Sequence record: PX670417.1
DNA: 64,000 nucleotides
Reading direction: 5' to 3' (one strand)
From: a phage
How positions within the stretch are numbered: position 1 is the stretch's first letter; each line of letters opens with the position of its first letter. The notes under the pieces are model-generated. The model saw only the letters and a list, made by a program, of their open reading frames with translations. It was not told the DNA's origin and searched no databases. A program made the translations under genes and the position numbers. Shown here piece after piece: positions 1 to 64,000 of the stretch.

Positions 1-980
1 GGTAGCCCTTAACAGCCCTGTAACATCCCCTTTGCAGAATTTTAAAATATCATTAACAATCTCTTAACAGTTATTACATCTTCTTAACATCTCTTCAGAG
101 GTCTTAACAGATTTTTAACAGAACTAACAAGGGTTTAACAGTTTTCTAACAAGTGCTGAATAGTCTTTACAGATGATTAACAGATGACTAACAAGAGCTA
201 ACAAGTTAATTTTTAAGAGTTATTTTGTTAAGATAATTAACAAGTTTCTAACAAGTGTTTAATCTTTTTAACAAGCTATTAACATGGTCACTATCTCTTT
301 CTTATCGTTCCCTTTCCCTCTTAGTGATTCTTTAAATAGCCCTCTTAAAAGCTCTCTATAGCTCCTTGTAAGCTCTTTTTAGTCTCTTTCTAGTAATTAC
401 ACCCCAACTATGTAGAAAGCTCTTTATAGGGCTTTACAGGGGCTTTAAAGACTATGTCAAAGACTCTTACAAGGCTTTTACATGGTTTTAACAGAGATTT
501 AACAAGGGGCTAACAAGTTGCTAACAAGTGTCTTAAAAGCATAACTATGTAGGGTTTGTTAAGAAATTGTTAAGAAAATGTTAAGGGGGCTAGCATTTAC
601 GTAACTTTTAAGCTACTTTTAAGCTACTTTATAGCCCCTATAACATACTTTTAAAACACTAACAAGCCCTTTCTAGTAGTTCACAAGATAGCTAACGAGA
701 TGATAAAGCTTACAACCTTATAAGATTCTTTTAAGGCTCTAGAAAGCTTTATAAAGGGCTTTTAAGGGTGAGGTAATGCAATCCCTTAAGTTGGGTTGAT
801 AAGGCTGTTATAGGGCTTTATAGAGCGTTTAAATGGTTGCCCTTCCCTTTCGGGTTATGGGCTTATATTTAAGTTGATTTAATAAAAGGCTATAGAGTAA
901 GCTATAGAGTTATTGCTTTTTAAGGTCTAGTAAGATTCTGGAAAGGAAAGGGAAAGGATTGTATAGGCATTTCATAAGAC
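1..980. repeat. Repeat-dense AT-rich noncoding region (recurring words TTAACAG, CTAACAAG, TTTTAAG, GGCTTTATA; short tandem duplications such as TGTTAAG x3 and CTTTTAAGCTA x2)
   Basis: No ORF of 60 aa or more on either strand in about 1 kb; dense degenerate direct repeats; inverted pair CCCTTTCCC (about 310-325) and GGAAAGGGAAAGG (about 940-960). Confidence 0.6.
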
Positions 981-982
981 GT

Positions 983-1005
983 AAAAAAGCCCCATATAAA
1001 GGGGC
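983..1005 (-). terminator. Intrinsic terminator closing the leftward early operon
   Basis: Minus-strand hairpin GCCCC-TTTATAT-GGGGC followed by TTTTTT; a second GGGGCT-AAATA-AGCCCC hairpin lies at about 1019-1034, just after the stop of ORF 1045-1293. Confidence 0.6.
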
Positions 1006-1044
1006 TGTAAAGGTATCTGGGGCTATTTAGCCCCGCTGCGTCGA

Positions 1045-1293
1045 TTAGTTATAATCTTGTTTGTTGTAGTACAGGGAGACGATTTTTTCTCCCCAATAGT
1101 GATATGAATAGCCCTCTTTGAGAACTTCCTGTTTTGTTTCTTTCCAGAACTCATCTGAAGGATTATAGTCTTTGATGGTCTGACTGATAAGAGCTTTCAC
1201 CATTTCAAAGGCGTTATCAGTACCCACAAGGTCGAATTTAACATCCAGAGAGTAGAAGCCAAATTCGTTAACAGTTGCGCGGATAGTTGCCAT
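1045..1293 (-). CDS. Hypothetical early protein (82 aa)
   Basis: ORF preceded by conserved cassette with RBS GGAGA. Confidence 0.55.
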   Translation of the reverse strand: MATIRATVNEFGFYSLDVKFDLVGTDNAFEMVKALISQTIKDYNPSDEFWKETKQEVLKEGYSYHYWGEKIVSLYYNKQDYN

Positions 1294-1358
1294 TTTTGAA
1301 TCTCCTAGTTTAAGGACTTTACTTAGTGGGGAGGTTATCCCTCCCGTTGATTAGTAAT
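1294..1358 (-). promoter_or_regulatory. Intergenic stem-loop + RBS cassette, class A (GGGAGG-TTATC-CCTCCC hairpin about 1328-1345, then ...AAACTAGGAGATTCAAAAATG)
   Basis: Near-identical cassette recurs upstream of at least 6 early ORFs. Confidence 0.65.
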
Positions 1359-1622
1359 TTACTGCATGTTGGCGTATGTTGCAAGCCTTTTTTCGTTGTA
1401 TTTTGTAAGAATCTCACAAGATAAAACATCGTAATTTGTAACAGCGTTGCTTTTATCAAGGTCAAAGAATCCAAACGTTTTACCATCTTTGAATCCGACA
1501 ACTTCGTAAGACTCTTTGATGATTTCACCATTGAACAAATCACTTTCGATGCGGTGAATTAATGCTACGTTTTCTTTGTCGGTTGCAATTTGTAAAAGTG
1601 TGGTTAATTCTACGTTTTCCAT
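1359..1622 (-). CDS. Hypothetical early protein (87 aa; start moved to internal ATG that follows the conserved RBS)
   Basis: Track ORF 1359-1667; the class A hairpin lies inside the 5' extension, so the ATG at 1622 after CTAGGAG is the likely start. Confidence 0.5.
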   Translation of the reverse strand: MENVELTTLLQIATDKENVALIHRIESDLFNGEIIKESYEVVGFKDGKTFGFFDLDKSNAVTNYDVLSCEILTKYNEKRLATYANMQ

Positions 1623-1687
1623 CTTGATAACTCCTAGTTTAAGGATTTTGTTTAGTAGGGAGGTCATCCCTCCCGTTGATTAGTAAT
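1623..1687 (-). promoter_or_regulatory. Stem-loop + RBS cassette, class A variant (GGGAGG-TCATC-CCTCCC, about 1658-1674)
   Basis: Conserved hairpin and CTAGGAG RBS. Confidence 0.6.
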
Positions 1688-2218
1688 TTACAGATTTTTG
1701 ATTGTCTCGTCAATATCTTTTTCAATATCTTTTAAAGTTTTTTCTAAGTTCTTGATATTGAATGATAATCCTTCACCGAGAGTCTTAGAGTAACCGCTAG
1801 GGCGTAAGTCATGCAGTTCGATTTCTTCCACATTGGATAAGTTGACCATCCCACCATTTGCAGCATAGGCTATTGACACAGTATTTTCAGGTGCGTTGTA
1901 AAACTTGTTTAAGGACTTGATAGAACGTTCATAAGCCATTTTATAACTGTTTAAAAGGTTTTTAACGTGGTTGTGAACGTTTTTACACTCATCTAAGTAA
2001 ATCTCTAAGAATAGCGGTAATAACTCTGCTACAGCTTGCATAAAATGAGAGACTACAACGGTTGCAACATTACGGCGATGAATGTAATAAGCCCCGTTTT
2101 CTGATTTGGTGATGGTTGCAAAGTGTACACCATTGCAACGAAATTCATAGGTGTCTTTAACAGGCTTTGACATTACATGGATTGAGCGAATGTAGTTGAT
2201 AGCTTGAAATTTGTTCAT
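1688..2218 (-). CDS. Hypothetical early protein (176 aa)
   Basis: ORF preceded by class A cassette. Confidence 0.6.
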   Translation of the reverse strand: MNKFQAINYIRSIHVMSKPVKDTYEFRCNGVHFATITKSENGAYYIHRRNVATVVVSHFMQAVAELLPLFLEIYLDECKNVHNHVKNLLNSYKMAYERSIKSLNKFYNAPENTVSIAYAANGGMVNLSNVEEIELHDLRPSGYSKTLGEGLSFNIKNLEKTLKDIEKDIDETIKNL

Positions 2219-2290
2219 TTTTGAATCTCCTAGTTTAAGGACTTTACTTAGTGGGGAGGTTATCCCTCCCGTTGATTAGTAATTTACTTG
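2219..2290 (-). promoter_or_regulatory. Stem-loop + RBS cassette, class A (hairpin about 2254-2270)
   Basis: Conserved hairpin and RBS. Confidence 0.65.
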
Positions 2291-2438
2291 TTTTGATAGC
2301 TGATTGCAAGCAATTTTTTAAGTTTATCTATAAAGAATCTTTTAAGTTAATCCCTTTTAGATAAATCCCCTCGAACAAAGTTACCAATGTCAAGAGGGAT
2401 TGTCAACACTTTTTTAAAAGTTTTTTGTAAGTTCTTGA

Positions 2439-2780
2439 TTAACTGATGAATATTTTTTCAGGTTTTACATAGTTCATCTTTTGGCCTTTGAGCAAATCAT
2501 CCCAGATTAAAGCGGCGATATGAGAATAACCGGATTCACGTAATAGCCTCATTGTTTTACTTCTAGTTTCGAATCTGGTTGCGTAGTATTCACTATTCAA
2601 GGCCGTTTTATTCCCTTCCTTGTCTACATGAATAATCTGCATTACTTGAAAGGGGCTGATATCCTCGCCTTTGTTCCATTGCTCAAAGTATTTTAGGCAC
2701 TGCATAGGTGACATCTTGTCACTTACTTGAGTTGACCAAGATGAGCCAGCTTTATCGGTAATTACGGTTACATAAGCCAT
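2439..2780 (-). CDS. Hypothetical early protein (113 aa)
   Basis: ORF preceded by class A cassette; followed by about 150 nt noncoding carrying two TTGACA boxes on the minus strand (about 2370-2400). Confidence 0.6.
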   Translation of the reverse strand: MAYVTVITDKAGSSWSTQVSDKMSPMQCLKYFEQWNKGEDISPFQVMQIIHVDKEGNKTALNSEYYATRFETRSKTMRLLRESGYSHIAALIWDDLLKGQKMNYVKPEKIFIS

Positions 2781-2868
2781 TTTTGAATCTCCTAGTTTAA
2801 GGATTTTACTTAGTGGGGAGGTTATCCCTCCCGTTGATTGACAATTTACAGACTTTTATCAGGCTTGT
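2781..2868 (-). promoter_or_regulatory. Stem-loop + RBS cassette, class A (hairpin about 2816-2832)
   Basis: Conserved hairpin and RBS. Confidence 0.65.
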
Positions 2869-3102
2869 CTAGTCTTTTTCAATGATAATTTCATATTGAC
2901 CATCAACGCTGTCAAAATAAACGCCGTCGCTGTCTTCTGTCTTAAAATAACACTGAATGTCATCACTGGCGGGGTAGTCTTGTCTTGCTATCTGACAGAC
3001 CTGAACGGCATTTTCTTTACTTCCTGTAAACTCCTCAAGCCCTTTAAAATCACATGAATGACTGTTACAAATAGAAAGGATGAGATAAACAGTTGTAAGC
3101 AT
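2869..3102 (-). CDS. Hypothetical small protein with hydrophobic N-terminus (77 aa; possible signal peptide)
   Basis: N-terminus MLTTVYLILSICNSHS is hydrophobic. Confidence 0.5.
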   Translation of the reverse strand: MLTTVYLILSICNSHSCDFKGLEEFTGSKENAVQVCQIARQDYPASDDIQCYFKTEDSDGVYFDSVDGQYEIIIEKD

Positions 3103-3168
3103 GATTTAAGCCTCTTAAAAGCCCCTTACAGGGGCTGAATAGTGTTTATAAGGTGATTGTATAGGTTT
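3103..3168 (-). promoter_or_regulatory. Intergenic hairpin GCCCC-TGTAA-GGGGC (about 3121-3135) followed by TTTT on the minus strand
   Basis: GC stem plus short T-run; terminator-like. Confidence 0.45.
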
Positions 3169-3711
3169 TCAGAAAAAGCTCTTTAAATCTCTTTCTATGA
3201 TGTTTCCCGTCAGTGTGTCCATGATGTCACAAAAAACTTGAATACTATCGGACTGTTGAACGCTTTTAGCGAGAAGTTCCAGAGACTCGTCAATATAGCT
3301 TAAATTCGGGTTATCTAGTGAAGGCAGACAAAATGGTGAAAACATAGCATTAAATTCAGTGGTGTAAACCTTTTTAATCCAGTTTAAATCGAAATATTCT
3401 GTAAAACTTGCCACGCCAGACATATTATCACAAGAATAATCATCGTTTAACTCATCTTCTGGAATATCAAGTTCTAAGATAACAATATTTTGGGTTTTCA
3501 TCTGGAAAGCTGCGGTGATAGCGGCATTGCCCAGAGCTTGCTGGATACCTTCAGAGATTATCTCTTCCTCATCGTCGCCATAGATTTTATTTTCTGGATA
3601 AACGTAAAAATTCCCATCCATATCCGAACAATTCCATGCACCTGATGGCTTATCACCGTTATTAATCAGGTTGATAAAATTTTCTTGAGTAGTACCGTGA
3701 AAGCATTTCAT
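3169..3711 (-). CDS. Hypothetical acidic early protein (180 aa) with N-terminal FHGT motif
   Basis: MKCFHGTTQ... then YVY and acidic stretches; motif-level only. Confidence 0.55.
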   Translation of the reverse strand: MKCFHGTTQENFINLINNGDKPSGAWNCSDMDGNFYVYPENKIYGDDEEEIISEGIQQALGNAAITAAFQMKTQNIVILELDIPEDELNDDYSCDNMSGVASFTEYFDLNWIKKVYTTEFNAMFSPFCLPSLDNPNLSYIDESLELLAKSVQQSDSIQVFCDIMDTLTGNIIERDLKSFF

Positions 3712-3803
3712 TTTTGAATCTCCTAGTTTAAGGACTTGATTTAGTGGTAAAGCTCTTTATCTGGGGCTTAAGATATCAACTTTTAAGCCCCTTGTAAAGT
3801 ACT
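3712..3803 (-). promoter_or_regulatory. Stem-loop + RBS cassette, class B (GGGGCTTAA-11 nt loop-TTAAGCCCC, about 3763-3791)
   Basis: Class B cassette recurs at 6187-6281 and 7010-7097. Confidence 0.65.
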
Positions 3804-4007
3804 TTATCGGTTATTTTTGATAACTTTTAAAACTGCGCGGTATCCTAAGCAATAAGAATCACCGAAGAGCGACCGACCCATGAATGAATCCTCTTTGATA
3901 TCCTTTGCAGTGACAGTCTTTTCTACGCCGTTAAAAAGAACTATATCGCCAACTTTGATATCTTTGATATGAGTAGTTTCAATGTTTAAACCGTTGATAA
4001 TAGCCAT
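3804..4007 (-). CDS. Hypothetical small protein (67 aa)
   Basis: ORF preceded by class A cassette. Confidence 0.5.
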   Translation of the reverse strand: MAIINGLNIETTHIKDIKVGDIVLFNGVEKTVTAKDIKEDSFMGRSLFGDSYCLGYRAVLKVIKNNR

Positions 4008-4107
4008 TCTTGAATCTCCTAGTTTAAGGACTTTACTTAGTGGGGAGGTTATCCCTCCCGTTGATTAGTAATTTACTTGTTTTAAAAATCAATGTCAACA
4101 AAATTTT
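4008..4107 (-). promoter_or_regulatory. Stem-loop + RBS cassette, class A (hairpin about 4043-4059)
   Basis: Conserved hairpin and RBS. Confidence 0.65.
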
Positions 4108-4512
4108 TTAGAGTTCTGCATAAATTGCATCGCAGATACCACGAAAATCATGATTTGTCAAATTACGTTGTAACCAAGTGGCGAAAAAGTCAGCGATTGC
4201 AAAGTTAGCGTCATACTCGACAGATAGCCACACTTTAACAGCAAACCGAAACATTTTCAAATCAAGCTCTTTATTCATTACCTTAGATTTGCCTAACATG
4301 TCGGTCATTTCATATTGTGCACCGTCTAGCGTGATACCTGCTGCAACGTCAGCCAATGAGTTTTTTACGTTTTCAACGTCTAAGATAACGCTTTGAATCT
4401 TCCCAATAATGTTGTGCAATGTTTCGTCCGGTGCTGATGACGTAATAACATTAATCCGGTTAACGGTTAAACGTGCTTTTAAGATTGATAGCTCGCGATT
4501 ATTAATAGCCAT
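4108..4512 (-). CDS. Hypothetical early protein (134 aa; start moved to ATG after conserved RBS)
   Basis: The track's MENLKMAI N-terminus is a translation of the cassette; GGAGAACTTAAAA-ATG fixes the start at 4512. Confidence 0.55.
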   Translation of the reverse strand: MAINNRELSILKARLTVNRINVITSSAPDETLHNIIGKIQSVILDVENVKNSLADVAAGITLDGAQYEMTDMLGKSKVMNKELDLKMFRFAVKVWLSVEYDANFAIADFFATWLQRNLTNHDFRGICDAIYAEL

Positions 4513-4598
4513 TTTTAAGTTCTCCAATTTAGGATTTAGTGGTAAAGCTCTTTATCTGGGGCTTACTTTATCGAACTATAAGCCCCTTGTAAAGTACT
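4513..4598 (-). promoter_or_regulatory. Stem-loop + RBS cassette, class B2 (GGGGCTTA-13 nt loop-TAAGCCCC, about 4558-4586); about 100 nt identical to 6540-6628
   Basis: Exact duplicate of the cassette at 6540-6628 including the first codons. Confidence 0.7.
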
Positions 4599-4871
4599 TT
4601 ATACTAAATGCAGCTTTTTGCCTTTTACCATGATGTAACTTGTTGCGCTATTGCTATGCACATCTTGATAAATTCTGCGCAAACGGCCTTCGTAGTATAC
4701 TTTCCAACTGGTTGGAATCTTTTTCCCGTACCCTGTAGCAGTTTTTTGGAGTCCTGCAAGTTGCCAATCTAAGATATGTTGTTCGGCTTGTAAATCCTCG
4801 AAGTGCATTACACCGTTCACATAGTGGCGCAAAGTTACATTTAGAGTACGACCGTTGTTAGTAGTATACAT
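4599..4871 (-). CDS. Hypothetical early protein (90 aa)
   Basis: ORF preceded by class A cassette. Confidence 0.55.
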   Translation of the reverse strand: MYTTNNGRTLNVTLRHYVNGVMHFEDLQAEQHILDWQLAGLQKTATGYGKKIPTSWKVYYEGRLRRIYQDVHSNSATSYIMVKGKKLHLV

Positions 4872-4958
4872 TTTCTAATCTCCTAGTTTAAGGACTTTAC
4901 TTAGTGGGGAGGTTATCCCTCCCGTTGATTAGTAATTTACTTGCTTTAAAAACCAAAA
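4872..4958 (-). promoter_or_regulatory. Stem-loop + RBS cassette, class A (hairpin about 4907-4923)
   Basis: Conserved hairpin and RBS. Confidence 0.65.
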
Positions 4959-5291
4959 TCAAGAGGAATTTTTTCGTTTGTTCAGTTCTTGGACAATTAC
5001 AGCGTAATAATCTTTTAAGTCACTGATATTTAAAGCATTTATCAGGGAGTTATAATCATCAACCAACTGAAAATCATCTTTTAAGATATCACTTATCTGA
5101 TAGGTTTTCGCTTTGAATCTGAAGCTCATTTCTAGCCGCTTTATTTGCTCATCACTTAAACGCTCCAGAAAGCTCATTACAAGGCTATTATTGACCTGTT
5201 GCGTGATTGCCTTACTTGCCAGATTGTAGGCGCTGTAAGCCTTATAAAGTGCTATAATGGCGATGATTGCAGTGATGCCCATCATTAGCAT
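4959..5291 (-). CDS. Hypothetical membrane protein (110 aa; N-terminal TM helix)
   Basis: MLMMGITAIIAIIALYKAY hydrophobic segment; overlaps upstream gene by 7 nt. Confidence 0.5.
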   Translation of the reverse strand: MLMMGITAIIAIIALYKAYSAYNLASKAITQQVNNSLVMSFLERLSDEQIKRLEMSFRFKAKTYQISDILKDDFQLVDDYNSLINALNISDLKDYYAVIVQELNKRKNSS

Positions 5292-5581
5292 GGTGTTACC
5301 TCTCTGCGTGATACTTTACCATTTACAGTTATCTCATAAGCTTCTAATAAATCACTTTCAGATTTAACAGGACTTTTAAAAGTATCATCATAAACATTAA
5401 TTTGCAATACAGGCTTTTTATACTCCCTGCAACTATTCCATAAGCAAATTACTACGCGACGGCCTTTTATTTTGCCGTGTAACCATTCCATAACATCATG
5501 ACTATTTCTTGATGTCTCGATAAAATCAATTTTATTGAGTAATTTGCTTAGATTTTCACGCACTTGATTTGATAATTTCAT
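5285..5581 (-). CDS. Hypothetical early protein (98 aa)
   Basis: ORF preceded by class B-like cassette. Confidence 0.5.
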   Translation of the reverse strand: MKLSNQVRENLSKLLNKIDFIETSRNSHDVMEWLHGKIKGRRVVICLWNSCREYKKPVLQINVYDDTFKSPVKSESDLLEAYEITVNGKVSRREVTPC

Positions 5582-5673
5582 TTTTGAATCTCCTAGTTTA
5601 AGGGCTTTATTTGATAAATCTCTTTATCTGGGGCTATCCTACCAGCTTGTTAGCCCCGTGTAAAGAAATCTAT
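5582..5673 (-). promoter_or_regulatory. Stem-loop + RBS cassette, class B variant (GGGGCTA-14 nt loop-TAGCCCC, about 5630-5657)
   Basis: Conserved RBS TAGGAGATTCAAAAATG and related hairpin. Confidence 0.6.
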
Positions 5674-6186
5674 TTAGTTCTTAAAGATATTCATCACTGA
5701 ATCTTTTAATGCTTCCAAGCGTTCTAATACTTCAGATTCTGCGTCTGCGTTGTTCACCTCTTCTTTTAGTCTATCCTCTAAATCATCGCCGTCACGATAG
5801 CACCAATCGAAAGCGTAACCAAGATAAAAACTTTCTAAAACCGTGCTACCGTTTGCATCCACAACTTTCGCGGCAAGGCTATACTCTGAAGCCTCTAAAT
5901 CTCTTTCTAGTTCTTTCTGTAAGCTTGTGTAAGCCTCTTTCGATGGATTCTCACGGCCTTGTTTTGCATAGTCACTTGAAAGCTGCTTAAGGCTGTAATG
6001 CAAAGGGATTGCATATTTAAACTCATTACGCTGACAGTTGGTGTTTTTAATAGTTACACCGCCTTGATGGTCATCTGTAAACTCCCAATTATCCATATTA
6101 TGGCTTGCTTCGTAGCAATTAACAGCCTCATAAATGATGGAAAATTTTTCTTTTACAACTTCAAAGGTAGCGTCTACAGTTTTCAT
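5674..6186 (-). CDS. Hypothetical acidic early protein (170 aa)
   Basis: Asp/Glu-rich ORF preceded by class B cassette. Confidence 0.55.
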   Translation of the reverse strand: MKTVDATFEVVKEKFSIIYEAVNCYEASHNMDNWEFTDDHQGGVTIKNTNCQRNEFKYAIPLHYSLKQLSSDYAKQGRENPSKEAYTSLQKELERDLEASEYSLAAKVVDANGSTVLESFYLGYAFDWCYRDGDDLEDRLKEEVNNADAESEVLERLEALKDSVMNIFKN

Positions 6187-6281
6187 TTTTGAATCTCCTA
6201 GTTTAAGGACTTGATTTAGTGGTAAAGCTCTTTATCTGGGGCTTAAGATATCAACTTTTAAGCCCCTTGTAAAGTACTTTA
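6187..6281 (-). promoter_or_regulatory. Stem-loop + RBS cassette, class B (hairpin about 6238-6266)
   Basis: Conserved hairpin and RBS. Confidence 0.65.
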
Positions 6282-6539
6282 TCAGATTAAATTGCCAGTT
6301 AATGATAAGTGCATTTTATAGCCTTTTTTGGTAAAAACGTTCACTTTACCGAGTGATTTTACACCTTTAAAAAGGTTGTTTGAACTGCGTTTTAAGGTTA
6401 GTTGCTTATCAGCTTTCACGCCCCACCTTACAGCAGTTTGTTTTCCGTTGTCAACCACTTTTCCGCATAACTTTTTAGCCATAACGCGAGCGTCATCACG
6501 AGTCTTTGCAGTAATTACAACGTTTTTGATAATAGCCAT
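6282..6539 (-). CDS. Hypothetical basic early protein (85 aa; start moved to ATG after conserved RBS)
   Basis: Same cassette-derived MENLKMAI artefact as ORF 4108-4527. Confidence 0.5.
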   Translation of the reverse strand: MAIIKNVVITAKTRDDARVMAKKLCGKVVDNGKQTAVRWGVKADKQLTLKRSSNNLFKGVKSLGKVNVFTKKGYKMHLSLTGNLI

Positions 6540-6628
6540 TTTTAAGTTCTCCAATTTAGGATTTAGTGGTAAAGCTCTTTATCTGGGGCTTACTTTATCG
6601 AACTATAAGCCCCTTGTAAAGTACTTTA
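6540..6628 (-). promoter_or_regulatory. Stem-loop + RBS cassette, class B2 (hairpin about 6585-6613); duplicate of 4513-4598
   Basis: About 100 nt identity with the 4.5 kb copy. Confidence 0.7.
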
Positions 6629-7009
6629 TTAGTTAATTTTGAAAATTGTCACATAACCATCGCTCCCGATGATTTGTGATACCCCAGCTTTTTCTACTTG
6701 ATAGCCCATATTTTCAAGATGGTAAACAGCATCATCGTAACCATATGCGCCACCCTGATAACGTCGCTTATCACATTTTATCAGGTTTTTACCGCGTCCA
6801 GCAAGTGCATTCAGTACGGCTTTTTCACTTGATAGTGTACCATCTATCATGGTTGCCGTGTAATGGTTGATTTTATTCCCATTAATATCATACTTAAAAT
6901 TGAATGCGTGAACAATAATCAATTTACCGTTAAATTTTTCATCAAGTGACTTCTCCAGTGCGTTGCGGAAGTTGTCTTTATTGATGAATTTCGGTGCACG
7001 ATAAGCCAT
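6629..7009 (-). CDS. Hypothetical early protein (126 aa)
   Basis: ORF preceded by class B cassette. Confidence 0.55.
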   Translation of the reverse strand: MAYRAPKFINKDNFRNALEKSLDEKFNGKLIIVHAFNFKYDINGNKINHYTATMIDGTLSSEKAVLNALAGRGKNLIKCDKRRYQGGAYGYDDAVYHLENMGYQVEKAGVSQIIGSDGYVTIFKIN

Positions 7010-7097
7010 TTTAGAATCTCCTAGTTTAAGGTAAGTTAGTAAAGCTCTTTATCTGGGGCTTAAGATATCAGCTTTTAAGCCCCTTGTAAAGTACTTT
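7010..7097 (-). promoter_or_regulatory. Stem-loop + RBS cassette, class B (hairpin about 7055-7083)
   Basis: Conserved hairpin and RBS. Confidence 0.65.
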
Positions 7098-7304
7098 TTA
7101 TATATCGTAATAGTAAACCGCTGACTGTTTTATATGTCGCTTTGTATTCTTTGTTAGGTAGCAATTAGAGTTAATTGCCGTTTCTACATAGTTGCAATAA
7201 TCAGCTTCTGATATTCTACGCCATGCGCCGCACACTTGCATATAAAAACGTTTTGCCTTTGTGTTAACGTTGGTTGTAACCATCAATTCGCGACTGTACA
7301 TCAT
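7098..7304 (-). CDS. Hypothetical early protein (68 aa); first gene of the leftward early operon
   Basis: RBS GGAGA 8 nt upstream; lies immediately downstream of the candidate early promoter. Confidence 0.45.
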   Translation of the reverse strand: MMYSRELMVTTNVNTKAKRFYMQVCGAWRRISEADYCNYVETAINSNCYLTKNTKRHIKQSAVYYYDI

Positions 7305-7344
7305 TTTGGATTCTCCAGTTTAGGAAGTGGGCTTGCTTGCCCGT

Positions 7345-7385
7345 CTGATGCAAATATTAGATAACCATACTCAAAGAGTCAATAG
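7345..7385 (-). promoter_or_regulatory. Candidate sigma70-type early promoter: TTGACT (7380-7375) - 17 nt - TAATAT (7357-7352) on the minus strand
   Basis: Near-consensus -35/-10 with 17-nt spacer, correctly oriented for the early ORF array; a short GGGC/GCCC hairpin (about 7327-7340) sits in the 5' UTR. Confidence 0.55.
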
Positions 7386-7544
7386 GAATTTTAAAAATAT
7401 TTTTGCAAGAATTGTAATGAAACGGGTGCGCGCGACTACCACAAAACAGAACTACAATCAAGAATTATTTTTCAATCCGCTACAAATTTTTCTGTTGACT
7501 TTTATTTCCAGATGTGGTAGCCTTGTGAGAAATGGCGACATCCC

Positions 7545-7770
7545 CACCTGCACCCACCTACCTGCACAATTCTAAAATGATTTTTCTTGCCCGACCTGAT
7601 TTTTCTCTGCACGTTTTGAAAATGAAAAAGCTCTTTGGAGATTACCTGCACAGTTTGAAAATGAATTTTCTCTTTGGAGTTCAAAATTCTCTCTACAGAT
7701 TTCTCTACAGAACTCTACCTGCACAATTCTAAAATGAAAAAGCCCTCCTTACCTGAAAATTTACCAGATA
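7545..7770. repeat. Imperfect direct repeats (4 copies of about ACCTGCACA(A/G)TT(C/T)(T/G)AAAATGA, including a tandem unit of about 39 bp) upstream of the early promoter
   Basis: Copies at about 7559-7580, 7605-7630, 7642-7669 and 7715-7742; CTCTTTGGAG also duplicated. Confidence 0.6.
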
Positions 7771-7809
7771 AGAAAGGCTTAGTCTATTGTGAATATTCTA
7801 CAGAGTTTC

Positions 7810-8595
7810 TTAGTTCTTTGCGTCTAAGAAGGTAACTTCCGGTGAAGAGAAAATTCCCTCAACATCCTCATCAGTTCTTGCATAGATATATGTATCTGCA
7901 TCACTGCCAAATGTTACTGCAATTCTGTGATTGCTCTTCGACAGGTGGGTAACTAGAGCGTTACTTAGAGACATCTTTTCAACCGGAGGGTTACTTTGAT
8001 GTACCTTACCTTTTCTTCGTCTGAAGAGGGTAACTGCATCGTCAGTGAACACTACTACACCTGCAAAGTATTCTGGTTCACAGTAGTTCTTCCAACCTGA
8101 GCGTAACTTGTGGTACATCTCTCCTTCGTAGACATATAGATAGACATCTACACTCTTCATCACCTGATTAATGATAACGGTGACGGCTTGAGGGTCTAGT
8201 CCACCGATACCTGCACCAATCATAGGTAAGCCAACTTTCTTCAACTGATTAACTTCACAGTATCTGTTAAGTTGCTTCAAAGATGACTCTAAAGCACTGT
8301 AACGGGCATCTTTACCAGTCTTAAGCTGAGTGTAAAGATTAGCTATACGGCCTTGTTTTAAACGCGCTACAGAGAAATTACCTAGTAAATTTTCACAGGG
8401 TTTGTGGCCTATACCACCTGCATACAGATAAACTTCTGTATCAGTCTCATATGCTTTTGGGTAAAGTTTAGAAATCTTGTCAGCGATACCTGCACCCATT
8501 AAGTTCATACAGTTGCAACCGTGACCAATAATATCAAACTTACCTTTATCAAATGCGGAGAAGATATCCCCATTGATGATTTTTACAATACCCAT
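7810..8595 (-). CDS. Macro-domain protein, TARG1/DarG-like (candidate ADP-ribose hydrolase or binder), with about 100-aa C-terminal extension
   Basis: Motif series GDIF / HGCNCMNLMGAGIA / VGLPMIGAGIGGLD / VDVYLYVY, compared by eye with TARG1 (GDLF / HCISEDCRMGAGIA / LSMPRIGCGLDRL). Confidence 0.55.
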   Translation of the reverse strand: MGIVKIINGDIFSAFDKGKFDIIGHGCNCMNLMGAGIADKISKLYPKAYETDTEVYLYAGGIGHKPCENLLGNFSVARLKQGRIANLYTQLKTGKDARYSALESSLKQLNRYCEVNQLKKVGLPMIGAGIGGLDPQAVTVIINQVMKSVDVYLYVYEGEMYHKLRSGWKNYCEPEYFAGVVVFTDDAVTLFRRRKGKVHQSNPPVEKMSLSNALVTHLSKSNHRIAVTFGSDADTYIYARTDEDVEGIFSSPEVTFLDAKN

Positions 8596-8796
8596 TTAGC
8601 ATCTCTCCCAAGATTCTTTATCTTCTGAAGGTTTTACACGTTGTCCTTCGTGGTCTACCCAGATACATCCACAACCTTCACAGATTACTGGCATTGCATA
8701 GCCAGCTTTAAAGTCATCTTCAGTGATAAGACCTTTTAAGTCACCTGTATCACGTCCGAACATTTCGATAGCACAGTCTTTGCAGAAGTCAGCCAT
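8596..8796 (-). CDS. Small Cys-rich protein (66 aa; CxxC...CxGC)
   Basis: Track ORF 8596-8874 trimmed to the internal ATG that removes the overlap with the upstream gene. Confidence 0.4.
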   Translation of the reverse strand: MADFCKDCAIEMFGRDTGDLKGLITEDDFKAGYAMPVICEGCGCIWVDHEGQRVKPSEDKESWERC

Positions 8797-9016
8797 GAAT
8801 AATTGCCTCTTGAATGATGATACCTTTACCACAGCGACTTTTAAAGTCTTCCAATGGTTCAGAGATGAAGCCACGTAAACAGTCAGTGAATACTAAGTTC
8901 TTCCGGTAAGCTATCACATCATTTGCTGTAAATGGTATGACCTCATTTCGTCCAATGAACACTGCTGACCTGATAAGTTTCCGTGTCTTTTTATCTCTGG
9001 CTAGTATTACTCTCAT
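8789..9016 (-). CDS. Hypothetical protein (75 aa)
   Basis: ORF in the leftward gene series. Confidence 0.4.
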   Translation of the reverse strand: MRVILARDKKTRKLIRSAVFIGRNEVIPFTANDVIAYRKNLVFTDCLRGFISEPLEDFKSRCGKGIIIQEAIIHG

Positions 9017-9317
9017 AGTTTACCTTCTCAGTTAGCTCGTATAAATCAACATGCTCAATGCTATCAATGTTGATACCAATCTTTTTGAAGCGTTCTATCA
9101 CTTCGTTGTCAGTCATCCATATCAGACACCAATGATTGTGGATGGATTCTTCAAGAAGGTCAACACAATCTTTAAAAGTTTTTGTATCACTTCTTGTTCC
9201 GACTACTGCGATTGTTCCATATAGCCACTTACCATTACCATAAGATACTTGTGCTACTCCAACTTCTTTATCTTTCTCGTAGTAAACGGCTACAAAGTCT
9301 CTTCCATTAATCTGCAT
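8991..9317 (-). CDS. Hypothetical protein (108 aa)
   Basis: ORF. Confidence 0.5.
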   Translation of the reverse strand: MQINGRDFVAVYYEKDKEVGVAQVSYGNGKWLYGTIAVVGTRSDTKTFKDCVDLLEESIHNHWCLIWMTDNEVIERFKKIGINIDSIEHVDLYELTEKVNYESNTSQR

Positions 9318-9319
9318 AG

Positions 9320-9589
9320 TTACTTCCTCGTTTTAAGAACTGCTAAGATTTCTTTAGAGTCTGGTAAGAACCATGTGTAGTGATTCTCTTTGATTTCTGG
9401 ATGAGTGTCAACCTTTATTTTGCACTCTTTACCAACATGCTTAAGTTGTGCTGTGACACCTTGCATAAAGATATGACACATCACATTATCCATAATGGTT
9501 GGTGAGAAATCAACCCGCATATAAGTTTCTTTTGGTCGTGGTAGCAGTAAGTACCCTTCTACATAGAACGTATCTTCATTCTCTGTCAT
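9320..9589 (-). CDS. Hypothetical protein (89 aa)
   Basis: ORF. Confidence 0.5.
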   Translation of the reverse strand: MTENEDTFYVEGYLLLPRPKETYMRVDFSPTIMDNVMCHIFMQGVTAQLKHVGKECKIKVDTHPEIKENHYTWFLPDSKEILAVLKTRK

Positions 9590-9855
9590 TGCTGTTTGTT
9601 TCCTAATAAAATCATATCAATAAGGTTATTAGCTTTGATTGTGCACTGGTAAAAACCATCACGATAAAACTCAAGGGCTGCTGCCACATCACTACCAGTA
9701 TTACCTTTGACAGTGAATCTTGACTCTTCTTGAGTGTACTTGTCACTCTCACTTACTTGGGAGTTTTTGAATGTACTGTTCACTTTGTTCGTTGAACACC
9801 CTGACATAATTATCAGTAACACAAACATTATAAAACTCTGGCTTAGTTTTTTCAT
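9586..9855 (-). CDS. Lipoprotein (89 aa); candidate o-spanin, start embedded in the upstream ORF
   Basis: Signal peptide with lipobox LIIMSG-C; 107-nt out-of-frame overlap with ORF 9749-10096. Confidence 0.45.
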   Translation of the reverse strand: MKKLSQSFIMFVLLIIMSGCSTNKVNSTFKNSQVSESDKYTQEESRFTVKGNTGSDVAAALEFYRDGFYQCTIKANNLIDMILLGNKQQ

Positions 9856-10096
9856 ATGTTAGTACCTCTTTTGTATGCTTATTCTTAGCAAGCACATCTT
9901 TCAAATCATTTTTGTAATTGGTGCTGAGTGTGGCTAAACCTTCCTGATAAGCATCTTTAGCAACACTTATTAGTTTCTCATTGTTTAGCTCAGCTTCAGC
10001 AACTTGATAGTCTCTGTAAGAGTATCCTCCCCAGACACCTGCCCCAACTAAGAAAACAATTATAAAAGTAGCTTGACAGAACTCTTTAAATGTCAT
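9749..10096 (-). CDS. Type II membrane protein (115 aa); candidate i-spanin
   Basis: N-terminal TM helix FIIVFLVGAGVWGG followed by a polar domain; overlaps the lipoprotein gene. Confidence 0.45.
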   Translation of the reverse strand: MTFKEFCQATFIIVFLVGAGVWGGYSYRDYQVAEAELNNEKLISVAKDAYQEGLATLSTNYKNDLKDVLAKNKHTKEVLTYEKTKPEFYNVCVTDNYVRVFNEQSEQYIQKLPSK

Positions 10097-10111
10097 TTAA
10101 CAATCTCCTGA

Positions 10112-10137
10112 AATGAAAAAGGCTCCCGAAGGAGCCT
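10112..10137 (-). terminator. Intrinsic terminator (GGCTCC-TTCG-GGAGCC + T-run)
   Basis: GC hairpin with T-run on the minus strand after ORF 10149-10613. Confidence 0.6.
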
Positions 10138-10148
10138 GTATCTTAACC

Positions 10149-10613
10149 TTAACCGAGGACTTTAGCAAGGACATTTGCAGCCATCGAAGAAGCTTTTGCA
10201 GCAGCAGCTACCCCAGCTTTGACGGTGCTATCCTTGATAGCAGATACCGTTGCAGCATCAGTAAAGAGATAAGTAGTTGTTTTAGAACCACTTGTAAAGG
10301 AAAGCATAAGAGCAGTTTCCAGATTGAAAGAGCGATACGGAGCACCTTCTTTAACGATACCTTCAGCACCTAACTCTGAAGCCATACCCATATCATAGAT
10401 AGTCATCAGGTTTTCTTTGTGTGCAGTCGTTGAACCAGCACCTTTGACGTGTTTCTTAACATTCAGAAGAGCACGGTATTCTCGGATGTTACCATCTGCT
10501 TTTACATTGACAGCACGGAAGATTTTACCCTCAAAGTTGCTTTTGATAATGTTACGAACTACTTCAGATTTGTTTGCCGTAACGTCCAGTGCTACCGTAA
10601 TGATATTGTTCAT
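10149..10613 (-). CDS. Hypothetical protein (154 aa; Ala/Gly/Ser-rich)
   Basis: ORF followed by an intrinsic terminator. Confidence 0.55.
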   Translation of the reverse strand: MNNIITVALDVTANKSEVVRNIIKSNFEGKIFRAVNVKADGNIREYRALLNVKKHVKGAGSTTAHKENLMTIYDMGMASELGAEGIVKEGAPYRSFNLETALMLSFTSGSKTTTYLFTDAATVSAIKDSTVKAGVAAAAKASSMAANVLAKVLG

Positions 10614-10623
10614 AAGTTTTCTC

Positions 10624-11319
10624 TCAATGTTTTACTAACATAGTTTTAATGTGCGGAAGGATTCTGTTTACCTTCTGAACATTCTTCTCTGTATCTTCTA
10701 TAAAACATACTATATCAAAGTAAGGAAGAATGCAAGACTGAATCATCCTAACTTTCAAACTTTCTGCATTTATAGAGTTAGTTCCAAAACCACGCATAAA
10801 AAGCATGTAATCGTGCTCTATGTTATGCCTTAAAAACATCTCAGTAGGTATTCTCTGAGATTCACCTCTCGCTGTCAAGAGTCCAATGGCAGCATGATTA
10901 GCAATTGCATCAATAATACTAAAAACATACGTTGGTTTTGCTCTTACAGAGTCAAGAAGATTAGTGTACTGTGAGAATGACCCATCAGTCAATTCCGTTG
11001 AGCAATCTTCGTGATTAAAATTTGTAAGAACACCATCAATATCTGCTAAGATGAGGTTACCTTTTTCTACAAGGTCTTTATTGACTATGACTAAACTGTC
11101 ACGTCTTACACCTAGAGATTGTCCAGTCTCTTTGTCCACAACGTTCACAACTGGTTCTGACGTGTGGAACTCTTCAAGTGAACATACAACTTCTCTTGCA
11201 GTGTCTTCAAAATCCCTGCACTGTTCTGGAGTCCATATACAGGAATCAAGACCTAACTCATGAGGATGCAAGTCGTAAGCATGACACAGTACTTCATCAG
11301 ACTTTCTTAATTTTTTCAT
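10624..11319 (-). CDS. HAD-superfamily hydrolase-like protein (231 aa)
   Basis: Motif ILADIDGVLT resembles HAD motif I (hhhDxDG). Confidence 0.45.
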   Translation of the reverse strand: MKKLRKSDEVLCHAYDLHPHELGLDSCIWTPEQCRDFEDTAREVVCSLEEFHTSEPVVNVVDKETGQSLGVRRDSLVIVNKDLVEKGNLILADIDGVLTNFNHEDCSTELTDGSFSQYTNLLDSVRAKPTYVFSIIDAIANHAAIGLLTARGESQRIPTEMFLRHNIEHDYMLFMRGFGTNSINAESLKVRMIQSCILPYFDIVCFIEDTEKNVQKVNRILPHIKTMLVKH

Positions 11320-11845
11320 GATTTACCTTAGAAATGTTTGTTGCAAATTCACATTGAGCGATGACTTTCATATTGTTATAGACATCTTGAGAGTATTTCT
11401 TAGCTTTAGGAATTTTGTACGAATACCCAGCATTATATGATGCTAAAACTTTTTGTAAAGTCTTCTTTGACTTTGGTTGACCGTGTACCTTAGTCCAAAA
11501 TTCAAGCTCTTTGTGTGTTTCCTTTGCAGCATAGTCAAAATCTTTTAAGAGTTTCTTTTTAGCCACATTAGGACTGATTTTGTTACGCTTTACAACAGTC
11601 TTCAAGTGATTCTGGAAGATACCATAATCATGTGTCTTTTTATTCTCTACATTCAGACCTAACTCTGACTCTTGTAAGGCTATAGCAGCTAGAGTGATAC
11701 CCCAACCTTTACCCATATTATTCTCACCATACTGGTAAGCTTTTAACATGTTTACTTTTTGGCTAATTGATAGCTCTGGGCAGTCAACTGCATAAGATAA
11801 GTGTGCTGTAAACATTAAGCACAAACCTAGAATCAACTTCTTCAT
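11297..11845 (-). CDS. Secreted lytic transglycosylase-like protein (182 aa); candidate endolysin or lysis-associated
   Basis: Signal peptide MKKLILGLCLMFTAHLSYA; AIALQESELG...YGIFQ resembles the SLT catalytic Glu region. Confidence 0.45.
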   Translation of the reverse strand: MKKLILGLCLMFTAHLSYAVDCPELSISQKVNMLKAYQYGENNMGKGWGITLAAIALQESELGLNVENKKTHDYGIFQNHLKTVVKRNKISPNVAKKKLLKDFDYAAKETHKELEFWTKVHGQPKSKKTLQKVLASYNAGYSYKIPKAKKYSQDVYNNMKVIAQCEFATNISKVNHEKIKKV

Positions 11846-11904
11846 TGGTTCTCCTGTTTAGTTTATCGTGACAACAATTATACAGCACTCTGCACAAAAT
11901 ACAA

Positions 11905-11930
11905 ATAAAAAAGGCCGCCGAAGCAGCCTT
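11905..11930. terminator. Intrinsic terminator after the rIIB-like gene (hairpin flanked by A-run and T-run)
   Basis: AAAAAA-GGCCGCCGAAGCAGCC-TTTT. Confidence 0.55.
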
Positions 11931-11945
11931 TTAAGAAATTACTTA

Positions 11946-13055
11946 TTAGATTTCACGTTTACGTTGAGAGATGAGTTCACCAGCAGTGCCAACGATGACA
12001 TGCAAAGCTTCAGTCTTACCATCCCATGCTTTCAGCACTTTACGTTGATTATCAACGATTGCTGTAACTTCATAACGGGATGAACGCATCTTCATATCGT
12101 TGTAATCAGTCGGAACAGCTACAACATCTCGTGGATGGACACGAACCTTCAGGATTGTATCACCTGAGAAGCAACGAACGTAATCCCAAGCACCAACATG
12201 AAGACCTTGAGAACAAGTTACGTTACGGTTATTATCAACCATCCAACGTGGCATTTCTACAATGTTACCCAAATCATTAGGTACTTTGTAGGTGCGGGAA
12301 TCAACCAGCTTGCCTTCATGAGTAGAGACTTTCTTCCAGCCAATGATGTAGCCTTCTTCATCAATTTCAACATCAAGGTGTGATACGAATCCCCAAAGTT
12401 GTTCTACAGAATCTTTAGATGGGTTTTCCATCAGTTTTTCGAAGAACATTACAAGTCGTTCAAAACCTTTATCACCAGTCTTCATCATGTGGAGAATACG
12501 GTCAACCAGAGTAGAACGCATCTCAACAGCACCGTAGAATAACTTGTCACCTTTGATTGTGATAGCACCCTGAGTGAAGTTTTCGATAGACTTACGAATA
12601 TTCATCAGTTCAAAGGCTTTCTTGAACTCACCTTTCACAACATGAACTACAATATCTTGATAGTTCGGATGAGTAGACTCAACAATTTCAGATTCTGAAC
12701 CGTAAGTCATAATTACAGAGTCACCAGTAATCATGTACTCAATCTTGTCATCTTTCTGCATAGCTTCATGCAGTTTATTTACTGGAGCTTTCTGTACAGA
12801 TTCCTTAACAACCTTTTCAACTGGTTTTCCAGCTTTCTTTTTAACTGATTTAGCAACTTGCTTCAAAGTCTTCGTAGCTGGTTTAGAAGTTGCCTTTTTC
12901 TTACCTTTTAAGGTTGCTTCATGACGCTCTACAGCACGACCAACTGAACGGGTTGAAGTATTGAACTTCTGTGCAATAGCTGTTTTAGTCAGCTTACCTT
13001 CTTTAACCAGTTCGTAGATTTCTGCGTCAATCTGTGCTTTAGTTTTAATAGTCAT
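11946..13055 (-). CDS. rIIB: rIIB-like protein (369 aa)
   Basis: Position immediately downstream of the rIIA-like gene; N-terminal HTH-like segment then Lys-rich linker; assignment by synteny only. Confidence 0.4.
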   Translation of the reverse strand: MTIKTKAQIDAEIYELVKEGKLTKTAIAQKFNTSTRSVGRAVERHEATLKGKKKATSKPATKTLKQVAKSVKKKAGKPVEKVVKESVQKAPVNKLHEAMQKDDKIEYMITGDSVIMTYGSESEIVESTHPNYQDIVVHVVKGEFKKAFELMNIRKSIENFTQGAITIKGDKLFYGAVEMRSTLVDRILHMMKTGDKGFERLVMFFEKLMENPSKDSVEQLWGFVSHLDVEIDEEGYIIGWKKVSTHEGKLVDSRTYKVPNDLGNIVEMPRWMVDNNRNVTCSQGLHVGAWDYVRCFSGDTILKVRVHPRDVVAVPTDYNDMKMRSSRYEVTAIVDNQRKVLKAWDGKTEALHVIVGTAGELISQRKREI

Positions 13056-13106
13056 CTTATTACTCTCTCTTGTTAGTTAATAAATCATTTTGTAAGGCTA
13101 TTCTAA

Positions 13107-13122
13107 GGGGCTTTGAAGCCCC
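13107..13122 (-). promoter_or_regulatory. GGGGCT-TTGA-AGCCCC hairpin between rIIA and rIIB (identical to the hairpin at 17880-17895)
   Basis: Perfect 6-bp GC stem; weak T-run. Confidence 0.5.
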
Positions 13123-13134
13123 TTGTCAAACACT

Positions 13135-15501
13135 TTAATCGTGAATTGTAGTCCCTTCTGGAACACACTTCACATCAAAGCCTAAGAACTTACTCACTTC
13201 GATGGGTGACACTTTATTCCAATCTAAATGAGAAAGCAAGAAGTTTTCTTGTTTTCTTTTTGAAAGATAGTTTGACACCTTAATGACCATACGGTCACCA
13301 GCTTTCTTGATTTTCTTGTACAGCTTTGTATCATTGTCAAGGCATTCTTTCAAAGTTTGCAATCTACTAATAGTGTAAGTGTATGCAAACGGTGCAGCAA
13401 CGTATTGGATTTTACCAAACATTGCCTCAACAGCATCTTCATTACCTTCTAAGAAGATAGTTTTGTTTGTATCCCGTGAATAACAATAACCACGAGAAAT
13501 CTTCCTGTTATTGAACGTAAAGTTTCTGGCAATAATCCAACTGCTTGTAAGGTCTAGGACACCATTCATATAGATACGTGTCATATACCTGTTATGATTA
13601 ATCCAGTGGACATTAGTTAAGCTGTCGTTCAAGAGCTTCTCATCTACTTCAATCCAGTCTTCTGGTATCTTTTTCCAATTTGCTTTTCGGAAAACATAGA
13701 CCGTCTTTCCAATGACATTGGCAACTGACTTAGCTACATCATCTGGAGATGAGCAAAAACATTCACCATCAACAGTATCACCAACTGCCTTAATGTAAAG
13801 TTGAGGCTCTTCAATTGTGTCTAAGTCTTCTGACACCTCTGTGTATGAAGCTACACCTTCTGCTGGAACAGCTTTCCAGAGTTTTACAACACCTCTTACA
13901 GCTTCTTTACGCTGATAATGATGTTCCTTATCAGACATCTTTACAATCTTTAACAAGCTTTTGTCAAGTTTGTGTAGATTGATTAGGTCGTCTAACTCTT
14001 TCTCAGTAGAGAATACAAAGACGATACCATTGTATCTGTGAAACAGACTTGACTCACTGGCATAGTCTCGACATGCACCACGCAAGATTTGATTGCGTCC
14101 TACAGTCTTCTCAGTACCGTTTTTATTGCGACGGTCATTTATAACAAACAAAAACTGTTCAATTTGGCTTTTACGCATTGCGCCAAAGATATTGAACATA
14201 CTTGCCTCTTGAGTGTAGGAAAGTGCTGTTGCACGAATCTTACTTTCTAAAGAGTTGAACTTAACATAAGCAACTGGGTCATAAAGATAATCTACTTTAG
14301 GAATATTGTTTCCGTTCCTGTCAACCTTAATATTACCTTTACCATCACGTTCATAAATGACTGAGCCGTCTTCTGCATAGATAATTCCACGACGAATATT
14401 TAGTAATTCTTCTTCCAGAGAATCAAGCTTAACACCTCCCCACTCTAGCTTTGGACACACAGCATTAAACATCTCTCGTGAGTTCAAACGTAACTCAGCA
14501 TAAGCCTGTGCAGCATCCATGAGTGTAGGTTGACTATTAACTTTCTTGATAACATCCTTTGTAATTGCTTCAGTTATCTTTTTAGTAGCCTCAATGATAA
14601 CATTTTTTGTTGTATCATTCATCTGCAATGCTTCACGAGAAGCTGCAATAGCAACTGAACCAATAGGCATATAGATGTTTACAAGGTCTACGCTCCTACG
14701 GAAAAACTCTGGCAAGACTTTAAAGAAATCATCACCAAGTAGTGCTTCCATGTTAACAGGGTAGGCAATGTTACCCATCACTACATTAAACTCTGTCCTG
14801 TTACCACTAGAACGCCAGCTTTGCTTATGAATCATGGCATCATAAACACCTTCTTCACGGGCAATGACATTCATATCTGCTAATACATCGTCATACTCAA
14901 TGTTACTTTCCGGTTTTACAGCAAAGTATGAGTATACGTGACCAGCCTCTTCAAAGAACTTTGAGATACGATGGTCAGCAACTGCTACACGTACAGCTAA
15001 ACCATTTGGCTCTTTTGTTGGGTTGGTGGTCAGCTTAGTTACTTGAGGAATACCATTCTCAAGATAAACAGAATACTTATTAACAACACCGTCAACATAA
15101 CTGGACACTGTGAATGACTGAGCAATTGCAAATGGGGATTTTGAGCCGATACCCATTGCACCAATGTAGTCATTAGAGTCATTCTTTGTAGAAGCCCCGT
15201 AGTTTAGATACAAACTCATAACTTTATCATGAGTCAATCCAGTTCCAAAATCACGAACTTCAAAGTAAGGCTCAAAACGAGTCGGTAAATGCACATGGAA
15301 CGGGATGTTCTCTTTTCCAGCTTCTTTCTGAGCATCTACTGCGTTACATGACAGTTCACGAATTACTGCTCGCTCTTTAAAGGTATATACACCAGAACTC
15401 AGAAGGCTGAACATTTCAGGTGTCATTGTAATCTGTGCTTGAGATGTCTCTAAAGAAGTTGAACTCTTAATCACTTCTGCGTGGTCGTTTACCATGCGCA
15501 T
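13135..15501 (-). CDS. rIIA: rIIA-like protein with N-terminal GHKL ATPase fold (788 aa)
   Basis: GHKL-like N-box ELSCNAVDA, G1 VRDFGTGL, G2 GAMGIGSKS; size and pairing with downstream gene fit rIIA/rIIB. Confidence 0.55.
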   Translation of the reverse strand: MRMVNDHAEVIKSSTSLETSQAQITMTPEMFSLLSSGVYTFKERAVIRELSCNAVDAQKEAGKENIPFHVHLPTRFEPYFEVRDFGTGLTHDKVMSLYLNYGASTKNDSNDYIGAMGIGSKSPFAIAQSFTVSSYVDGVVNKYSVYLENGIPQVTKLTTNPTKEPNGLAVRVAVADHRISKFFEEAGHVYSYFAVKPESNIEYDDVLADMNVIAREEGVYDAMIHKQSWRSSGNRTEFNVVMGNIAYPVNMEALLGDDFFKVLPEFFRRSVDLVNIYMPIGSVAIAASREALQMNDTTKNVIIEATKKITEAITKDVIKKVNSQPTLMDAAQAYAELRLNSREMFNAVCPKLEWGGVKLDSLEEELLNIRRGIIYAEDGSVIYERDGKGNIKVDRNGNNIPKVDYLYDPVAYVKFNSLESKIRATALSYTQEASMFNIFGAMRKSQIEQFLFVINDRRNKNGTEKTVGRNQILRGACRDYASESSLFHRYNGIVFVFSTEKELDDLINLHKLDKSLLKIVKMSDKEHHYQRKEAVRGVVKLWKAVPAEGVASYTEVSEDLDTIEEPQLYIKAVGDTVDGECFCSSPDDVAKSVANVIGKTVYVFRKANWKKIPEDWIEVDEKLLNDSLTNVHWINHNRYMTRIYMNGVLDLTSSWIIARNFTFNNRKISRGYCYSRDTNKTIFLEGNEDAVEAMFGKIQYVAAPFAYTYTISRLQTLKECLDNDTKLYKKIKKAGDRMVIKVSNYLSKRKQENFLLSHLDWNKVSPIEVSKFLGFDVKCVPEGTTIHD

Positions 15502-15529
15502 AATACTTTCCTCTTAGTTTACTGTTAAA

Positions 15530-15706
15530 TTACTTATTAAACATTTTACCAGAACCGCCACACATAGGGCAACAACCTGCTCTTGTATAGCCTTCTCCAT
15601 TACAGAAGTCACATTTTTTGTGTTCTGCATAGTACTTACAAAGAAGGTAAACAAATACTGCTATACTACCAAGTGACAGTAAAATTTCTATCCAATATGC
15701 TTGCAT
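15530..15706 (-). CDS. Small membrane-anchored protein with two DnaJ-type CxxCxGxG zinc-finger repeats (58 aa; not in ORF track)
   Basis: Hand translation MQAYWIEILLSLGSIAVFVYLLCKYYAEHKKCDFCNGEGYTRAGCCPMCGGSGKMFNK; fills the gap between ORF 15688-16023 and rIIA. Confidence 0.35.
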   Translation of the reverse strand: MQAYWIEILLSLGSIAVFVYLLCKYYAEHKKCDFCNGEGYTRAGCCPMCGGSGKMFNK

Positions 15707-16023
15707 GACTCACCTCTCATATTCTTGTAAAGGATAAAGCTTCTGTCATGAACGATGCTTGTAGATACTGCAAAGTTACTTTCAAGCATCTGTTTGTTTG
15801 GATTGTAGAAGCTTTCTTTAAACTCGTCAAGTGCAAATTGGTGATTGTCTGGAAGACCTTTCACACACACCTTTATTGTAATTGCTGCTGCAACCTTGCC
15901 AGTCAGTTCTTCTTTAGCCGCTACTAAGATTTTGTTGAGGAACTTATGACCATTTTCAGGCTTCTTGATGTTCTCCCAGCGTTCTTCTAAGACAATATTG
16001 ATGTTCATTTCTTTGATTTTCAT
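15688..16023 (-). CDS. Hypothetical protein (111 aa)
   Basis: ORF. Confidence 0.5.
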   Translation of the reverse strand: MKIKEMNINIVLEERWENIKKPENGHKFLNKILVAAKEELTGKVAAAITIKVCVKGLPDNHQFALDEFKESFYNPNKQMLESNFAVSTSIVHDRSFILYKNMRGESCKHIG

Positions 16024-16035
16024 AATCTTCTCCAG

Positions 16036-16062
16036 AAATTAAAAAGGCTCCCGTAGGAGCCT
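16036..16062 (-). terminator. Intrinsic terminator after the NAMPT-like gene (AGGCTCC-CGTA-GGAGCCT + T-run)
   Basis: GC hairpin and T-run on the minus strand. Confidence 0.6.
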
Positions 16063-16076
16063 CTTATCATATACTT

Positions 16077-17876
16077 TTAAAGCTGCTTGTCAATATTGTT
16101 TCGAATATCACCAAGAGTTGTGTAACCGAACTGCTCAGAGTCGCTAAAGACTAAACGTAAAGCACAAGCTGGATGTTCAAGTGCATCTGCAAAGCTCTGG
16201 AATCCATAGCCATCTACAGCTTTCAGCTTATCACCATCCCACATAGGTACTACACCACCAAAAGCAGACTTCTTAACACCACTATCTGTTTTAGGGTCTT
16301 TTGCAAGCATAATCTCTTTACCACCAATGCTTGCAAGAGTTGCTTTGACAGCAAATGCAAAGGTGTCACGAGTCATGTACTGGTAAGTGTAAGAACCTAC
16401 ACCAAACACTACGTTAGAGCTTGCAAAACCCATTTCATACAGACGCTTCAGGATTTCGTTTGCACGTTCCAGCGTGATAGAGTCGCCATAGATAAGGCCA
16501 ATGTGTTCATCTAGTACCTTAAAACCTTTAGAGTTGATAGTCCCTCCAAAGATGTTATACAGGGTCTTAATAGCCCCATCAATCTCTGCTACAGGACGTG
16601 TTACAACGTTTGCAGAGCCAACCATATAAGCATTTTTCAACATCACTGTATCAGCAACTTCAAAGTCTTCTCTGTCAACAACCATCTCGTAGCCTTCTGA
16701 CAGTAGCCATCCAGCAATACCATAACTGATGTTTTCAAGCTTCATGTTCAGAACAGCATTCAACATTGTGTCGCTTGCTTCCAGCTTGCTTAGGTGTTCG
16801 TAATAAGCTTTTTTAGCGCACTCTAAGTGGATTGCTTTATAGCCTGTGACAATATGTACAGGGTCGCCAGAGTCAGGACGAATTACCAGTTTGCCGTCAC
16901 GTTCCATAATCTCTTTACGAAGTGCTGGTAAGATTTCTGATACAGTTCTCCAGAAGTTATAAGTGTCTGAAACAACACTTGCAATACCAGTTGGGTAAGT
17001 TTCTGTTAAGAAACGACGGAAGGTTTGTAACTCACCTTTAAAGCGTCTTTCTTCTTCAATCAACTCATTACCACCTTCCCAAGCAATGTTTGCACACATT
17101 ACAGAGTGTTCAGTGGCTGGTACAGAGCTACCAATATCAGAGATTGGGTAGGACTGTCCGTAGATGCGTTTAGCTGTATATACAGCAGGGAAGCTATCAG
17201 TTCCTTTAAAGCTGGTTAAGTGTCCTACAGCGTTAAATGCGTCATCAGTAAAGCCGGACATACCACGCATAGCAAAGTCATGACACTGATAAGGCAAATG
17301 TAAGTCGTTATCACAAGTAAGGTCAGACCACTTCTTACAGATACGTTTGTAGTGCAATGCAATAGTTGCAATGGTACAAGCCTTCCAAATCTCAGCAGAG
17401 AAAGCATCTTCCAGATACCCAGCTACCCAATGGAAACCTGAAACAGTGTTCTGGAAGACAATCATTGGTACACGCATAGGAACCACTGTTCCTTCTTCTA
17501 CAGCGTATACTTCAACTGGTAGATAACCTAAATCGTGAAGTGCTTCCCAATGTTCTCGACCAATAGCATCTTTACCCAGAACACCGTTCATGACTTCTAA
17601 GATTTCGTCAATTGCTTCTTTTTTGTCACGTTCAAAGAAGGTGGCGTTCCAGTGGTCTATCAAGTAATCTTTAACAAAACGTTGAATACCAAAAGCAACT
17701 ACACCGTCAATTGCTAAAGGGCTGTTAAACCATTTATCACTACGTGGTGTCAGGTTGAACATTAGGTACTCTGTTGCACTAGGATACTGATAAATATGGC
17801 CAGACTTGTAAGCATCCGCGTTTAAACCTGCTGGTACTGCATAAAGTGATTTAGTCATCTTTTTAATCTCTCTCAA
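16077..17876 (-). CDS. Nicotinamide phosphoribosyltransferase (NAMPT/NadV) family protein (599 aa); possibly a Namat-type nicotinamide ADP-ribose transferase
   Basis: Long ORF recognised as NAMPT-family from the translation; adjacent to a Prs-family gene. Confidence 0.75.
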   Translation of the reverse strand: MREIKKMTKSLYAVPAGLNADAYKSGHIYQYPSATEYLMFNLTPRSDKWFNSPLAIDGVVAFGIQRFVKDYLIDHWNATFFERDKKEAIDEILEVMNGVLGKDAIGREHWEALHDLGYLPVEVYAVEEGTVVPMRVPMIVFQNTVSGFHWVAGYLEDAFSAEIWKACTIATIALHYKRICKKWSDLTCDNDLHLPYQCHDFAMRGMSGFTDDAFNAVGHLTSFKGTDSFPAVYTAKRIYGQSYPISDIGSSVPATEHSVMCANIAWEGGNELIEEERRFKGELQTFRRFLTETYPTGIASVVSDTYNFWRTVSEILPALRKEIMERDGKLVIRPDSGDPVHIVTGYKAIHLECAKKAYYEHLSKLEASDTMLNAVLNMKLENISYGIAGWLLSEGYEMVVDREDFEVADTVMLKNAYMVGSANVVTRPVAEIDGAIKTLYNIFGGTINSKGFKVLDEHIGLIYGDSITLERANEILKRLYEMGFASSNVVFGVGSYTYQYMTRDTFAFAVKATLASIGGKEIMLAKDPKTDSGVKKSAFGGVVPMWDGDKLKAVDGYGFQSFADALEHPACALRLVFSDSEQFGYTTLGDIRNNIDKQL

Positions 17877-17879
17877 AAT

Positions 17880-17895
17880 GGGGCTTTGAAGCCCC
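17880..17895 (-). promoter_or_regulatory. GGGGCT-TTGA-AGCCCC hairpin between the Prs-like and NAMPT-like genes
   Basis: Same 16-nt hairpin as at 13107-13122. Confidence 0.5.
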
Positions 17896-17904
17896 TATAA
17901 AGTT

Positions 17905-18801
17905 TCAATCAATGGTAATTACAGTAACTTGGGCATAATGTGTTAAGCCACGGTCTTTAGATTCCCCTAAAGAGTTTGTAGTGTAGATATGGTCAATACC
18001 ATTGTCAAGTAAGTTTTCAACACCTTTAGAGAAAATGCCATGAGTTACATAGAGTTCCACACGTTTTGCACCTGCTTCACGAAGATGTTTAGCTGCTTCT
18101 ATGAATGTTCGACCTCCATCACAAATATCATCAAGAATCATGACAGTTTTATCTGTCAAATCAACAGCATCAAGGATTCGCATACCAGTAATTTCACCAG
18201 TCTTAAGGTTGCGTACTTTAGACATTGTGATGTATGGTTTATCCACCTCTTTAGCAGCCTCTTCAGTCTTCTTAGCTGCACCTGCGTCTGGGGCTACCAA
18301 GAAATCAATGCGTGGGTCACTTGCAAAGTGTACTGCTACATCTTTTTGCTTCATGCTCTGAAAGCACTTAAATAAGTTTTCTGCAACATTACTGTGAGGG
18401 TCAAGAGCACATACTGCATCAAAACCCATTGCATTAACGAGGTTGGCAAAAGCTTTCAGTGCTGCTGAATCGCCTTTGAACATATGGCGGTCATATCGAG
18501 CATTCGGTAAGAACCCGAAAACAACGGTTTTCATCGCTGATTTATATGGAACAAGACTGTCAACGGCATCCTTAGCCAAAGCTAATGCAAACAGTGTATC
18601 TTTATCATATCCCTGCACAGTCAATATAACATTGTCAATCTTACCAGCATTACGCTCAGTAAACTTAACAAAGTCTTCAGAGAAGTTTCCACCAATTTCT
18701 CCAGATGGGAATTGGATTATATTAAATTTTTCTGTGTGGAAGAATTTCTCTTGTGCGGTGACAACGGCTTCAATAATAGTTTTCATAGTTTTCTCTCTCA
18801 A
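17905..18801 (-). CDS. Ribose-phosphate pyrophosphokinase (PRPP synthetase, Prs) family protein (298 aa); possibly an Adps-type ADP-ribose pyrophosphokinase
   Basis: Prs-like motifs, including MILDDICDGGRT resembling the PRPP-binding loop. Confidence 0.75.
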   Translation of the reverse strand: MREKTMKTIIEAVVTAQEKFFHTEKFNIIQFPSGEIGGNFSEDFVKFTERNAGKIDNVILTVQGYDKDTLFALALAKDAVDSLVPYKSAMKTVVFGFLPNARYDRHMFKGDSAALKAFANLVNAMGFDAVCALDPHSNVAENLFKCFQSMKQKDVAVHFASDPRIDFLVAPDAGAAKKTEEAAKEVDKPYITMSKVRNLKTGEITGMRILDAVDLTDKTVMILDDICDGGRTFIEAAKHLREAGAKRVELYVTHGIFSKGVENLLDNGIDHIYTTNSLGESKDRGLTHYAQVTVITID

Positions 18802-19335
18802 TCAAAAGTTACGTTTGTTACTGCCATTGTAAGTTGCCCTATAAACTGTCTCGAACTTCAACAGGAGAGATATTGCCAAATCTGTATAGTTGTTGTCAAG
18901 CACATCTGGCATATTATTTTTGATATATTTCTCTTGCTCTTCATAGGTCATCTTAGGAGTACTTAGGAGGTTATCTCCTTGCTTCTGATTATCAGCTTTA
19001 GTTTGGATAAACCAGTTTGTACAGTGATGCTCACCACCTTTTGTAACAGGCTTGTGGTGACCTAATGTGAAGGCTTGATTACCTGTGTATCTACAAAGCT
19101 TATTGAGCACTGCAATGGTGTTCTTCACAACAAAACATTCATACAGATTATCTATGGTGTAATGTGGGTAATAGCGGAATAGTGCTCTTTCACGAGTGCT
19201 GTCACGATTCCAGAGAATCATGTGATTAGAGTTAGAAGGGTCATATTGGTGGGAGTCAATGAACTCTTGACGTTCTTCAAAGCTGAGTCTTAGAACTGAC
19301 ATTGCAGCCGAACGTTTTAGATTTGACAGATACAT
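18802..19335 (-). CDS. Hypothetical protein (177 aa) abutting the Prs-like gene
   Basis: Its stop is directly adjacent to the Prs-like start codon. Confidence 0.5.
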   Translation of the reverse strand: MYLSNLKRSAAMSVLRLSFEERQEFIDSHQYDPSNSNHMILWNRDSTRERALFRYYPHYTIDNLYECFVVKNTIAVLNKLCRYTGNQAFTLGHHKPVTKGGEHHCTNWFIQTKADNQKQGDNLLSTPKMTYEEQEKYIKNNMPDVLDNNYTDLAISLLLKFETVYRATYNGSNKRNF

Positions 19336-19386
19336 TTTATCTCCAAAATAAAAAGGGAACCTTTACAGTCCCCTTATAGTATCTGT

Positions 19387-19707
19387 TTACTGAGCTACTT
19401 TCAAGATGCTTGTGAATGAAATCTCACTCTCATCCATAAACTCTTTTGCTTCCCCAGTAACTTTTACAAAGTTATCTAGGCAGATAATCTTCTTATCTTT
19501 CTTGCTGTAGGTTAGCTTAACCTTTTCAATATCTTTCTTAGAGCTTTTCTCTTCATTGAAGAGCTTTACAGCCTCTTTGAATGGGAGGTATGAACCGTCA
19601 TCATCACTAATGAATCCTGTGCCACAGTAATAAAAGTTATACTCTTTAGCCATAAACTGGCACAGTACGAAAATCTGTAATTTACGAGTGTTATAAACTT
19701 TGCTCAT
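19387..19707 (-). CDS. Hypothetical protein (106 aa)
   Basis: ORF. Confidence 0.5.
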   Translation of the reverse strand: MSKVYNTRKLQIFVLCQFMAKEYNFYYCGTGFISDDDGSYLPFKEAVKLFNEEKSSKKDIEKVKLTYSKKDKKIICLDNFVKVTGEAKEFMDESEISFTSILKVAQ

Positions 19708-19709
19708 GA

Positions 19710-19976
19710 TTATTTAGCCTTCTTGTTACGTTTACGGTTGCGAGCTTTCTTAGCTGCACGTTTAATTGCTGCTGCACCAGTTGGTCGATGTGCTTGTTTT
19801 TTACCACCCTTTCCACGTCCAACGTGGATGTAAGGCTGCTGTTCAATTTGGCTTGCAAGAACCTGTGCAACTGCTGAAGCATCTACACCAACTTGTTTTC
19901 CAGTCATAGAAACAATTGCTGCTGCTCTTGCCAGTGCCTTCAAGAAGCCAGCTTTCATATTACCTAAAATTCCCAT
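19710..19976 (-). CDS. Hypothetical protein with strongly basic C-terminal tail (88 aa)
   Basis: C-terminus KRAAKKARNRKRNKKAK. Confidence 0.5.
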   Translation of the reverse strand: MGILGNMKAGFLKALARAAAIVSMTGKQVGVDASAVAQVLASQIEQQPYIHVGRGKGGKKQAHRPTGAAAIKRAAKKARNRKRNKKAK

Positions 19977-19991
19977 TTTTAGTCTCTCTCA

Positions 19992-20267
19992 TTAAAGTTT
20001 AATACAGAACTTATGAAGTTCTTCTTCAGTGATACCTATCGGAGTGATACCTTCTCTGATATTTTGAATCCTGTAGAAGTCTCCAAACTTATCTGATTCA
20101 TGAATGACAAACGTGACATTCTTCACAATCGTTGCAAGAGCACATAATGAACGTGAACCAAACTTTTCTCTCGTATAAATCATCCAAGCATCTAACTTGT
20201 TGATGTCGTAAGTCCACTTACCAGAATAATCATTCTGCTCGCCATTGACAATCACCTTGCCACCCAT
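19992..20267 (-). CDS. Hypothetical protein (about 91 aa; start trimmed to internal ATG)
   Basis: Track ORF 19992-20348 overlaps NrdG by 119 nt; the ATG at 20267 (MGGKVIV...) leaves a 38-nt overlap. Confidence 0.35.
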   Translation of the reverse strand: MGGKVIVNGEQNDYSGKWTYDINKLDAWMIYTREKFGSRSLCALATIVKNVTFVIHESDKFGDFYRIQNIREGITPIGITEEELHKFCIKL

Positions 20268-20715
20268 ACTCTTTTCTCCAGAGGTTTTGGTTATCAGAAC
20301 CACGATATGGTTTAACTGTTGGTTTAGAAGAATCATACTTACCATCAATCACCACGTCAACATATTTCATCACATCTAGGTGAATTTTTTCGTGTAACTG
20401 AAAACCTGTCCATAGCCAGATAGATTTTTCTGGGTAAACAGTTTTAATACGTTTACATATGTTGGTGACCTCTTGAATGTTTCTGTCATCAAGAGGCTCT
20501 CCCCCAAGTATTGACAACCCACTGATGGCATTATCATCCATTAGCTTAATGATGCCGTAAAGGTTTGCATAAGTAAACTCTTTACCAGCATTAAACTTCC
20601 AAGACTCCCTGTTAAAGCAACCTTCACAGTGATGTTTACAGCCAGCTACGAAGAGGCTTACACGAACCCCTTCACCATTAGCTGTGTCAAATGGTCGAAT
20701 CTCCATGTAATTCAT
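20230..20715 (-). CDS. nrdG: Anaerobic ribonucleotide reductase activating protein (radical SAM), NrdG
   Basis: CKHHCEGC (CxxxCxxC) cluster; overall pattern similar to T4 NrdG as recalled. Confidence 0.75.
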   Translation of the reverse strand: MNYMEIRPFDTANGEGVRVSLFVAGCKHHCEGCFNRESWKFNAGKEFTYANLYGIIKLMDDNAISGLSILGGEPLDDRNIQEVTNICKRIKTVYPEKSIWLWTGFQLHEKIHLDVMKYVDVVIDGKYDSSKPTVKPYRGSDNQNLWRKEYGWQGDCQWRAE

Positions 20716-20750
20716 CTAGTTACCTCACCAATACTATTTAATTGTTTTAC

Positions 20751-21146
20751 TCATTCAAACACTACCTGGCAAGGAATCTGTTTAGTAATAAACTCTTCAC
20801 AGTGCTCTTTAATGAAGTTTTGTAATGGCACACAGTCTTGTGCACAAGTCATTAGCATAATGTACTCTGGATTCATAATATTTTCAAGACTGTAGAAGAC
20901 AACATCGTCAGATAATTCATGACCGTCTTCTTCAGACCAAGTTCCAGTGACTACAGCTAATTTGTCAAGCAATTCATTAGGCAATGCTACACCATCTTCT
21001 ACGGAATCACTTAGAACGTTGTCGCTGATGTACAATGTGAAGGTTGTATGGAATGTTGAATACCTTACGTGATTCTTTTCGCAAGAGCCACACTCTGAGG
21101 CGTAATCTTTAATCCACTCTAGCTGTTTTTTGTTCAACTTAATCAT
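20751..21146 (-). CDS. Hypothetical Cys-rich protein (131 aa)
   Basis: ORF. Confidence 0.5.
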   Translation of the reverse strand: MIKLNKKQLEWIKDYASECGSCEKNHVRYSTFHTTFTLYISDNVLSDSVEDGVALPNELLDKLAVVTGTWSEEDGHELSDDVVFYSLENIMNPEYIMLMTCAQDCVPLQNFIKEHCEEFITKQIPCQVVFE

Positions 21147-21358
21147 AATTTCACCTTAGTTGGCAATGCACTGAATGCTATAGCTAACCCTAAAAATGGT
21201 TTGAAGCATGACCATAAATCCATCTGACCATGATATGCGAAACTCCATTGTGGGTCTGAAAAACCCCATACCATAACACTAACTCCAAAGAAGAAGATTG
21301 CTATGTGTAGTATGGGTGCTAATACCCTTAAGAGTGTTGTCATTGTTAATTCCACCAT
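21143..21358 (-). CDS. Small membrane protein (71 aa)
   Basis: Two hydrophobic segments. Confidence 0.4.
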   Translation of the reverse strand: MVELTMTTLLRVLAPILHIAIFFFGVSVMVWGFSDPQWSFAYHGQMDLWSCFKPFLGLAIAFSALPTKVKL

Positions 21359-21732
21359 ATAGTTTTACCATTATCACATGTGTAAAGATACTCTACAGAA
21401 GTTTGTGGGACAAGTATAGTGGTGTTCCCACTAAGTACACTCACAAAATAAGTAACTTCACGATGTTGATGAGTTTTTACACAATTGTTTGCCTCCATCC
21501 ATATCACAGTTTTGTATGAATAGAACACCGCCAAGACACAAAGTGTAATAACCCCAACTATCATGGCAAACTCAGGCAAAAAATCTGACTGTATGATGTC
21601 TCTAAATCTCATTATTCCAAGAATAAATAAGATTATCAGACATACAATCCCACAAACTGCTACATAAAGCCACAAGTCCATGATGCAACTCCAAATAAAA
21701 AGGTGATGTAAGCCTATCAAGACCCACATCAC
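21346..21732 (-). CDS. Membrane protein (128 aa)
   Basis: Multiple hydrophobic helices. Confidence 0.45.
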   Translation of the reverse strand: MMWVLIGLHHLFIWSCIMDLWLYVAVCGIVCLIILFILGIMRFRDIIQSDFLPEFAMIVGVITLCVLAVFYSYKTVIWMEANNCVKTHQHREVTYFVSVLSGNTTILVPQTSVEYLYTCDNGKTIWWN

Positions 21733-21743
21733 CTTGTCAAGTT

Positions 21744-23888
21744 TTACATAGAAACCCTGTCACGAATCTCAGCAATTTTTGCATCATTCATTCGGGATTC
21801 ACCTTTAATCTTAGTCCATCCCAGATACCCGCACACCCTGTTAATCACAGAGATATCATGTGAATGGCAAACCTCACACTCTTCAACATCAGCCTTTGGT
21901 CTGTTACCACAATGCTCACAGATTGCTAAGTCAAAGTTAAGTCCCTGATAGAAACCTTTCAACATCCCTCTTGTAATACAACTTTTAAGTGCTGGTAAGT
22001 TTTCTGGGTTAGCTACTCTGACATACTGGATTCTACCACCTCTACAGATATGGAAGAATGGCTCTTCTAAGTCCTGCTTCTCAAATGGTGAGATGTCTGC
22101 TGCAACATTCATATGGAAACTGTTTGTAAAGTATTCCTTGTCAGAAACACCTTTGATAACGCCAAACATATCTCTGAACTGTTTTAGCTGAGTTCCACAA
22201 AGTGATTCTGCTGGAGTGCCATATACCGCATACAAGAAACCATCTTCATTCTTAAACTCTTCAGTTTTCATGTTAATGTATGCCAGAACATCGTATGCAA
22301 AGCTATAGCTTCCAACTTCATGAAGTCGTTTACCCTCAGCAAGAACAGACAACTCATCCAGAGCAGTAACCCCAAAAGAAGCTGTGAAGGACTTCACGAT
22401 ATCCCAACCAACCTTGTCAGTAGGTTTCTTAGTCCCTTTGTACAGACCACCTTGTGTGAATGCCAGAGGGTTAGAACTTGCTGGCATGTTAGCAATCATT
22501 TCGTAGCGTTTCTTGTGGAAGCTGCGAATCATCTCTAGGTACTTATCAAGCTCTTTCCAGAAATCTAAACCATTCTCTTTAGAATACTGGTAAATCATTG
22601 GTAAGTTCAAAGATACAGCACCAATGTTAGCACGACCAACATAGAACTCTTCCCCATCCTCATTAAGATATGGAGATAAGAAGGCTCTGCAACCCATCGG
22701 TGAAATTACCTTGCCAGAACGCTCAAAAGCTTCTGCTACAGCACCATGACCAGAGACGCTTAAGAAATCTGGATACATTGCTTTAGAGCAACACTCAATA
22801 GCTTTACTGTACAGTTGACCTTGACAGATATTCTCATCGTGTCTCTTCTGGTCATGAATATAAACCAGTTTAGGGAATACAACAGGCTTCTTGCTCTTAC
22901 CTTGTCCATTCATGCGAACATCAAGAATAGTGTTTGCAATCATGTATTGTAGTCGGTTGTCTTCATTAGACATATCTGAGTCAAGTAAACCAAATGTTAA
23001 AGTTGTGAATGCGAAATCACCACGGCTACAAGGTACAGTATTTAGCTTCATCTCTAGTGACTGGAAGCCTTGAGTTAATTCAATCTGTAGCTGCTCCATG
23101 ACATAGTTATGGTAATGTTCTTTAGGAATACCGTAAGATGCTGCTTTCTCAGCATGATAGCGTAGAGACTTCTTAGCATATGGTACAAGCACCTTATCAA
23201 TCTCTGCTAAAGTAAAACCACCAAATTGCTGTGCAGTTGCTGAAAGAACTACATCACCGATAACCTGTAAGGCTGACAGCACAGACTTTGGTTCACAGTA
23301 TTCGATGCCAGACATTTCAAAGCCACCTTTCAGTACTTTACCAATGTCAAACAGGCAACAGTTAATACCACCAAAAATTAGGTCTCTTAAATCATGGATA
23401 TAGATAAACCCTTTTTCAATGGCTTCAAGTTCCTCTGGTGTTAAATGGTACTGTTTAAAGATTTCTTTAGTCAGATAACCACGAATAATTGAACCTTTTG
23501 TAGAAATTAAACTGCTGTCAAAGTTAGCATTTTCACGGTCACCTAAGAAGAGTGTGTCTCTGGTCTTTTGGTAAAGCTCATCCCAATTTTGAGCAACCTC
23601 TTTACGGTAATTTCTATATGTTGAGTAAGACTCATAAATCTCGTGATTTACTTCTGCCAAAGCACCCTCAACAATGCTGTGAATATCGTTTACTGAGATG
23701 AGCAAATTATTCTGCTTAGTGGACTTTACCAGAATCCTCATAAATGCTGATTCAAGAGCTTGGGTAACATCTGGTGGCAGTTCTTTATATCCAACCCTGT
23801 TAGCTGACTTAGTTACTGCTGCTAAAACTTTTTTGATATCCGGTTCTTCAAGTGAGCCATTCTTTTTAATAATTTGTACTTTGTTCAT
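21744..23888 (-). CDS. nrdD: Anaerobic ribonucleoside-triphosphate reductase (class III), NrdD
   Basis: C-terminal glycyl-radical motif RVCGY and zinc ribbon CEHCG...CEVC. Confidence 0.85.
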   Translation of the reverse strand: MNKVQIIKKNGSLEEPDIKKVLAAVTKSANRVGYKELPPDVTQALESAFMRILVKSTKQNNLLISVNDIHSIVEGALAEVNHEIYESYSTYRNYRKEVAQNWDELYQKTRDTLFLGDRENANFDSSLISTKGSIIRGYLTKEIFKQYHLTPEELEAIEKGFIYIHDLRDLIFGGINCCLFDIGKVLKGGFEMSGIEYCEPKSVLSALQVIGDVVLSATAQQFGGFTLAEIDKVLVPYAKKSLRYHAEKAASYGIPKEHYHNYVMEQLQIELTQGFQSLEMKLNTVPCSRGDFAFTTLTFGLLDSDMSNEDNRLQYMIANTILDVRMNGQGKSKKPVVFPKLVYIHDQKRHDENICQGQLYSKAIECCSKAMYPDFLSVSGHGAVAEAFERSGKVISPMGCRAFLSPYLNEDGEEFYVGRANIGAVSLNLPMIYQYSKENGLDFWKELDKYLEMIRSFHKKRYEMIANMPASSNPLAFTQGGLYKGTKKPTDKVGWDIVKSFTASFGVTALDELSVLAEGKRLHEVGSYSFAYDVLAYINMKTEEFKNEDGFLYAVYGTPAESLCGTQLKQFRDMFGVIKGVSDKEYFTNSFHMNVAADISPFEKQDLEEPFFHICRGGRIQYVRVANPENLPALKSCITRGMLKGFYQGLNFDLAICEHCGNRPKADVEECEVCHSHDISVINRVCGYLGWTKIKGESRMNDAKIAEIRDRVSM

Positions 23889-23904
23889 TATTGCCCCTTT
23901 ACAT

Positions 23905-23928
23905 GCTAAAAAGGTCTCCGAGGAGACC
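23905..23928 (-). terminator. Intrinsic terminator (GGTCTCC-GA-GGAGACC + T-run)
   Basis: Hairpin and T-run on the minus strand between ORF 23937-24143 and nrdD. Confidence 0.5.
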
Positions 23929-23936
23929 CTTTCATT

Positions 23937-24143
23937 TTAAATCTTTTTAGAAAACTTCGAAAAGAGTTCTCTTAGTTTTTCAGTGATGCCTAACTGTATC
24001 TCTAATATTTCAAAGATAACCCATAGTAACATGGCTCCGAACAACGAACCTTGTTCAAAATCAGTAAATAGGTTAACAACAAGCATACCAATCACAATAG
24101 CTGGTGCATCAACAACCAAACCTTCCCAAAGGCGTTTAAGCAT
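23937..24143 (-). CDS. Small membrane protein (68 aa)
   Basis: Hydrophobic ORF. Confidence 0.4.
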   Translation of the reverse strand: MLKRLWEGLVVDAPAIVIGMLVVNLFTDFEQGSLFGAMLLWVIFEILEIQLGITEKLRELFSKFSKKI

Positions 24144-24378
24144 TGTTCACCTCTGCCATGAAATTCTGTAGCGTTCCAACAGGTTTTAGGTTTTGACCGT
24201 CAGTTTTCATGATGAATGGCATCTGACGAACTGGCATCTGTGCAATATCCATCAGGTCTGACAGTTCATAATCCTGCCCTAACATTCTCACAACATGGTC
24301 AATACCACGAGCTTTCGCAAAATTCTTTGCAGTCTCACACTGAGGGCATCCAGTTTTGGAGTAAATTACATAAGTCAT
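24136..24378 (-). CDS. Glutaredoxin/NrdH-like redoxin (80 aa)
   Basis: Active-site CPQC near the N-terminus. Confidence 0.7.
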   Translation of the reverse strand: MTYVIYSKTGCPQCETAKNFAKARGIDHVVRMLGQDYELSDLMDIAQMPVRQMPFIMKTDGQNLKPVGTLQNFMAEVNNA

Positions 24379-25451
24379 TAAGGAACCTCTAAAAATCCAC
24401 TATTCAAATCATCTACAACAGTATTCAATAAGTACGCACCGTTCTGTTGCTCCTGATTAGCATTCTGCTCTTTATCAATTTCCATCTTCTTAATCATATA
24501 CTTCAAAGGTGGTTCTTTAGGAGCTACAAAATCTCTGGGAATGCCAAACATATCATACAGTGGGGCAGCATTATAGTAAACCCACTCATGAAGAAGCTTT
24601 GTATTTAATCCAACTACAGCGCGTCCTTCGGAGAAGATATAATACGACCATTTCTCTTCGCTTTCAACTACTTCATCTAAGATTACTTTAATCTCTGGAA
24701 GAATTTGTTGGAAAGCTTTTTGCCACTCATCATCTCTTAAAGTTTCTTTTAAAACTTCAATATCAATTTTAGTGTGAAGGATTTCGTCAAGCATAATTTT
24801 CTGGACAGCTTGAGCAATACCTTGAAATTTATCTTGAGCATCAAGTGCAAAAGTACATGCAAAGGATGCCATAAAAGAAATACCTTCAAGTGCAGTCACT
24901 GCAAATAGACCTTTTAGAATCACTTTATGGAAGTGTAAAGGGTCTTTGTCTAGAAGCGAGTCACGGACATAACTCAGACGATAGTTTATGCCTTCATCTA
25001 GTAATTCTTCAAGAACACGATTCACAGTTTTTAATCGGTCTTGTACAGCAATGTTCTGGTTAATCTCATCTAAGATTGTTTCAGGATTTTTAATACATTG
25101 CCTTACAATCTCTGAGTAAGTAAGAGCATGTAGGTTTTCAATCTCAGACTGCTTCATAATTGCAGTTGCATAAATGTCATCAGAGATAAATGGTGCAAAG
25201 GCGAATGCTAAACTCTTAGCAACTTGGGTATCTGCTTCCCATTGCCACTTAAGAATCTCAAGCATTACACCTGACATTGATGCTGGTACACTCTCAAAAT
25301 CAAGACGTGATTGTTCAAAAGGGAACTCATCTTCTGACCAGTCTTGTGCTTTTTGTTGTTTATATAGCTCAAAGATTTTTGGGTAGTGCTTATTAAGTGA
25401 GTCAAATGTTTTTCTCTCACCACCTAAAAAGATTGGGTGTTGGTTAATCAT
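24378..25451 (-). CDS. nrdB: Ribonucleotide reductase small subunit (class Ia beta), NrdB
   Basis: Ferritin-like di-iron RNR beta pattern; start trimmed to the ATG (MINQ...) that overlaps the upstream stop as ATGA. Confidence 0.8.
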   Translation of the reverse strand: MINQHPIFLGGERKTFDSLNKHYPKIFELYKQQKAQDWSEDEFPFEQSRLDFESVPASMSGVMLEILKWQWEADTQVAKSLAFAFAPFISDDIYATAIMKQSEIENLHALTYSEIVRQCIKNPETILDEINQNIAVQDRLKTVNRVLEELLDEGINYRLSYVRDSLLDKDPLHFHKVILKGLFAVTALEGISFMASFACTFALDAQDKFQGIAQAVQKIMLDEILHTKIDIEVLKETLRDDEWQKAFQQILPEIKVILDEVVESEEKWSYYIFSEGRAVVGLNTKLLHEWVYYNAAPLYDMFGIPRDFVAPKEPPLKYMIKKMEIDKEQNANQEQQNGAYLLNTVVDDLNSGFLEVP

Positions 25452-25705
25452 AGTGTGATTTCTCCTTTCTTTATCATCTCTAAGGCTTGTTTTCTGTCTA
25501 AAACTTCCCAATTTTCTTTGTTAAACATGTCATAAGGTCTTGCATAGATTTTACCATCTGCTGTAGAGATGTAAGAGACACCAGCGACCCATGAGTCATC
25601 ATTTTGTTTTATCATCATATCTGTGCTACTCACATAGTACAGCGTTTTCCGAGGTTTATGGAGCAAATATATGGGCCACTCATGATTTGCTATTAAATCT
25701 TTCAT
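25448..25705 (-). CDS. Hypothetical protein between nrdA and nrdB (about 85 aa)
   Basis: Track ORF 25448-25789 trimmed to the ATG preceded by GGAGA. Confidence 0.4.
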   Translation of the reverse strand: MKDLIANHEWPIYLLHKPRKTLYYVSSTDMMIKQNDDSWVAGVSYISTADGKIYARPYDMFNKENWEVLDRKQALEMIKKGEITL

Positions 25706-25760
25706 AGTTTCTCCAAAGTTAATTTTAGAGGGTCTTTTACGACCCTCGTAGTTATTAAAA

Positions 25761-27995
25761 CTAAACACCACAACCCTCGCAATAAGCATCTTGCAGTGCA
25801 GATTTACCTACACCAATGCGACTGTTAAGGTAGTACATGGTTTTCATACCTACTGAGTTAGCATAAATCATGTACTTCAAAGCTTGAGCCAATGATACCT
25901 TCTTAGACTTTGCATAGTCAACATAGAAATCTGAAGAGATAGCTTGACCAGTGAACTTTTGAACAATTGCATAACAATCAATCAGGTCAAAGGTGTCAAT
26001 ATCCCAAGCAATTTCATAGACATACTTCAACTCTTCGTAATCTGGAACAATAAACAGTACGTTACCAGTTGCAGACTTTTTAGTTAAAATAAAGTCACGA
26101 ATTGGATACAAGCCGTTTGTCGTATTAGTTGCCAGTGAAGAACTCTCATTAGGCATGTAAGCTTCTAATACAGAGTTACGGATTCCACCATTTTCTTTAA
26201 TACGTTGTGCTAAGTCATCCCAATCATAACGAAGTTTTGCATCATGCTTCTCATCAATCTTCCTGTTAGCTGTCTTCGGAGGAACCCAACCTTCAGGATA
26301 CTTAGTGAACTGCATATACTCAGGCACACCACGTTCTTTAGCAAGTCTTAAAGAGGCTTCGTGTAAGTAGTAAGAGTGCATTTCAGCAAGCTCATGGAGC
26401 TTTGTCTTACCTGCTCTTGAAGAATAGTTCACGTAGTTTTTCGCAAGGTAATGAGCCACATTTGTAAGGCCAATACCAACAGAACGACGCTTCTGAACAT
26501 GGTTGCGCATCGACGGATACGGATAATCCATAAGGTCAATAACGGAGTCAACCATTGCAAGAGCATAATAAGCAACGTCAGCGTATTCATCTTCTGAAAT
26601 TCTCCCTGCAACCAAACTAGCTAGGAAGCAAAGAGCTACCTCACCATCCTCTTTCACAGCGTCATCTCTGTAAAGGTCTGTCTCTTTCTCAAAGCCGTAC
26701 ACTGGCAACACAATTTCCATACAAAGATTTGACATCTTCAAAGGCTCTTTAAATGGTGTATGTGTGTTTGCATTATTTGTGAAGAATGGATACACACGGC
26801 CTGTTGCATAACGCTGCTGGATAAACAGTTTAGCAATTTCACGAGCCTTTACTCGTCTGTGCTTAACACCTGAATGCACTGCATGACCAACTGCCATAGC
26901 AAACTCATCAGCAGATGCTGTGTAGAACATGTCATAGAGCTTTGGTGCATCCTTGTAAGAGAATAACAACCAGTCTGTATCATATTGAACACACTGCCAG
27001 AAGTAATCATTTGTACCAAATGAGTAGTCCATCTCGTTAATACGTTTCGAAGGAACCGTTGTAGGGTGCTTCAAACGCAGTAAATCTTCAATCTGCGGGT
27101 CTAGAGCAGTGTAGAAGTTGTTAGCTGAACCACCACGACTCTTCTGTTTGTTTGCCTCTACAGATGAGCGTACAAGCTTGTAATAAGGCAGTTTACCCAT
27201 GTGCTCAATAGTGTTTTGACGGATACCATCACCAATAGTGCGAGTCTCCATCAGCATACCAATACCAGCTTGCTTTGTGGTCATGTCATAGGCAACCTTT
27301 GCAGCAATACCTAGAGACTCAGCGGTATCATTTGCCTTAATCAAACAGCATGACGCATAACCTGATTTAGTAGCTCTTAAACCATTCAGATAAGGCGTAG
27401 GAGCATTAATCTTCAGGTCAGATAGGTAAGTGTACAGCTTGATAACATCTTGCAGTCTACGGTGCTTTGGTTGCTTCTCAAAGGCTTTCATAGCCATACC
27501 CATAAACATAAATTGTGGTGACTCAAAAAGTCTTCCCGTTTTAATATCACGGATACCATACTTGTCTCTGAACTGTTTCAAAACTGCATAACCGTAAGAG
27601 ATATCTTTTGAGTGCACAATGTACCCTTGCAGATATTCAAGCTCTTCCTGAGAATAGTCCATCTTCTCCCAAAGTCCTGCTCTCTCCATATTTTTAACGA
27701 AGGTAACCAGCGTAGGAACCTTAGTAAAGCCTCCAAAGGCTTCTTTGTAGATAATCCCCAGAAGTAGCCGTCCAGCCATGTCTGAGTACTCTTGAGTTTG
27801 TTTATCAACACAAACATCAATCATGGCTTGGTGCATCTCTTTTGTAGTGCAACCCTCGTAGACACGTTTCATGGCTTCCATAGTGACTTCTGACCAGATA
27901 ATTCCACGCTTATCTGCCCATGATGCCCACTTATTCAGTCTTTCTGGGTCAAAGTTTACTACTGTACCGTTTGATTTTTTAATTGTCTTAATCAT
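25761..27995 (-). CDS. nrdA: Ribonucleotide reductase large subunit (class Ia alpha) with N-terminal ATP cone, NrdA
   Basis: 744 aa; N-terminal ATP-cone-like segment; C-terminal CEGCG. Confidence 0.85.
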   Translation of the reverse strand: MIKTIKKSNGTVVNFDPERLNKWASWADKRGIIWSEVTMEAMKRVYEGCTTKEMHQAMIDVCVDKQTQEYSDMAGRLLLGIIYKEAFGGFTKVPTLVTFVKNMERAGLWEKMDYSQEELEYLQGYIVHSKDISYGYAVLKQFRDKYGIRDIKTGRLFESPQFMFMGMAMKAFEKQPKHRRLQDVIKLYTYLSDLKINAPTPYLNGLRATKSGYASCCLIKANDTAESLGIAAKVAYDMTTKQAGIGMLMETRTIGDGIRQNTIEHMGKLPYYKLVRSSVEANKQKSRGGSANNFYTALDPQIEDLLRLKHPTTVPSKRINEMDYSFGTNDYFWQCVQYDTDWLLFSYKDAPKLYDMFYTASADEFAMAVGHAVHSGVKHRRVKAREIAKLFIQQRYATGRVYPFFTNNANTHTPFKEPLKMSNLCMEIVLPVYGFEKETDLYRDDAVKEDGEVALCFLASLVAGRISEDEYADVAYYALAMVDSVIDLMDYPYPSMRNHVQKRRSVGIGLTNVAHYLAKNYVNYSSRAGKTKLHELAEMHSYYLHEASLRLAKERGVPEYMQFTKYPEGWVPPKTANRKIDEKHDAKLRYDWDDLAQRIKENGGIRNSVLEAYMPNESSSLATNTTNGLYPIRDFILTKKSATGNVLFIVPDYEELKYVYEIAWDIDTFDLIDCYAIVQKFTGQAISSDFYVDYAKSKKVSLAQALKYMIYANSVGMKTMYYLNSRIGVGKSALQDAYCEGCGV

Positions 27996-28011
27996 TTTTT
28001 AAATCCTACAG

Positions 28012-28036
28012 ATGAAAAGAGCCTCCGAAGAGGCTC
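28012..28036 (-). terminator. Intrinsic terminator (GAGCCTC-TTCG-GAGGCTC + T-run)
   Basis: Hairpin and T-run on the minus strand after ORF 28043-28381. Confidence 0.55.
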
Positions 28037-28042
28037 CCTAGT

Positions 28043-28381
28043 TTAAATCTTGAAAATTTGCTCATTCTGCCACATATCGTAAAACTTATCACTTACCTTT
28101 GTGACTGAAGATGTGTGCATACAATTCAGGGAGAACCATGATGATGTATTATTATCCATAATTGTTTCAAGTTTTTGTGTGACATTCACATCCATGTCTG
28201 CAACAACGTAATTGCCTCGCATTTTGCAAACAACTCTTCCAAACAAGATTGCACTTCTACCTCTTCGGTCATCACAGTACATAACTGTGTCTCCGTGCTT
28301 AACATCTTGTCCGATACTGTCAACACCTAACTTAGCACCTGAGATAATGTCATCATAAGATAACTTTTTTGCTTTAGACAC
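28043..28381 (-). CDS. Hypothetical protein (112 aa)
   Basis: ORF. Confidence 0.5.
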   Translation of the reverse strand: MSKAKKLSYDDIISGAKLGVDSIGQDVKHGDTVMYCDDRRGRSAILFGRVVCKMRGNYVVADMDVNVTQKLETIMDNNTSSWFSLNCMHTSSVTKVSDKFYDMWQNEQIFKI

Positions 28382-28706
28382 GGTATTTCTCCAAGTTTCT
28401 TTTTAGATATAACCAACCATAGTCAGTTCTTTCTACACCCATGAAGAGTGGAGCCATTACAACTTTACCAAAAGTATTTCTGTGTAGGCAGATTTCAAAG
28501 GAATATTCTTTCTCAATATCAATCCCATATTTGTACAGGACTGCTTTTAAAACTTGTTCATTATCCAGAAGTGTATCTGGAGTCTCACCATACTTCTCAA
28601 GTAACGGGTCATTCATAAACACCGTCATAGAAATATTGTAGTTTGAGAAGTGGCTCTTCTGAGCCACAACCTCTTTATTAATGTTCTGTGAATCCATTAT
28701 AACCAA
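28374..28706 (-). CDS. Hypothetical protein (110 aa)
   Basis: ORF. Confidence 0.5.
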   Translation of the reverse strand: MVIMDSQNINKEVVAQKSHFSNYNISMTVFMNDPLLEKYGETPDTLLDNEQVLKAVLYKYGIDIEKEYSFEICLHRNTFGKVVMAPLFMGVERTDYGWLYLKRNLEKYRV

Positions 28707-29433
28707 CCCCTTTTAACCAGCACTTCAGGTTATTAGCATCATAATTCAGTTTCGGGTATGAGGTTACATGGAACTGCTCACCATCATAGTAGACAATATC
28801 TGCAATCCATAGTCCATTCTCTTTACAGAAATCTTTATCTGCTTTAGAGGTAATTGGATTAACTTCTACAAAACCATCTACACCCAAATCCTTTAAGCTA
28901 CCTACAATACCTTTGCAGATAACGCATGTCTCAGATACTACCACAAAAAGTTCTTGGCTTTCAAGCTCTACAATGTATTCACCAAGCTGTACTTTAGGGA
29001 GATTTGATTGCTTCATAATCTTCCCATCGGCTGCACGGACAATCGCATACCACTCTTTACCATCAACCACTGACATTCTGATAATACACTCTTGACCAGT
29101 ACGCTTCTCAATATCTGCAAGACGTTTTAAAGCTTCTTCATAGTCATCTGTGTACTTCAGGTCATTATTATGGCAAACAGCTTTCATAGCACCGTTATGG
29201 TCATGTTGTGACAGGTAAATCAAACCGTCAAGAACATATTGCAAATCTGCCTGAGCATCAAGTGTCTCAATGGGGTCTTTCTCTTCAATTGCTTTCACAA
29301 GCTCTTTTGCTTCTTCCAGCATACATAAAGATTGAGACTTTAAAGATTCCCAATACTCGTCACTGTAAGGTTGCTTTTGAGTGTTCCCACAACGAAGGTT
29401 CCAGTTTTTTACTGATTCTCTTGAGTTAAACAT
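28678..29433 (-). CDS. Hypothetical protein (251 aa); N-terminal region weakly MazG-like
   Basis: LEEAKELVKAIEE ... DAQADLQYVLDGL resembles the EExxE...D motif of MazG-type NTP pyrophosphohydrolases; weak. Confidence 0.45.
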   Translation of the reverse strand: MFNSRESVKNWNLRCGNTQKQPYSDEYWESLKSQSLCMLEEAKELVKAIEEKDPIETLDAQADLQYVLDGLIYLSQHDHNGAMKAVCHNNDLKYTDDYEEALKRLADIEKRTGQECIIRMSVVDGKEWYAIVRAADGKIMKQSNLPKVQLGEYIVELESQELFVVVSETCVICKGIVGSLKDLGVDGFVEVNPITSKADKDFCKENGLWIADIVYYDGEQFHVTSYPKLNYDANNLKCWLKGVGYNGFTEH

Positions 29434-29672
29434 TCGGACTCCTTAAAATATTTGTTAACCTTTAGCTCTCGCGTTTCAATATATTCCAGATGCTCACGTA
29501 GCTCTTGACGTTTAAGCATTAGGTGCTGCATTTGAGATTCAACAGCTTCAACTTCTTTAATTATTGACTCTCTGGCATTTGCAAGAATGCGCTCAAGTTC
29601 TTCAATCTTGCTGTCAACTTTTGCTACATGACTCACAGCTTTACTTTTGTTAAACATTTTATTCTCTCTCAA
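29409..29672 (-). CDS. Hypothetical coiled-coil protein (87 aa)
   Basis: Heptad-like charged sequence. Confidence 0.45.
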   Translation of the reverse strand: MRENKMFNKSKAVSHVAKVDSKIEELERILANARESIIKEVEAVESQMQHLMLKRQELREHLEYIETRELKVNKYFKESECLTQENQ

Positions 29673-29678
29673 TAGTTA

Positions 29679-30176
29679 TCAAGCACAGTTTGCTTTCATT
29701 ACCTTATGGATTCTTTTTTCAGCATCTTCATAAGTTTCTTTAGTAATAAACTTAATTGCTGCAATATTGGCATTGTAGAAGAGTCTGAGCTTAGAGTCAA
29801 TCCTTTTTGTCATTACATCGAATTTATGTTGGAGGTTTGCTTCACCATAAACTAGGCCACCTTTCGTGTAGTAGGTTTGGATAATGTAAAAGTCAAAAAA
29901 TTCCTTTCCAAAGTTCTCGATATCTTTTTTAATATACTCAGAAGAAGTCTCATAAGTCATCCAATCACTCTCCTTAGTGACTACCTTCTTCCGAGTCTTG
30001 CCAGCAACTTTTCTTTTGGTCACACTATTAAGCTGTTTCTTTCCGATATAATATTGTCCAGTTTTCTTACAGTGTACTAAATAGACAAAACCAAAATGTT
30101 TAGTGGGGTCAACTTCCCCACATAAAGATACCCAATGTCCATAGGTGGGACAATTGCCAAATCCTTTAATCTTCAT
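29679..30176 (-). CDS. GIY-YIG family endonuclease (165 aa)
   Basis: FGFVYLVHCKKTGQYYIGKK matches the GIY...YIG motif spacing. Confidence 0.5.
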   Translation of the reverse strand: MKIKGFGNCPTYGHWVSLCGEVDPTKHFGFVYLVHCKKTGQYYIGKKQLNSVTKRKVAGKTRKKVVTKESDWMTYETSSEYIKKDIENFGKEFFDFYIIQTYYTKGGLVYGEANLQHKFDVMTKRIDSKLRLFYNANIAAIKFITKETYEDAEKRIHKVMKANCA

Positions 30177-31206
30177 TCATACACGGCTCCCAATTATATT
30201 TCTTAAAAGAGAAATTATCTTTTGGATTTCTCTCTTGATATGCTATCCAGAAATGCTGTTCCATTAACTCTAATGGTGTCTTTGTAACAGTCTGTCCATC
30301 CCATGATACATAGGTGTAAGACTCTTTTTTAGCATAGAGTTCATAGATAGCATCAAGACACTCTTTGTAGGTCTCTTTACCATCTAAAGCATTCATCACA
30401 GCTACTTTTCCAGCACCTTTAAGTCCGAAGTAGTTGTCTGCATTATCTCCAGCAACAGCCTGATAACACAAGAATTTAAAACCTACACCAACTGTTTTTG
30501 CAGCTTTTGGTTTTGATTTGATAGGGCAATCCCAGATATCACCAACATTATTGTCAGCAATAAAAATTAGTGGTGACTTTTCATAAGTCATATCAATACA
30601 GTAAGTACCTTCAGCTTGTCGAAGGTCTTTATCAATACTCATAAGAGCAGCTTTCTTACCCATCTTTTCAGCTTTAGCAATTACGATTGAATCGGCTTCG
30701 AAGCCACCCCTTAAGAGCTTGAACTCTGGTCTGGATAAAAGATATTCACGACAAGCGACTAAGTGTGTTGGTGTGACAGCATCTTTACGGTTACCTTGAT
30801 ATTGGTGCTCAAGACCTTTAATATCTTTATGTTTATGTACACCCTTCTCTGTTAAATAACCTACCCAAGTTCTTTCTTTACCAACAACCTTAAGCCATTC
30901 CTGAAGAACCTGTTGAGTCGCCATGATAGCTTCTTTTTCACTCTTAGCTTCTTTCCAAGTCTGTCTTTCCCATTCATCTTCATCAAATGTTAGGCCAAGC
31001 TCTTCTACAAGGATTCTCTGGTCTGCTAACCATCTTGCAGCATCTTTTGCATTATCAAATGGTTCAGATTCTTCTGCTGTGAGTTTATTGACATATTTAT
31101 ATTTTGCTTTCTCAACTACACAAGCACCTTTATAGGCAATACTGTCAGAGTCAATAAAGACATGTGTAACTGAATCGGGAAGTTTTGTTAGCGTATACTT
31201 CTCCAT
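30166..31206 (-). CDS. 5'-3' exonuclease / RNase H (FEN-like)
   Basis: VFIDSDSIAYKGA, SIDKDLRQ and AGDNADNYFGLKGAGKVA resemble the FEN/Pol I 5'-nuclease metal-binding and H3TH motifs. Confidence 0.6.
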   Translation of the reverse strand: MEKYTLTKLPDSVTHVFIDSDSIAYKGACVVEKAKYKYVNKLTAEESEPFDNAKDAARWLADQRILVEELGLTFDEDEWERQTWKEAKSEKEAIMATQQVLQEWLKVVGKERTWVGYLTEKGVHKHKDIKGLEHQYQGNRKDAVTPTHLVACREYLLSRPEFKLLRGGFEADSIVIAKAEKMGKKAALMSIDKDLRQAEGTYCIDMTYEKSPLIFIADNNVGDIWDCPIKSKPKAAKTVGVGFKFLCYQAVAGDNADNYFGLKGAGKVAVMNALDGKETYKECLDAIYELYAKKESYTYVSWDGQTVTKTPLELMEQHFWIAYQERNPKDNFSFKKYNWEPCMNED

Positions 31207-31268
31207 TGTGACTCTCCATATGAAAAAGCCCCATACTAAGTACAGGGCTTTAAAGTAACTTTTAGAGA

Positions 31269-32126
31269 TTAGTCTTCTGTATCGAAGTCTTCATCTTCTT
31301 CGTCATCTGGGTCTGGCAAGTCTTCATCGTCACCATCATCAGAGTTATTCGAAGGTTTGTGGTCTGTTGCGTCTTCTTCAGTGATTTCACCGTTATCTTC
31401 AACGCCGTCAAGACCAAGCATAGCCAGTTCGTCTTCATCCAGTTCAGGTTCACCGTTAGCACCGTTACCACCAGTGTAAGGTACAAGGGTATCAATGATA
31501 AACTGTTCCTGAATAGGTTTTGTCAGAACATTGTTCTCAAAAGTGTAGAAGTGAGTAGAAAGAATCACACTACCGAAAGAACCGTTACCGACTGCAATAT
31601 CTGGATGAATTACATCATAGTTCTTGTCATCTTCATGTTTATCAGATGCTTGAGCTTTGATTTTCTTCATCGGCTGTTTAACAGCTACACGCTTACCATT
31701 TACTTCTTCAATCAGCATTACAGGGAATGACTGTTTAGCTGTCCACACAGCACCATCCTTATAAGCTGCTGCACGACTTACTTTCAGGATGTAGTAAGTG
31801 TCTGCTTCAAATGGTGGTTTGCAACCAAACTTCTCTTCGAAGTCATCTGCATCAACTGCTTCAGTAGTAACTTTATCCCAACCTTCTGGGTTTTTCTTAG
31901 ACTTAGTGAACTCTTTAAACAGTTTGTTACCATCTTCTGCCAGAATTGAAACACTGTAGTTGCAGTCTTTGCCTGGGAATTTCTTATCAATGGATTTACC
32001 TTTTCCCGGACGTGGTGAAGTGTTCAGGTAATAAAACCAAACATCTTTCAGCAGGTAACGCAGAGTTTGACGTTCAGTACCGTTGTACTTCTCTACCGGA
32101 GCTTTCATTTTAACAACTTTAGACAT
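31269..32126 (-). CDS. Putative single-stranded DNA-binding protein with acidic C-terminal tail (285 aa)
   Basis: Highly acidic C-terminus ending DEDFDTED; position within the replication cluster. Confidence 0.5.
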   Translation of the reverse strand: MSKVVKMKAPVEKYNGTERQTLRYLLKDVWFYYLNTSPRPGKGKSIDKKFPGKDCNYSVSILAEDGNKLFKEFTKSKKNPEGWDKVTTEAVDADDFEEKFGCKPPFEADTYYILKVSRAAAYKDGAVWTAKQSFPVMLIEEVNGKRVAVKQPMKKIKAQASDKHEDDKNYDVIHPDIAVGNGSFGSVILSTHFYTFENNVLTKPIQEQFIIDTLVPYTGGNGANGEPELDEDELAMLGLDGVEDNGEITEEDATDHKPSNNSDDGDDEDLPDPDDEEDEDFDTED

Positions 32127-32198
32127 TATTTAAACCTCTATCTCAATTTATGAAGAGTACCAATTCTAGTTTGTTGATACTCTATTGTCAAATATTAA

Positions 32199-32348
32199 TT
32201 ACTGGAAGTTGTGCTTATCTTTAGAAGCTGCTTTACGTGCAGTTTTTCCAGTTCTTACACGTTTCTCTTCATAGTATTTTGCTGGTTTGCCAGCAGTGGC
32301 TTTTAAGGAATCCCCAAAAACTTTTTCAAATGCTTTAGAGTGTTTCAT
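32199..32348 (-). CDS. Small lysine-rich basic protein (49 aa; not in ORF track)
   Basis: Hand translation MKHSKAFEKVFGDSLKATAGKPAKYYEEKRVRTGKTARKAASKDKHNFQ; GGAGA RBS; ATG overlaps the upstream stop. Confidence 0.3.
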   Translation of the reverse strand: MKHSKAFEKVFGDSLKATAGKPAKYYEEKRVRTGKTARKAASKDKHNFQ

Positions 32349-32638
32349 GATATTCTCCGATATACTTGATATTCAAACACATTTTCTTTAATTATAAACA
32401 GCCAACTAATATTATGCTTAGGCAGTGCAATGATGACTGTAATCGTGCTTTGGTAGAAATCTTCTTTTATCTCAACCTCCCCATTGCATTTCATGAGGAG
32501 CATTTTATAGAACCTATCAATCTTTGTCAAACACTCTTCCTGAAATTTATTTAAACTTTTTTCTTCAAAGAAGGGTATAAACCCCTCTCTTTTATAACTA
32601 TCACTCAGTTTCAAACGGGCAGTCATCTGCATCCTCAC
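32345..32638 (-). CDS. Hypothetical protein (97 aa)
   Basis: ORF. Confidence 0.45.
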   Translation of the reverse strand: MRMQMTARLKLSDSYKREGFIPFFEEKSLNKFQEECLTKIDRFYKMLLMKCNGEVEIKEDFYQSTITVIIALPKHNISWLFIIKENVFEYQVYRRIS

Positions 32639-34592
32639 TTAATACAGGTGGAATCGTTGAGCTTTGACGCTGTTCTTCAGTATAGACTTCACCAGTCTCG
32701 CGGTCAAACACTTCATCCTCATAATGAGGTAAAGAGTCATCGTAATGGTCTTCAGCTTCACCAATACCAAACTGTTGGCGAATATTTTCTGCTGCACCAT
32801 CAATATCAACACCACATCCAGAAGCTTTGATAAGACGTCCTGTATCTGGATTGTACCAAGTATGACCAGCAATACCTGTTGATTTACCATGACGACGACA
32901 CTTAGTTAACTTGATTTTTGTCAAGTTTTTCTTAACAGGGTCTGGGTCAACCTTGTTACGCATTAACAAAATGTTATTCATGGAAATCTGAAAATACGCA
33001 CCAGAACCCTTGATATCCTCTTCAGAGATATCCCCACCTTCAGAGTTAGCTTTCTGACCACCTGCACTCTTACGAACGTGACATACGTTTACCTGTGCAT
33101 ACTGGTAGCGTTTGCAACGACGCAATAGCTCAGACAAGACTTCCTCTTCATCCGTATCAGAACGTGACAGAGCCAACGTAATAGGGTCAAGAATGATAAT
33201 CTTACAGTCTAAACTATTAACAAGATAGTCAACAAATTCCAGCAGGTTATCTTGGTCAATTGCCCCTTGATGGTCAACGATATGGATACGACGACCTTTA
33301 GATAGTTCTGCGTGCGCTCCCTTTAGCTCATCCCAATCACGTTCATCATAAGGAATCTCAGAAATCTGCTTGCTCAGGTGGATTGCACAGAGCATTTCCA
33401 TCAACTCTTCATAGGTATCTTCTACAGGAATTACACCGATATTATAATCAGTTTCTTTCCAAGCTGAATAAATCATCTCACGAGTGTAAGCTGACTTACC
33501 TACTGAAGATGGTGCTGCAATAGTTGTAATCTCGCCTAAACCATAACCACCATAAGTCAACCTGTTCAAATCCCCGAAAGATTCTGGGAAAGGAATCAAT
33601 GGAATCTGACCACGATTCTTCATTGCCTCAAAACCATCTGCGAAGTTCTTGATACCAGCAGGGCAGTAACGAGGTGCATTGTAGATACGCTGCTTAAATC
33701 CTTCCAGAACTGTATCTTTCTCTTTATAGAACTTTGTCCACCATTCATTAAGGTCTTTTACGCCTTCTGGATACTGGAATAAACGAACCTTCTCAATAGG
33801 AAGGATACCAGCAGCCTCTTTGGTAGCTTTAGCACCTGCTTCATCGTTATCAAAGCACAAGTAAATCTCATCAAAGGATGTGATGTACTGATAGTTGTCT
33901 TTGATAGACTTAATGTTTGCACCTGATGGAACAGATACGTGACAGTAATTCTTACGACGAGACTTATCTTTAATTGCCAGAGAAGTCATGTAGATTGCCG
34001 TGGCACACTCCATCTCACCTTCCCAGATGAATAGGCGGTTACCACCTTCTGGAGCAATCCATGAACCGAACATTGCCAGTTCACCTTTAATGTCTCCAAC
34101 ACCACCTGAAAAGTCTTTTAACTTTCCACGTAGATGTTCTTTTGGGTGGTCTTCTGGGTAACGGTGACGAACACGGTAGCCAACATGTTCTAGCTTGCCA
34201 TCTTCATTGCGTTTGTACGTTGGGTAGAAATGTGCGTCAATTTCACCGTCACTGTCAATGTCAACCTTGATACCTAAACGTTCAAGGACTTTTGCAGGAA
34301 TCTTCCTGTCTTTCAAGTCCATTGCTTCTAGGTTTTCTTTTACATCATCTAAATCCATTCCACGGAAAGTACGATTTTTATTATCTGAACCGGTAGAATA
34401 AGTGCTCACGATTTGTCCTTTATCAAAATCCCACTCTGGGAAACCTTTATTACAACTAAAGCAAGTCATCGAATAAGAATCATCGTCATGATGGTAGATT
34501 GAACCAGCATCTGATGAACCACAACGTGGACATGCACAATGACCAATAAACTGACCAGCCTCTTTCAATTTACGACCTTTAGACATTAGCAC
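32601..34592 (-). CDS. Bifunctional DNA primase-helicase (T7 gp4-like)
   Basis: N-terminal zinc ribbon CPRCGS...CFSCNKG; DnaB-type Walker A AAPSSVGKS. Confidence 0.8.
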   Translation of the reverse strand: MLMSKGRKLKEAGQFIGHCACPRCGSSDAGSIYHHDDDSYSMTCFSCNKGFPEWDFDKGQIVSTYSTGSDNKNRTFRGMDLDDVKENLEAMDLKDRKIPAKVLERLGIKVDIDSDGEIDAHFYPTYKRNEDGKLEHVGYRVRHRYPEDHPKEHLRGKLKDFSGGVGDIKGELAMFGSWIAPEGGNRLFIWEGEMECATAIYMTSLAIKDKSRRKNYCHVSVPSGANIKSIKDNYQYITSFDEIYLCFDNDEAGAKATKEAAGILPIEKVRLFQYPEGVKDLNEWWTKFYKEKDTVLEGFKQRIYNAPRYCPAGIKNFADGFEAMKNRGQIPLIPFPESFGDLNRLTYGGYGLGEITTIAAPSSVGKSAYTREMIYSAWKETDYNIGVIPVEDTYEELMEMLCAIHLSKQISEIPYDERDWDELKGAHAELSKGRRIHIVDHQGAIDQDNLLEFVDYLVNSLDCKIIILDPITLALSRSDTDEEEVLSELLRRCKRYQYAQVNVCHVRKSAGGQKANSEGGDISEEDIKGSGAYFQISMNNILLMRNKVDPDPVKKNLTKIKLTKCRRHGKSTGIAGHTWYNPDTGRLIKASGCGVDIDGAAENIRQQFGIGEAEDHYDDSLPHYEDEVFDRETGEVYTEEQRQSSTIPPVLSEDADDCPFETE

Positions 34593-34779
34593 CTCTTCGT
34601 TGTAGTTCTGCCTTCAATCCGTTTTCAATCTTGTCCAGTTCATGAATTTCGTCTGCAATCTCTTTCCTTCGTGATTCAACTCTCTTAAGACGTTCAACCA
34701 TTACCTCATCGGAAAGAGATGAGAGTTCCACTAAACGATGGTCAATAACTTTAAAATTATCTTTTACTCTCATCTTCAT
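34579..34779 (-). CDS. Hypothetical coiled-coil protein (66 aa)
   Basis: ORF. Confidence 0.4.
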   Translation of the reverse strand: MKMRVKDNFKVIDHRLVELSSLSDEVMVERLKRVESRRKEIADEIHELDKIENGLKAELQRRGANV

Positions 34780-34787
34780 TCTCTCTT

Positions 34788-35531
34788 TTAAATTTTCAGG
34801 ATAGCTCTTAGCTTGCTTTCAAGGTCTTCAAGAGTACCATTATTATGGATAATGTCACGCGCATATTTGGTAGAAATTCCATTTTCTGAAACATGTGATG
34901 AAACTTTATCCACATTGTCTCTTTTTACTTCAATAGTTTGGTGTGCAAATCTGCTCAACCACTCAGCTTCAGAGTCAAACCTTAAGTCACTGATTAAAAC
35001 AACACCTTCTTGATTTCTAAGTGAACAAGATTCAAAGAATCGAACCATCCGTTTTTCGAGGTCTTTAGACCAGAACTTGTCACCCATAACTTTACGGATA
35101 ACTTCAGTGCCCCAAATCTGTTGAATTTGCCTTGATGAGAATTTATACTTTTTACTAAACCCCAGACGTGTCAATATGGTCGGTTTAGCGACCTTCTTAA
35201 GCTCCATGATTAATCGTCCTGTTAGCTCCGACATAAGCTTAAAGTCCATATGGTAACGTTCATCTCTGAAGGTGAACTCAATAGCTTCCGTAACTTTAGG
35301 CATAAGTTCAGAGTATGCTAAATCAAAAACCTGTGGAGTCTCTTTAGTTTCGCCGTAAAGGTCATTCCATGTCAAGTCAAATATCTTTGATGCAGATAGT
35401 TTAAGATTGTCTGCATAGGCCATTACTGCAACATTGTAGCCATACTCATCTTCTAAGATATTCTTGACAATAGAACATGAGGTATCCTTTCCAGAACGTG
35501 CTTTTCCAGTAAATGCGATAATATTACTCAT
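34788..35531 (-). CDS. Deoxynucleoside monophosphate kinase-like protein
   Basis: P-loop FTGKARSGKDT, close to the T4 gp1 GVKRSGKDT motif as recalled. Confidence 0.55.
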   Translation of the reverse strand: MSNIIAFTGKARSGKDTSCSIVKNILEDEYGYNVAVMAYADNLKLSASKIFDLTWNDLYGETKETPQVFDLAYSELMPKVTEAIEFTFRDERYHMDFKLMSELTGRLIMELKKVAKPTILTRLGFSKKYKFSSRQIQQIWGTEVIRKVMGDKFWSKDLEKRMVRFFESCSLRNQEGVVLISDLRFDSEAEWLSRFAHQTIEVKRDNVDKVSSHVSENGISTKYARDIIHNNGTLEDLESKLRAILKI

Positions 35532-35591
35532 TTTATCCCCTTAATTACTAAAAAGCCCCCAATTAAGGAGGCTTGTAAGATTTATAAATGC

Positions 35592-36404
35592 TTAGTGAAG
35601 TTGTTCACTAGTAATTTGTGAGTGCTCTTTTTCAGCCATAGCTGAGACTTGCTTCACAAAATCGTCACCAAAGTGAATGCGAAGCTTCTCTTCAATGATT
35701 GAAGCACCAATGTTTACCAAAACATCATTGATTGCTTGCATACTGACACCACCAGTCATCTCCTCAACGAACTCAATGGTTACACCCAACATCTGAGCAA
35801 GTTGGATTAGTGCAACGATATTCATCATTGTAGAAATAGCTGGAATCATCAGAGCGACCTTCACCTGTAGTGGTTCTACATCAGCTACAGAATCATCTTT
35901 CACAGCTTCTGCTAAAGACTCTTTAGTTTGCTGGATAATCTCTCTGATTCGTGGGGTTAACTCTTCTACACCCCAATCAAACTTTTCATATCGTGAAAGC
36001 TTCTCTTCCATGCGCTTCTCAAGAGCAGCCATAACAGCACTTGTTGATGCAACGATTGTATCAATAAGGGAATCATTATCCTGAGTCAGCAACAGTTCTT
36101 TATTTTCGTCTGACATCCTGATATAGTCATTCTTTTGCATTTCATAAAAAATGAACTCAGCAAGTGCGTCAACACCAACAGCGATAGATGCCAGAGCTAG
36201 TGAAGTGTCTGTCAACATCATGTTAACCTGTTCTGCAAAAGCACCGTTATCAGACTTGTCTTTAGGCAAGTTATAGCTTGCAGGCATAAACCGTTCTGTG
36301 TAGTTGTTTCCACGAAGAATCATAGCCATGCTTTCTACGGCATTGATTAAGAATGCTTCGTCAATACCTTTTTCTTTAAGCATTTGGTCTACAGTAGTGT
36401 TCAT
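35592..36404 (-). CDS. Hypothetical protein (270 aa)
   Basis: ORF. Confidence 0.55.
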   Translation of the reverse strand: MNTTVDQMLKEKGIDEAFLINAVESMAMILRGNNYTERFMPASYNLPKDKSDNGAFAEQVNMMLTDTSLALASIAVGVDALAEFIFYEMQKNDYIRMSDENKELLLTQDNDSLIDTIVASTSAVMAALEKRMEEKLSRYEKFDWGVEELTPRIREIIQQTKESLAEAVKDDSVADVEPLQVKVALMIPAISTMMNIVALIQLAQMLGVTIEFVEEMTGGVSMQAINDVLVNIGASIIEEKLRIHFGDDFVKQVSAMAEKEHSQITSEQLH

Positions 36405-36405
36405 A

Positions 36406-36828
36406 TTATTTCTCTCTCAGTTGGTTAAGTTTCTTTCTAGAACATTTTAAGTTTTCTGATGAAGAAAAGTCAAGTGTCTTTTCAGAACGTGGATAGTAAT
36501 GTCTATCCCAAGAAGTTTCAACATCGTTAATCAGTGACGCTAGATTACACAGGTCTGTACCACTTTGCAACCTCTTTTTAAGAGAATCTAGTAAAGCAAC
36601 TGTGTCTTTAGCTTTACGTCTCGCTGTAGCAACATCTTTCATATGCTCAAATACAGAGCATTTTAAGTCATCTTCATAGTTTTCAGACAACTCTATCTCA
36701 TGTTGTATATCAACCATTCTCCTGTGATGGTGAGCATATTCCCGTTGAGCAGCAATGTCAAGTTCTTCCAACTTCTGCAAAGCTCTAACAAAGTCAGCTA
36801 TGTCTGGGTGAACAAACATTTTCTGCAT
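36406..36828 (-). CDS. Hypothetical protein (140 aa)
   Basis: ORF. Confidence 0.5.
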   Translation of the reverse strand: MQKMFVHPDIADFVRALQKLEELDIAAQREYAHHHRRMVDIQHEIELSENYEDDLKCSVFEHMKDVATARRKAKDTVALLDSLKKRLQSGTDLCNLASLINDVETSWDRHYYPRSEKTLDFSSSENLKCSRKKLNQLREK

Positions 36829-37006
36829 GTAAGCCTCTTTTAAGTAACTATTAAGTTTTAATCTTTTATCTTAACGTATTCTATACGTTATACTTTAAAG
36901 CTTTTTAAAAGCTATTAAATAATCTTTTAAGAGTTTTAAAGTATCTGTATAGTTAAACTGTTAAGTAACCTTTTAAGTAAAAACCCACTTCGCAAAGATT
37001 AACACC

Positions 37007-37040
37007 TTGTCAAGTGCATTGTCAACTTGCTTTTTATAAT
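37007..37040 (+). promoter_or_regulatory. Candidate promoter region for the DNA polymerase gene (perfect TATAAT at 37035-37040; TTGTCA boxes upstream at non-canonical spacing)
   Basis: TATAAT 47 nt upstream of the polymerase ATG; the -35 assignment is ambiguous. Confidence 0.3.
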
Positions 37041-37086
37041 TTTTTGCAGTAATGTATGAGGTTAATGGTTTTAGAGGGAGTAAAAA

Positions 37087-39786
37087 ATGGAAAACATAGA
37101 TTTTAAAAACTTACATTTGGTTGGTGATACAGAGACTGATGGTTTACTCCTTGAGTTCACTAAAGTTCACGTAATGGCTTTTGCAGACTATAAATCTGAC
37201 GATGAAGAGCCACCTGTATGGGTCTTTACAGATGAACCTATCCTCGGTCACAAGTATACCAAGTACATCAAGGGTGGCTTGCGTGAAGGTGTTGAGTTTG
37301 CGTTAAAGGCAAAACGTCTTTGCATCCACAATGGTCTGGGGTATGACTGGTGGGTTTTCAATCACATTGCACCTGATTTGTGGAACTTTGATAATCCAAA
37401 GTGTAAGCCGTGGAGTAATTTCTTTCAGGATTCTCTTATCCAGTCTCGTGTTCAGTGGATGGATAGACCAACTCCAAAGGGCTACAAAGGTGCTCATGGC
37501 TTGGCAGCATGGGGTGCTCGTGTTGGTGTCCGTAAACCAGAGATTGAACATTGGGGTGTGTGGAATGCAGAAATCTTCACTCGTGTTGTGGAAGATATCC
37601 GTATTAACGCCAAAACTAAACGTGCACTGGATAATGAATATCTGAAGTTAAAGAAGTGTGGCGTAGACACCTATGAAACTTACATGCGAGCTAAAGAAAC
37701 ATCTTTCTGGATGAGTCAACAAGCTATCAATGGTTGGAAAGCTGATAAAGAGCTTATGGAGTTCCATGTAAAGGAACTTGACAAGTTGACTAATGAGCTT
37801 GCTTCAGAAGTTGAACCACATCTTCCTCCAACTATTAAGACTAAAGGTAAAGTCACTGGAGAAGAATTTGCAAAAGCTTGGAATGAGTATGTTGAAACAT
37901 TTGGTCATGCAGATGGACTGAAGAGAATTACCAAGTACCCTAAGACAAAGTATCGTCAACAGGTACGTAACGGTGAGATGCAGACATATGAAATTAAACC
38001 ATTTGGTAAGCCAACTACAAAGATTTTTAACATTGAAAAGCGGAATTGCTATACACCAACAAACTCTGTAACTGGTGAAGAGTACAAGGAAGGCTTTGTA
38101 GCAATGAAGGATGCTCGTGCAATTTGCAATGAGTTGAATGCAAAGATTGGTAAGAAATGCAAAGACTGGAAGCCAGTAAAAACAGTTAAGACTGTGAAGT
38201 ACTATAACAGTCATGTTGTTAACCACTTTGAACTTGAGTCAAGTCGCTACACAGGTTTGATTGATGCGCCATATACACCAATTGAGTTCGAAGTTTCTCG
38301 TATGACTCAGGTAGCAGTTGTTAAAGACTACCTGAAATCAGTTGGTTGGATTCCAGATGACTGGAACTACAAGAAAGACTCGGATGGTCGTCCTGTCAAA
38401 GTTTGTCGTTTCAAAGACAACAAAAAGATGATTACAAAACATCCTAAGTGGCAGGAGATGGTGGAACGGTGTGGCTTGAGTTATGTTGAACACGAAGGTG
38501 TCCAGTACATTGAGCATAACTGGTCTGTGAAGAAGTACACAGATTTGCTTGAACCTTGCTTAATCCGTACTTCACCAAAACTTACTGAATCATCTTATGA
38601 TACGATTGAAGGTGAGCTTGGACAGAAGATTGCTAAGTACTATACTTTGATGCACAGACGCAGAACTATTGAGAACTCAAAGGATGATGAAAAAGGTTGG
38701 TTGAACCAGATTCGTCCTGATGGTCGCCTTAGTGCTGGTGCAATGGTGTTTGGTACTTCAACTGGACGTATGACACAATATGGTATTGTAAACGTACCGT
38801 CTGGTGCTGCTGTCTATGGGGAACCAATGAGGGCAGTGTGGATTTGTGAAGAAGGCACTAATGTTGTCTCTGTGGATATGAACTCAGCCCAGCTAGTTCT
38901 TCTTTGTAACTTTATGGGTGACAAAGACTTCACCAAAGCGGTAACACAAGGTAAAGAAGAGATTGAGTTTATTCGTCAAGAAGATGGACGCTATTACTGC
39001 AAACACTTTGATGAGTACCTCAACCCAGAGATTGATAAGTACCTTCGCTATGACTCTGAGAATGACCTTTACGTTGTCTATTCAGGGACTGATGCACACA
39101 CACTGAACAGTATTTACTTTAGCTTGAATGATGAGCAGGACATCTTGACTTGTCGAGCTACTCAGGATGAGAACCTTCTACACGAGATTAGTAAGGGTCG
39201 TAAGAAAGCTAAGAATGGTATCTATGCACTGCTGTTCGGTGCAGGTGATGAGAAGTTTGCTAAGACGATTAAAGCTGCAACTACTCAGGAAGGCGCACTG
39301 ACTAAACAGACTTACTTTATTCGTTTGCCTAAAATTAAGAAACTGCTAGATGACTTGGAAGCTGACTACAAAGCGATTAAAAAGGCACTTGAAGAGGTGT
39401 TTGGTAAGACTGCTGCAATCTCTAAAGGGGGTTTTGTAAAGGTTGCTGGAGCTTGGTTGTGGTGTAAATCTCCACACAAACTGTTGAACTATCTTTTGAT
39501 GGGTTCAGAGGCGCAGATTCAAAATGAGGCAATTAACCTTGCTTGTCGTCGTATGATTGACGAAGGTTTGATGAAGTTGAATGGTCGTCAACCAGCTATT
39601 GGTGCTCGTTTGCTCTGCGCATATCACGATGAGACGAGTTGGGAATGTCCAGAAAGTATGACGGCAGAGGTGAAAGCTGTTACTGACTGGTATTATGGAC
39701 AAGCTTCTAAGAACTTAGGTCTTAAGAAAGAAACGCTTGTTACAGGTACTGGTAAGGTTGGTAAAAGCTGGTATGAGGTACACTAA
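37087..39786 (+). CDS. DNA polymerase, family A, with 3'-5' exonuclease domain
   Basis: Exo I VGDTETDG; palm-like motifs VSVDMNSAQL, KNGIYALLFG and YHDE; strong RBS GAGGGAG. Confidence 0.85.
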   Translation: MENIDFKNLHLVGDTETDGLLLEFTKVHVMAFADYKSDDEEPPVWVFTDEPILGHKYTKYIKGGLREGVEFALKAKRLCIHNGLGYDWWVFNHIAPDLWNFDNPKCKPWSNFFQDSLIQSRVQWMDRPTPKGYKGAHGLAAWGARVGVRKPEIEHWGVWNAEIFTRVVEDIRINAKTKRALDNEYLKLKKCGVDTYETYMRAKETSFWMSQQAINGWKADKELMEFHVKELDKLTNELASEVEPHLPPTIKTKGKVTGEEFAKAWNEYVETFGHADGLKRITKYPKTKYRQQVRNGEMQTYEIKPFGKPTTKIFNIEKRNCYTPTNSVTGEEYKEGFVAMKDARAICNELNAKIGKKCKDWKPVKTVKTVKYYNSHVVNHFELESSRYTGLIDAPYTPIEFEVSRMTQVAVVKDYLKSVGWIPDDWNYKKDSDGRPVKVCRFKDNKKMITKHPKWQEMVERCGLSYVEHEGVQYIEHNWSVKKYTDLLEPCLIRTSPKLTESSYDTIEGELGQKIAKYYTLMHRRRTIENSKDDEKGWLNQIRPDGRLSAGAMVFGTSTGRMTQYGIVNVPSGAAVYGEPMRAVWICEEGTNVVSVDMNSAQLVLLCNFMGDKDFTKAVTQGKEEIEFIRQEDGRYYCKHFDEYLNPEIDKYLRYDSENDLYVVYSGTDAHTLNSIYFSLNDEQDILTCRATQDENLLHEISKGRKKAKNGIYALLFGAGDEKFAKTIKAATTQEGALTKQTYFIRLPKIKKLLDDLEADYKAIKKALEEVFGKTAAISKGGFVKVAGAWLWCKSPHKLLNYLLMGSEAQIQNEAINLACRRMIDEGLMKLNGRQPAIGARLLCAYHDETSWECPESMTAEVKAVTDWYYGQASKNLGLKKETLVTGTGKVGKSWYEVH

Positions 39787-39847
39787 TTAGTATTGACAAG
39801 GTGCTCATGGAAGAGTACCTTATACAATATCTTATATAGGAGGGCTT

Positions 39848-40057
39848 ATGAGCCACCGTGGAAGAACCCATGCAGCGATGATGAAAGGTGCTTCAAAGGA
39901 AACTATCAAGAACCGTAAGCAGAAGTTGTTTGAGAGGATGAACAGACTAATTGACAATTCATCTCTTTCAGGTTCTGAGAAGGTTTTCTTGAAAGGTAAC
40001 CTGAAAAGCATTGCACAAGAGCTTATTGATATTGAATATTGGAGACACCAAAAATGA
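39848..40057 (+). CDS. Hypothetical protein (69 aa)
   Basis: ORF with RBS AGGAGGG. Confidence 0.5.
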   Translation: MSHRGRTHAAMMKGASKETIKNRKQKLFERMNRLIDNSSLSGSEKVFLKGNLKSIAQELIDIEYWRHQK

Positions 40058-40266
40058 CACTTGCAGACGTTATCCAGCAACTTCACGACAATTGCTATAC
40101 TCCAGAGTTGATTCAGGAGATGCTTATTGTGGTGATGCCTAGCAAGTTCGTAAAAGGTTTTAATCAGGACACTTTAAGGTCTGCGCATATCATTATCGTT
40201 GACGGTAAGATTGCAAGAGACCGCACAGGAGTCCTTAAGGGTGAACGTATCAGTATTGTCCTTTGA
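40039..40266 (+). CDS. Hypothetical protein (75 aa)
   Basis: ORF with RBS GGAGA. Confidence 0.45.
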   Translation: METPKMTLADVIQQLHDNCYTPELIQEMLIVVMPSKFVKGFNQDTLRSAHIIIVDGKIARDRTGVLKGERISIVL

Positions 40267-40283
40267 GTATTGGGAACACCAAA

Positions 40284-40439
40284 ATGAAACGCAAAGTAAA
40301 ATTATTTAGTTTATATGGGAGAGTCGGTAAAGGTTTTGATTGGCAACTGCTACGTTCAGATGTTAAAAGCAACGAATTAGCACAACTCATCATAAACTAC
40401 CGGCGTACATACAGAGAAGTAGAACATCGTGAACAATAA
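40284..40439 (+). CDS. Small hypothetical protein (51 aa; not in ORF track)
   Basis: Hand translation MKRKVKLFSLYGRVGKGFDWQLLRSDVKSNELAQLIINYRRTYREVEHREQ; upstream context near-identical to that of the gene at 40039. Confidence 0.3.
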   Translation: MKRKVKLFSLYGRVGKGFDWQLLRSDVKSNELAQLIINYRRTYREVEHREQ

Positions 40440-40454
40440 AACAGGAGATGTGTT

Positions 40455-40691
40455 ATGTGGAAAGCAGTAATTGCACTTGGTGTTATTTTTCTAGCTGGCT
40501 GCAACCCTTCTTATGAGGATAAAAATGCTTCTTATAGCCTCCCACCAGAGATGCAAGATTGCAAAGTCTATAAGTTACATGGTGATGCCATAAGCAGAGA
40601 TATTGTTGTTGTCAGATGTCCAAACTCTCAAACAACAACATCTTATAGCTATGGCAAAAATGGTCAATCACATACTACGGTTATTGAGTGA
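40455..40691 (+). CDS. Small lipoprotein (78 aa)
   Basis: Signal peptide with lipobox FLAG-C; two further Cys in the mature part. Confidence 0.5.
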   Translation: MWKAVIALGVIFLAGCNPSYEDKNASYSLPPEMQDCKVYKLHGDAISRDIVVVRCPNSQTTTSYSYGKNGQSHTTVIE

Positions 40692-40701
40692 GGTTTTAAC
40701 G

Positions 40702-40908
40702 ATGGAAGTCCTAGTAAACTATATCTACTGTTATGATGTTGTTCACTCCACTACAACCGTAGCTCAACGTAACCCAATCGTTCCACGAGAAGGTGAGTTG
40801 GTTCGCATCAAGGGTTGGACTTACACTGTGGAAAGCATCATTCATAAGTTTGATGTTGCTGGTGATGTTCAAGTGATTGACGTAGAGATTGGTGGTAAGA
40901 GAAAATGA
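40702..40908 (+). CDS. Hypothetical protein (68 aa; start moved to ATG after GAGG)
   Basis: Track ORF 40603-40908 trimmed. Confidence 0.45.
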   Translation: MEVLVNYIYCYDVVHSTTTVAQRNPIVPREGELVRIKGWTYTVESIIHKFDVAGDVQVIDVEIGGKRK

Positions 40909-41123
40909 CTGTAGAAGATAAATTTAAGAACGCAGTTCTTACAGAAGATGGTGAGCTTGAAACATTCATTCTTCGTGTTGATGGTAAGCTATTCCGGTGT
41001 CGTTGTGGGTCAAACTGTTTCCATAAACCAGATAAAAATGACTTAGAGCTTTACGCATGTAATGCTTGTTACACTTGGTATCACTCAGAGGTTAAAAATG
41101 ACAATTCTGTACAAACAAAATAA
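40905..41123 (+). CDS. Small zinc-ribbon protein (72 aa)
   Basis: CRCGSNC...CNAC. Confidence 0.5.
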   Translation: MTVEDKFKNAVLTEDGELETFILRVDGKLFRCRCGSNCFHKPDKNDLELYACNACYTWYHSEVKNDNSVQTK

Positions 41124-42198
41124 AGACGGCTCTTTTAACGTCTGGTCATGCGTTGCTGTAGGTGACAAAGTTGTTACAACCTACGGTAAAGAAAATGGCA
41201 AGATGATGTTTGAAGAGTATACAGCAGAACCTAAAAACATCGGTAAAAAGAATGAGCGTAACGCTGAACAGCAAGCTCTCTTTGAAGTTGCTGCTAAGTA
41301 TAAAAAGCAAGTTGACCGCAAAGGTTATGCTTACACAAAAGAGTCTGCACATAACACTGAAAAGGTAGGTGTACAGCTTGCTCATGATGCTGCAAAAGTT
41401 AGTCATGCAAAGTATTTGATATTCCCTGCTGATGCTCAACCAAAACTTGATGGTGTTCGTTGTAGAATTTCAAGAGATGCTGATTCAGTTAGCTTCACGG
41501 CTTATTCTCGTGAAAATACTGTTTACAACGTCCCAGCAGAACTAATCCCAGATTTGCTTTTGTTGCTTAAATTGCATCCACAAGTCGAGGACTTTGATGG
41601 TGAGATTTATGCTCATGGCTGGGACTTAGAAGATATTGTATCTATGATTAAGAATGCTGACAATCCAGACCGTCACCTTCTTAAATTCTACTGGTATGAT
41701 ATCTGTGACAATTCAAGAACTTGGCCTGAGCGTCGTGAAATTATTGATAGCTCACCCATTATTGAGCTTGGTGATACCTGTAGAGTAGTTCCTGTACAGA
41801 CTATCCGTGTTAACTCTTGGGAAGAGTTTGATGAAGCTCATGATAAGTGGGTTGAAGCTAAGTTTGAAGGTGCAATGTACCGTTCAATCTCTGAAGATTC
41901 CTTCTACGAGTGTTGTCACCGTTCATACTTCTTGATTAAACATAAGAAGATGCACACTGAAGAGTTTAAAGTGACTGGTGTCAAGACCGATAAACGTGGT
42001 CATGGTAAGTTCGTTGTAGAGACTCTTCCTAACGTCTTTGTAGATGTCTCATGGAAGACTACTCATGAGAAGAAACAGTATCTTGCTGAACATCCTGAAG
42101 AGTTTATCGGGAAGCCTTTAACGGTTCAGTTCCAGAAGATGACTCGTAAGGGTTCTTTGCAGTTCCCTGTTGGGTTAGTCATACGAGATTATGAATAA
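41098..42198 (+). CDS. ATP-dependent DNA ligase
   Basis: Adenylation motif KLDGVR (KxDGxR); start moved to the ATG after GAGG. Confidence 0.75.
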   Translation: MTILYKQNKDGSFNVWSCVAVGDKVVTTYGKENGKMMFEEYTAEPKNIGKKNERNAEQQALFEVAAKYKKQVDRKGYAYTKESAHNTEKVGVQLAHDAAKVSHAKYLIFPADAQPKLDGVRCRISRDADSVSFTAYSRENTVYNVPAELIPDLLLLLKLHPQVEDFDGEIYAHGWDLEDIVSMIKNADNPDRHLLKFYWYDICDNSRTWPERREIIDSSPIIELGDTCRVVPVQTIRVNSWEEFDEAHDKWVEAKFEGAMYRSISEDSFYECCHRSYFLIKHKKMHTEEFKVTGVKTDKRGHGKFVVETLPNVFVDVSWKTTHEKKQYLAEHPEEFIGKPLTVQFQKMTRKGSLQFPVGLVIRDYE

Positions 42199-42204
42199 AA
42201 GTTG

Positions 42205-42232
42205 TTGACATAGAAAATTTGGTGAGTATACT
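42205..42232 (+). promoter_or_regulatory. Candidate sigma70-type promoter: TTGACA (42205-42210) - 16 nt - TATACT (42227-42232)
   Basis: Consensus -35 and near-consensus -10; would transcribe the downstream GT-rich structured region. Confidence 0.5.
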
Positions 42233-42239
42233 GAGCAGC

Positions 42240-43194
<955 letters not shown>

Positions 43195-43196
43195 TT

Positions 43197-43637
43197 ATGA
43201 ATACAAAAGCATTAGCAGCAAAGTTTAGTTACGGCGACACTGTATCACATTCCGAGATGGACACCTTCTTAGGTATTGTGAAGCCAACCTATCAAGGTGA
43301 CATTGTTAAGTACGAAGATGAAATGAAGGCTTATGCACTTACACGTCTAAACCGACTTGAGAAGTTTATTGAAAAGCTTCTTAAAGAAGAGAAGATTTAT
43401 CTGGTTGCTTCAATGGGTGTTGGTTATCGTGTGGTTGAACCTAAGCATCAAGCAACTATTGCAAAACGCAAAATGTCTGGTAAGATTGGTCGAGCTTTAA
43501 AGCAAGCCACTCAAGCAATTGAGAATGTGAACACTATGGCGCTTAGTCATCAAGAACGTTCACGACTGATTGAACAGCAAAACCATTTAGCTGCTATGAA
43601 AGCTAACATTAACAAGCAACGTAGAAAACCTTTCTAA
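43197..43637 (+). CDS. Hypothetical protein (146 aa; coiled-coil-like, basic C-terminus)
   Basis: ORF. Confidence 0.55.
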   Translation: MNTKALAAKFSYGDTVSHSEMDTFLGIVKPTYQGDIVKYEDEMKAYALTRLNRLEKFIEKLLKEEKIYLVASMGVGYRVVEPKHQATIAKRKMSGKIGRALKQATQAIENVNTMALSHQERSRLIEQQNHLAAMKANINKQRRKPF

Positions 43638-43646
43638 GTTGACTAG

Positions 43647-43672
43647 GTAGCCTCTTCGGAGGCTCCTTTTTA
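43647..43672 (+). terminator. Intrinsic terminator (AGCCTC-TTCG-GAGGCT + T-run)
   Basis: Hairpin and CCTTTTT on the plus strand after ORF 43197-43637. Confidence 0.55.
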
Positions 43673-44060
43673 AAAGGTCTTTTAAGAGGGTCTTTTAATG
43701 AGGTAAGGTGCGGTCTGGCAAGGCATGGTATGGTTGGGTGAGGTGAGGTATGGGTAGTTAATCGGAGCTACATTAAAATTCGATTACATCACTTAAGAGT
43801 CTTCTAAGAGGGTTTTTAAGTGATGTTCGGTAGGGTCTGGTAGGGTAAGGTCTGGTCTGGTAGGGTCTGGTAGGGTGAGGTATGGGTAGTTAGTCTCAGC
43901 TACATTAAAATGAGACTTACCTTTTTAAAAGGTCTTTAAACAGGGTGTTTTAATAAGGTGCTGTATGGTGGGGTAAGGTAGGGTTAGGCGAGGTCAGGTG
44001 AGGTTTGGTATGGAAGGATGGCAGTAGCCTTATAAAAAATCTGCCAAATAAGCTATAAAA
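43673..44060 (+). repeat. GT-rich structured noncoding region, copy 2 (Y2' hairpin 43760-43785, X2 hairpin 43786-43826, Y3 hairpin 43892-43917, Z, W2 hairpin 44020-44045)
   Basis: Same module set as copy 1; Y2' and W2 differ from Y1/Y3 and W1 by paired substitutions that preserve pairing. Confidence 0.6.
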
Positions 44061-44064
44061 TCTG

Positions 44065-44100
44065 TTGACAAGTCAGGTGTTATAGCTTATTTTTATACTC
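44065..44100 (+). promoter_or_regulatory. Candidate promoter: TTGACA (44065-44070) - 17 nt - TATTTT, with TATACT further downstream
   Basis: Consensus -35; weak -10; about 45 nt upstream of the ATG at 44138. Confidence 0.4.
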
Positions 44101-44137
44101 AACGTAATACAAAATTTAATATAACTTTGAGGTCATT

Positions 44138-44521
44138 ATGAAAAAGATTTTATTAGCTGCTGCAATGGTTATGGCAATGAATTTACCAGTCAATGCAACA
44201 GAACTCCCAAATGTGGACTTATCAGGTGTTCCAGAAGACACTTGCCAGATTGTTAAAGGTGTTTCTCTGGCTAATGGTGAGTTACTTAAACCAATCTCTG
44301 AAGAGTCTTTGACAGAGATGACTGATAAGGTAACTGACTATCAATATCGCGTTCTTGCAGAGTATTTCCTGCAATCTGCAAATATTAAAGAGAAGCACCA
44401 TGATGATATTGATGTACAGGCTATGCTCAATCATCGTATTCAGTTTAAAGAAGATTTGATGCAAAAAGCTATGTATAGTGTTGAGTATTTCTTAGAAAAC
44501 AGAAGCTGCACAGGTATTTGA
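44138..44521 (+). CDS. Secreted/periplasmic hypothetical protein (127 aa)
   Basis: Signal peptide MKKILLAAAMVMAMNLPVNA. Confidence 0.55.
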   Translation: MKKILLAAAMVMAMNLPVNATELPNVDLSGVPEDTCQIVKGVSLANGELLKPISEESLTEMTDKVTDYQYRVLAEYFLQSANIKEKHHDDIDVQAMLNHRIQFKEDLMQKAMYSVEYFLENRSCTGI

Positions 44522-44522
44522 T

Positions 44523-44735
44523 ATGGCTCTTAAAAAGTTACATCCCAGAAGCGGCTATGGTAAGATAATTGATGATGCAGATGGCTTTACAGTCTTTACA
44601 GTTATCTGTCAAGATGATTCACAGATTGAAAAGGCTCTTGATGATTATCTTAATGATGAACGTGAAAAGGTTAGGGCTACAAACATAGATTCATTGATTG
44701 ACACTTCACGTAAACGGAAGAAGAAAGATGAATGA
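44523..44735 (+). CDS. Hypothetical protein (70 aa)
   Basis: ORF. Confidence 0.45.
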   Translation: MALKKLHPRSGYGKIIDDADGFTVFTVICQDDSQIEKALDDYLNDEREKVRATNIDSLIDTSRKRKKKDE

Positions 44736-45027
44736 GGTTTTTGACCCTTATGCTCCACAAGATGATTGGGAGGCTGATAGAGAGGCTGAAATGGAGAGTT
44801 ATATTTGTCCAATGGATGTAGACGAAATGAGAGACTTCGTTGCACATCGTTTTAAGAGAGAGATTAAATCCAGAGGTCTTTCTCAAGAGCAAGTTGCTAA
44901 AATTTGTGGTATCTCTCAGGCTCGTGTATCCAACATAATCCACCTCACTGGTAATGTCTCCCTTGAGTATATGTTGGAAGTATGCGAAAAATTTGGTGTT
45001 AATTTTAATTTAAGGCTGGCAGATTAA
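44728..45027 (+). CDS. Helix-turn-helix (XRE-like) DNA-binding protein (about 99 aa)
   Basis: LSQEQVAKICGISQARVSNI is an HTH-like segment; start ATG overlaps the upstream stop (ATGAATGA). Confidence 0.5.
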   Translation: MNEVFDPYAPQDDWEADREAEMESYICPMDVDEMRDFVAHRFKREIKSRGLSQEQVAKICGISQARVSNIIHLTGNVSLEYMLEVCEKFGVNFNLRLAD

Positions 45028-45028
45028 T

Positions 45029-45388
45029 ATGAAACGTGAAAACATTATCCACTCTGAAAACTTCGCATTAGGCTTTTATGGTGTACCCACTCACCTTGAA
45101 AAGTATTATGGTGTAAAGATTCTTTCCAATCTCATTATGGCTTACAAAGATGGTAAGATTAAGCACACTGAGAAGAAACGAGTCATGGGATACATGGCTG
45201 TAGGTTCAGCAATCTCAAACATTAAGCTAGAAACCACTAGCAGCCAGATTGTGAAAGACCACTTCATCAAAGAGCTTTACCACAATCTTGATGGTGTAGA
45301 TGTTCAGGCTGTTTGGCTGGATGTTGACGGTCACAATTACACAAGTTTCGTTTTCAAAAACGACGACATTAAGTGTCTGTTCCCATAA
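45029..45388 (+). CDS. Hypothetical protein (119 aa)
   Basis: ORF. Confidence 0.55.
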   Translation: MKRENIIHSENFALGFYGVPTHLEKYYGVKILSNLIMAYKDGKIKHTEKKRVMGYMAVGSAISNIKLETTSSQIVKDHFIKELYHNLDGVDVQAVWLDVDGHNYTSFVFKNDDIKCLFP

Positions 45389-45401
45389 TAGGTGATTAAC
45401 T

Positions 45402-45917
45402 ATGATTGATATCTTCTTACAAGATGCTCATGCAGACTTCCTTAAAGTGATGCTTAAAAAGTTTATGGCTTCACAGTATGAGAATGAAGCATCTTTTAAA
45501 ATAGTTACGTGTGGCGATGAGGCGGGTTTTGTTGAGATTGAACATGAAGGTACTGGAAAGACTGTTTGCAAGTTACCTGATAGTATGTTCTCTAATACGT
45601 TCTTAACAAAGACTAGTATAAATGTGAAGCTTGTTCCTCAGATTGAAACATACTCTGGTACAGATTACCCTAAAGGTTTTAAGTCACTGATGAAGTACTT
45701 CTTAGATGACTTTGTGAGTAATCTTCTGAGGGAGGTAAAAGAGAGTCGTACAGTATTAACTGTAGAGAATATGGGAGGTACTATAAGGGTTACTTCTGAC
45801 TGCTTTGTTATGAGCCTCTTCGACTTCGTTCCTAAGAACTTTGATGGTATTCTGGATGAAGAAGATGACTGTGTAGACTTTATATTGGTTCTTGAGCCAG
45901 TTTTTGAGGTTAAATAG
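45402..45917 (+). CDS. Hypothetical protein (171 aa)
   Basis: ORF. Confidence 0.55.
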   Translation: MIDIFLQDAHADFLKVMLKKFMASQYENEASFKIVTCGDEAGFVEIEHEGTGKTVCKLPDSMFSNTFLTKTSINVKLVPQIETYSGTDYPKGFKSLMKYFLDDFVSNLLREVKESRTVLTVENMGGTIRVTSDCFVMSLFDFVPKNFDGILDEEDDCVDFILVLEPVFEVK

Positions 45918-46178
45918 ATGAAAATTGAACACTGCTATGAGTCTGATGGAACACCTATCCGTTGTCCACATTGTGGGTGTACAGACTTGCAAGGTGAAGT
46001 TCATGTGATTGTTAATGGTCATATAGCTGAAGAAAGTACTACATGTGTTGGTTGTGGTGAGCATCTATCATTCTGGGCTTATGGTTCATACCAACCTACA
46101 CCACACTTAATCTACCATAGCAATAAAGCTGTGAAGAATATTATCAACTGGTTTATTAAGAAAGGATTTATAAAATGA
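45918..46178 (+). CDS. Small zinc-ribbon protein (86 aa)
   Basis: CPHCGC...CVGCGE. Confidence 0.5.
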   Translation: MKIEHCYESDGTPIRCPHCGCTDLQGEVHVIVNGHIAEESTTCVGCGEHLSFWAYGSYQPTPHLIYHSNKAVKNIINWFIKKGFIK

Positions 46179-46720
46179 TTAAATTAATCTTTGCAAGTGG
46201 TGAAAATGGGGAGTTTGGTACTCCAACTGGTATGCCGTGGCCTCGACATAAACAGGACATGCAAGAGTTTAAGAGACTCACTAAAAATAACTTAGTAGTA
46301 ATGGGTAATGAGACTTTTAAGACTCTTGGTAGTAAACCTTTACCAGAACGTGCAAACCTCATCTTAACAAATTCTGTACCATACTTAGGCATAGACTTTG
46401 GCAAAGATGATGTAATGTATGCTAAAGCCAGTAAAGAGTCATTTGGAGCATTTTTGAAATATCTTGATAGCTCTATTGATGAAGATGTCTTTGTAATTGG
46501 TGGTGCAGGTGTCCTTGTCAATGCTTTACCGTATGCTGGTGTAGTGTTCCATACAGTTTTCCATAAAGTTACTGAAGAGGTCACTGTGCATTTACCTTTT
46601 GAAAACTTCTTTGAGAAGTTGTATGATAACCGTGTATTTACAAAGGTACAGTCAAAACCATCAGAGGATGGTAAAGCAACTTTTGAAATTTATGTTCCAC
46701 AAGTAAAAGGACACTTTTGA
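46175..46720 (+). CDS. frd: Dihydrofolate reductase
   Basis: MIKLIFA...GMPW...VVMGNETFKTL...VIGGAGVLVNALPYA fits the DHFR pattern; immediately upstream of thymidylate synthase. Confidence 0.7.
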   Translation: MIKLIFASGENGEFGTPTGMPWPRHKQDMQEFKRLTKNNLVVMGNETFKTLGSKPLPERANLILTNSVPYLGIDFGKDDVMYAKASKESFGAFLKYLDSSIDEDVFVIGGAGVLVNALPYAGVVFHTVFHKVTEEVTVHLPFENFFEKLYDNRVFTKVQSKPSEDGKATFEIYVPQVKGHF

Positions 46721-46721
46721 T

Positions 46722-47621
46722 ATGTCACAAGCAGATACAAGTTACAAAAATATCCTGAACCATGTTTTATCAGTTGGTGAACTGCGCACTACACGAACTG
46801 GGGATGTTATTTCTGCATTTGCTCCACCTCAGTTTCGTTTTGATATGCGAACTGGTTTCCCGCTCTTAACATCTAAACAGGTGTTTACACGGCAAGTTAT
46901 TGGGGAAGCTTTATGGTTCCTTAACGGAGAGAATAAGCTGGGTGAACTTCGTTACCGTACTTGGGGTGAAAATGACGGAGAACGCTGGACTATCTGGTCA
47001 GATGATTTTAAACGCTGGTTAAGCTCTAATTATTCTTCTGAACAGGATTGGTTAGAAGATGCAGGTGGAAGAATCTACGGAGTTCAGTGGAGAAACTTTG
47101 AAGGTCATAATGGTTGTGTTGTAGACCAGTTAGAGACCTTAGTAACAAAGATGAAGGGTGATATCACAGACCGTTACATGCTTGTTAATGCTTGGAATGC
47201 AGCAGATATTGCAGCAAACTCAATGGCTTTAGCACCTTGTCATGTTCTGTTTCAGATTTATATCACTAATGAAGGTGAAGTTGACTTACAATGGTATCAG
47301 CGTTCTGTAGACACCTTTTTAGGACTTCCGTTTAACATTGCATCTTATGGTTTTATTCTAGAAGTTCTTTGCAAGATGACTGGATACACTCCACGGTACT
47401 TGATAGGTGTCTTTGGGGATACTCAGATTTATCAGAACCATATGAAACAGGTTTATGAACTGATGAACAATAAAGAGTTCCATGCACCTACTTTTGAGAT
47501 TGGTGTACCACTTAACACTTTAAGTGACCTTAAACATCTCACTGCAAGTGACTTTATTGGTGGAATTAGTAACTACCAACATGCAGGAAAGATTGAAGCA
47601 CCTTTGTCAGTAGGTAAGTAG
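46722..47621 (+). CDS. thyA: Thymidylate synthase
   Basis: Catalytic-Cys motif ALAPCH and overall ThyA-like sequence. Confidence 0.85.
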   Translation: MSQADTSYKNILNHVLSVGELRTTRTGDVISAFAPPQFRFDMRTGFPLLTSKQVFTRQVIGEALWFLNGENKLGELRYRTWGENDGERWTIWSDDFKRWLSSNYSSEQDWLEDAGGRIYGVQWRNFEGHNGCVVDQLETLVTKMKGDITDRYMLVNAWNAADIAANSMALAPCHVLFQIYITNEGEVDLQWYQRSVDTFLGLPFNIASYGFILEVLCKMTGYTPRYLIGVFGDTQIYQNHMKQVYELMNNKEFHAPTFEIGVPLNTLSDLKHLTASDFIGGISNYQHAGKIEAPLSVGK

Positions 47622-47623
47622 AA

Positions 47624-47662
47624 ACAAAAAAGGCTCCTTTTTACGGGAGCCTTAAAATTTTA
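47624..47662. terminator. Bidirectional intrinsic terminator at the convergence of rightward and leftward blocks
   Basis: AAGGCTCC-TTTTTAC-GGGAGCCTT flanked by A-run and T-run on both sides. Confidence 0.6.
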
Positions 47663-48031
47663 TTTTTCAGTATTCTTTGTGTTCTTTTCAGTAATAGCTT
47701 GGAGGGCTGATACTGATTGAGCCAGATTGTTAACACTATCAGAGAATTTATCAAGAGTCTTAGTAAGTTTTGCGTTCTCTCCCTTAACATTCTCTAACTG
47801 GACTTTCTGGTTCTCCATCCCTAGCTGAAGCAGCCTCATATCAGACTGTAAATCACGAATAGCTGAATAATTGCTTTTGGAATAATTATCTAGCTGTTGC
47901 AACTTTGTTGTGATAGACACTTCTTGTTTACCATCCGAAACTTGCATGGTGGTATACATCCCAATAACACTAAAAATACCAACTACAATTGCACCAATAT
48001 TATTTTTAAAAGCTTCCTCTAGCCACTTCAT
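47660..48031 (-). CDS. Membrane-anchored coiled-coil protein (123 aa)
   Basis: N-terminal TM helix then heptad-rich sequence. Confidence 0.5.
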   Translation of the reverse strand: MKWLEEAFKNNIGAIVVGIFSVIGMYTTMQVSDGKQEVSITTKLQQLDNYSKSNYSAIRDLQSDMRLLQLGMENQKVQLENVKGENAKLTKTLDKFSDSVNNLAQSVSALQAITEKNTKNTEK

Positions 48032-48225
48032 TTATTCTCCCCCTTAAAAGCTTTTTCTAAGTTATCTACGAACTCATCATCAATAGGTGTGTCTGTCTTA
48101 CTCGCAAGGTATCTTGCAAGCCTAAAGAACACTTTCTCAATCATGTATTCACTTAGAAGGGATAAAATGAGTTTCCAGAAGAAGCTACCTAGATTTTTTA
48201 GAAGAATTGCTAGGATTGTAGGCAT
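48028..48225 (-). CDS. Small hypothetical protein (65 aa)
   Basis: ORF. Confidence 0.4.
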   Translation of the reverse strand: MPTILAILLKNLGSFFWKLILSLLSEYMIEKVFFRLARYLASKTDTPIDDEFVDNLEKAFKGENK

Positions 48226-48304
48226 TTAATCACCTCATCAGCCAAGATGGTGAGAATACCCATAAAGAATATTAACACCATCTTAACAAGCAGTCAATAA
48301 TGGA

Positions 48305-48479
48305 TTAAGCAGTTCTTACCCAAGCCATTAACTTATAGAACTGGTTAGTAACACTGAATGCTGAACCAGAACCTGTACCACCAGTGTTACCACTAACTGT
48401 GTGGGTGTGAGCACCAATAGCTATTGCGTGAGCATGCTGCGCACCGTGGTCAGTATAACCACTTACAGAGTGGGTGTGG
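48305..48479 (-). other. Out-of-frame (+1) continuation of the tail-fiber gene encoding a His-rich C-terminal module
   Basis: +1 frame reads DHTHSVSGYTDHGAQHAHAIAIGAHTHTVSGNTGGTGSGSAFSVTNQFYKLMAWVRTA, matching the C-terminus of the paralogous fiber at 50704-51852. Confidence 0.5.
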
Positions 48480-50657
48480 TCACCACCCCCCATCAGTGTA
48501 ACCCGGACCTGTACCGATTCTACCACCACCACCACCAGAATAGTGTGTAGAGTTCTGACCAATCCACGAGATAGCGTGGTTGTGGTGACCAGCAGATGAA
48601 GTAGAACCACTTACAGCGTGTGAGTGAGCACCATTGACAACAGTTTCTTTTACACCATAATCAAAAGATGAAGTGGTAGCAGAGAAACTATGAGTGTGTG
48701 ATGGTAAGTTACCAACAGCTAACGCCACAGAATCTGAACCACCAGTTGTAGCAACATCTGAACCGTTTGCTGCTGCAATTCTGATAGTTCTACCAACACC
48801 ATTGTTGAGGTACGTCCAAGTTAGACCAGGCAGTGCTGTATTAGGGTCAACATTACTGTTAAACCATGTCACAATACCCACTGGATAGATTTTATTAAGG
48901 TCTGTAGAGTCACTTACTGCCTGTGCAATCTTCTGGTCAGTCTCTGCTTTAGTGTATGCACCAATTTCTGAAGGGGTTGGTTTCTGAGCTTCGTTGTAAA
49001 CCTTAGACCATCCAGCCTCAAAACCATGTGCGTCTCTGGCTGTTCTGTACCACATCCCACCATTTTTATAATCAAACATCAATTGTGCAGCAGGTGTTGA
49101 TGCTCCCGTATTAACGAACATATGCGAGACTAAACGGCTTGCCCCACCACCCTTAATCATCTCAATATAAATTCCTGAAGGTTGATTCCAAGCTACGCCA
49201 CCATCTTCTTCTCTTACTGTGCCTCTGGCTGCTGACCAGATATACTTTGAATCGGTTGCAGATTTAACGTAGTATCTAGCATCTAAGTTAGTCCAGTCTT
49301 GTGGTTGTACCTGTCCATTAATATACAGGCTCTTATTCACACTAACCAATGCTTGCTCTAGAGAAATTTGAGTGCCTGAAAAGCTGTTATTCAAGGCTAC
49401 CACGTTAGAGCTAGCGCCTCCTACACCTAGCCACCACCTAGATACATTCGCAGTATCAACGCCACGAATATACAAACCTTGATTTTGTGTCAAATTCTTA
49501 ACAATCAACCCTTCATTGTTAGCAACAATAGTCTGTGTATTCGTGAAAGTATTAGACACATTAAGTTTAGCAAGATTACTCAGAGTTCCTGCTGGGATGT
49601 ATCTAGAGTCAATATTAGTCCAATCTGAAGGCTGAACTTGTCCAGTGATTTTTACAGTCTTGCTGAATGTAGCACCAGACGAGTCTAAGACCATCGAGGT
49701 GTTGCCCTTATAATCGTGTAATGTGGTACTATAGTTTGCACTACCCTTACCAAGATACCACAAGTTATTATTTTCACTATCTTTTGCTAGGATGAATAAA
49801 GATTCATTTGTAGATTTATTTTGCAGCATGATAGCAGCAGAATTAGAGATGATGTTAACAGCATTATTGAATGTATTTAAACCACTAAAAGTATTATTAG
49901 CAGTTAACTGTGCAAATCTCTGATTAGCTGCTGTCTGAGTAAAGTATCTAGCATCTAAGTTAGACCAATCAGAAGGCTGTACTTGACCAGTGATTGCTAA
50001 AGACTTATTAACAGAGATATTGCTTGCAACAGTCACTGCTGAGTTGTATTTGTTGTTATACAGGCTTACTGCATCATCGCCATTGCTACCAATACCAATC
50101 CACCATCTAGCTGAACCATCTAGGTTTACACCCTCAATGTATTGTGCATTATTTGCAATCTGGTTTCTAAGGCGAAGTGCGTTACCATCACTTTGAATAC
50201 TCTGATTTCTAGAGAATGTGTTTGTAACAGCAAGCCTTGCATATCTTGCATCATTCTCTTCATTAGTTCTCATCCCAAGTTCATTAGGGCTTGGCTTATT
50301 CAGAGTATGATAAACAGTTGCCGACCTTGAAGCATCTGCAATAGTCAGTTTAAGACCATTTGCATTGATTTTAAAAGTCTTTAAAACATCCCCCATAGTA
50401 ATCTCAGAAGAGTCTGTAGGGTCAAATACGGCCTTACCACCATAAAGTAACTTGACAATTCCTAAGTCACCCGTCATAGTGCTACCAGCAATCTGGACAA
50501 ATCTTTCTAGTTTAAAAGATGCTAAGAAGTCTTGATAGGTCATTCGACGGTCTTCATCACCTAACATTTCAGGTCTCTTTTTGACCCTGACATGAAGAAG
50601 GTCGTCAGAACGGATTGTGTCGATTGAGTTTAATTCACTCAACTTGTAATCTGCCAT
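48480..50657 (-). CDS. Tail fiber protein (725 aa as read; apparently interrupted at its 3' end)
   Basis: Three internal repeats ITGQVQPSDW(S/T)N(L/I)D(A/S)RY; in-frame stop TGA directly after a G6 run. Confidence 0.6.
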   Translation of the reverse strand: MADYKLSELNSIDTIRSDDLLHVRVKKRPEMLGDEDRRMTYQDFLASFKLERFVQIAGSTMTGDLGIVKLLYGGKAVFDPTDSSEITMGDVLKTFKINANGLKLTIADASRSATVYHTLNKPSPNELGMRTNEENDARYARLAVTNTFSRNQSIQSDGNALRLRNQIANNAQYIEGVNLDGSARWWIGIGSNGDDAVSLYNNKYNSAVTVASNISVNKSLAITGQVQPSDWSNLDARYFTQTAANQRFAQLTANNTFSGLNTFNNAVNIISNSAAIMLQNKSTNESLFILAKDSENNNLWYLGKGSANYSTTLHDYKGNTSMVLDSSGATFSKTVKITGQVQPSDWTNIDSRYIPAGTLSNLAKLNVSNTFTNTQTIVANNEGLIVKNLTQNQGLYIRGVDTANVSRWWLGVGGASSNVVALNNSFSGTQISLEQALVSVNKSLYINGQVQPQDWTNLDARYYVKSATDSKYIWSAARGTVREEDGGVAWNQPSGIYIEMIKGGGASRLVSHMFVNTGASTPAAQLMFDYKNGGMWYRTARDAHGFEAGWSKVYNEAQKPTPSEIGAYTKAETDQKIAQAVSDSTDLNKIYPVGIVTWFNSNVDPNTALPGLTWTYLNNGVGRTIRIAAANGSDVATTGGSDSVALAVGNLPSHTHSFSATTSSFDYGVKETVVNGAHSHAVSGSTSSAGHHNHAISWIGQNSTHYSGGGGGRIGTGPGYTDGGW

Positions 50658-50669
50658 TATAAATTTTCC

Positions 50670-50693
50670 TCTTAAAAGGGGCTATAAAGCCCC
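50670..50693 (-). promoter_or_regulatory. GGGGCT-ATAA-AGCCCC hairpin between the two fiber genes (weak terminator-like)
   Basis: GC stem followed by TTTTAAG on the minus strand. Confidence 0.4.
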
Positions 50694-50703
50694 TGTAAAG
50701 AAA

Positions 50704-51852
50704 TTAAGCTGTTCTCTGCCATACATACAATACGAAGGATGGCTGTTCAACGCTAAATGCTTGACCAGAACCAGTTGTGCCAGTTGTGCCAGAGTGAGAA
50801 TGCTCACCTGCTCCGGTTACTGTTACTGTTGCTGAGTGGTTGTGAGAACCAATTGCAACAGTGTGGCTGTGAGCACCAATCCCAACCGTGTGATTATGCG
50901 CACCAATTGCTACAGAGTGAGTGTGGTTGTTAGCTGTTGTCAACGTAGCTCTTGGGTCATAGCTTGCCCCCTCAACCGATAAACCTCTCCAGCCACCATC
51001 AGCATAGCCACGGTTAATGAATGTTGTTTGTGTTAAGCCAGCAGCACTGGTTGTTCTGTTGCCATAGTCGTAAGTAGATACGGTCTTGGTTCCGTAGTCA
51101 AACGTTGTAGTCCCTTTAGTGCCATAATCAAAAGCACTGATAGAGGCCGTTGCACCATGAGTGTGACCACCACCAGTGACGTACACTGAGTGGGTATGTG
51201 CAGGGATGTTATTAACCGTCAGTGCAGCAGTCTGTGAACCAAACGTTGAACCAACTGGCCTAGAATCACTATCATAACCTACAAGTGCTCTCCCTTTTGA
51301 GACTAACTCCCAAGTACCCCCACAAATTAAATATGTAGAGGGGTTTGCAGGATTCATAGAGAGATGGATAGTACCTACTGGATAAGAAGCCTGAACAGCC
51401 TTGTACAAGTTATTTACTGCTCTTGCTGTAGCATACTTATCTGCATCTTCATTATAAAGGTTAGATGTTGTCCAGTTCTGGACATTACTTAAACCAACCT
51501 GCGCCTTAGTTGTATTGTGTGGGTTACTCTTGTCATTAATATGCTGTTGAATAAGACTATTAACCTCTACTGAAGACATAATCTGTAGATTTTTTCTTGC
51601 CTCAGCTACATTAACAATATCTGATAAGTTATTTGCAGCAACTAACTGAAGAGCATTAATAACATTATCTAAACCAATTTGTGTTTTAGTAACACCATGA
51701 GGGTTATTTCTTAGGCTTGAGTGTGGAGCAAGTAATTGCTCAAGAGTACATCTCTTATCCTCAATACCCTGCTTAAGATGGAAGATATCACTAAGGTCAA
51801 TTGGTAAGGCTGCTTGAGGCAAGGCACTAATTTGAATTTCACCTACTGCCAT
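50704..51852 (-). CDS. Tail fiber protein with C-terminal His-x-His repeat module (382 aa)
   Basis: Repeats NPHGVTKTQIGLDNV / NPHNTTKAQVGLSNV; FDYGTK x3; C-terminal HTHSVAIGAHNHTVGIGAHSHTVAIGSHNHS. Confidence 0.6.
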   Translation of the reverse strand: MAVGEIQISALPQAALPIDLSDIFHLKQGIEDKRCTLEQLLAPHSSLRNNPHGVTKTQIGLDNVINALQLVAANNLSDIVNVAEARKNLQIMSSVEVNSLIQQHINDKSNPHNTTKAQVGLSNVQNWTTSNLYNEDADKYATARAVNNLYKAVQASYPVGTIHLSMNPANPSTYLICGGTWELVSKGRALVGYDSDSRPVGSTFGSQTAALTVNNIPAHTHSVYVTGGGHTHGATASISAFDYGTKGTTTFDYGTKTVSTYDYGNRTTSAAGLTQTTFINRGYADGGWRGLSVEGASYDPRATLTTANNHTHSVAIGAHNHTVGIGAHSHTVAIGSHNHSATVTVTGAGEHSHSGTTGTTGSGQAFSVEQPSFVLYVWQRTA

Positions 51853-51854
51853 TA

Positions 51855-59852
<7,998 letters not shown>

Positions 59853-59853
<1 letters not shown>

Positions 59854-60092
59854 TACATTTTTCCTGCTCTTCTAAGTTCGTTGTAAGCAATTTCCTCTTT
59901 ATACGACCTCTGAATTTCAAGAAATTGTCTCAATGATAATAAATCAGAGAATGTCATAGCAAAGAGTTGGTCAAGTGTTTCTTTACACCCTTCCATACCA
60001 TAAATAGCAAGCACAAATTTCATCTCGTCTGCTTCTTCATAGGTTGCCTCTACAGCAGCATCAGTCAGTGGTGTCTGTAGAGTGTTACCCAT
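59853..60092 (-). CDS. Putative tail assembly chaperone (79 aa)
   Basis: Small ORF between tube and tape measure genes. Confidence 0.4.
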
Positions 60093-60094
60093 GT

Positions 60095-60493
60095 TTACTG
60101 AGAAGTTAGGCTTTTGAAAATGCTTGCTTCGAAAAAACTTCCGAAGTTTGCCTCCAGCGCAAATGCTAAGTAGTCAATAAATTCACCATAGTTTGCTTGG
60201 AAGTATGTATCAATATTAAGTGGGAAGTCATCAACAGTCGCCCCTTGAAATAGTAATGTAGCCATTTCTTCAAGGTTAATTTCTTCAATTCTGTCAAAAC
60301 AAGCTTCAACAAGTTCTTTAAATGGAACCATTGGAGCTTCTTTCTTATCTTTATCCGTAAGACTTGATAGCATCTGTGCAAATGTTGGCACAACAATTTT
60401 ACCCAACTTCATAGACATCTTAATACCGTCTCTTGCCCCAAGCAGAATGATATTTACTTTCTTACCATTAATTACTCTAGATTCTGTTTTCAT
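60095..60493 (-). CDS. Putative tail assembly chaperone (132 aa)
   Basis: Position. Confidence 0.45.
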   Translation of the reverse strand: MKTESRVINGKKVNIILLGARDGIKMSMKLGKIVVPTFAQMLSSLTDKDKKEAPMVPFKELVEACFDRIEEINLEEMATLLFQGATVDDFPLNIDTYFQANYGEFIDYLAFALEANFGSFFEASIFKSLTSQ

Positions 60494-60519
60494 TGTGATT
60501 CCTTAATACTTTTAAAAGA

Positions 60520-60555
60520 AACAAAAAAGGGGAAGACCTTTTAAAGTCTCCCCCT
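60520..60555 (-). terminator. Intrinsic terminator after the tail tube gene
   Basis: GGGGAGAC-loop-GTCTTCCCC followed by TTTTTTG on the minus strand. Confidence 0.5.
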
Positions 60556-60566
60556 TATAGGATTTA

Positions 60567-61013
60567 TTAAACACTTGACGCTGGAATTGTAGAAGTGTAG
60601 TCTAGCTTCTCACAACCAAAAATCCAAGTTTTAGAGTTCTGGTCACGACCAAGTTCAATCTGTGGCAATTCCTGCAACCAAGCATTAATACCAGTTGCCA
60701 GAACAGAGCCTGATGGGTCGTAGATTACGAAGTTAGAAGAGATATCTTCTTCAAGTTCCATATTGTCTTGTTTAGCTTGAATTGCAGAAAGCATCTGGTT
60801 AGAGAGAGAAGTCTGCATTAGCTCAATCTCAATAGTACCTGTCTTGTCTGCATTTCTTGTCAGAGCAACCTGACCACCTGCACCTACAACTGGTGTAATA
60901 AGTGGTGATGTTCTCTGTAGACGTAAGAATGAGTCTGGGGCAAAGCCTTCAATGGCAATACCATTCCAGCTACATACAACGTCTTTAGGGGAATATTGCT
61001 GATACATAGCCAT
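60567..61013 (-). CDS. Putative tail tube protein (148 aa)
   Basis: Size and position after the sheath gene. Confidence 0.5.
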   Translation of the reverse strand: MAMYQQYSPKDVVCSWNGIAIEGFAPDSFLRLQRTSPLITPVVGAGGQVALTRNADKTGTIEIELMQTSLSNQMLSAIQAKQDNMELEEDISSNFVIYDPSGSVLATGINAWLQELPQIELGRDQNSKTWIFGCEKLDYTSTIPASSV

Positions 61014-61028
61014 TCCAATTTACCTCTA

Positions 61029-62381
61029 TTATTCGTAAGCCACTGTACCTTTCAAGTCAACATCCAAGATAGCACCTGCTAAGATACCTGCGAAGGTAAC
61101 GTCTTTCAGGATACGAGCTTTCTTGTCTGCCAAAGCAACTTGAGAGGCTTTAGGAACATTAACTGTGTAAGATGACAGGAAGTTTCTGTTAACTGCTCTT
61201 TGTAGAGAGGTTTCAATGACTTGACGAATACGGGTAATACCAGTATCATCATAAGTAATCTTACCACCCTTCTGATTAATTAGCAAGTCTCTCAGAGAAG
61301 TTTTCAGGTCTGATTCTAACCAGTCAACACCACGGATGATGTCAATCCATTCCCCACCAGAAGTAATCCCTCTACGAACCACTGGAACACCACCATCAAG
61401 GTCAATAAAGTTACAGTGACGTGCATCTAAAGCAGACTTCTGAATGCTTGTCAGAGGTCTCTGATTAGATGGCTGTAGAGAAGCAGTTACACCAGTTAAC
61501 TGTGCATTACCCCAAGCAATTGAACCTGCATCATATGGAGCGCCATAAGCAATGTATGCCATCTCTGGATAATCTTCTGCTGCTGTGTGATGCCACAAAC
61601 AAACTGTACGAGTGTACATATTCTTAGCAAGCTGTGCTGGGACATCATTTGCACTAGCCAATTCTGTACCTTGTAGTGCTGCTACATCAGAGTTAGCCGT
61701 GAAGAAGACTTTTTTACGAGCCTGAATCTCGGAAGCCATTGCTAAGACAAACTGTTGAGTTCTATCTTCTGCTGCAATGAAATACCAGTCGGTAGAGTAG
61801 GTCTCGATGGCTGCCAGAGCAGTTGATGCTGTATCAGCAGTTGTACTTGCAACATATACAGTCTGTGCTGTAGTTGTTACTTTCACAAAGTCATTATCAC
61901 CAGCTTTGGTAATAATCATTGTGGCAGAACCATTGCTACCAGTTACGTTCACAGAAACCTTATCTTTGATTGTTGGGTCAGCTTCAATCTGTGTTTTAAA
62001 CTGTTGCAACACGTTTTCAGCAGTGTCTTCAGCTTGCGCTGTATACTGATATGGTTGAGAAATTCCACCGCCAGCAGCTACAGTAATTGAGTAGTCTGTG
62101 CTTTCAGTAACGGCATTAGGAATTGATACAGTGTACTGCATAGCACGTCTACCAATATAAAGCTGAGTTACTTTAGGAGTCTGACTCCAAAGTTGTTTAG
62201 CAGCCTTATATGCAGCAGTATTCTCATCGAAATCTTCAGCAACTTCAGTTAAGGAAGTGTAACCACGAACTCTTTCTTCAAAATTATCTGTTGAAGCTAA
62301 GAATAGTGGCAAACCAAAACCTTCTCTTGTAGTTCCTGCGGTGTTCAATGTAATATCTACATTAACAATTGGATTCCACAT
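61029..62381 (-). CDS. Putative contractile tail sheath protein (450 aa)
   Basis: Size and position; N-terminal GLPLFLASTDNF resembles sheath N-termini as recalled. Confidence 0.5.
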   Translation of the reverse strand: MWNPIVNVDITLNTAGTTREGFGLPLFLASTDNFEERVRGYTSLTEVAEDFDENTAAYKAAKQLWSQTPKVTQLYIGRRAMQYTVSIPNAVTESTDYSITVAAGGGISQPYQYTAQAEDTAENVLQQFKTQIEADPTIKDKVSVNVTGSNGSATMIITKAGDNDFVKVTTTAQTVYVASTTADTASTALAAIETYSTDWYFIAAEDRTQQFVLAMASEIQARKKVFFTANSDVAALQGTELASANDVPAQLAKNMYTRTVCLWHHTAAEDYPEMAYIAYGAPYDAGSIAWGNAQLTGVTASLQPSNQRPLTSIQKSALDARHCNFIDLDGGVPVVRRGITSGGEWIDIIRGVDWLESDLKTSLRDLLINQKGGKITYDDTGITRIRQVIETSLQRAVNRNFLSSYTVNVPKASQVALADKKARILKDVTFAGILAGAILDVDLKGTVAYE

Positions 62382-62981
62382 TTATTTTACCCCTTTGGAG
62401 TCTACATCTAGATGGATAGTATATTCTGGTGGCTCTTGTCCTTCTTCATAAACTAACTCACCATCAACAATGACACGCTCAATAATACTTCCACGTTCAT
62501 CTTTCAGGACTGAGTTTTTTACAAGAGTTACAACAAGAGGTGCAGAATTTTCGAAATCTGTATTGAGATAAGTATAATCATTTGGAATTGCTCCAGTGTC
62601 TAGTACTGTAGCTCCTGTTTCTTCAAGGATTAAATCTCTTACTGAACTCATCTCTAATCGTTGTTTAAGCTCAAGCATAATACTATGAGCACCTTTACCA
62701 TTTACCGTAATTAATACAGGAATCTGAAAAGCAATTCTGTAACAAACTACATCATCCTCAACAAACTTATCAAGAACCCAACCATAAGGTGTTGCAGCAT
62801 CTTGACAGTATACGGTGATAAATGGTTGGTCAGGTTTTAAACCTTTGTCATTCGAGTTATCAGAAGGGTAAGCTCTAATTACGTTTGGCCTATTATTTTT
62901 ATCACGAGCTAGTCTGTGACCAATAACATCCACTAAGGTTCTAACTAGACCTTTTTCAAGTTCTGCTGTTTCTAACTGCAT
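62382..62981 (-). CDS. Putative neck/tail completion protein (199 aa)
   Basis: Position upstream of the sheath gene. Confidence 0.4.
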   Translation of the reverse strand: MQLETAELEKGLVRTLVDVIGHRLARDKNNRPNVIRAYPSDNSNDKGLKPDQPFITVYCQDAATPYGWVLDKFVEDDVVCYRIAFQIPVLITVNGKGAHSIMLELKQRLEMSSVRDLILEETGATVLDTGAIPNDYTYLNTDFENSAPLVVTLVKNSVLKDERGSIIERVIVDGELVYEEGQEPPEYTIHLDVDSKGVK

Positions 62982-63357
62982 TCATTTTATCCCTTCTAAT
63001 AATGATATATTCATAATGGGACGTATGGGCTAATTGTTGTGACCAATCCATAGTCATAAATACTTCATACTCATGACCATCAATCATAACAATGTCAGAC
63101 TCATTCCACTCCACATCATCTGAAGTTCTAAGTTTATATGTAGTATACAGGATTCTTGTATCGGTGAGTCTAATACCTTCCGGTAAAGCAATCTGTGTAC
63201 CGTTCTTTACAGAACCTTTGATGTATGGCTGAATATTACCTTTGCAGTTAACCTCAACAATATCTTGTGAAGATACCCAATCACCATCATCATTATAATA
63301 ACCGTCTTCAGAGACTTTACGCTTTACTACAAAGCTGTGTCTGTTTAAGAGTCTCAT
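62956..63357 (-). CDS. Putative head-tail joining protein (133 aa)
   Basis: Position. Confidence 0.4.
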   Translation of the reverse strand: MRLLNRHSFVVKRKVSEDGYYNDDGDWVSSQDIVEVNCKGNIQPYIKGSVKNGTQIALPEGIRLTDTRILYTTYKLRTSDDVEWNESDIVMIDGHEYEVFMTMDWSQQLAHTSHYEYIIIRRDKMNAVRNSRT

Positions 63358-63836
63358 TTTTTAATACCCTTCTTAGTAGAAATTTTATAAGCAAGGTTAT
63401 CCCTTAAGTCACCTGTCTCAACAAGAGGTGCGTTAAAACCTTTTTTCTTGACTGTGGAAGGTGCGTTAGGAGGGAGGATAGCAGAATTACCAAAGCCTCT
63501 TTTAATTGCCTTTTGAGCATTCTTTGCAAATACTTCTAAGGTATCTGAAGGGTCTGTGTTGAGACTGCTAAGTTGCTTATATAGATTCTTCTTAGTCTGC
63601 TCTAACAAGGTCTGTCTGTTTAGCATCATAGTGATTTCAAACAACCTACGATATACTTTACCAGAAGCTGAAGGAACTCCAATGACTTCTTGTAAATACA
63701 TTAAAGCAGGATAAGAAAAACCAGAGCTATGTTGACCTTGTTCTTGAAAATACCCAACTTGAGCATTAGCCGTTTGCAAGTTCTTCATAGCCCCGACTAA
63801 TTTTGCTCTAGCGGGGTGAATAACCCTTTTAACCAT
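63354..63836 (-). CDS. Putative head-tail connector/completion protein (160 aa)
   Basis: Position. Confidence 0.4.
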   Translation of the reverse strand: MVKRVIHPARAKLVGAMKNLQTANAQVGYFQEQGQHSSGFSYPALMYLQEVIGVPSASGKVYRRLFEITMMLNRQTLLEQTKKNLYKQLSSLNTDPSDTLEVFAKNAQKAIKRGFGNSAILPPNAPSTVKKKGFNAPLVETGDLRDNLAYKISTKKGIKK

Positions 63837-63837
63837 T

Positions 63838-64000
63838 ATTCATCTCGCTCGATAATAAATACGCCATTAACACGGTTGCAGTAATCTCTGCCTTCGTATC
63901 TGGCAGCATCACCATATTCTGTGTATTTCTTGACAGAGCAAGGATTCTGACGACGCATGTCAATATCACACTGGTTAATACCACCTGCATAGGGTAGTCC
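63838..64000 (-). CDS. 3' end of a gene that continues beyond the window (partial)
   Basis: Open frame on the minus strand to the window edge; its stop overlaps the next start as TAATG. Confidence 0.3.

Follow-up and report, generated by a model that had tools for sequence, protein, structure and literature searches.

The gene-free left end of a Felix O1-like phage genome as a probable direct terminal repeat with phased word arrays

The first kilobase of the window, by which we mean the whole 64,000-nt stretch of phage DNA that was analysed, is best explained as a Felix O1-type left direct terminal repeat (DTR) together with the spacer that adjoins it, the short words that crowd the region being candidate protein-binding sites at a packaging junction; we place the probability of this reading at roughly 0.85. 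Within it, the assignment of positions 1-590 to the left DTR copy, and of position 1 to the physical left end of the genome, is almost certain from alignment with related phages. A DTR of this type is already known, having been published and annotated in sister phages, and what appears to be new is a phased, strand-asymmetric lattice of words along with an inverted motif at the repeat boundaries; no description of the internal word arrays of Felix O1-type repeats was found in the literature searched. Felix O1-type phages are widely used in diagnostics and therapy, and taking position 1 as the true end and 1-590 as the DTR fixes the start of the genome, the extent of the repeat_region and the absence of genes.

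A left end without genes in a Felix O1-like phage

The source of the DNA is a Felix O1-like myovirus (Felixounavirus). Positions 1-1000 match 256 phage records at 78-94% identity, and these belong to the subfamily Ounavirinae, mostly to Felixounavirus and also to Mooglevirus and Suspvirus, with Felix O1 itself matching at 87.5-87.9%. The genes flanking the region are syntenic with those of Felix O1-type relatives. The window encodes rIIA, NAD-salvage and ribonucleotide reductase genes, a primase/helicase and a DNA polymerase, the last two located at 32-40 kb, as well as the tail fibre, baseplate, tape measure and sheath genes of a myovirus tail. Similarity of the non-coding end to its counterparts is at the level of the flanking genes, 83-92% identity, and the end is more completely retained.

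The initial annotation had described a repeat-dense noncoding region here, and this description holds: the ORF list contains no frame of 30 aa or more on either strand of positions 1-1022, and the gene-free stretch extends to 1044. The gene that follows, for a hypothetical protein of 82 aa, has annotated homologues in all relatives and shows 61-93% protein identity in eight IMG/VR contigs. Over all six frames of 1-1040 the longest stop-to-stop run is 40 codons, a maximum open stretch as short as this being reached in none of 500 shuffles, and 184 stops are observed as compared with 149 ± 8 in the shuffles. GC content is 33.6% in the gene-free end and ~38% in the rest of the window. Small 'hypothetical proteins' have been placed over the region in some deposited records, but the open stretches are short and stops are in excess, and it is hardly credible that the region encodes small peptides or, alternatively, a non-coding RNA. 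A permissive Rfam scan of 1-1400 returned only two matches, mir-708 and drz-agam-1, both at chance level and with scores (26 and 19 bits) far below the respective gathering scores of 71 and 37, so that no structured ncRNA was recognised. A promoter scan gave eight weak matches (9-10 of 12) where 3.3 are expected, and these are unconvincing because several of them reuse TTAACA as the '-35' element; promoter-like matches that reach 9 of 12 and are made of the TTAACA words themselves argue against a transcribed product rather than for one.

Evidence for a direct terminal repeat and its place in the genome

The evidence that 1-590 is a terminal repeat comes from relatives. Records of phages SPJ41, D4 and ECP2307 carry 100% identical repeats of 613, 581 and 592 bp at their two ends, each of which aligns end to end with 1-590 of the window, and the GenBank record of Pr103Blw holds a 581-bp repeat_region, described as a 'short direct terminal repeat', that aligns to the same stretch. 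The base aligned to position 1 is precisely the first or last base of at least eight deposited records. For UAB_Phi87 a 608-bp DTR was mapped by Bal31 digestion and run-off sequencing (PMC4837284), and the DTR given in Fig. S1 of that paper is homologous, as its reverse complement, to window positions -2..582, the Sanger run-off ends lying 2 nt from the deposited boundary on the left and 8 nt from it on the right. PhageTerm analyses have given DTRs of 613 bp for Ro111lw (PMC6454146) and 581 bp for Pr103Blw (PMC8303462), and DTRs for D4 were also reported by PhageTerm (PMC11737134), while in the Felix O1 genome paper 'short terminal repeats' were only inferred, from genome size. The boundaries in relatives are thus mostly those chosen by PhageTerm or by depositors, with one determination by Sanger run-off.

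Since 1-590 aligns to the DTRs of these relatives, the first base of the window is almost certainly the left terminus of the virion DNA. A terminal-repeat boundary had been among the possibilities raised in the initial annotation, and judged by the repeats of relatives 1-590 corresponds to an entire DTR with its inner boundary at 590/591. Self-BLAST detects no second copy of 1-1040 in the rest of the 64-kb window, and a second copy of 1-590 is not visible because the right end of this genome lies outside it. A repeat at both ends, the hallmark of a T7-type arrangement with non-permuted ends, is accordingly seen in the relatives, while for this genome the window shows the left copy alone. The DTRs of UAB_Phi87, Ro111lw and Pr103Blw (608, 613 and 581 bp) are homologous to 1-590 at 85-94% identity, share the same two boundaries and occupy the same place, between convergent right-end and left-end gene blocks. 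They differ from the repeat in the window in length only, and such length differences among relatives result from 11-nt units gained or lost and from small hairpin indels.

In momo, mio, Felix O1, Mordin, Moogle and IMG/VR contigs the repeat is present as a single copy, and in the five named phages it sits between convergent gene blocks and their terminators. Records that span the junction carry a gene-free island of ~1.65 kb around the single repeat copy, with ~600 nt of unique right-end DNA before the repeat and ~450 nt of unique left-end DNA after it, and in relatives a gene block lies on each side of the island, the two converging and each closing with a terminator. Because the island measures ~1.65 kb in relatives, positions 1-980 account for roughly two thirds of a more extensive junction element, whose other part is at the far genome end, outside the 64-kb window. 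The ~1.65-kb junction offers a concrete minimal fragment for packaging or transduction assays and for the engineering of Felix O1-type vectors. A terminal repeat also explains why, in most of the 256 related records, assemblers have collapsed or permuted the region. The initial annotation did not recognise the region as the genome end itself.

Word arrays, boundaries and conservation

The recurring words on which the initial annotation had remarked are real and far above background, although TTAACAG occurs seven times in 1-1000, all on the plus strand, and not eight times or more. TTAACA is found 13 times in the same interval, CTAACAAG eight times on the plus strand as compared with three times in the remaining 63 kb (both strands), and TTTTAAG six times forward and twice in reverse. 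GGCTTTATA and GGGCTTTAC occur once each; GGGCTTT, the broader family to which these two words belong, is present in four copies. The TAACA core has 23 forward copies in 1-1000, as opposed to 1.65 per kb per strand elsewhere in the window, and the densest 300 nt hold 14 copies of YTAACAR where the next best 300-nt stretch in 64 kb holds three. The word cluster is therefore far beyond chance and unique within the 64 kb. The local tandem duplications noted earlier are recovered by Tandem Repeats Finder (TRF) as 10 small arrays with periods of 10-14 nt. In a pattern scan of IMG/VR, four TAACA words at 11-nt spacing retrieved at least 120 heterogeneous contigs, to which taxonomy was not attached. 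The parts of the region are collected in Table 1.

Table 1. Features of the left end of the window, with the DTR assigned by comparison with related phages
Feature	Positions	Strand	Basis or remark
DTR, left copy (almost certain)	1..590	.	alignment to exact, annotated and run-off-sequenced repeats of relatives
Left boundary motif, GGTAGCCCTTAACAGCC	1..17	+	preceded by ...TGTATATCTGCTT in concatemers
Array A, 17 same-oriented TAACA-core words (TTAACAG/CTAACAAG)	8..285	+	spacing of 9-11 nt or multiples
Central DTR segment without TAACA words	286..487	+	CTTTATAG/GGGCTTTACAG/AAGCTCT words; repeat families D3-D5, D8
Array B, four TAACA words at exact 11-nt spacing	488..528	+	TRF and positions
Array C, three inverted words (TGTTAAGAAAN x3)	556..585	-	adjoins right DTR boundary
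Right boundary motif	577..596	-	reverse complement ATGCTAGCCCCCTTAACATT; boundary between 590 and 591
Unique gene-free spacer, DTR to first gene block	591..987	.	single copy in relatives; conservation 0.68-0.93
Rho-independent terminator of the leftmost minus-strand gene block	988..1006	-	scan: 6-bp stem with 5 GC pairs, then T-run
Second GC hairpin, GGGGCTATTTAGCCCC	1019..1034	.	sequence; conserved alignment block
First gene, hypothetical, 82 aa	1045-1293	-	ORF list; reads towards genome end

Array B varies in copy number, units having been gained or lost in D4, L009, L013, L014 and L015, and array C, a TRF array of period 11 with 94% match, is found in 20 of 20 relatives in three to five copies. 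The central DTR segment, with conservation values of 0.77-0.90, includes an arm CCCTTTCCC at 310-318. Beyond the repeat, the unique spacer and the terminator region together span 591-1044; the spacer contains 11-nt tandem units, ACTTTTAAGCT at 604-630 and two copies of GCTATAGAGT at 889-910, in addition to GGGCTTTATAG-type words and a GGAAAGG run (940-957). The terminator is kept in relatives and is an annotated terminator in Mordin and Moogle.

Comparison of the region across related phages, as suggested in the initial annotation, was carried out on an alignment of the junction from 20 relatives in three genera, and shows the region to be conserved with both repeat boundaries in its most conserved blocks, ...TGTATATCTGCTT/GGTAGCCC... 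and ...TGTTAAGGGGGC/TAGCATTTACG..., where the slash marks the boundary. Such blocks, candidate cleavage sites, are present across 19-20 relatives of the three genera. The left boundary, TGTATATCTGCTT/GGTAGCCCT, is invariant in all 19 relatives that cover it, and the right boundary, AATGTTAAGGGGGC/TAGCWTTTACG, is nearly so, the bin 571-600 having the maximum value of the region (0.963). Read inward, the two boundaries form an imperfect inverted repeat, with GGTAGCCC--TTAACA on the left and GCTAGCCCCCTTAACA on the right as read from the sequence, and they share a 16-nt motif, G[G/C]TAGCCC(CC)TTAACA, in imperfect inverted copies.

Within the same alignment the TAACA cores are 94.6% conserved as compared with 83.3% for other DTR positions, none of 5000 random placements giving a value as high, an excess that may be inflated both by the anchoring of aligners on repeated words and by the phylogenetic relatedness of the 20 relatives. 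Most individual words are retained in 17-20 of the 20. The spacing of the cores is also far from random. Between the 21 forward cores in 1-530, 13 of the 20 gaps measure 9-11 nt, where random placement yields 1.7 such gaps on average and eight at most, with 13 reached in 0 of 20000 trials; the remaining gaps are of 20, 31, 33, 39 and 209 nt, and on average a gap departs from a multiple of 10.5 nt by 0.8 nt. The TAACA words are thus helically phased and strand-asymmetric.

The 11-nt unit copy number differs between phages and small indels are common, and both observations bear on whether the arrays might be neutral by-products of replication slippage or local duplication in an untranscribed end, with only the cut sites and the homology of the repeat (for concatemer formation) being of consequence. 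Copies of the units vary (TGTTAAGAAAA from three to five, CTAACAAGTNG from one to three and, upstream, TCTAACAAGCC from one to five), as they also would in weakly constrained DNA, and the frequent indels and the ten short TRF arrays are likewise in line with slippage. This explanation is nevertheless improbable, since TAACA cores lie at aligned positions in 17-20 of 20 relatives from three genera and significantly exceed the intervening spacers in conservation, since a single orientation is maintained over 500 nt and switches exactly at the boundary, and since the spacing is helically phased.

An inverted pair reported in the initial annotation does exist, as CCCTTTCCC and three copies of GGAAAGG, but neither arm is conserved. 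Mooglevirus phages, L015, NS7 and pEC-M719 have lost the GGAAAGG arm by deletion, and the CCCTTTCCC arm, which lies inside the DTR while its partner lies outside, varies with no compensating changes. Because the arms are short (9 nt), distant (620 nt apart) and unconserved, we attribute the pair to chance and have rejected it as an element.

Packaging, alternative roles and known junctions

The greater conservation of the cores, their single orientation and their helical phasing lead us to infer that the words are protein-binding sites. Recognition during packaging, a further possibility named in the initial annotation, is plausible in the light of this conservation and phasing, and we tentatively propose, from sequence, that the YTAACAR words are the packaging-recognition sites. 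In the scheme that we envisage, modelled on T7-type phages, replication would produce concatemers with one repeat per junction, a sequence-specific terminase would cut these at two fixed boundary sites, and DNA synthesis would then duplicate the repeat to leave a copy at both ends of every packaged genome, a mechanism of duplication that has been stated for T7-type DTRs (PMC10438801). The YTAACAR words would serve as cooperative sites, on one face of the helix, for a protein that marks or bends the junction, and so would take the role that CCTAAAG arrays may have at the T7 junction, while the right cut would be specified by the inverted triplet together with the inverted motif at the boundary.

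It is conceivable, though we regard it as a more doubtful step, that the YTAACAR lattice might constitute both the recognition and the measuring device of Felix O1-type packaging, acting with paired G[G/C]TAGCCC(CC)TTAACA cut sites. The candidate lattice comprises 21 forward words, three inverted words at the right boundary and more forward words in the right-end unique DNA, where relatives have 3-10 forward TAACA copies. Were this reading to be true, these phages would lend themselves well to the study of how the limits of an exact 0.6-kb repeat are set and how such a repeat is duplicated. The large terminase subunit TerL (Terminase_6N/6C in the relative D4) lies outside the window. Beside TerL in D4 no small terminase subunit (TerS) is recognisable; the TerL neighbours belong only to the function-unknown families phrog_4397, DUF7217 and DUF7338, with the 66-aa ORF directly upstream of TerL matching phrog_4397. 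The searched text of the PhageMaP preprint on Bas63 contains no intergenic fitness results for the Bas63 junction, and a literature search on GATC avoidance in Felix O1 was without yield.

The initial annotation had also offered an origin of replication, and the phased direct repeats could in principle be initiator iterons, their 11-nt spacing resembling that of iteron arrays and the GC content being slightly lower than in the rest of the window. We consider an origin very unlikely, and this suggestion is not sustained. A consensus search of the region found no DnaA, IHF, Fis or Chi sites, no initiator gene adjoins (the primase/helicase and polymerase are remote), and the cumulative GC skew only mirrors gene orientation, the end being without a skew feature. 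Direct repeats are present in the way expected of an iteron origin, but the host-factor boxes and an adjacent replication gene are absent. Moreover, the location of the arrays matches that of the mapped terminal repeat precisely, so that a packaging or end role explains their placement directly.

Another function of the DNA end, namely an ejection pause or stop, protection from exonuclease, or end-to-end recombination into concatemers, might also account for the arrays, which are located at a DNA terminus that is either the first to enter or the last to be packaged. The island lies between convergent terminators and is thus not an ordinary transcription unit, as such a role would have it, and a precedent can be drawn by analogy from the terminal repeat of T5. 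The T5 repeat is ~10 kb long and carries genes, and a repeat-rich non-coding stretch of it, in which DnaA boxes have been reported, has been proposed as an injection stop signal. The two have in common that repeats and palindromes abound in a gene-free part of a terminal repeat; the Felix O1-type region differs in that its repeat is short and gene-free and in that no DnaA or IHF sites are found there. We regard an end function of this kind as unlikely, and retain the packaging junction as the preferred reading.

Arrays of short sites beside a packaging cut are familiar from other systems. SPP1 pacL/pacR and the R sites of lambda cosB are small-terminase recognition arrays, and ParR-parC is built of 11-bp iteron arrays, all three sharing with the present region multiple short phased sites on the same face of the helix. 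In SPP1 and lambda the sites in addition adjoin the terminase cut site, as the words here would, a geometry expected for cooperative binding or wrapping. These two phages differ from Felix O1-type relatives in having a recognised small terminase subunit, such as could not be found beside TerL in D4, and neither is known to make exact short DTRs.

The closest mechanistic analogue, as far as analogy can indicate, is the T7 concatemer junction, whose known pac elements are pacB and pacC. Re-examination of this junction shows a 160-bp repeat and 13 same-oriented CCTAAAG words at 13-nt spacing, of which two precede the repeat, three are inside it and eight follow it. Both junctions are gene-free and contain a short exact DTR, and both have many 5-7-nt words of one orientation, both within and beside the repeat and roughly one helical turn apart. 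There is no sequence similarity between them, however, and the Felix O1-type repeat has nearly four times the length, holds most of its words inside rather than beside it and has an inverted triplet at one boundary. In T7, early promoters beside the repeat direct transcription inward; in the Felix O1-type arrangement the gene blocks on both sides are transcribed in the direction of the junction.

Boundaries of the direct terminal repeat

The direct terminal repeat (DTR) of the related phage UAB_Phi87 has been sequenced experimentally and is 608 bp long, aligning to window positions -2 to 582 (PMC4837284 Fig. S1). Compared with the ends given in PhageTerm-based deposits, this repeat begins 2 nt more to the left and stops 8 nt earlier, which leaves the exact right-hand cut somewhere within 582-590. 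In one related contig the stretch homologous to the 608-bp repeat measures 614 bp.

In the neighborhood of the large terminase subunit gene (TerL) of the relative D4 we could recognize no small terminase subunit for the group. TerL itself is of the Terminase_6N/6C type and is preceded by a 66-aa ORF (phrog_4397, function unknown), beyond which lie a DUF7217 protein and tRNA genes.

Repeats and hairpins around the junction

Two short units vary in copy number with the relative considered, TCTAACAAGCC, present in 1 to 5 tandem copies in the right-end unique DNA, and an inverted unit, TGTTAAGAAAA, found in 3 to 5 copies at the right DTR boundary. The small GC hairpin in the unique spacer between the DTR and the first minus-strand gene reads CCCTTCCCTTTCGGG in the window vs CCCCTTTCTGGGG in L011-L013 (loci from related phages), and its stem appears, from comparison of these sequences, to have been kept despite the differences.

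Small hairpin-forming indels of 22-26 nt, of three sequences (GGGATTGGTAACAATACCAATT, TTGATTCGGTAGAATCTACCTCAT and AGTGGTTGTTTACAAACACAAC), are present or absent at differing junction positions depending on the relative. Among the fetched loci they are confined to the gene-free island that comprises the DTR and the unique DNA on either side, and none occurs in the window. They look like miniature palindromic insertions.

Positions of the repeated and hairpin elements and of the loci around TerL (L-numbers are loci from related phages)
Feature	Sequence	Position
GC hairpin, conserved	window, unique spacer	840-863
Cassette, ~70 nt	window	about 1293-1362, 1625-1692, 2219-2287
TCTAACAAGCC tandem unit	relatives, e.g. 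ECP2307, L008 with L007	about 350-400 nt upstream of left DTR boundary
Hairpin indels, first position group	relatives	L010 ~5122; L012 ~5101, ~5205; L014 ~5130; L015 ~4470, ~5087; L019 132; L024 1684
Hairpin indels, second position group	relatives	L004 3351; L012 5391; L026 864
Hairpin indels, third position group	relatives	L001 296; L009 5108; L012 5018
Loci around TerL	phage D4, L149	12747-12947; 12969-14570

Early-block cassette and restriction sites

Between consecutive small minus-strand genes a cassette of ~70 nt (...ctcctagtttaaggactttacttagtggggaggttatccctcccgttgattagtaatttac) recurs, and it is found again in relatives. It unites a GC hairpin with the upstream gene's ribosome-binding region, and has the look of a terminator and translation-start module repeated within the early gene block.

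Over the whole window (1-64000) GATC is not observed at all, where a Markov model predicts 227 occurrences. A number of 6-nt palindromes, many in all (AGATCT, ATCGAT, ATGCAT and CAGCTG, for example), are likewise absent, and GGCC and CCGG are found at roughly half the expected frequency. Together these deficits point to restriction sites, of the Dam/MboI type and others, having been strongly selected against.

Follow-up and report, generated by a model that had tools for sequence, protein, structure and literature searches.

A small-gene array with promoter-like stem-loop cassettes in a Felixounavirus phage genome

The 64-kb window analysed here (the whole 64,000-nt stretch of record PX670417.1) is Felixounavirus DNA, and its minus strand carries a compact run of small ORFs; the question raised by this locus is whether it works as one early operon or as a series of units, each with its own signals. 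The first-pass annotation had described an early operon with one promoter and conserved stem-loop cassettes between the ORFs. Nearly all the items that it listed are present, to within 1-3 nt of the positions given, and its interpretation as a whole is partly supported.

Organization of the array

As announced by that annotation, there are 15 minus-strand ORFs of 67-180 aa, from 7304 to 1045. Intrinsic terminators lie at both ends. The upstream terminator (7740-7780) stands between the array and a Macro-domain gene block, and it corresponds to t13 in Table 2 of the Felix O1 study (PMC3185647); the one at the array end, also found as predicted, is t23 of Felix O1 (PMC3185647). Regarding the products, none of the 15 proteins has a Pfam match, and the PHROG families of all 15 are of unknown function.

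The statement that a cassette precedes almost every ORF holds for 13 of the 15 genes, with twelve full units of ~100 nt, divided into classes A and B, and a divergent first one; it fails for gene 6, which overlaps gene 5, and for gene 11, which has a different 66-nt spacer. The intergenic space is almost entirely cassette sequence, and nhmmer profiles run on the whole 64-kb window confined the 12 full cassettes to 1291-7115. In transcription order, the features are the following (all genes of unknown function):

7740-7780 (-): upstream intrinsic terminator, 17-bp stem and T-run
7302-7400 (-): cassette 1, class-A-like variant; AT-rich upstream region, TTGACT-17-TAATAT at 7382-7354, then hairpin GGGCAAGCAAGCCC (7342-7329), TAAACTGGAG and the gene 1 ATG
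7098-7304 (-): gene 1, 68 aa, phrog_5293
7007-7115 (-): class B cassette of gene 2, TTTACA-17-TATCTT, two-part hairpin overlaid
6629-7009 (-): gene 2, 126 aa
6537-6642 (-): class B cassette of gene 3, -10 TAAAGT
6282-6539 (-): gene 3, 85 aa
6184-6292 (-): class B cassette of gene 4, within the exact 103-nt repeat
5674-6186 (-): gene 4, 170 aa
5579-5689 (-): class B cassette of gene 5, variant stem GGGGCTA/TAGCCCC, -10 TAGGAT, compensatory U-A pair in the lower stem
5285-5581 (-): gene 5, 98 aa
4959-5291 (-): gene 6, 110 aa, no cassette; ATG within ...ATGCTAA, 7 nt shared with gene 5; 3' end contains the A-tract and -35 of the gene 7 cassette
4869-4976 (-): class A cassette of gene 7, TTGATT-17-TAAATT, hairpin 4923-4906
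4599-4871 (-): gene 7, 90 aa
4510-4613 (-): class B cassette of gene 8, within the exact 100-nt repeat
4108-4512 (-): gene 8, 134 aa; start is the ATG at 4512, not the TTG given by the ORF tool
4005-4113 (-): class A cassette of gene 9, TTGACA-17-TAAATT, hairpin 4059-4042
3804-4007 (-): gene 9, 67 aa
3709-3816 (-): class B cassette of gene 10, within the exact 103-nt repeat
3169-3711 (-): gene 10, 180 aa
3117-3136 (-): non-cassette spacer element before gene 11, hairpin AGCCCCTGTAAGGGGCT then TTTT, a weak terminator-like site
2869-3102 (-): gene 11, 77 aa; its stop TAG doubles as part of the gene 12 cassette -35 (TAGACA)
2778-2887 (-): class A cassette of gene 12, TAGACA-17-TAAATT, hairpin 2832-2815
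2439-2780 (-): gene 12, 113 aa
2324-2438 (-): extra 115-nt spacer upstream of the gene 13 cassette, with a further TTGACA-17-TAACTT inside
2216-2323 (-): class A cassette of gene 13, TTGCAA-17-TAAATT, hairpin 2270-2253
1688-2218 (-): gene 13, 176 aa; the gene 14 cassette has its A-tract, -35 and spacer within the final ~45 nt of this gene, whose stop TAA is the first 3 nt of that cassette's -10
1620-1729 (-): class A cassette of gene 14, TTGACG-17-TAAATT, hairpin 1674-1657
1359-1622 (-): gene 14, 87 aa; 3' end contains the promoter of the gene 15 cassette
1291-1399 (-): class A cassette of gene 15, TTGCAA-17-TAAATT, hairpin 1345-1328
1045-1293 (-): gene 15, 82 aa
982-1034 (-): array end; class-B-like hairpin without promoter (GGGGCTAAATAGCCCC-AGATA, 1034-1019), then intrinsic terminator AGCCCCTTTATATGGGGCT + TTTTTT (1006-982, stem 1006-988)

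The cassettes are genuine repeats of composite make-up. The class A hairpin GGGAGGGATAACCTCCCC occurs in 6 copies versus 0.01 by chance, and the class B motif TTTACAnGGGGCT has 6 perfect matches on the strand of the genes. Both classes end with the same ribosome-binding module, which hardly varies: TCC-TAAACT(A)GGAG followed by 7-8 nt and ATG; its motif TAAACTAGGAGAT has 10 copies at ≤1 mismatch, and at ≤2 mismatches the whole window contains 12 against 2.7 expected, a count reached in 0 of 100 shuffles. The two cassettes reported as ~100 nt identical form an exact 100-nt repeat (4503-4602 = 6530-6629) with the ATGGCTATTA of two unrelated ORFs inside it; another pair, 3706-3808 = 6181-6283, also exact over its 103 nt, was absent from the first-pass annotation.

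Predicted promoters

The near-consensus promoter TTGACT-17-TAATAT does occur at 7382-7354, but it is not the sole one, being merely part of the first cassette of a series; each cassette is predicted to have its own sigma70-type promoter. Class A consists of an A-tract, a -35 (TTGnnn), a 17-nt spacer, a -10 (TAAATT) and then a G+C hairpin, which starts exactly 10 nt past the -10 and would therefore be 5'-terminal in the mRNA made from that cassette. Among the 67 distinct class A copies collected from 15 genomes, all have TTGCAA, TTGACA, TTGACG, TTGATT, TTGACC or TAGACA as -35, a spacer of exactly 17 nt, and TAAATT, TAAAGT or TAATAT as -10; in the A-tract, tallied over the 12 nt upstream of the -35, five consecutive positions (about -44 to -40) have A at a frequency of 76-99%. 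This arrangement is kept even where the coding sequence of the upstream gene contains the -35 and the A-tract: over the final 48 nt of genes 6, 13 and 14, third-codon conservation is 96-97% versus 86-90% in the gene body, and two control genes have little or no such 3' rise.

As for class B, TTTACA, a 17-nt spacer and TAnnnT are overlaid by a 20-bp two-part hairpin. Among the 39 distinct cores from the same 15 genomes, TAnnnT lies exactly 17 nt past TTTACA in 37, and TG occupies -15/-14 in 22; when the cores are aligned in the promoter register, the hairpin loop never varies at its -12/-11 "TA", unlike the adjacent loop positions. In class B the stems constrain the -35 and some of the -10 as well, so that conservation of this promoter alone cannot tell a promoter from an RNA role. 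A consensus scan requiring ≥9/12 matches recovered all 6 class B promoters, 3 of class A and the first cassette; the other three of the window's six class A promoters have just 8/12.

Since no transcript mapping for Felix O1-like phages was found in the literature searched, promoter use and start sites are predictions. By RT-PCR in Felix O1, genes 16, 20, 21 and 22 of the block peak at 5 min; Felix O1 genes 14, 17, 19 and 23 are placed at 25 min, not 5 min, a timing that counts against the early-phase reading.

Hairpin structure and pairing

The class B hairpin has a lower stem of 11 bp and, beyond a 3x3 internal loop, an upper stem of 9 bp closed by a loop of 10-11 nt. The promoter runs through it: the -35 takes up lower-stem and internal-loop positions, and the -10 is divided between the loop and the 3' arm. 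This is the fold predicted by minimum free energy, at about -20 kcal/mol with z from -3.8 to -4.8. Over 38 distinct cores, 98.3% of the cells are paired, versus 32-58% in slid controls, with compensatory changes at 4 pairs; double-change cells number 51 versus 13.5 in shuffles (0 of 500 reach 51), and these counts represent few independent events because repeats within a genome can be homogenised by gene conversion. The lower-stem compensatory pair is G-C in 23 cores, U-A in 9, A-U in 1 and G-U in 3, and in Erwinia phage phiEa104 GGGG/CCCC has become GGTG/CACC with TTTACA-17-TAGTAT retained. Pairs of the G.U type occur in 22/38 cores at upper-stem pair 5 and in 32/38 at lower-stem pair 5.

Owing to G.U pairs, the more stable fold is that of the sense strand, not the antisense, in 64/67 class A hairpins (-13.3 vs -9.7 kcal/mol) and in 20/20 class B cores of Mooglevirus and Suspvirus; both strands of Felixounavirus class B fold equally well. 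This strand bias points to a role of the hairpins at the RNA level. The hairpins were correctly described as lacking strong T-runs: the terminator scan of the window has no match at any cassette, and without U-tracts they are not canonical intrinsic terminators.

Relatives and gene exchange

The comparison with related phages, proposed with the first-pass annotation as its own test, bore it out on the cassettes: they are conserved across four Ounavirinae genera, and relatives differ by genes gained or lost precisely at them. Class B occurs at 1960 places in 290 phage records, 29 Erwinia phages among them, and class A in 241 records; the hairpin type of cassette 1 is also present in Mooglevirus class A copies. 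The suggested modular shuffling stands as gain and loss bounded by cassettes, but not as rearrangement, as gene order is collinear in 15/15 genomes and presence or absence alone differs.

Homology breakpoints fall inside cassettes in 16 of 23 distinct cases, with cassettes making up 22.6% of the region (p = 2e-6), bearing in mind that any viable deletion is expected to end in intergenic DNA. Ten distinct novel gene adjacencies in Felixounavirus each leave 65-123 nt, equal to one cassette, and all ten join cassettes of the same class; by our own arithmetic, 30 of the 66 possible pairs are same-class. Five junctions read base by base each proved to be one single chimeric cassette.

Proposed explanation and alternatives

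The block 982-7780 on the minus strand is probably a plastic, early-type region of self-contained expression modules and not one operon. Each module would combine a ~100-nt cassette with one small gene, and the cassette would provide a strong host sigma70 promoter, from which host RNA polymerase could start at each gene, together with a G+C-rich RNA hairpin and the ribosome-binding module. The class A hairpin, beginning about 3-5 nt past the predicted start, would cap the 5' end of its own mRNA and also stand at the end of any RNA coming from the upstream gene; the full class B hairpin would be present in upstream read-through RNA alone, the predicted start of the cassette's own transcript being at AGAUAAAG, immediately past the upper stem on its 3' side. 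What the hairpins of both classes most likely do is delimit the upstream message at its 3' end, by attenuation of read-through, 3'-end protection, or both, which would insulate neighbouring modules. Same-class cassettes, being long near-identical direct repeats, could recombine to delete or insert units of a gene plus one cassette, giving the presence/absence mosaic among relatives.

The likeness to T4-type cassettes suggested earlier is borne out, as these elements fit the definition of promoter-early stem-loop (PeSL) cassettes, described for the hyperplastic regions of T4-type phages (PMC2839356); a design known from T4-type phages is thereby found in a different phage subfamily. In phages RB49 and phi1, both promoter strength and terminator activity of PeSLs were measured (PMC2839356).

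A single polycistronic early operon, from the promoter at 7354-7382 to the terminator at 988-1006, with non-functional internal promoters and with hairpins that serve, as in the T7 early region, for processing or stability of the RNA, would suit the two good terminators flanking genes of one strand, the read-through expected at hairpins without U-runs, and the irregular ~20-bp class B helix with its internal loop, a general RNase III substrate shape. Yet it is quite improbable in view of the -35/17-nt/-10 arrangement kept in 67/67 class A and 37/39 class B copies from four genera, together with the class A A-tract and, within coding sequence, at synonymous sites; moreover, no hairpin model needs the invariant loop "TA", and relatives in which gene 1 or much of the array is missing retain a cassette before each remaining gene. 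It is likewise unlikely that the cassettes are purely regulatory and the indels are surviving deletions with intergenic ends. Cassettes do fill nearly all intergenic space, so viable deletions must end in or beside one, but the junction spacers are always one cassette and never ragged, the chimeric junctions place the crossover within shared sequence, and the same-class joining in 10/10 adjacencies exceeds what the possible pairs offer; where A and B alternate, two-gene deletions alone are seen, and Barry and Mordin carry tandem cassette duplications without a gene.

Two further readings concern the hairpins. One, compatible with the module explanation and differing solely over how the hairpin acts, takes class B as a place where RNase III processes read-through RNA, and not as an attenuator: after a cut in the internal loop, the upstream mRNA would keep a hairpin protecting its 3' end, and the downstream mRNA released would have a 5' end (AGAUAAAG...) matching that of the cassette's own primary transcript. 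The compensatory lower-stem pair, a helix totalling ~20 bp, interrupted by the conserved CAN/AGA internal loop (3x3), the missing U-tract, and a start predicted 7-8 nt past the -10, coinciding with the 3' side of that loop, make this a possibility worth keeping, though a doubtful one: class A hairpins, at 6-8 bp, are too short for it to be the role of both classes, and a PeSL stem-loop of RB49 worked as a terminator in a reporter assay (PMC2839356). It is highly improbable that the inverted repeats act in DNA, as operators through which a dimeric regulator of phage or host shuts the promoters off or as cruciforms that tune promoter activity or attract a recombination protein. Such a role would fit AAAGTACTTT, a perfect 10-bp palindrome overlapping the -35, its near-copy AAAGAGCTTT directly past the predicted start, the equal folding of both strands in Felixounavirus class B, and the PeSL authors' speculation on a protein binding GGGG...CCCC (PMC2839356). 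However, the common G.U pairs (T.G in DNA) become A.C mismatches on the opposite strand, the sense strand folds better in the class A and Mooglevirus/Suspvirus sets, and the covarying lower-stem pair joins position 4 of the first 10-mer with position 7 of the second, which fits pairing between the two sites and not symmetry within each.

Finally, annotations of two relatives touch the spacers of the array: the element before gene 11 is a potential terminator in that of phage Barry, and AYO145A has a promoter annotated at the position of the gene 13 cassette and extra spacer.

Identity and limits of the array

The window comes from a Felix O1-like myovirus (Ounavirinae, Felixounavirus). Positions 900-7500 have a full-length, 92.6% match in Escherichia phage mio, and they are matched overall by 256 phage records, with an identity of roughly 75-97% and a coverage of 2%-100%, so that the region is strongly mosaic. 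Its array of small genes is the counterpart of genes 14-23 of Felix O1, and its limits are the terminators named t13 and t23 in that phage (PMC3185647). Regarding its coding content, the array has 15 ORFs of 67-180 aa; the Pfam search of all 15 proteins gave no match, and PHROG assigned them to families of unknown function only. RT-PCR on Felix O1 gave a signal peak at 5 min for the block genes 16, 20, 21, and 22; genes 14, 17, 19, and 23 peaked at 25 min. The 15 proteins are likely early and host-directed, and are candidates for screening. The product of the gene adjoining the array upstream (7810-8595, minus strand) has a Macro domain (Pfam PF01661, E = 1e-7), and is annotated as "phosphatase" in relatives.

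Architecture of the cassettes

Small ORFs of the array are preceded by cassettes, units of ~100 nt with promoter signals, a hairpin, and a ribosome-binding module, which fall into classes A and B:

7740-7780: upstream terminator (t13)
7304 to 1045, minus strand: the 15 ORFs, genes 1 to 15
7302-7400, minus strand: cassette 1, a class-A-like variant before gene 1
7382-7354, minus strand: promoter TTGACT-17-TAATAT in cassette 1
Before genes 7, 9, 12, 13, 14, and 15, minus strand: class A cassettes
Before genes 2, 3, 4, 5, 8, and 10, minus strand: class B cassettes
4503-4602 and 6530-6629: exact 100-nt repeat
3706-3808 and 6181-6283: exact 103-nt repeat
1006-988: stem of the closing terminator (t23), followed by TTTTTT

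The first-pass annotation had described this block as an operon with one promoter, one terminator, and a stem-loop and ribosome-binding cassette before almost every ORF. Both the promoter and the terminator were found; however, promoter signals occur in every cassette, and the one in cassette 1 is the first of a series, so that the single-promoter operon is not supported. The cassettes themselves were confirmed for all but two of the 15 genes; the exceptions are gene 6, which shares 7 nt with gene 5, and gene 11, which is preceded by a distinct spacer of 66 nt with a weak terminator-like hairpin. The repeated motifs were likewise recovered, with six copies of the class A hairpin GGGAGGGATAACCTCCCC (0.01 expected), six exact copies of the class B motif TTTACAnGGGGCT on the gene strand, and ten copies of the ribosome-binding motif TAAACTAGGAGAT at no more than one mismatch; at no more than two mismatches, the latter gave 12 matches against 2.7 expected. 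The pair of cassettes reported as identical over about 100 nt is the exact 100-nt repeat, which extends over the first 10 nt of two unrelated ORFs. When nhmmer was run over the whole 64-kb window with profiles of the copies, the 12 full cassettes were found at 1291-7115 only.

As for the sequence before gene 11, its terminator-like hairpin lies inside the array at 3117-3136 (AGCCCCTGTAAGGGGCT, then TTTT), and the motif CCTATACAATC is found just ahead of this hairpin (~3155) and again just past the terminal terminator (~955). An extra spacer of 115 nt (2324-2438) precedes the gene 13 cassette, and it contains TTGACA-17-TAACTT and an inverted repeat (ATCCCTC/GAGGGGAT); in relatives, the same spacer has a promoter annotation in AYO145A and an ORF of ~46 aa in Mooglevirus genomes.

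Read on the gene strand, class A starts with an A-tract (e.g., GAAAAAG), a -35 hexamer (TTGACA, TTGCAA, TTGACG, TTGATT or TAGACA in the window), a spacer of exactly 17 nt, and the -10 TAAATT; then come ACTAATCAAC, a G+C hairpin of 6-8 bp, ACTAAnnAAAnTCC, TAAACT(A)GGAG, 7-8 nt, and ATG. Cassette 1 shares this layout, with the hairpin GGGCAAGCAAGCCC at 7329-7342. In the gene 14 and 15 cassettes the A-tract and the -35 are within the upstream coding sequence, and the stop TAA of the upstream gene doubles as the start of the -10, its first three bases; in the gene 12 cassette, the upstream stop TAG belongs to the -35 TAGACA.

Class B reads AAAGTACTTTACA-N-GGGGCTTAA...TTAAGCCCC-AGATAAAGAGCTTTAC, followed by the ribosome-binding module that it has in common with class A. 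Its predicted promoter consists of TTTACA placed 17 nt ahead of a TAnnnT that spans the hairpin loop and the 3' arm. The predicted minimum free energy fold has a lower stem of 11 bp with one mismatch, a 3x3 internal loop, an upper stem of 9 bp, and a loop of 10-11 nt, with an energy of about -20 kcal/mol and z = -3.8 to -4.8.

In the leader shared by both classes, UCC-UAAACU-(A)GGAG (e.g., 3716-3737), the predicted fold has a weak UCCU/AGGA pairing of 3-4 bp that could mask the Shine-Dalgarno sequence. TAAACT is kept from Felixounavirus to the Erwinia phages (TTAAACAGGA), and may be a translational enhancer or control element.

Promoter and terminator signals

Copies of the cassettes (70 of class A and 78 of class B) were collected from 15 genomes, namely 11 Felixounavirus, window included, three Mooglevirus, and one Suspvirus. 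All 67 distinct class A copies have a -35 (TTGCAA 25, TTGACA 12, TTGACG 11, TAGACA 10, TTGATT 8, TTGACC 1) and a -10 (TAAATT 49, TAAAGT 15, TAATAT 3), with a spacing of 17 nt throughout. Within the 12 nt upstream of the -35, A predominates at five consecutive positions (about -44 to -40; 76-99% of the copies), which is where the proximal UP-element subsite lies. At the 3' ends of genes 6, 13, and 14, where the class A promoter is embedded in coding sequence, conservation of third-codon positions reaches 96-97%, compared with 86-90% over the body of the gene, while two control genes have little or no such rise. Regarding class B, TAnnnT occurs at exactly 17 nt in 37 of 39 distinct cores (TAAGAT, TATCTT, TAAAGT, TAGTAT, TAGGAT, and others), and TG at -15/-14 in 22 of them; the promoter register was read from a plain MAFFT alignment, which placed a 1-nt length difference in the 3' arm and put the paired bases out of step, and there the loop "TA" (-12/-11) is invariant and the adjacent loop positions vary. 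Such invariance is not needed for a hairpin alone. A consensus scan with at least 9 of 12 matches recovered all six class B cassettes, three of class A, and cassette 1; a class A site is also labeled as a promoter in the annotation deposited with phage AYO145A.

No U-tract follows the cassette hairpins, class A continuing with ACUAAG... and class B with AGAUAAAG..., hence they are not canonical intrinsic terminators; the terminator scan returned sites only at 7740-7780 and 988-1006, plus one on the plus strand. A permissive Rfam search of positions 1-9000 gave two matches at chance level (E = 0.15 and 0.23), neither at a cassette. As for the literature, the search found no transcription-start or RNA-seq study of any Felix O1-like phage; the wV8 paper has no mention of promoters, and the one on avian pathogenic E. 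coli (APEC) phages merely counts them. How transcription passes the terminators was stated as unknown in the Felix O1 paper (PMC3185647), and a predicted promoter for each gene is offered here as an answer to its question on transcription across the region.

The hairpins as selected structures

Class A hairpins start always 10 nt after the -10, with a mean folding energy of -13.3 kcal/mol, and their stems vary (GGGAGG/CCTCCC, GGGGAGGG/CCTTCCCC, GGGGC/GCCCC). The GGGAGG arm was considered as a functional ribosome site and ruled out, because the GGGGC...GCCCC variants are devoid of it. Owing to G·U pairs, folding favors the sense strand over the antisense for 64 of the 67 class A hairpins and for all 20 class B cores from Mooglevirus and Suspvirus; in the Felixounavirus class B cores the two strands are tied.

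Pair counts for class B were made on an alignment with the loop padded by N: among 38 distinct cores, 98.3% of the cells are paired, and compensatory changes occur in four pairs, three in the upper stem (U-A/A-U; A-U/U-A; C-G/U-A/A-U/U-G) and one in the lower stem (G-C 23, U-A 9, A-U 1, G-U 3). Cells with a double change were 51 against 13.5 after shuffling, and none of 500 shuffles reached 51, although the independent covariation events are few because copies within one genome can homogenize; slid registers were paired at only 32-58%. In Erwinia phage phiEa104 (Kolesnikvirus), the GGGG/CCCC that is invariant elsewhere becomes GGTG/CACC, with TTTACA and either TAGTAT or TAATCT still 17 nt apart. 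From these comparisons, the cassette hairpins are read as selected structures, probably at the RNA level, and class B would be a compact natural example of a promoter and an RNA structure that share the same bases.

Distribution and gene exchange

Class B cores are found at 1960 places in 290 phage records, 29 Erwinia phages included, and class A in 241 phage records; the cassettes are conserved across four genera of Ounavirinae. GenBank GU169904, "Staphylococcus phage SA1" (147 kb), has Felix O1-type cassettes at eight places with ~90% identity; a mixed or mis-assembled record is more probable here than a genuine Staphylococcus phage feature.

In comparisons with ten Felixounavirus relatives, homology ended within a cassette in 28 of 40 instances; once the ends were merged, 16 of the 23 distinct breakpoints were so placed, in a target that covers 22.6% of the block (binomial p = 2e-6). 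Junctions read base by base consist of a single chimeric cassette in OPT-SAL01 (genes 13-14 missing), LF110P4 (genes 12-13 and also 3-9 missing, each with its own junction), LF110P1 (genes 7-8 missing), and NRG857CP1 (gene 3 missing), and at all five the crossover is within shared sequence. The gene-adjacency map of Felixounavirus contains ten distinct novel adjacencies, each leaving 65-123 nt, that is, one cassette; all ten join cassettes of the same class, a condition that only 30 of the 66 possible cassette pairs satisfy, and the stretch where A and B alternate has two-gene losses only. Cross-class joins via the shared ribosome-binding module also occur, for instance where gene 1 has been lost, with 7028 and 7340 as breakpoints. 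A given downstream gene family mostly keeps one cassette class, with a few switches. The cassette-bounded gene exchange anticipated by the first-pass annotation is thus borne out as gain and loss; positional shuffling of the genes was rejected, since their order is collinear in all 15 genomes.

Two relatives carry tandem cassettes: Barry has, at 7614-7878, a duplication of a class B cassette with the adjoining gene end (annotated as Repeat_01), and Mordin has, at ~11829-11925, a tandem pair of class B cores with no gene between. Both look like footprints of unequal recombination.

Relation to known systems

The closest counterparts are the PeSLs (promoter-early stem-loop cassettes), described in the T4-type phages RB49 and phi1 (Arbiol, Comeau & Krisch 2010, PMC2839356), and later also in PST/T4 and nt-1/KVP40 (Comeau et al. 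2014, PMC4122927). The analogy had been proposed from a first look at the sequence, and every sequence-level hallmark of a PeSL was found in this array. Like PeSLs, the cassettes are repeated intergenic units of ~100 nt with an AT-rich upstream region and σ70-type -35 and -10 boxes, closed by a Shine-Dalgarno sequence and ATG; spacers are 65-100 nt here, and the exact 100- and 103-nt repeats extend into first codons. The GGGG...CCCC stem-loop of PeSLs is between the -35 and -10, overlaps the -10, or is just downstream, and the cassettes are alike, class B being between the boxes and overlapping them, class A 10 nt after the -10, and the phiEa104 variant around it. Both kinds of unit cluster in a plastic region before small ORFans, with indels between close relatives at the units and, in the relatives compared here, crossovers inside the cassettes.

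The differences concern the carrier: this genome is a Felixounavirus, of a subfamily with genomes of ~86 kb, and not a T4-type (Tevenvirinae-like) phage, and no homology to the RB49/phi1 motifs was found. BLAST with either cassette returned, among the matches listed, no T4-type record, only Ounavirinae-type ones and "Staphylococcus phage SA1". Moreover, the array has two or three tightly conserved classes only, each of which mostly goes with its own downstream gene family; class B has, in addition, a lower stem that covaries and an internal loop, and a near-invariant translation-initiation module is common to all classes. For the PeSLs of RB49 and phi1, promoter and terminator activity was measured by lacZ fusions (PMC2839356) and mini-circles were detected, whereas the present cassettes are known by sequence. 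They are, on these sequence comparisons, of PeSL architecture and of an independent sequence family; by architecture they are of the same kind as the T4-type units, with promoter use and start sites predicted.

The repeats themselves had been recorded: the Felix O1 paper lists direct repeats of 57 bp and 39 bp without a function (PMC3185647), and the former (CTTTACATGGGGCTTAAAAGTCTGTAAAGTAAGCCCCAGATAAAGAGCTTTACCACT) is the class B core, the latter (TTGACACTGG...TAAATTACACATCAAC) the class A promoter; the wV8 GenBank record labels the cassette repeats DR_2 to DR_9. No paper linking PeSLs to Felix-like phages or their direct repeats was found in the literature search. Lambdoid morons are similar in being single accessory genes with their own promoter and a transcript boundary element (PMC2839356); however, they have no conserved flanking repeats and their insertion is thought to occur by illegitimate recombination (PMC2839356), whereas the flanks here are long conserved repeats that act as crossover sites.

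The idea behind PeSLs, that the same repeated promoter/stem-loop units provide for the expression of accessory genes and for the crossovers by which those genes are gained and lost, would now extend beyond the T4 superfamily to an unrelated myovirus subfamily, an extension backed by the ten distinct clean same-class junctions and by the conservation in four genera.

Felix O1-like phages are used in the typing of Salmonella and E. coli, in biocontrol, and in therapy; if the modules are independently expressed, dispensable, and exchangeable, as read here, they offer sites for cargo insertion or gene removal.

Proposed mechanism and alternatives

The block is proposed to be an array of autonomous expression modules, in which the σ70 RNA polymerase of the host is predicted to start at every cassette. 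In class A, the transcript would start within ATCAAC, with the hairpin about 3-5 nt from its 5' end. This geometry stabilizes E. coli mRNAs, as does the 5'-terminal stem-loop of the ompA leader, which is reported to guard against 5'-end-dependent decay; however, 5' capping cannot be the shared role, because the Erwinia variants have the hairpin around the -10, outside the cassette's own transcript. In class B, the transcript would start just after ...GCCCC and hold only the 3' half of the hairpin, with a leader predicted to be unstructured. As the position of the hairpin relative to the promoter differs by class, a role common to all must act on RNA coming from upstream: this would be attenuation of read-through or a protective 3' end, and either would insulate neighboring modules. 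The long near-identical repeats would be substrates for homologous recombination, adding or removing units of one gene and its cassette.

A reasonable alternative, for class B, is that the hairpin is an RNase III processing site. The early region of T7 has promoters A1-A3, five RNase III sites between genes 0.3 and 1.3, and the terminator TE, and the likeness extends to a run of small early genes in a single orientation, to the conserved irregular hairpins that separate them and are devoid of U-tracts, and to one strong closing terminator. RNase III substrates of this type have about two helical turns of irregular dsRNA with an internal loop; the predicted, covarying class B helix (11 bp, 3x3 internal loop, 9 bp) is comparable in outline, with upper stem, internal loop, and lower stem as in the T7 sites. 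Yet T7 has promoters at the start of the region only, whereas promoter signals are present in every spacer here, and processing of this type cannot apply to class A, the stems of which (6-8 bp) are too short for RNase III. It is also conceivable, though rather improbable, that the two functions are superimposed in class B, the same 59 nt being a promoter in the DNA and an RNase III-type (or other) processing and 3'-protecting hairpin in the RNA that comes from upstream. Initiation at the cassette and processing of the read-through would then give the same mature 5' end (AGAUAAAGAGCUUUAC...), hence one uniform mRNA per gene whatever its neighbors, and this uniformity would permit the free addition or removal of gene and cassette units by same-class recombination; such a design would be of independent origin from the T4-type PeSLs.

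Other elements in the window

Three to four direct repeats of ~30 nt (TACCTGCACAnTTnnAAAATGA...) are located at 7559-7752, between the upstream terminator and the cassette 1 promoter. Outside the array, GGGGCT...AGCCCC hairpins occur at 13107-13122 (minus strand), 50678-50693 (minus strand), and 17880-17895; the one at 13.1 kb is exactly within a promoter spacer (TTGACA-A-GGGGCTTCAAAGCCCC-T-TAGAAT), upstream of the gene starting at 13054, and the same promoter/hairpin element is present in phage KMM4 (L010:2303-2379).

Finally, positions 1-640 are noncoding and dense in TTAACA / CTAACAAG motifs, many of them 11 nt apart (e.g., 473-541), with inverted copies at 548-635. Several records of relatives begin near this segment, and UAB_Phi87 is reported to have terminal repeats of 608 bp; the segment may be an origin, packaging or terminal-repeat region.

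Follow-up and report, generated by a model that had tools for sequence, protein, structure and literature searches.

A conserved non-coding array of direct repeats beside the macrodomain gene of Felix O1-like phages: a candidate set of protein-binding sites

The replication origin of phage lambda contains four sites for the O protein, which display sequence-directed bending. The C1 operators of phage P1 are asymmetric 17-bp sites that are scattered through the genome and overlap promoters. In phage T5, the transfer of the genome stops at 7.9% of its length, within a region of non-coding repeats that is conserved (bioRxiv 10.1101/866236). Phage PhiTE carries pseudo-ToxI repeats, which provide a phage-encoded precedent for RNA repeats that resemble those of type III antitoxins (PMC3475682).

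Felix O1-like phages are widely used in typing, biocontrol and therapy. According to the paper that describes the Felix O1 genome, the timing of gene expression in these phages is not known (Whichard 2010), and in the literature searched we found no later study of either the timing of gene expression or the start of replication. The repeats that are the subject of this report are likewise not described in the literature searched, the Felix O1 genome paper included.

We analysed a 64-kb stretch of phage DNA (sequence record PX670417.1, hereafter the window), which belongs to a Felixounavirus. The region 7300-7900 matches 289 phage records, all of them from Felix O1-like phages (Ounavirinae), with Escherichia phage mio as the top match (98.8%). 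From 1045 to 36828, the genes are on the minus strand nearly without exception. A direct terminal repeat of 581-613 bp has been determined with PhageTerm for two Felixounaviruses (PMC6454146, PMC8303462), and a terminal repeat is annotated in MW481326. Since this 581-613-bp repeat maps onto positions 1-590, position 1 of the window is the physical end of the genome, and the array of repeats therefore lies 7.6 kb from this end (8.6% of about 88 kb). The same mapping rules out that the array itself is the terminus of the genome or a site of packaging.

Two minus-strand genes flank a gap of 505 bp, most of which is taken up by the array. The products of these genes carry no DNA-binding annotation. 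On the minus strand, the macrodomain gene is followed by its terminator, then by copies 4, 3, 2 and 1 of the repeat, a variable cassette, a conserved block and a promoter-like site (Table 1). The terminator (7780-7740) is t13 of Felix O1 (Whichard 2010, Table 2) and is also annotated in phage Barry. Both this minus-strand terminator, where it overlaps copy 4, and the antisense promoter-like site on the plus strand had been overlooked in the initial annotation of the window.

Table 1. Features of the array and its flanks, in window coordinates.
Feature	Position	Strand	Description
68-codon small gene	7304-7098	-	Other flank of the gap
Sigma-70-type promoter	7354-7382	-	TTGACT-17-TAATAT; serves the small gene 7304-7098 and those that follow it
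Conserved non-coding block between promoters	7383-7494		A/T palindrome TTTTAAAAATATTTTT (7389-7404); half-copy CTACAAATTTTTCT (7480-7493)
Antisense promoter-like site	7495-7523	+	TTGACT (7495-7500), 17 nt, TAGCCT (7518-7523), preceded by TGG (extended -10)
Partial ACCTGCAC repeat(s)	7545-7562	+	ACCTGCAC at 7546-7553; left edge of the array; belongs to the window-type variable cassette
Copy 1, T-type	7563-7586	+	TGCACAATTCTAAAATGATTTTTC; TGCAC-AATTCTA-AAATGA-TTTTT-C
Copy 2, A-type	7608-7631	+	TGCACGTTTTGAAAATGAAAAAGC; TGCAC-GTTTTGA-AAATGA-AAAAG-C; then CTCTTTGGAG (7631-7640)
Copy 3, T-type	7647-7670	+	TGCACAGTTTGAAAATGAATTTTC; TGCAC-AGTTTGA-AAATGA-ATTTT-C; then CTCTTTGGAG (7670-7679)
Long spacer	7680-7719	+	Two half-copies: CTACAGATTTCT at 7693 and CTACAGAACTCT at 7705
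Copy 4, A-type	7720-7743	+	TGCACAATTCTAAAATGAAAAAGC; A-tract and GC make up the base of the terminator hairpin
Intrinsic terminator of the macrodomain gene	7740-7780	-	17-pair stem, then TTTCATTTTA; overlaps copy 4
Macrodomain ('phosphatase', Felix01p025-like) gene	7810-8595	-	The array always stands after the macrodomain gene

The initial annotation had described four imperfect direct copies of a repeat, two of them in a tandem unit of about 39 bp, and our analysis bears out this description. The array consists of four direct copies of a bipartite motif, TGCAC-N7-AAATGA, which is followed by five A/T positions and (G/T)C. When up to three mismatches are allowed, the degenerate 19-mer of the initial annotation has five matches in 64 kb, four of which are within the array, against an expectation of 0.28, and none of 100 shuffles reached five matches. 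The tandem unit, 39 bp in length, is made up of copies 2 and 3, which are 82% identical and are each followed by the repeated CTCTTTGGAG. Over 29-34 nt, the units are 71-86% identical to each other. A search for the bipartite motif with at most one mismatch in the rest of the 64-kb window and in the other 18 kb of phage mio gave nothing beyond three isolated hits, which all have one mismatch and are at chance level. There are also three half-copies that begin with CTACARA (at 7480, 7693 and 7705). The long spacer between copies 3 and 4, which contains two of them, is probably a decayed fifth unit, because a full copy stands there in Kolesnikvirus.

Conservation in related phages was among the checks that the initial annotation had named, and the array is indeed kept at the same site, directly after the macrodomain gene, in four genera of the Ounavirinae (Felixounavirus, Mooglevirus, Suspvirus and Kolesnikvirus). 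The genomes with the array are those of Felix O1, Mijalis (Mooglevirus), mistaenkt (Suspvirus), Erwinia phage M7, SB18 and Coenus (Kolesnikvirus). The array is also present in the 88-kb metagenomic phage L105, the macrodomain protein of which is 37% identical to that of the window. Across the other genera, the number of copies per array is four to five. A general tie of such arrays to macrodomain genes is ruled out, as distant macro homologues and RB69 tk.4 are without the array.

In a blastn comparison of the window with the Kolesnikviruses of Erwinia, the array is the sole part that aligns. Its identity exceeds that of the 4-fold degenerate sites of the adjacent gene in each of three comparisons (0.95 vs 0.80, 0.88 vs 0.65 and 0.73 vs 0.61). 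Compared with M7, the adjacent protein is 36-43% identical and the 4-fold sites are saturated, and TGCAC-N7-AAATGA is intact. Furthermore, individual copies can be traced between genera, with each of them retaining its own identity. Copy 1 of the window is orthologous to copy 2 of M7, and both run on as GATTTTTCTTGCC(C)GACC; copy 2 is orthologous to copy 3 of M7 (TGCACGATTTTGAAATGAAAAAC). As M7 has a full copy where Felix has the 73-nt spacer, at least five units would have been present in the ancestral array. In the lineage of EcoM2, L090 and L121, a diverged inverted copy replaces copy 3. By evolutionary criteria, the array is almost certainly functional. Conservation between relatives does not extend to the gene downstream of the array, and the array hence separates a conserved operon from a variable set of small genes.

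The array is non-coding. The spacings of its copies differ by genus (45/39/73, 45/41/75 and 39/37/37), those in Mooglevirus and Kolesnikvirus are not multiples of three, and a frame-shifting indel is present in the array between the window and Felix O1. The open reading frames at 7327-7575, 7502-7684 and 7532-7732 do exist, and the variation of the spacings between genera together with the frame-shifting indel identifies them as by-products of the repeats, much as the initial annotation had suspected in saying that they mirror the DNA. The reading frames are not conserved among relatives, which rules out a protein-coding gene. At the level of RNA, no Rfam family came near its gathering score, and no antitoxin family was found even at E values of up to 10. 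The folding of the plus-strand RNA showed no excess of stability over shuffles (z of +0.8 for the window and +0.3 for M7), and the z of -2.3 obtained for the minus-strand RNA is the signal of the terminator.

The distance of the array from the candidate early promoter, which had been put at 180-400 nt, is 181-390 nt in the upstream direction (minus-strand sense) when it is taken from the promoter-like TTGACT-17-TAATAT at 7382-7354. An equivalent of this minus-strand promoter is found in both Felix O1 and M7. The plus-strand site at 7495-7523 points into the array and is antisense to all its surroundings; it was read from the sequence, and the scan tool makes no call there. TTGACT and a TA-initial hexamer 17 nt downstream of it are kept in all Felixounavirus, Mooglevirus and Suspvirus variants, and Kolesnikvirus has a strong plus-strand promoter, TTGACG-18-TATACT (10 of 12 matches), which stands back-to-back with the minus-strand promoter. 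Both the back-to-back arrangement in Kolesnikvirus and the retention of the TTGACT and TA hexamers in the other genera speak for an element that is coupled to transcription. Within the units themselves, there are no sigma-70 promoters on either strand of the window or of Felix O1, and a single 9/12 sigma-70 call in the M7 array has no counterpart in these two.

Just downstream of the plus-strand promoter-like site, a tract with 36-51% G is found in four genera, which likewise agrees with a transcription-coupled element. In the G-rich lineages the -10 of the plus-strand site is TAAGAG, which is without the final T, and the scan tool makes no call. In the lineage of the window, the place of the G-rich tract is taken by a cassette that is rich in C and has a TG-extended -10. 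At the G-rich tract adjoining the array, several assemblies are broken, which is best explained by difficulties in sequencing or assembly.

A comparison of the copies with the binding sites of known factors gave no common match. All four copies of M7 match the DnaA box TTWTNCACA at 8 of 9 positions, and no copy of the window is within one mismatch of it. DnaA boxes with one mismatch number 169, whereas 208 are expected. A DnaA-box cluster, which would be good in the Kolesnikvirus copies only and is at chance frequency overall, was rejected. The MarA/SoxS/Rob marbox AYNGCACNNWNNRYYAAAY was rejected as well, as no copy of the array matches it within three mismatches, and none of the consensus sequences of IHF, Fis, CRP, Fur, LexA, PhoB and sigma-54 fits all copies, as judged by eye only. 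Nor do the copies resemble classical repressor operators: instead of dyad-symmetric sites over the -35 and -10 elements, the array has asymmetric ones, 181-390 bp away from the minus-strand promoter. The initial annotation had offered "iterons or operator sites" as the function of the array. In the broad sense, this proposal agrees with the signature of DNA recognition described below, but the part that would concern classical operators is not supported.

Structurally, an A-tract is defined as a run of the type AnTm that has no TpA step. In a duplex, A5 and T5 amount to the same thing, whereas in RNA they differ. In a set of 77 distinct units, only A or T occurs at the four positions that follow AAATGA (308 of 308 cells), and each of the 50 distinct 26-mers has an AnTm tract after AAATG (A6, A2T4, AT5 or A3T3) with no TpA step, a statistic that rests on few independent events because the copies are phylogenetically related. 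The N7 spacer is free of indels. In nearly every array, a scan with the exact motif finds all four copies, and no additional ones came from a motif search with the spacer relaxed to 6-8 nt. With a spacing of 7 nt, the centers of TGCAC and AAATGA are about 11-12 bp apart, which is roughly one helical turn. The fixed 7 nt, the positions that are occupied by A or T only, the AnTm tracts and the tolerated inverted copy favor the recognition of the array as duplex DNA. Intrinsic curvature from phased A-tracts is ruled out, since the AA/TT dinucleotides have no 10.5-bp phasing. This lack of phasing, the irregular spacing of the copies (37-45 and 73-75 bp, out of helical register) and their relatedness count against a simple picture of DNA recognition.

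The reading that we prefer, and to which we assign a probability of roughly 40%, is that the array is a set of iteron-like protein-binding sites, which form a control element at the boundary of transcription units. Both the binding of a protein to these sites and transcription as its target are what we infer from the features described above. The array would be a cis-acting element that is read as double-stranded DNA, and its four (ancestrally five or more) head-to-tail sites would bind a sequence-specific protein, which is probably phage-encoded. At each bipartite site, this protein would contact two successive major grooves on one face of the DNA, and it may exploit the narrowed minor groove or the bend of the 5-6 bp A-tract that follows the AAATGA block. 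Protomers bound in the same orientation over about 180 bp could assemble a nucleoprotein complex at the boundary, which would be flanked by the conserved operon ending in the macrodomain gene and its terminator on one side and by the variable block of small genes under the 7382-7354 promoter on the other. Such a complex may control initiation or read-through at the minus-strand 7382-7354 and the plus-strand 7495-7523 promoter-like sites. Several observations speak against this reading. No host-factor consensus that was compared fits the copies, and the flanking proteins carry no DNA-binding annotation. A distance of 180-390 bp from the minus-strand promoter is far for a regulator of a sigma-70 promoter, a period of 37-39 nt with four to five units would equally fit an RNA repeat array, and the strong plus-strand promoter of Kolesnikvirus would transcribe the array.

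A plus-strand transcript figures in two other explanations. The array could be a plus-strand gene for a non-coding RNA composed of 37-45-nt modules, which would serve as a decoy or sponge, for example as a type III antitoxin-like RNA against a host endoribonuclease toxin. Type III antitoxin arrays are matched by the period of 37-45 nt and the four to five units, each of which has an A-rich AAAAU stretch; the RNA would be unstructured and single-stranded; and plus-strand promoters, strong in Kolesnikvirus and plausible in the other genera, are available for its synthesis. Within one genome the units agree in their spacer part, which differs between lineages, and the pseudo-ToxI repeats of PhiTE set a precedent (PMC3475682). 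Genuine ToxIN loci in metagenomes even happen to have ATGCAC-N7-AAATGA in their 37-nt repeats. In these true loci, which were found in a metagenome scan for two copies of the motif, a promoter, two 37-nt repeats and a terminator are followed by ToxN (Pfam E = 4e-50), and the array departs from this layout in several respects. In the window, in Felix O1 and in M7, the hairpin with its T-run is called as a terminator solely on the minus strand, and L105 has none; there is no adjacent toxin gene (ToxN, AbiQ, CptN or TenpN), the next gene being the macrodomain gene on the opposite strand; and the copies are about 70-86% alike, whereas the units of real (metagenomic) ToxI repeats are nearly identical. 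No Rfam match was obtained. When the array was aligned cyclically with ToxI and with the metagenomic ToxI unit, z was at most 2, and homology to ToxI was rejected, as the alignment finds nothing beyond the motif used for searching. A search of 5,426 complete genomes of E. coli and of 72,556 plasmids found no similar array, and in 185,579 species genomes (GTDB) all 40 hits listed are repeats in unrelated bacteria (MAG). Finally, the interchange of A5 and T5 is hard to square with recognition of an RNA, and the -10 of the G-rich lineages is without its final T. We regard an RNA decoy as quite unlikely. The more specific possibility that an antisense-transcribed, unstructured RNA of four to five modules is a subfamily-wide decoy for a host RNA-binding defence protein, dissimilar to known antitoxins, is more doubtful still. 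In an origin of replication, on the other hand, the copies would be iterons for an initiator, and the plus-strand promoter would give an activating or primer RNA, which in most lineages crosses the G-rich, R-loop-prone tract and then the A/T-rich repeats. Iterons are characterized by at least three direct repeats of about 17-24 bp, by regular close spacing in helical register and by an adjacent unwinding element of lowest stability or a skew switch. The array has four 24-bp cores with A-tracts, all on the plus strand and at one locus per genome. An A/T-rich palindrome is near it, and the orphan plus-strand promoter-like site within 36 kb of minus-strand genes, as well as the tract of 36-51% G just downstream of this site in four genera, would also suit an origin. 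The spacing, however, is 37-75 bp and not about 22 bp, it is irregular, and it is out of helical register. With regard to duplex instability, the array is found only at the 7th-15th percentile, and it is at 36.8-37.1 kb, not next to the array, that the window has its least stable DNA as well as its strand switch and its GC-skew switch. Moreover, DnaA boxes are not conserved, the window's lineage has the C-rich cassette instead of the G-rich tract, and no initiator-like gene was recognized next to the array, as its neighbors are the macrodomain protein and small proteins without a Rep-like match in Pfam or PHROG. The irregular spacing, the missing stability minimum and the distant skew and strand switch weaken the iteron proposal of the initial annotation as far as replication is concerned, and we consider an origin unlikely.

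The position of the array invites two further explanations. At 7.6 kb from the physical end it is at 8.6% of a genome of about 88 kb, compared with 7.9% in T5, and the block between it and the end consists of small variable genes, as would be expected if the array were a checkpoint of DNA entry that, like the injection stop signal of T5, pauses the transfer of the genome or anchors its DNA. As there is no sign of a two-step transfer in Felix O1-like phages, the genes from the array to the end are transcribed toward the end, and the pairs of DnaA boxes that have been proposed for T5 are absent from the array, this explanation appears highly improbable. The array also sits at the border between conserved and variable gene blocks, its copy 4 runs into the terminator, a comparable stretch comes after another terminator, at 11891, and the phage has further repeated intergenic modules. 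These observations would all fit a functionless relic that arose by tandem duplication of terminator-proximal sequence and was homogenized by recombination as a linker between exchangeable gene modules. The depth of conservation makes a neutral relic very improbable: TGCAC and AAATGA are invariant and N7 is fixed even where the adjacent protein is down to 36-43% identity with saturated 4-fold sites, and each copy is conserved individually across genera, whereas neutral relics would have decayed.

The array is the most deeply conserved non-coding sequence that we found around the early region, and it outdoes the flanking genes in conservation. Its position is the exact junction of the conserved operon and the variable small early genes. 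Naming the factor that binds to it would be a first step towards understanding how this subfamily is regulated, and, with that factor known, engineers would learn which intergenic DNA to leave untouched. Should the array act as a decoy RNA or as a checkpoint of entry after all, it would extend two mechanisms that have so far come from single phage models.

Of the known systems, the O-protein sites of the lambda origin share with the array asymmetric or near-asymmetric direct repeats of about 18-24 bp, A-tracts alongside, a single locus and transcription nearby. In lambda and in plasmid iterons, the spacing is about 20-24 bp, as opposed to 37-75 bp in the array; furthermore, unlike an origin of the lambda type, the array is not inside or beside a recognized initiator gene, is not the least stable DNA and has the skew switch elsewhere. 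ToxI and the pseudo-ToxI of PhiTE resemble it in being tandem, non-coding units of 36-45 nt in few copies. It differs from ToxI in that it has no same-strand terminator, toxin gene, near-identical units or sequence similarity, and in an A-tract signature that points to DNA. The stop region of T5 (repeat region 3 of the left terminal repeat) likewise consists of conserved non-coding repeats, which are better conserved than their neighbors and are about 8% from the end; that region, however, is longer than 1 kb and contains inverted repeats, palindromes and paired DnaA boxes, whereas the array comprises direct repeats over 180 bp and has no conserved DnaA boxes. The 17-bp operators of P1 C1 are, like the copies of the array, non-palindromic sites, for a phage regulator in P1 and for a candidate one here, but they are dispersed over the genome and overlap promoters, whereas the sites of the array are clustered and away from -35 and -10 elements. 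In summary, the array is a further case of a known class, that of direct-repeat cis elements.

As a candidate replication origin, the divergent intergenic region at which the strand switch occurs is better than the array of four direct TGCAC-N7-AAATGA copies. This region is the least stable duplex within the window, the GC-skew changes sign in it, and it contains a short tandem repeat (see the table of coordinates). The 581-613-bp direct terminal repeat of Felixounavirus maps onto the beginning of the window, and the start of the window is therefore a physical end of the genome. We also observed that TTAACA/CTAACAAG motifs crowd the same end of the window.

Coordinates of the features in the window and in other sequences
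Sequence	Position	Feature	Details
Window	1-590	Match to the terminal repeat
Window	1-830 (first ~830 bp)	TTAACA/CTAACAAG motifs	Period about 10-11 bp
Window	6534-6627 and 7004-7097	Two intergenic modules	94 nt each, 76% identical
Window, with equivalents in relatives	7501-7562	Conserved TTGACT to copy 1	In the window, window-type cassette: TGGTAGCCT and a C-rich end
L014, L017, L022, L035, L037/L038 (relatives)	Equivalent of window ~7500-7545	G-rich tract adjoining copy 1 on its left	Assemblies end or turn chimeric
Window	11891-11916	Lone motif-like site	TGCACAAAATACAAATAAAAAAGGCC
Window	36830-37090	Divergent intergenic region	Strand switch
Window	36903-36946	Tandem repeat	21 bp
Window	43640-44020	Three tandem units, non-coding	About 125 bp each
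L105 (distant 88-kb metagenomic relative)	600-1030	Array	Five motif copies
L092 (unrelated 10-kb viral contig)	6240-6345	Two tandem units	59 bp each, TGCAC-TATGTTA-AAATGA-TTGATTTTT

Two alternative cassettes can occupy the interval from the conserved TTGACT to copy 1, the window-type cassette and a G-tract cassette, which is 36-51% G, contains GAGTAAGAG and is carried by Felix O1 and by Moogle-, Susp- and Kolesnikvirus. At the G-rich tract several assemblies break off or become chimeric. Two public contigs end there at the same terminal base, one of them running into a Nextera adapter, a fold-back artefact opens the assembly of phage Andreotti at this position, and one contig passes from the tract into unrelated DNA. 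A nick or break in the DNA at the tract may account for these ends, but the probable explanation is a hole in coverage.

The array itself varies among phages. In some Felixounaviruses (L082, which is EcoM2, L090 and L121) a diverged inverted copy takes the place of copy 3, and the terminator hairpin is also different. In L105 all the copies are of the T-type, i.e. with a T-rich tract after AAATGA, the middle of the array is interrupted by a G-rich insert with a Chi sequence (GCTGGTGG), and a second array, consisting of four copies of GTTAATGAGTTGTTAAAA spaced by about 38 bp, directly adjoins it. The lone site in the window lies immediately after a minus-strand terminator, within a promoter-like stretch that ends in TATAAT. 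It is similar to copy 4 of the array and may hint at the origin of the array units.

The window contains other repeated non-coding modules. Each of the two intergenic modules has promoter-like hexamers flanking a GGGGCTTA...TAAGCCCC hairpin, together with the start of the next gene, and the 57-bp direct repeats recorded in the Felix O1 genome paper are their counterpart. Separately, each of the three longer tandem units runs from TTTTAAAAGGTCTTTTAAGAGGGTC through a G/T-rich run (GGTAGGGTCTGG...) to GGTAGTTA...CTACATTAAAAT.

The motif also occurs in unrelated DNA. The L092 units are non-coding and are located upstream of putative small and large terminase genes, a function assigned by eye from the translation; the search pattern probably matched these units by chance. 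Past the searched motif, the repeats of metagenomic type III toxin-antitoxin (ToxIN) loci bear no likeness to the units of the phage array. In these loci (L129, L139, L146, L149 and L159), ATGCAC-N7-AAATGA lies inside 37-nt ToxI repeats, and the ToxN toxin matches its Pfam family with E = 4e-50.

What the first reader, a model, noticed from the sequence alone, without database searches (positions are those of the whole stretch)
7810..8595. TARG1/DarG-like macro-domain protein: candidate ADP-ribose-removing anti-defence factor
Seen in sequence: GDIF, HGCNCMNLMGAGIA, VGLPMIGAGIGGLD and VDVYLYVY follow the order and spacing of the TARG1/OARD1 macro fold, plus a 100-aa C-terminal extension of unknown fold. 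Established knowledge: TARG1-like macro domains, including DarG antitoxins, hydrolyse ADP-ribose adducts on protein or DNA, and DarT ADP-ribosylates phage DNA. Inference: the protein may reverse host ADP-ribosylation or bind ADP-ribose-derived signals; with the NAD+ module about 8 kb away, the phage carries an ADP-ribose/NAD+-centred toolkit.
Basis: partly seen in the sequence, partly recalled or inferred. Interest (0 to 1): 0.65.

Follow-up and report, generated by a model that had tools for sequence, protein, structure and literature searches.

The report
Phage macrodomain enzyme with orphan tail
This Felix-O1-like phage gene encodes a real ADP-ribose-processing macrodomain enzyme whose relatives in other phages disarm two bacterial defences (DarTG2 and aRES); it is ordinary in kind, but carries a lineage-specific extra domain of unknown function.

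Summary
Window 7810-8595 (-) is a 261-aa ORF, and all four quoted motifs are present. It matches Pfam Macro above threshold. AlphaFold2 gives pLDDT 90, and TARG1, DarG and Poa1p are the closest solved folds.

The window is a Felixounavirus. The protein is 100% identical to phage mio gp17 and orthologous to Bas63 gp95 ('putative phosphatase').

It belongs to a large phage family (phrog_335, about 2,800 phage records). Two members of that family have been studied:
- T4 Tk.4/AdfM is needed for T4 to resist DarTG2.
- Vibrio phage Gary Adpp is an ADPR-1''-phosphate phosphatase. It lets the NARP1 NAD+ pathway beat the aRES defence.

The 'NAD+ module' 7.5 kb away is NARP1 itself, first described in Bas63.

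The TARG1/DarG catalytic Lys is an invariant Gln (Q90) across the family, and TARG1 Asp125 is Gly. The protein is therefore fold-like but not mechanism-like TARG1/DarG.

The C-terminal 105 aa form a confident beta-rich domain. It has no Pfam, PDB or viral-structure relative and occurs only in Ounavirinae-like phages. It is under purifying selection.

Best reading: an AdfM-type remover of ADP-ribose from DNA (about 0.45). Main rival: a remote Adpp for NARP1 (about 0.3). I rate it a new variant of a known kind, of moderate interest.

The parts
7810..8595 (-). Complete gene for the 261-aa macro-CTD protein. It is 100% identical to phage mio mio_17 (QIG66567.1) and orthologous to Bas63 bas63_0095.
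   Evidence: ORF list; tblastn 100% identity to MN850631; annotations.
8128..8595 (-). Macro domain, aa 1-156, of the Poa1p/TARG1/DarG structural class.
   Evidence: Pfam PF01661. AF2 secondary structure E3-8...E150-155. Foldseek hits to TARG1, DarG and Poa1p. Profile search against the PDB gives TARG1 at E 4e-17.
8482..8523 (-). HGCNCMNLMGAGIA loop (aa 25-38). H25 aligns with Poa1p H23 and TARG1 H32. N28 aligns with DarG N22, PhiKZ AdfM N23 and Poa1p N26. The stretch includes the first glycine-rich phosphate-binding loop.
   Evidence: Invariant columns H25, G26, N28, C29, M33, G36, A38; alignments.
8326..8340 (-). NLYTQ motif (aa 86-90). Q90 occupies the position of the catalytic Lys of TARG1 (K84) and DarG (K80).
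   Evidence: Invariant N86, L87, T89, Q90 in 31 homologues. Profile alignment to TARG1. MAFFT alignment with DarG, PhiKZ gp104 and T2 Tk.4.
8194..8226 (-). PMIGAGIGGLD loop (aa 124-134), the second glycine-rich loop. G131 occupies the position of TARG1 D125 and Poa1p F152. The GGLD stretch resembles DarG GNGGLD.
   Evidence: the sequence was read directly.
7813..8127 (-). C-terminal domain (CTD), aa 157-261: one helix, six beta strands, one helix. It is a lineage-restricted orphan domain.
7740..7780 (-). Terminator-like hairpin (17 pairs followed by a T run) directly after the stop codon. It suggests the gene ends a transcription unit.
   Evidence: Consensus scan only; about one such site is expected by chance in this region.
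16077..17876 (-). Namat (NAMPT-like) gene of NARP1, orthologous to Bas63 gene 80. This is context, 7.5 kb upstream on the same strand.
   Evidence: Pfam NAPRTase plus NAMPT_N; annotations; function shown in Bas63.
17905..18801 (-). Adps (PRPP-synthetase-like) gene of NARP1, orthologous to Bas63 gene 79. This is context.
   Evidence: Pfam Pribosyltran and Pribosyl_synth; annotations; function shown in Bas63.

Best explanation
The gene encodes an early-region phage ADP-ribosyl hydrolase of the Tk.4/AdfM type.

The N-terminal macro domain binds an ADP-ribose adduct in the cleft formed by the HGCNC...MGAGIA and IGAGIGGLD loops and cleaves the bond at the 1'' carbon of the distal ribose. The most likely physiological substrate is ADP-ribose placed on thymidines of phage single-stranded DNA by host DarT2-type toxins. 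Removing it would restore replication and release free ADP-ribose.

Catalysis cannot use the TARG1/DarG lysine, which is Gln here. It presumably relies on N28, H25 and Q90 to position water, as in Poa1p-like or substrate-assisted macro enzymes.

The C-terminal 105-aa domain packs against the macro domain and acts as a lineage-specific accessory module. Its targeting, partner-binding or specificity role is unknown.

What is shown and what is inferred:
- Shown here: the fold, the family membership, the motif conservation, the domain architecture and purifying selection.
- Shown elsewhere, for T4 Tk.4 only: the genetic requirement against DarTG2.
- Inferred: that this orthologue has the same substrate, the catalytic residues, and any role of the CTD.
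For: 1. T2/T4 Tk.4 is a clear homologue: 34% identity and 81 bits over the whole macro domain, with the same HGCNC, NLYTQ and IGAGIG signatures. A tk.4 knockout sensitises T4 to DarTG2.
2. The specific family models that score best are DarG models: PADLOC at E 3.7e-13 and NCBIfam at E 1.2e-12. The GGLD loop and N28 are DarG-like.
3. Structure: TARG1 and DarG are the top PDB matches.
4. Of the 48 nearest single-domain relatives in IMG/VR (31-42% identity), 43 have no Namat or Adps within 10 kb. The macro clade nearest to this protein is therefore mostly not NARP1-linked.
5. One Felixounavirus contig (L012) has a clean deletion of exactly Adps plus Namat yet keeps an intact 261-aa gene.
6. The gene lies 15 genes from NARP1, not within it.
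7. No phage-encoded ADP-ribosyltransferase is annotated in record bases 1-70,000 of the 83,259-base mio genome, which points to a host-made substrate.
8. The macro domain is under strong purifying selection, dN/dS 0.07.
Against: - The lysine essential in DarG (K80) and TARG1 (K84) is Gln in every family member.
- The biochemical activity of Tk.4 on ADP-ribosylated DNA has not been shown; the evidence is a genetic result in a preprint.
- The phylogeny does not place the Ounavirinae clade with Tk.4 rather than with NARP1-associated macros. Deep nodes have bootstrap support below 30.
- The biochemically characterised family member, Adpp, is a small-molecule phosphatase.
- The phage carries NARP1, which would make an Adpp activity useful. 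Macro and NARP1 co-occur throughout the lineage.
- No data exist on Felixounavirus sensitivity to DarTG2.
Confidence: 0.45

Rival explanations
1. Remote Adpp. The protein is an ADPR-1''-phosphate phosphatase. It converts the product of RES-domain NAD+ phosphorylases (the aRES defence) into ADP-ribose, which the phage's own NARP1 (Adps plus Namat, 7.5 kb upstream) rebuilds into NAD+. This would be a split 'NARP1-AP' pathway.
For: - Vibrio phage Gary Adpp belongs to the same family: 27% identity and 53 bits. NARP1-adjacent macros of PaP1-like phages score 30% and 75 bits, almost as high as T2 Tk.4.
- Adpp shares the HxCNC, NxYxQ and GxGxxGG motifs.
- Adpp was shown in vitro to dephosphorylate ADPR-1''P and is required for the three-gene operon to defeat aRES.
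- The HxCNC motif and the His are shared with yeast Poa1p, the classical ADPR-1''P phosphatase.
- The window phage carries NARP1, which was proven in Bas63.
- Macro-CTD and NARP1 keep the same relative position in divergent Ounavirinae-like contigs. Both regions are found in 254 phage records.
- NARP1 alone cannot beat aRES, so a phosphatase would close a real gap.
Against: - The gene is not in or next to the NARP1 operon. It lies 15 genes away, beyond rIIA/B and the lysis genes, and so does not meet the paper's criterion of lying within two genes of NARP1. No Escherichia, Salmonella, Shigella or Citrobacter phage appears in the supplementary files.
- Most NARP1-adjacent macros carry HQ[AC]NC and YGQY rather than HGCNC and YTQ.
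- They lack the CTD.
- Contig L012 lost NARP1 but kept the gene.
- The nearest short relatives are mostly not near NARP1.
Confidence: 0.3
2. Signal eraser or sponge. The macro domain binds or degrades ADP-ribose-derived immune signals, such as Thoeris gcADPR or His-ADPR, and so prevents effector activation.
For: Macro domains are the His-ADPR sensors of type II Thoeris. Macro domains have been predicted to act on cADPR-type signals in phage conflicts (PMC9503650).
Against: No family member has been shown to do this. The known anti-Thoeris proteins are unrelated folds. Strict conservation of the putative catalytic H25, N28 and Q90 argues for an enzyme rather than a sponge. Nothing in the genomic context points to it.
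Confidence: 0.07
3. Protein or RNA de-ADP-ribosylase. The enzyme reverses mono-ADP-ribosylation of proteins or mRNA by host defence transferases (for example CmdT-like enzymes), as TARG1 and viral Mac1 domains do.
For: TARG1 is the best structural and sequence match in the PDB. Macro enzymes of this class are often promiscuous (established knowledge). mRNA ADP-ribosylation defences exist in E. coli (PMC11618068).
Against: The TARG1 catalytic Lys and Asp are both absent. No homologue has been linked to such a defence. The CmdTAC paper mentions macrodomains only in its references.
Confidence: 0.08

Closest known systems
T4/T2 Tk.4 = AdfM (anti-DarT factor macrodomain; HIDEN-SEQ preprint 10.1101/2025.11.20.689424)
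   Same: Homologous macro domain: 34% identity and 81 bits over aa 3-157. It has identical HGCNC and NLYTQ signatures, with Gln in place of the DarG/TARG1 lysine. It is an early, non-structural gene of a virulent E. coli myovirus.
   Different: Tk.4 is a single 155-aa domain with no CTD. T4 has no NARP1. The loop is GIGKGNW rather than GIGGLD. The anti-DarTG2 phenotype has been shown only for T4.
Adpp of Vibrio phage Gary and other NARP1-associated macro proteins (preprint 10.64898/2026.01.28.702374)
   Same: Same broad phage Poa1p-like macro family (27-36% identity, 34-75 bits). It shares the HxCNC, NxYxQ and GxGxxGG motifs. It is encoded by a phage that also has Adps plus Namat.
   Different: Adpp lies inside or within two genes of the NARP1 operon, whereas this gene is 15 genes away. 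Most Adpp proteins carry HQxNC and YGQY. They have no CTD. ADPR-1''P phosphatase activity has been shown only for the Gary protein.
DarG antitoxin macro domain (T. aquaticus 5M31/5M3E, M. tuberculosis 5M3I)
   Same: Same fold (target TM 0.79-0.82). The Asn of the VNxVN/HGCNC motif and the GGLD loop are conserved. DarG profiles are the best-scoring specific models.
   Different: The catalytic K80 is Gln. The score of 47.7 bits is far below the equivalog cutoff of 250. There is no homologue of the DarT-binding C-terminal domain and no adjacent darT gene.
Human TARG1/OARD1 (4J5Q/R/S)
   Same: It is the best PDB match by both sequence and structure: E 2e-5 with the single sequence, E 4e-17 with the profile, Foldseek E 2.4e-10. 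The His of the HxxxxxC motif and both glycine loops are conserved.
   Different: K84 is replaced by Q90 and D125 by G131. S35 is replaced by N28. TARG1 has no CTD.
PhiKZ gp104, also named AdfM (Cell Rep 2026, PMC13309987)
   Same: A phage-encoded orphan macro domain. It was shown biochemically to remove DarT2 ADP-ribose from DNA, and an Asn mutant (N23A) at the position of N28 has reduced activity.
   Different: Only 24% identity and 26 bits. It is a true DarG-like protein that retains the FPTK lysine, and it is imported into the phage nucleus. It represents an independent acquisition that shares the name.
Yeast Poa1p (6LFQ), ADP-ribose 1''-phosphate phosphatase
   Same: The HSCNC/HGCNC motif, including the His (H23) that was mutated in the structural study. 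The fold match has TM about 0.75. This similarity is the source of the 'phosphatase' annotation of this gene family.
   Different: Poa1p has Ser, not Gln, after the conserved Thr, and Phe152 where this protein has G131. It is a eukaryotic tRNA-splicing housekeeping enzyme.

Membership tests
Macro domain superfamily (Pfam PF01661) | Profile match above the curated gathering score | tested here: met
   32.3 bits against a cutoff of 22, E 1.1e-7, aa 25-141 covering profile positions 2-117 of 118.
Macro domain superfamily (Pfam PF01661) | Three-layer alpha/beta/alpha fold with two glycine-rich ADP-ribose-binding loops | tested here: met
   AF2 pLDDT 90.3. 240 PDB macro chains match at E <= 1e-3, the best with target TM 0.85. 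The loops MGAGIA and IGAGIGG are invariant or nearly so.
TARG1/OARD1 | Catalytic Lys84 (forms the covalent intermediate) and Asp125 | tested here: not met
   Profile-to-TARG1 alignment: K84 aligns with Q90 and D125 with G131, in all 31 family members.
DarG antitoxin (NCBIfam NF048014, PADLOC DarG) | Equivalog-level profile score | tested here: not met
   47.7 bits against a cutoff of 250. Only profile positions 4-153 of 338 matched. PADLOC matched positions 17-146 of 329.
DarG antitoxin (NCBIfam NF048014, PADLOC DarG) | Catalytic Lys80 in the FPTK motif | tested here: not met
   The aligned residue is Q90, in the motif LYTQ.
DarG antitoxin (NCBIfam NF048014, PADLOC DarG) | C-terminal DarT-binding domain and an adjacent darT toxin gene | tested here: not met
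   The CTD is not matched by the DarG profiles or by any PDB chain. The neighbours are small phage ORFs and none is annotated as a DarT-like toxin.
Phage Poa1p-like macro family (phrog_335; T4 Tk.4/AdfM and Adpp) | Sequence homology to the family profile and to the characterised members | tested here: met
   phrog_335 at E 7.5e-113. T2 Tk.4 at 81 bits, PaP1 macro at 75 bits, Gary Adpp at 53 bits.
Phage Poa1p-like macro family (phrog_335; T4 Tk.4/AdfM and Adpp) | Signature H-x-[CA]-N-C, N-x-Y-[TG]-Q and G-[AC]-G-x-x-G-G motifs | tested here: met
   HGCNC, NLYTQ and GAGIGGLD are present in the window protein and conserved across the IMG/VR relatives.
AdfM (T4 Tk.4 type) | Confers resistance to DarTG2 by removing ADP-ribose from thymidine in ssDNA | not testable with these tools
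   This needs a phage knockout and an in vitro assay. Only the T4 genetics are available.
AdfM (T4 Tk.4 type) | Single-domain architecture of about 150-165 aa | tested here: not met
   The protein has 261 aa, with an extra folded domain of 105 aa.
Adpp / NARP1-AP | Macro gene within two genes of Adps-Namat (the paper's operational definition) | tested here: not met
   It is 7.5 kb and 15 genes away in Bas63, mio and the window. The same spacing holds in the IMG/VR long-form loci that extend far enough upstream, except L012 and L029.
Adpp / NARP1-AP | Co-occurrence with a NARP1 pathway in the same genome | tested here: met
   The one exception is L012, which has a clean NARP1 deletion.
Adpp / NARP1-AP | ADPR-1''-phosphate phosphatase activity | not testable with these tools
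   This needs purified protein and LC-MS, as was done for the Gary Adpp.

The most novel reading that the evidence does not exclude
The protein may be a two-module, DarG-like 'orphan antitoxin' assembled independently by Ounavirinae phages. In this reading the macro domain erases ADP-ribose from DNA or dephosphorylates ADPR-1''P. Either reaction yields free ADP-ribose that the phage's NARP1 recycles into NAD+. The fast-evolving, lineage-specific C-terminal domain would bind a host defence protein (for example DarT2 or aRES) or dock the enzyme onto Adps/Namat. One protein would then link the reversal of ADP-ribosylation to NAD+ reconstitution. A sister lineage (Erwinia-type, L037/L038) has an unrelated extension of about 105 aa at the same place, which would fit a swappable specificity module.
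Probability: 0.12. Interest if true: 0.7.

Novelty: new variant of a known kind. Interest (0 to 1): 0.42.

Why it matters
- Felixounaviruses are common therapeutic and biocontrol phages of E. coli, Salmonella and Shigella.
- Bas63 is the phage in which NARP1 was discovered. Its gene 95, the orthologue of this gene, has not been characterised in any paper found here.
- Two 2025-2026 preprints assign two different anti-defence activities to members of one macro family. This protein sits between them in sequence and lives in a NARP1 phage. It is therefore a clean test of whether the family is bifunctional or has split by substrate.
- The family works without the lysine thought essential for DarG and TARG1, so it also bears on macrodomain catalysis.
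- The orphan C-terminal domain is a candidate new partner-binding or specificity module.
- If the protein simply behaves like Tk.4, the result is a routine annotation upgrade from 'putative phosphatase' to 'AdfM-like ADP-ribosyl hydrolase'.

Tried and rejected
1. CTD homology searches found nothing outside the family.
- Pfam at E <= 10 gave no match.
- The word-indexed search of 5.8 billion proteins returned only a fragment of the same gene.
- A full HMMER profile search of 1.84 billion representatives returned only macro-CTD proteins, one truncated copy (P0065) and a few repetitive, low-complexity proteins that hit many unrelated Pfam families, which I treat as spurious.
- Foldseek against BFVD returned only the SUSP2 orthologue.
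- The afdb50 library was unavailable.

2. CTD as a homologue of the DarG DarT-binding domain: rejected at the level of sequence profile and PDB fold. A functional analogy remains possible.

3. CTD as a basic nucleic-acid-binding domain: not supported. Its pI ranges from 4.6 to 9.8 across the clade.

4. Phylogeny to decide between AdfM and Adpp: a neighbour-joining tree of 39 macro domains leaves the deep nodes unresolved. Only the Ounavirinae long-form clade holds together, with bootstrap 69. The first attempt timed out.

5. The search for related loci with the CTD alignment failed because no block was conserved enough.

6. Literature on the Bas63 or Felixounavirus macro gene, and on Felixounavirus against DarTG, turned up nothing useful. 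PhageMaP screened Bas63 against 33 defence systems taken from Gao et al.. That paper never mentions DarT, and gene 95 is not mentioned.

7. Phage-encoded ADP-ribosyltransferase partner: none is annotated in record bases 1-70,000 of the 83,259-base mio genome. This is an annotation-level check only.

8. The small Cys-rich ORF just upstream as a conserved partner: it is not conserved in divergent relatives.
Full report
**Observation**

Window 7810-8595 carries, on the minus strand, a 261-codon ORF with an ATG start. A tail of about 105 residues follows.

The macro assignment is statistically secure.
- Pfam Macro scores 32.3 bits against a gathering score of 22.
- phrog_335 'phosphatase' matches at E 7.5e-113.
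- DarG models match at E about 1e-12 over the macro part.
- TARG1 is the best PDB sequence match, at E 2e-5 with the single sequence and 4e-17 with a family profile.
- An AlphaFold2 model built on 31 homologues has mean pLDDT 90.3 and pTM 0.89.
- Foldseek ranks TARG1 first (E 2.4e-10, target TM 0.81-0.85), then DarG of T. aquaticus and M. tuberculosis (TM 0.79-0.82) and yeast Poa1p (about 0.75).

**Where the window comes from**

The region is 93-96% identical in DNA to many Felixounavirus genomes. The protein is 100% identical to gp17 of Escherichia phage mio, annotated 'putative phosphatase'. It is the orthologue of bas63_0095 in phage JohannRWettstein (Bas63).

The gene sits at the end of a run of same-strand early-region genes: Adps, Namat, rIIA, rIIB, lysin, polynucleotide kinase, spanins and small ORFs. 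It abuts the stop codon of a small Cys-rich ORF. A terminator-like hairpin follows it, and then a non-coding gap of about 500 bp that contains a four-copy repeat.

**The family**

tblastn finds relatives of the macro domain in 2,797 phage records, with only 2,802 matching places in all, so nearly every record holds a single copy. Only about 258 records cover the full length. The single-domain hits in T-even phages lie next to the vs gene. In T2 that gene is tk.4, 'contains A1pp phosphatase motif'.

Thirty-one homologues share invariant H25, G26, N28, C29, M33, G36, A38, P46, G72, N86, L87, T89, Q90, P124, G127 and G129.

Three alignments map the known catalytic residues: a profile alignment to TARG1, a MAFFT alignment with DarG, PhiKZ gp104 and T2 Tk.4, and the Tk.4-Poa1p alignment.
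- TARG1 K84 and DarG K80 correspond to Q90.
- TARG1 D125 and Poa1p F152 correspond to G131.
- DarG N22, PhiKZ N23 and Poa1p N26 correspond to N28.
- Poa1p H23 and TARG1 H32 correspond to H25.

The protein therefore has the fold of TARG1 and DarG but lacks the residues that define their mechanism. Its HxCNC motif is Poa1p-like and its GGLD loop is DarG-like.

**What homologues are known to do**

Two preprints give experimental anchors.

In a transposon screen of T4, tk.4 was the single hit on a DarTG2 host, and a clean deletion sensitised T4 to DarTG2. The authors named the gene adfM and inferred, but did not show, removal of ADP-ribose from DNA. Earlier work had shown that T4 resists DarTG2 independently of AdfA and AdfN.

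Separately, Osterman et al. found that 15% of NARP1 operons include a Poa1p-like macro gene. They showed that the protein from Vibrio phage Gary (Adpp) converts ADPR-1''-phosphate to ADP-ribose. ADPR-1''-phosphate is the product of the aRES NAD+ phosphorylase defence. With Adpp, NARP1 can rebuild NAD+; NARP1 alone fails against aRES.

Their Table S1 sequences belong to the same family as the window protein. In pairwise BLASTP the window macro domain scores as follows:

| Comparison protein | Bits | Identity |
|---|---|---|
| T2 Tk.4 | 81 | 34% |
| PaP1 NARP1-adjacent macro | 75 | 30% |
| Gary Adpp | 53 | 27% |
| PhiKZ gp104 | 26 | 24% |

PhiKZ gp104 is a different, truly DarG-like protein that has also been named AdfM. 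It was shown biochemically to de-ADP-ribosylate DNA.

**The NAD+ module**

The ORFs at 17905-18801 and 16077-17876 are PRPP-synthetase-like and NAMPT-like. They correspond to Bas63 genes 79 and 80. Those are the two genes in which NARP1 (Adps plus Namat) was discovered and shown to rebuild NAD+ from ADP-ribose and nicotinamide.

**Discriminating the two main readings**

A neighbour-joining tree of 39 macro domains leaves the deep nodes unresolved. The Ounavirinae long forms make their own clade, with bootstrap 69.

The context evidence cuts both ways.

For the Adpp reading:
- Every long-form locus with enough upstream sequence has Namat about 7.5-8.3 kb and Adps about 9.3-9.8 kb upstream on the same strand. 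This includes relatives whose macro-CTD protein is only 32-41% identical to the window protein.
- The macro and NARP1 regions are each found in 254 phage records with nearly the same taxon breakdown.

Against the Adpp reading:
- The gene is 15 genes from NARP1, not in the operon.
- Most NARP1-adjacent macros have HQxNC and YGQY rather than HGCNC and YTQ.
- 43 of the 48 nearest single-domain relatives have no Namat or Adps within 10 kb.
- One Felixounavirus contig (L012) has a clean 2.75-kb deletion of exactly Adps plus Namat while keeping an intact 261-aa gene.

I therefore rank the AdfM-like reading first (about 0.45) and the remote-Adpp reading second (about 0.3). Macro enzymes of this class are often promiscuous, so both activities could reside in one protein. 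PhageMaP screened Bas63 against 33 defence systems from Gao et al. and does not mention gene 95, so it does not discriminate.

**The C-terminal domain**

Residues 157-261 fold confidently: pLDDT is 81-94 across this stretch of the full-length model and 80.9 for the domain alone. The predicted order is helix, six strands, helix. The full-length pTM of 0.89 suggests a fixed packing against the macro domain.

The domain has no relatives outside the family:
- No Pfam match.
- No other viral structure relative.
- Among 1.84 billion protein representatives, a profile finds only macro-CTD proteins of Ounavirinae-like phages.

Only P174, G179 and (nearly) Y236 are conserved across the clade. Identity to the window protein falls much faster in the CTD than in the macro domain:

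| Homologue | Macro domain identity | CTD identity |
|---|---|---|
| P0002 | 80% | 56% |
| P0009 | 52% | 24% |
| P0013 | 43% | 22% |

Within Felixounavirus, dN/dS is 0.19 for the CTD and 0.07 for the macro domain. The CTD is thus a selected but faster-evolving domain. Its net charge is not conserved, with pI from 4.6 to 9.8, which argues against a generic DNA-binding role.

Erwinia-type relatives (L037, L038) have a protein of the same length. Its C-terminal 105 residues show no similarity to this domain, and its motif reads AQGCNC. This suggests that the extension is a replaceable module.

The DarG C-terminal DarT-binding domain is not a detectable homologue. The macro-plus-accessory-domain architecture is nevertheless analogous to DarG. 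That analogy is the basis of the more novel, low-probability reading.

**Verdict**

The 'anti-defence ADP-ribose eraser' idea is now backed by experiments on homologues.

The finding needs three corrections:
1. The TARG1/DarG catalytic residues are not conserved.
2. A second, equally concrete function, ADPR-1''P phosphatase for NARP1, competes with DNA de-ADP-ribosylation.
3. The gene belongs to an already recognised, very large phage family.

What is new is the Ounavirinae-specific two-domain architecture and the open question it poses in the phage where NARP1 was discovered. I rate it a new variant of a known kind, with moderate interest (0.42).

Noticed in passing
window 7559-7752: Four copies of a direct repeat of about 29-34 nt (TACCTGCACA[A/G]TT[C/T][T/G]AAAATGA...) lie in the non-coding gap of about 500 bp downstream of the macro gene. 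The last copy overlaps the terminator-like hairpin at 7740-7780. In Bas63 two small + strand ORFs (bas63_0096 and 0097) are annotated in the equivalent gap between the macro gene and the next gene; they may be spurious. The repeats could be promoters or regulatory sites for the next transcription unit.
   Followed up: partly
window 8596-8799 (-): A small Cys-rich ORF (66 aa in mio, with CxxC...CxxCxC, zinc-ribbon-like) has a TAA stop that directly abuts the macro ATG, which suggests translational coupling. A 63-aa CxxC...CxxC ORF sits at the same place in the divergent contig L003, but the sequences are not clearly homologous, and L004 has an unrelated 103-aa ORF there.
   Followed up: partly
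L012 (IMGVR_UViG_3300045988_004931), locus about 2540-2560; equivalent to window about 16033-18779: This is a natural Felixounavirus variant with a clean 2.75-kb deletion of exactly the NARP1 genes (Adps plus Namat). The flanking genes and the macro-CTD gene are intact.
   Followed up: yes
L037 8486-9268 and L038 10001-10783: Erwinia-type Ounavirinae-like phages encode a 260-aa macro protein whose C-terminal 105 or so residues are unrelated to the window CTD (hmmsearch finds nothing). Their motif reads AQGCNC, with Gln replacing the otherwise invariant His. This may be a swapped accessory domain.
   Followed up: partly
literature: Two only distantly related phage macro proteins have both been named AdfM: T4 Tk.4 (Gln at the DarG K80 position) and PhiKZ gp104 (DarG-like, retaining FPTK). 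The window protein scores 81 bits to T2 Tk.4, the T2 orthologue of the first, and 26 bits to the second. Annotation transfer by name alone would mislead.
   Followed up: yes
P0026 (339 aa, metagenomic): This family member has an internal insertion and a long C-terminal region, and carries Pfam PF20274 in addition to Macro. It is another example of this macro clade acquiring extra modules.
   Followed up: no
window 20230-20715 (-): This ORF encodes a radical-SAM / 4Fe-4S activating enzyme (Fer4_12, E 2e-43). In mio an anaerobic ribonucleotide reductase is annotated two genes beyond the orthologue. This is ordinary Felixounavirus nucleotide metabolism.
   Followed up: no
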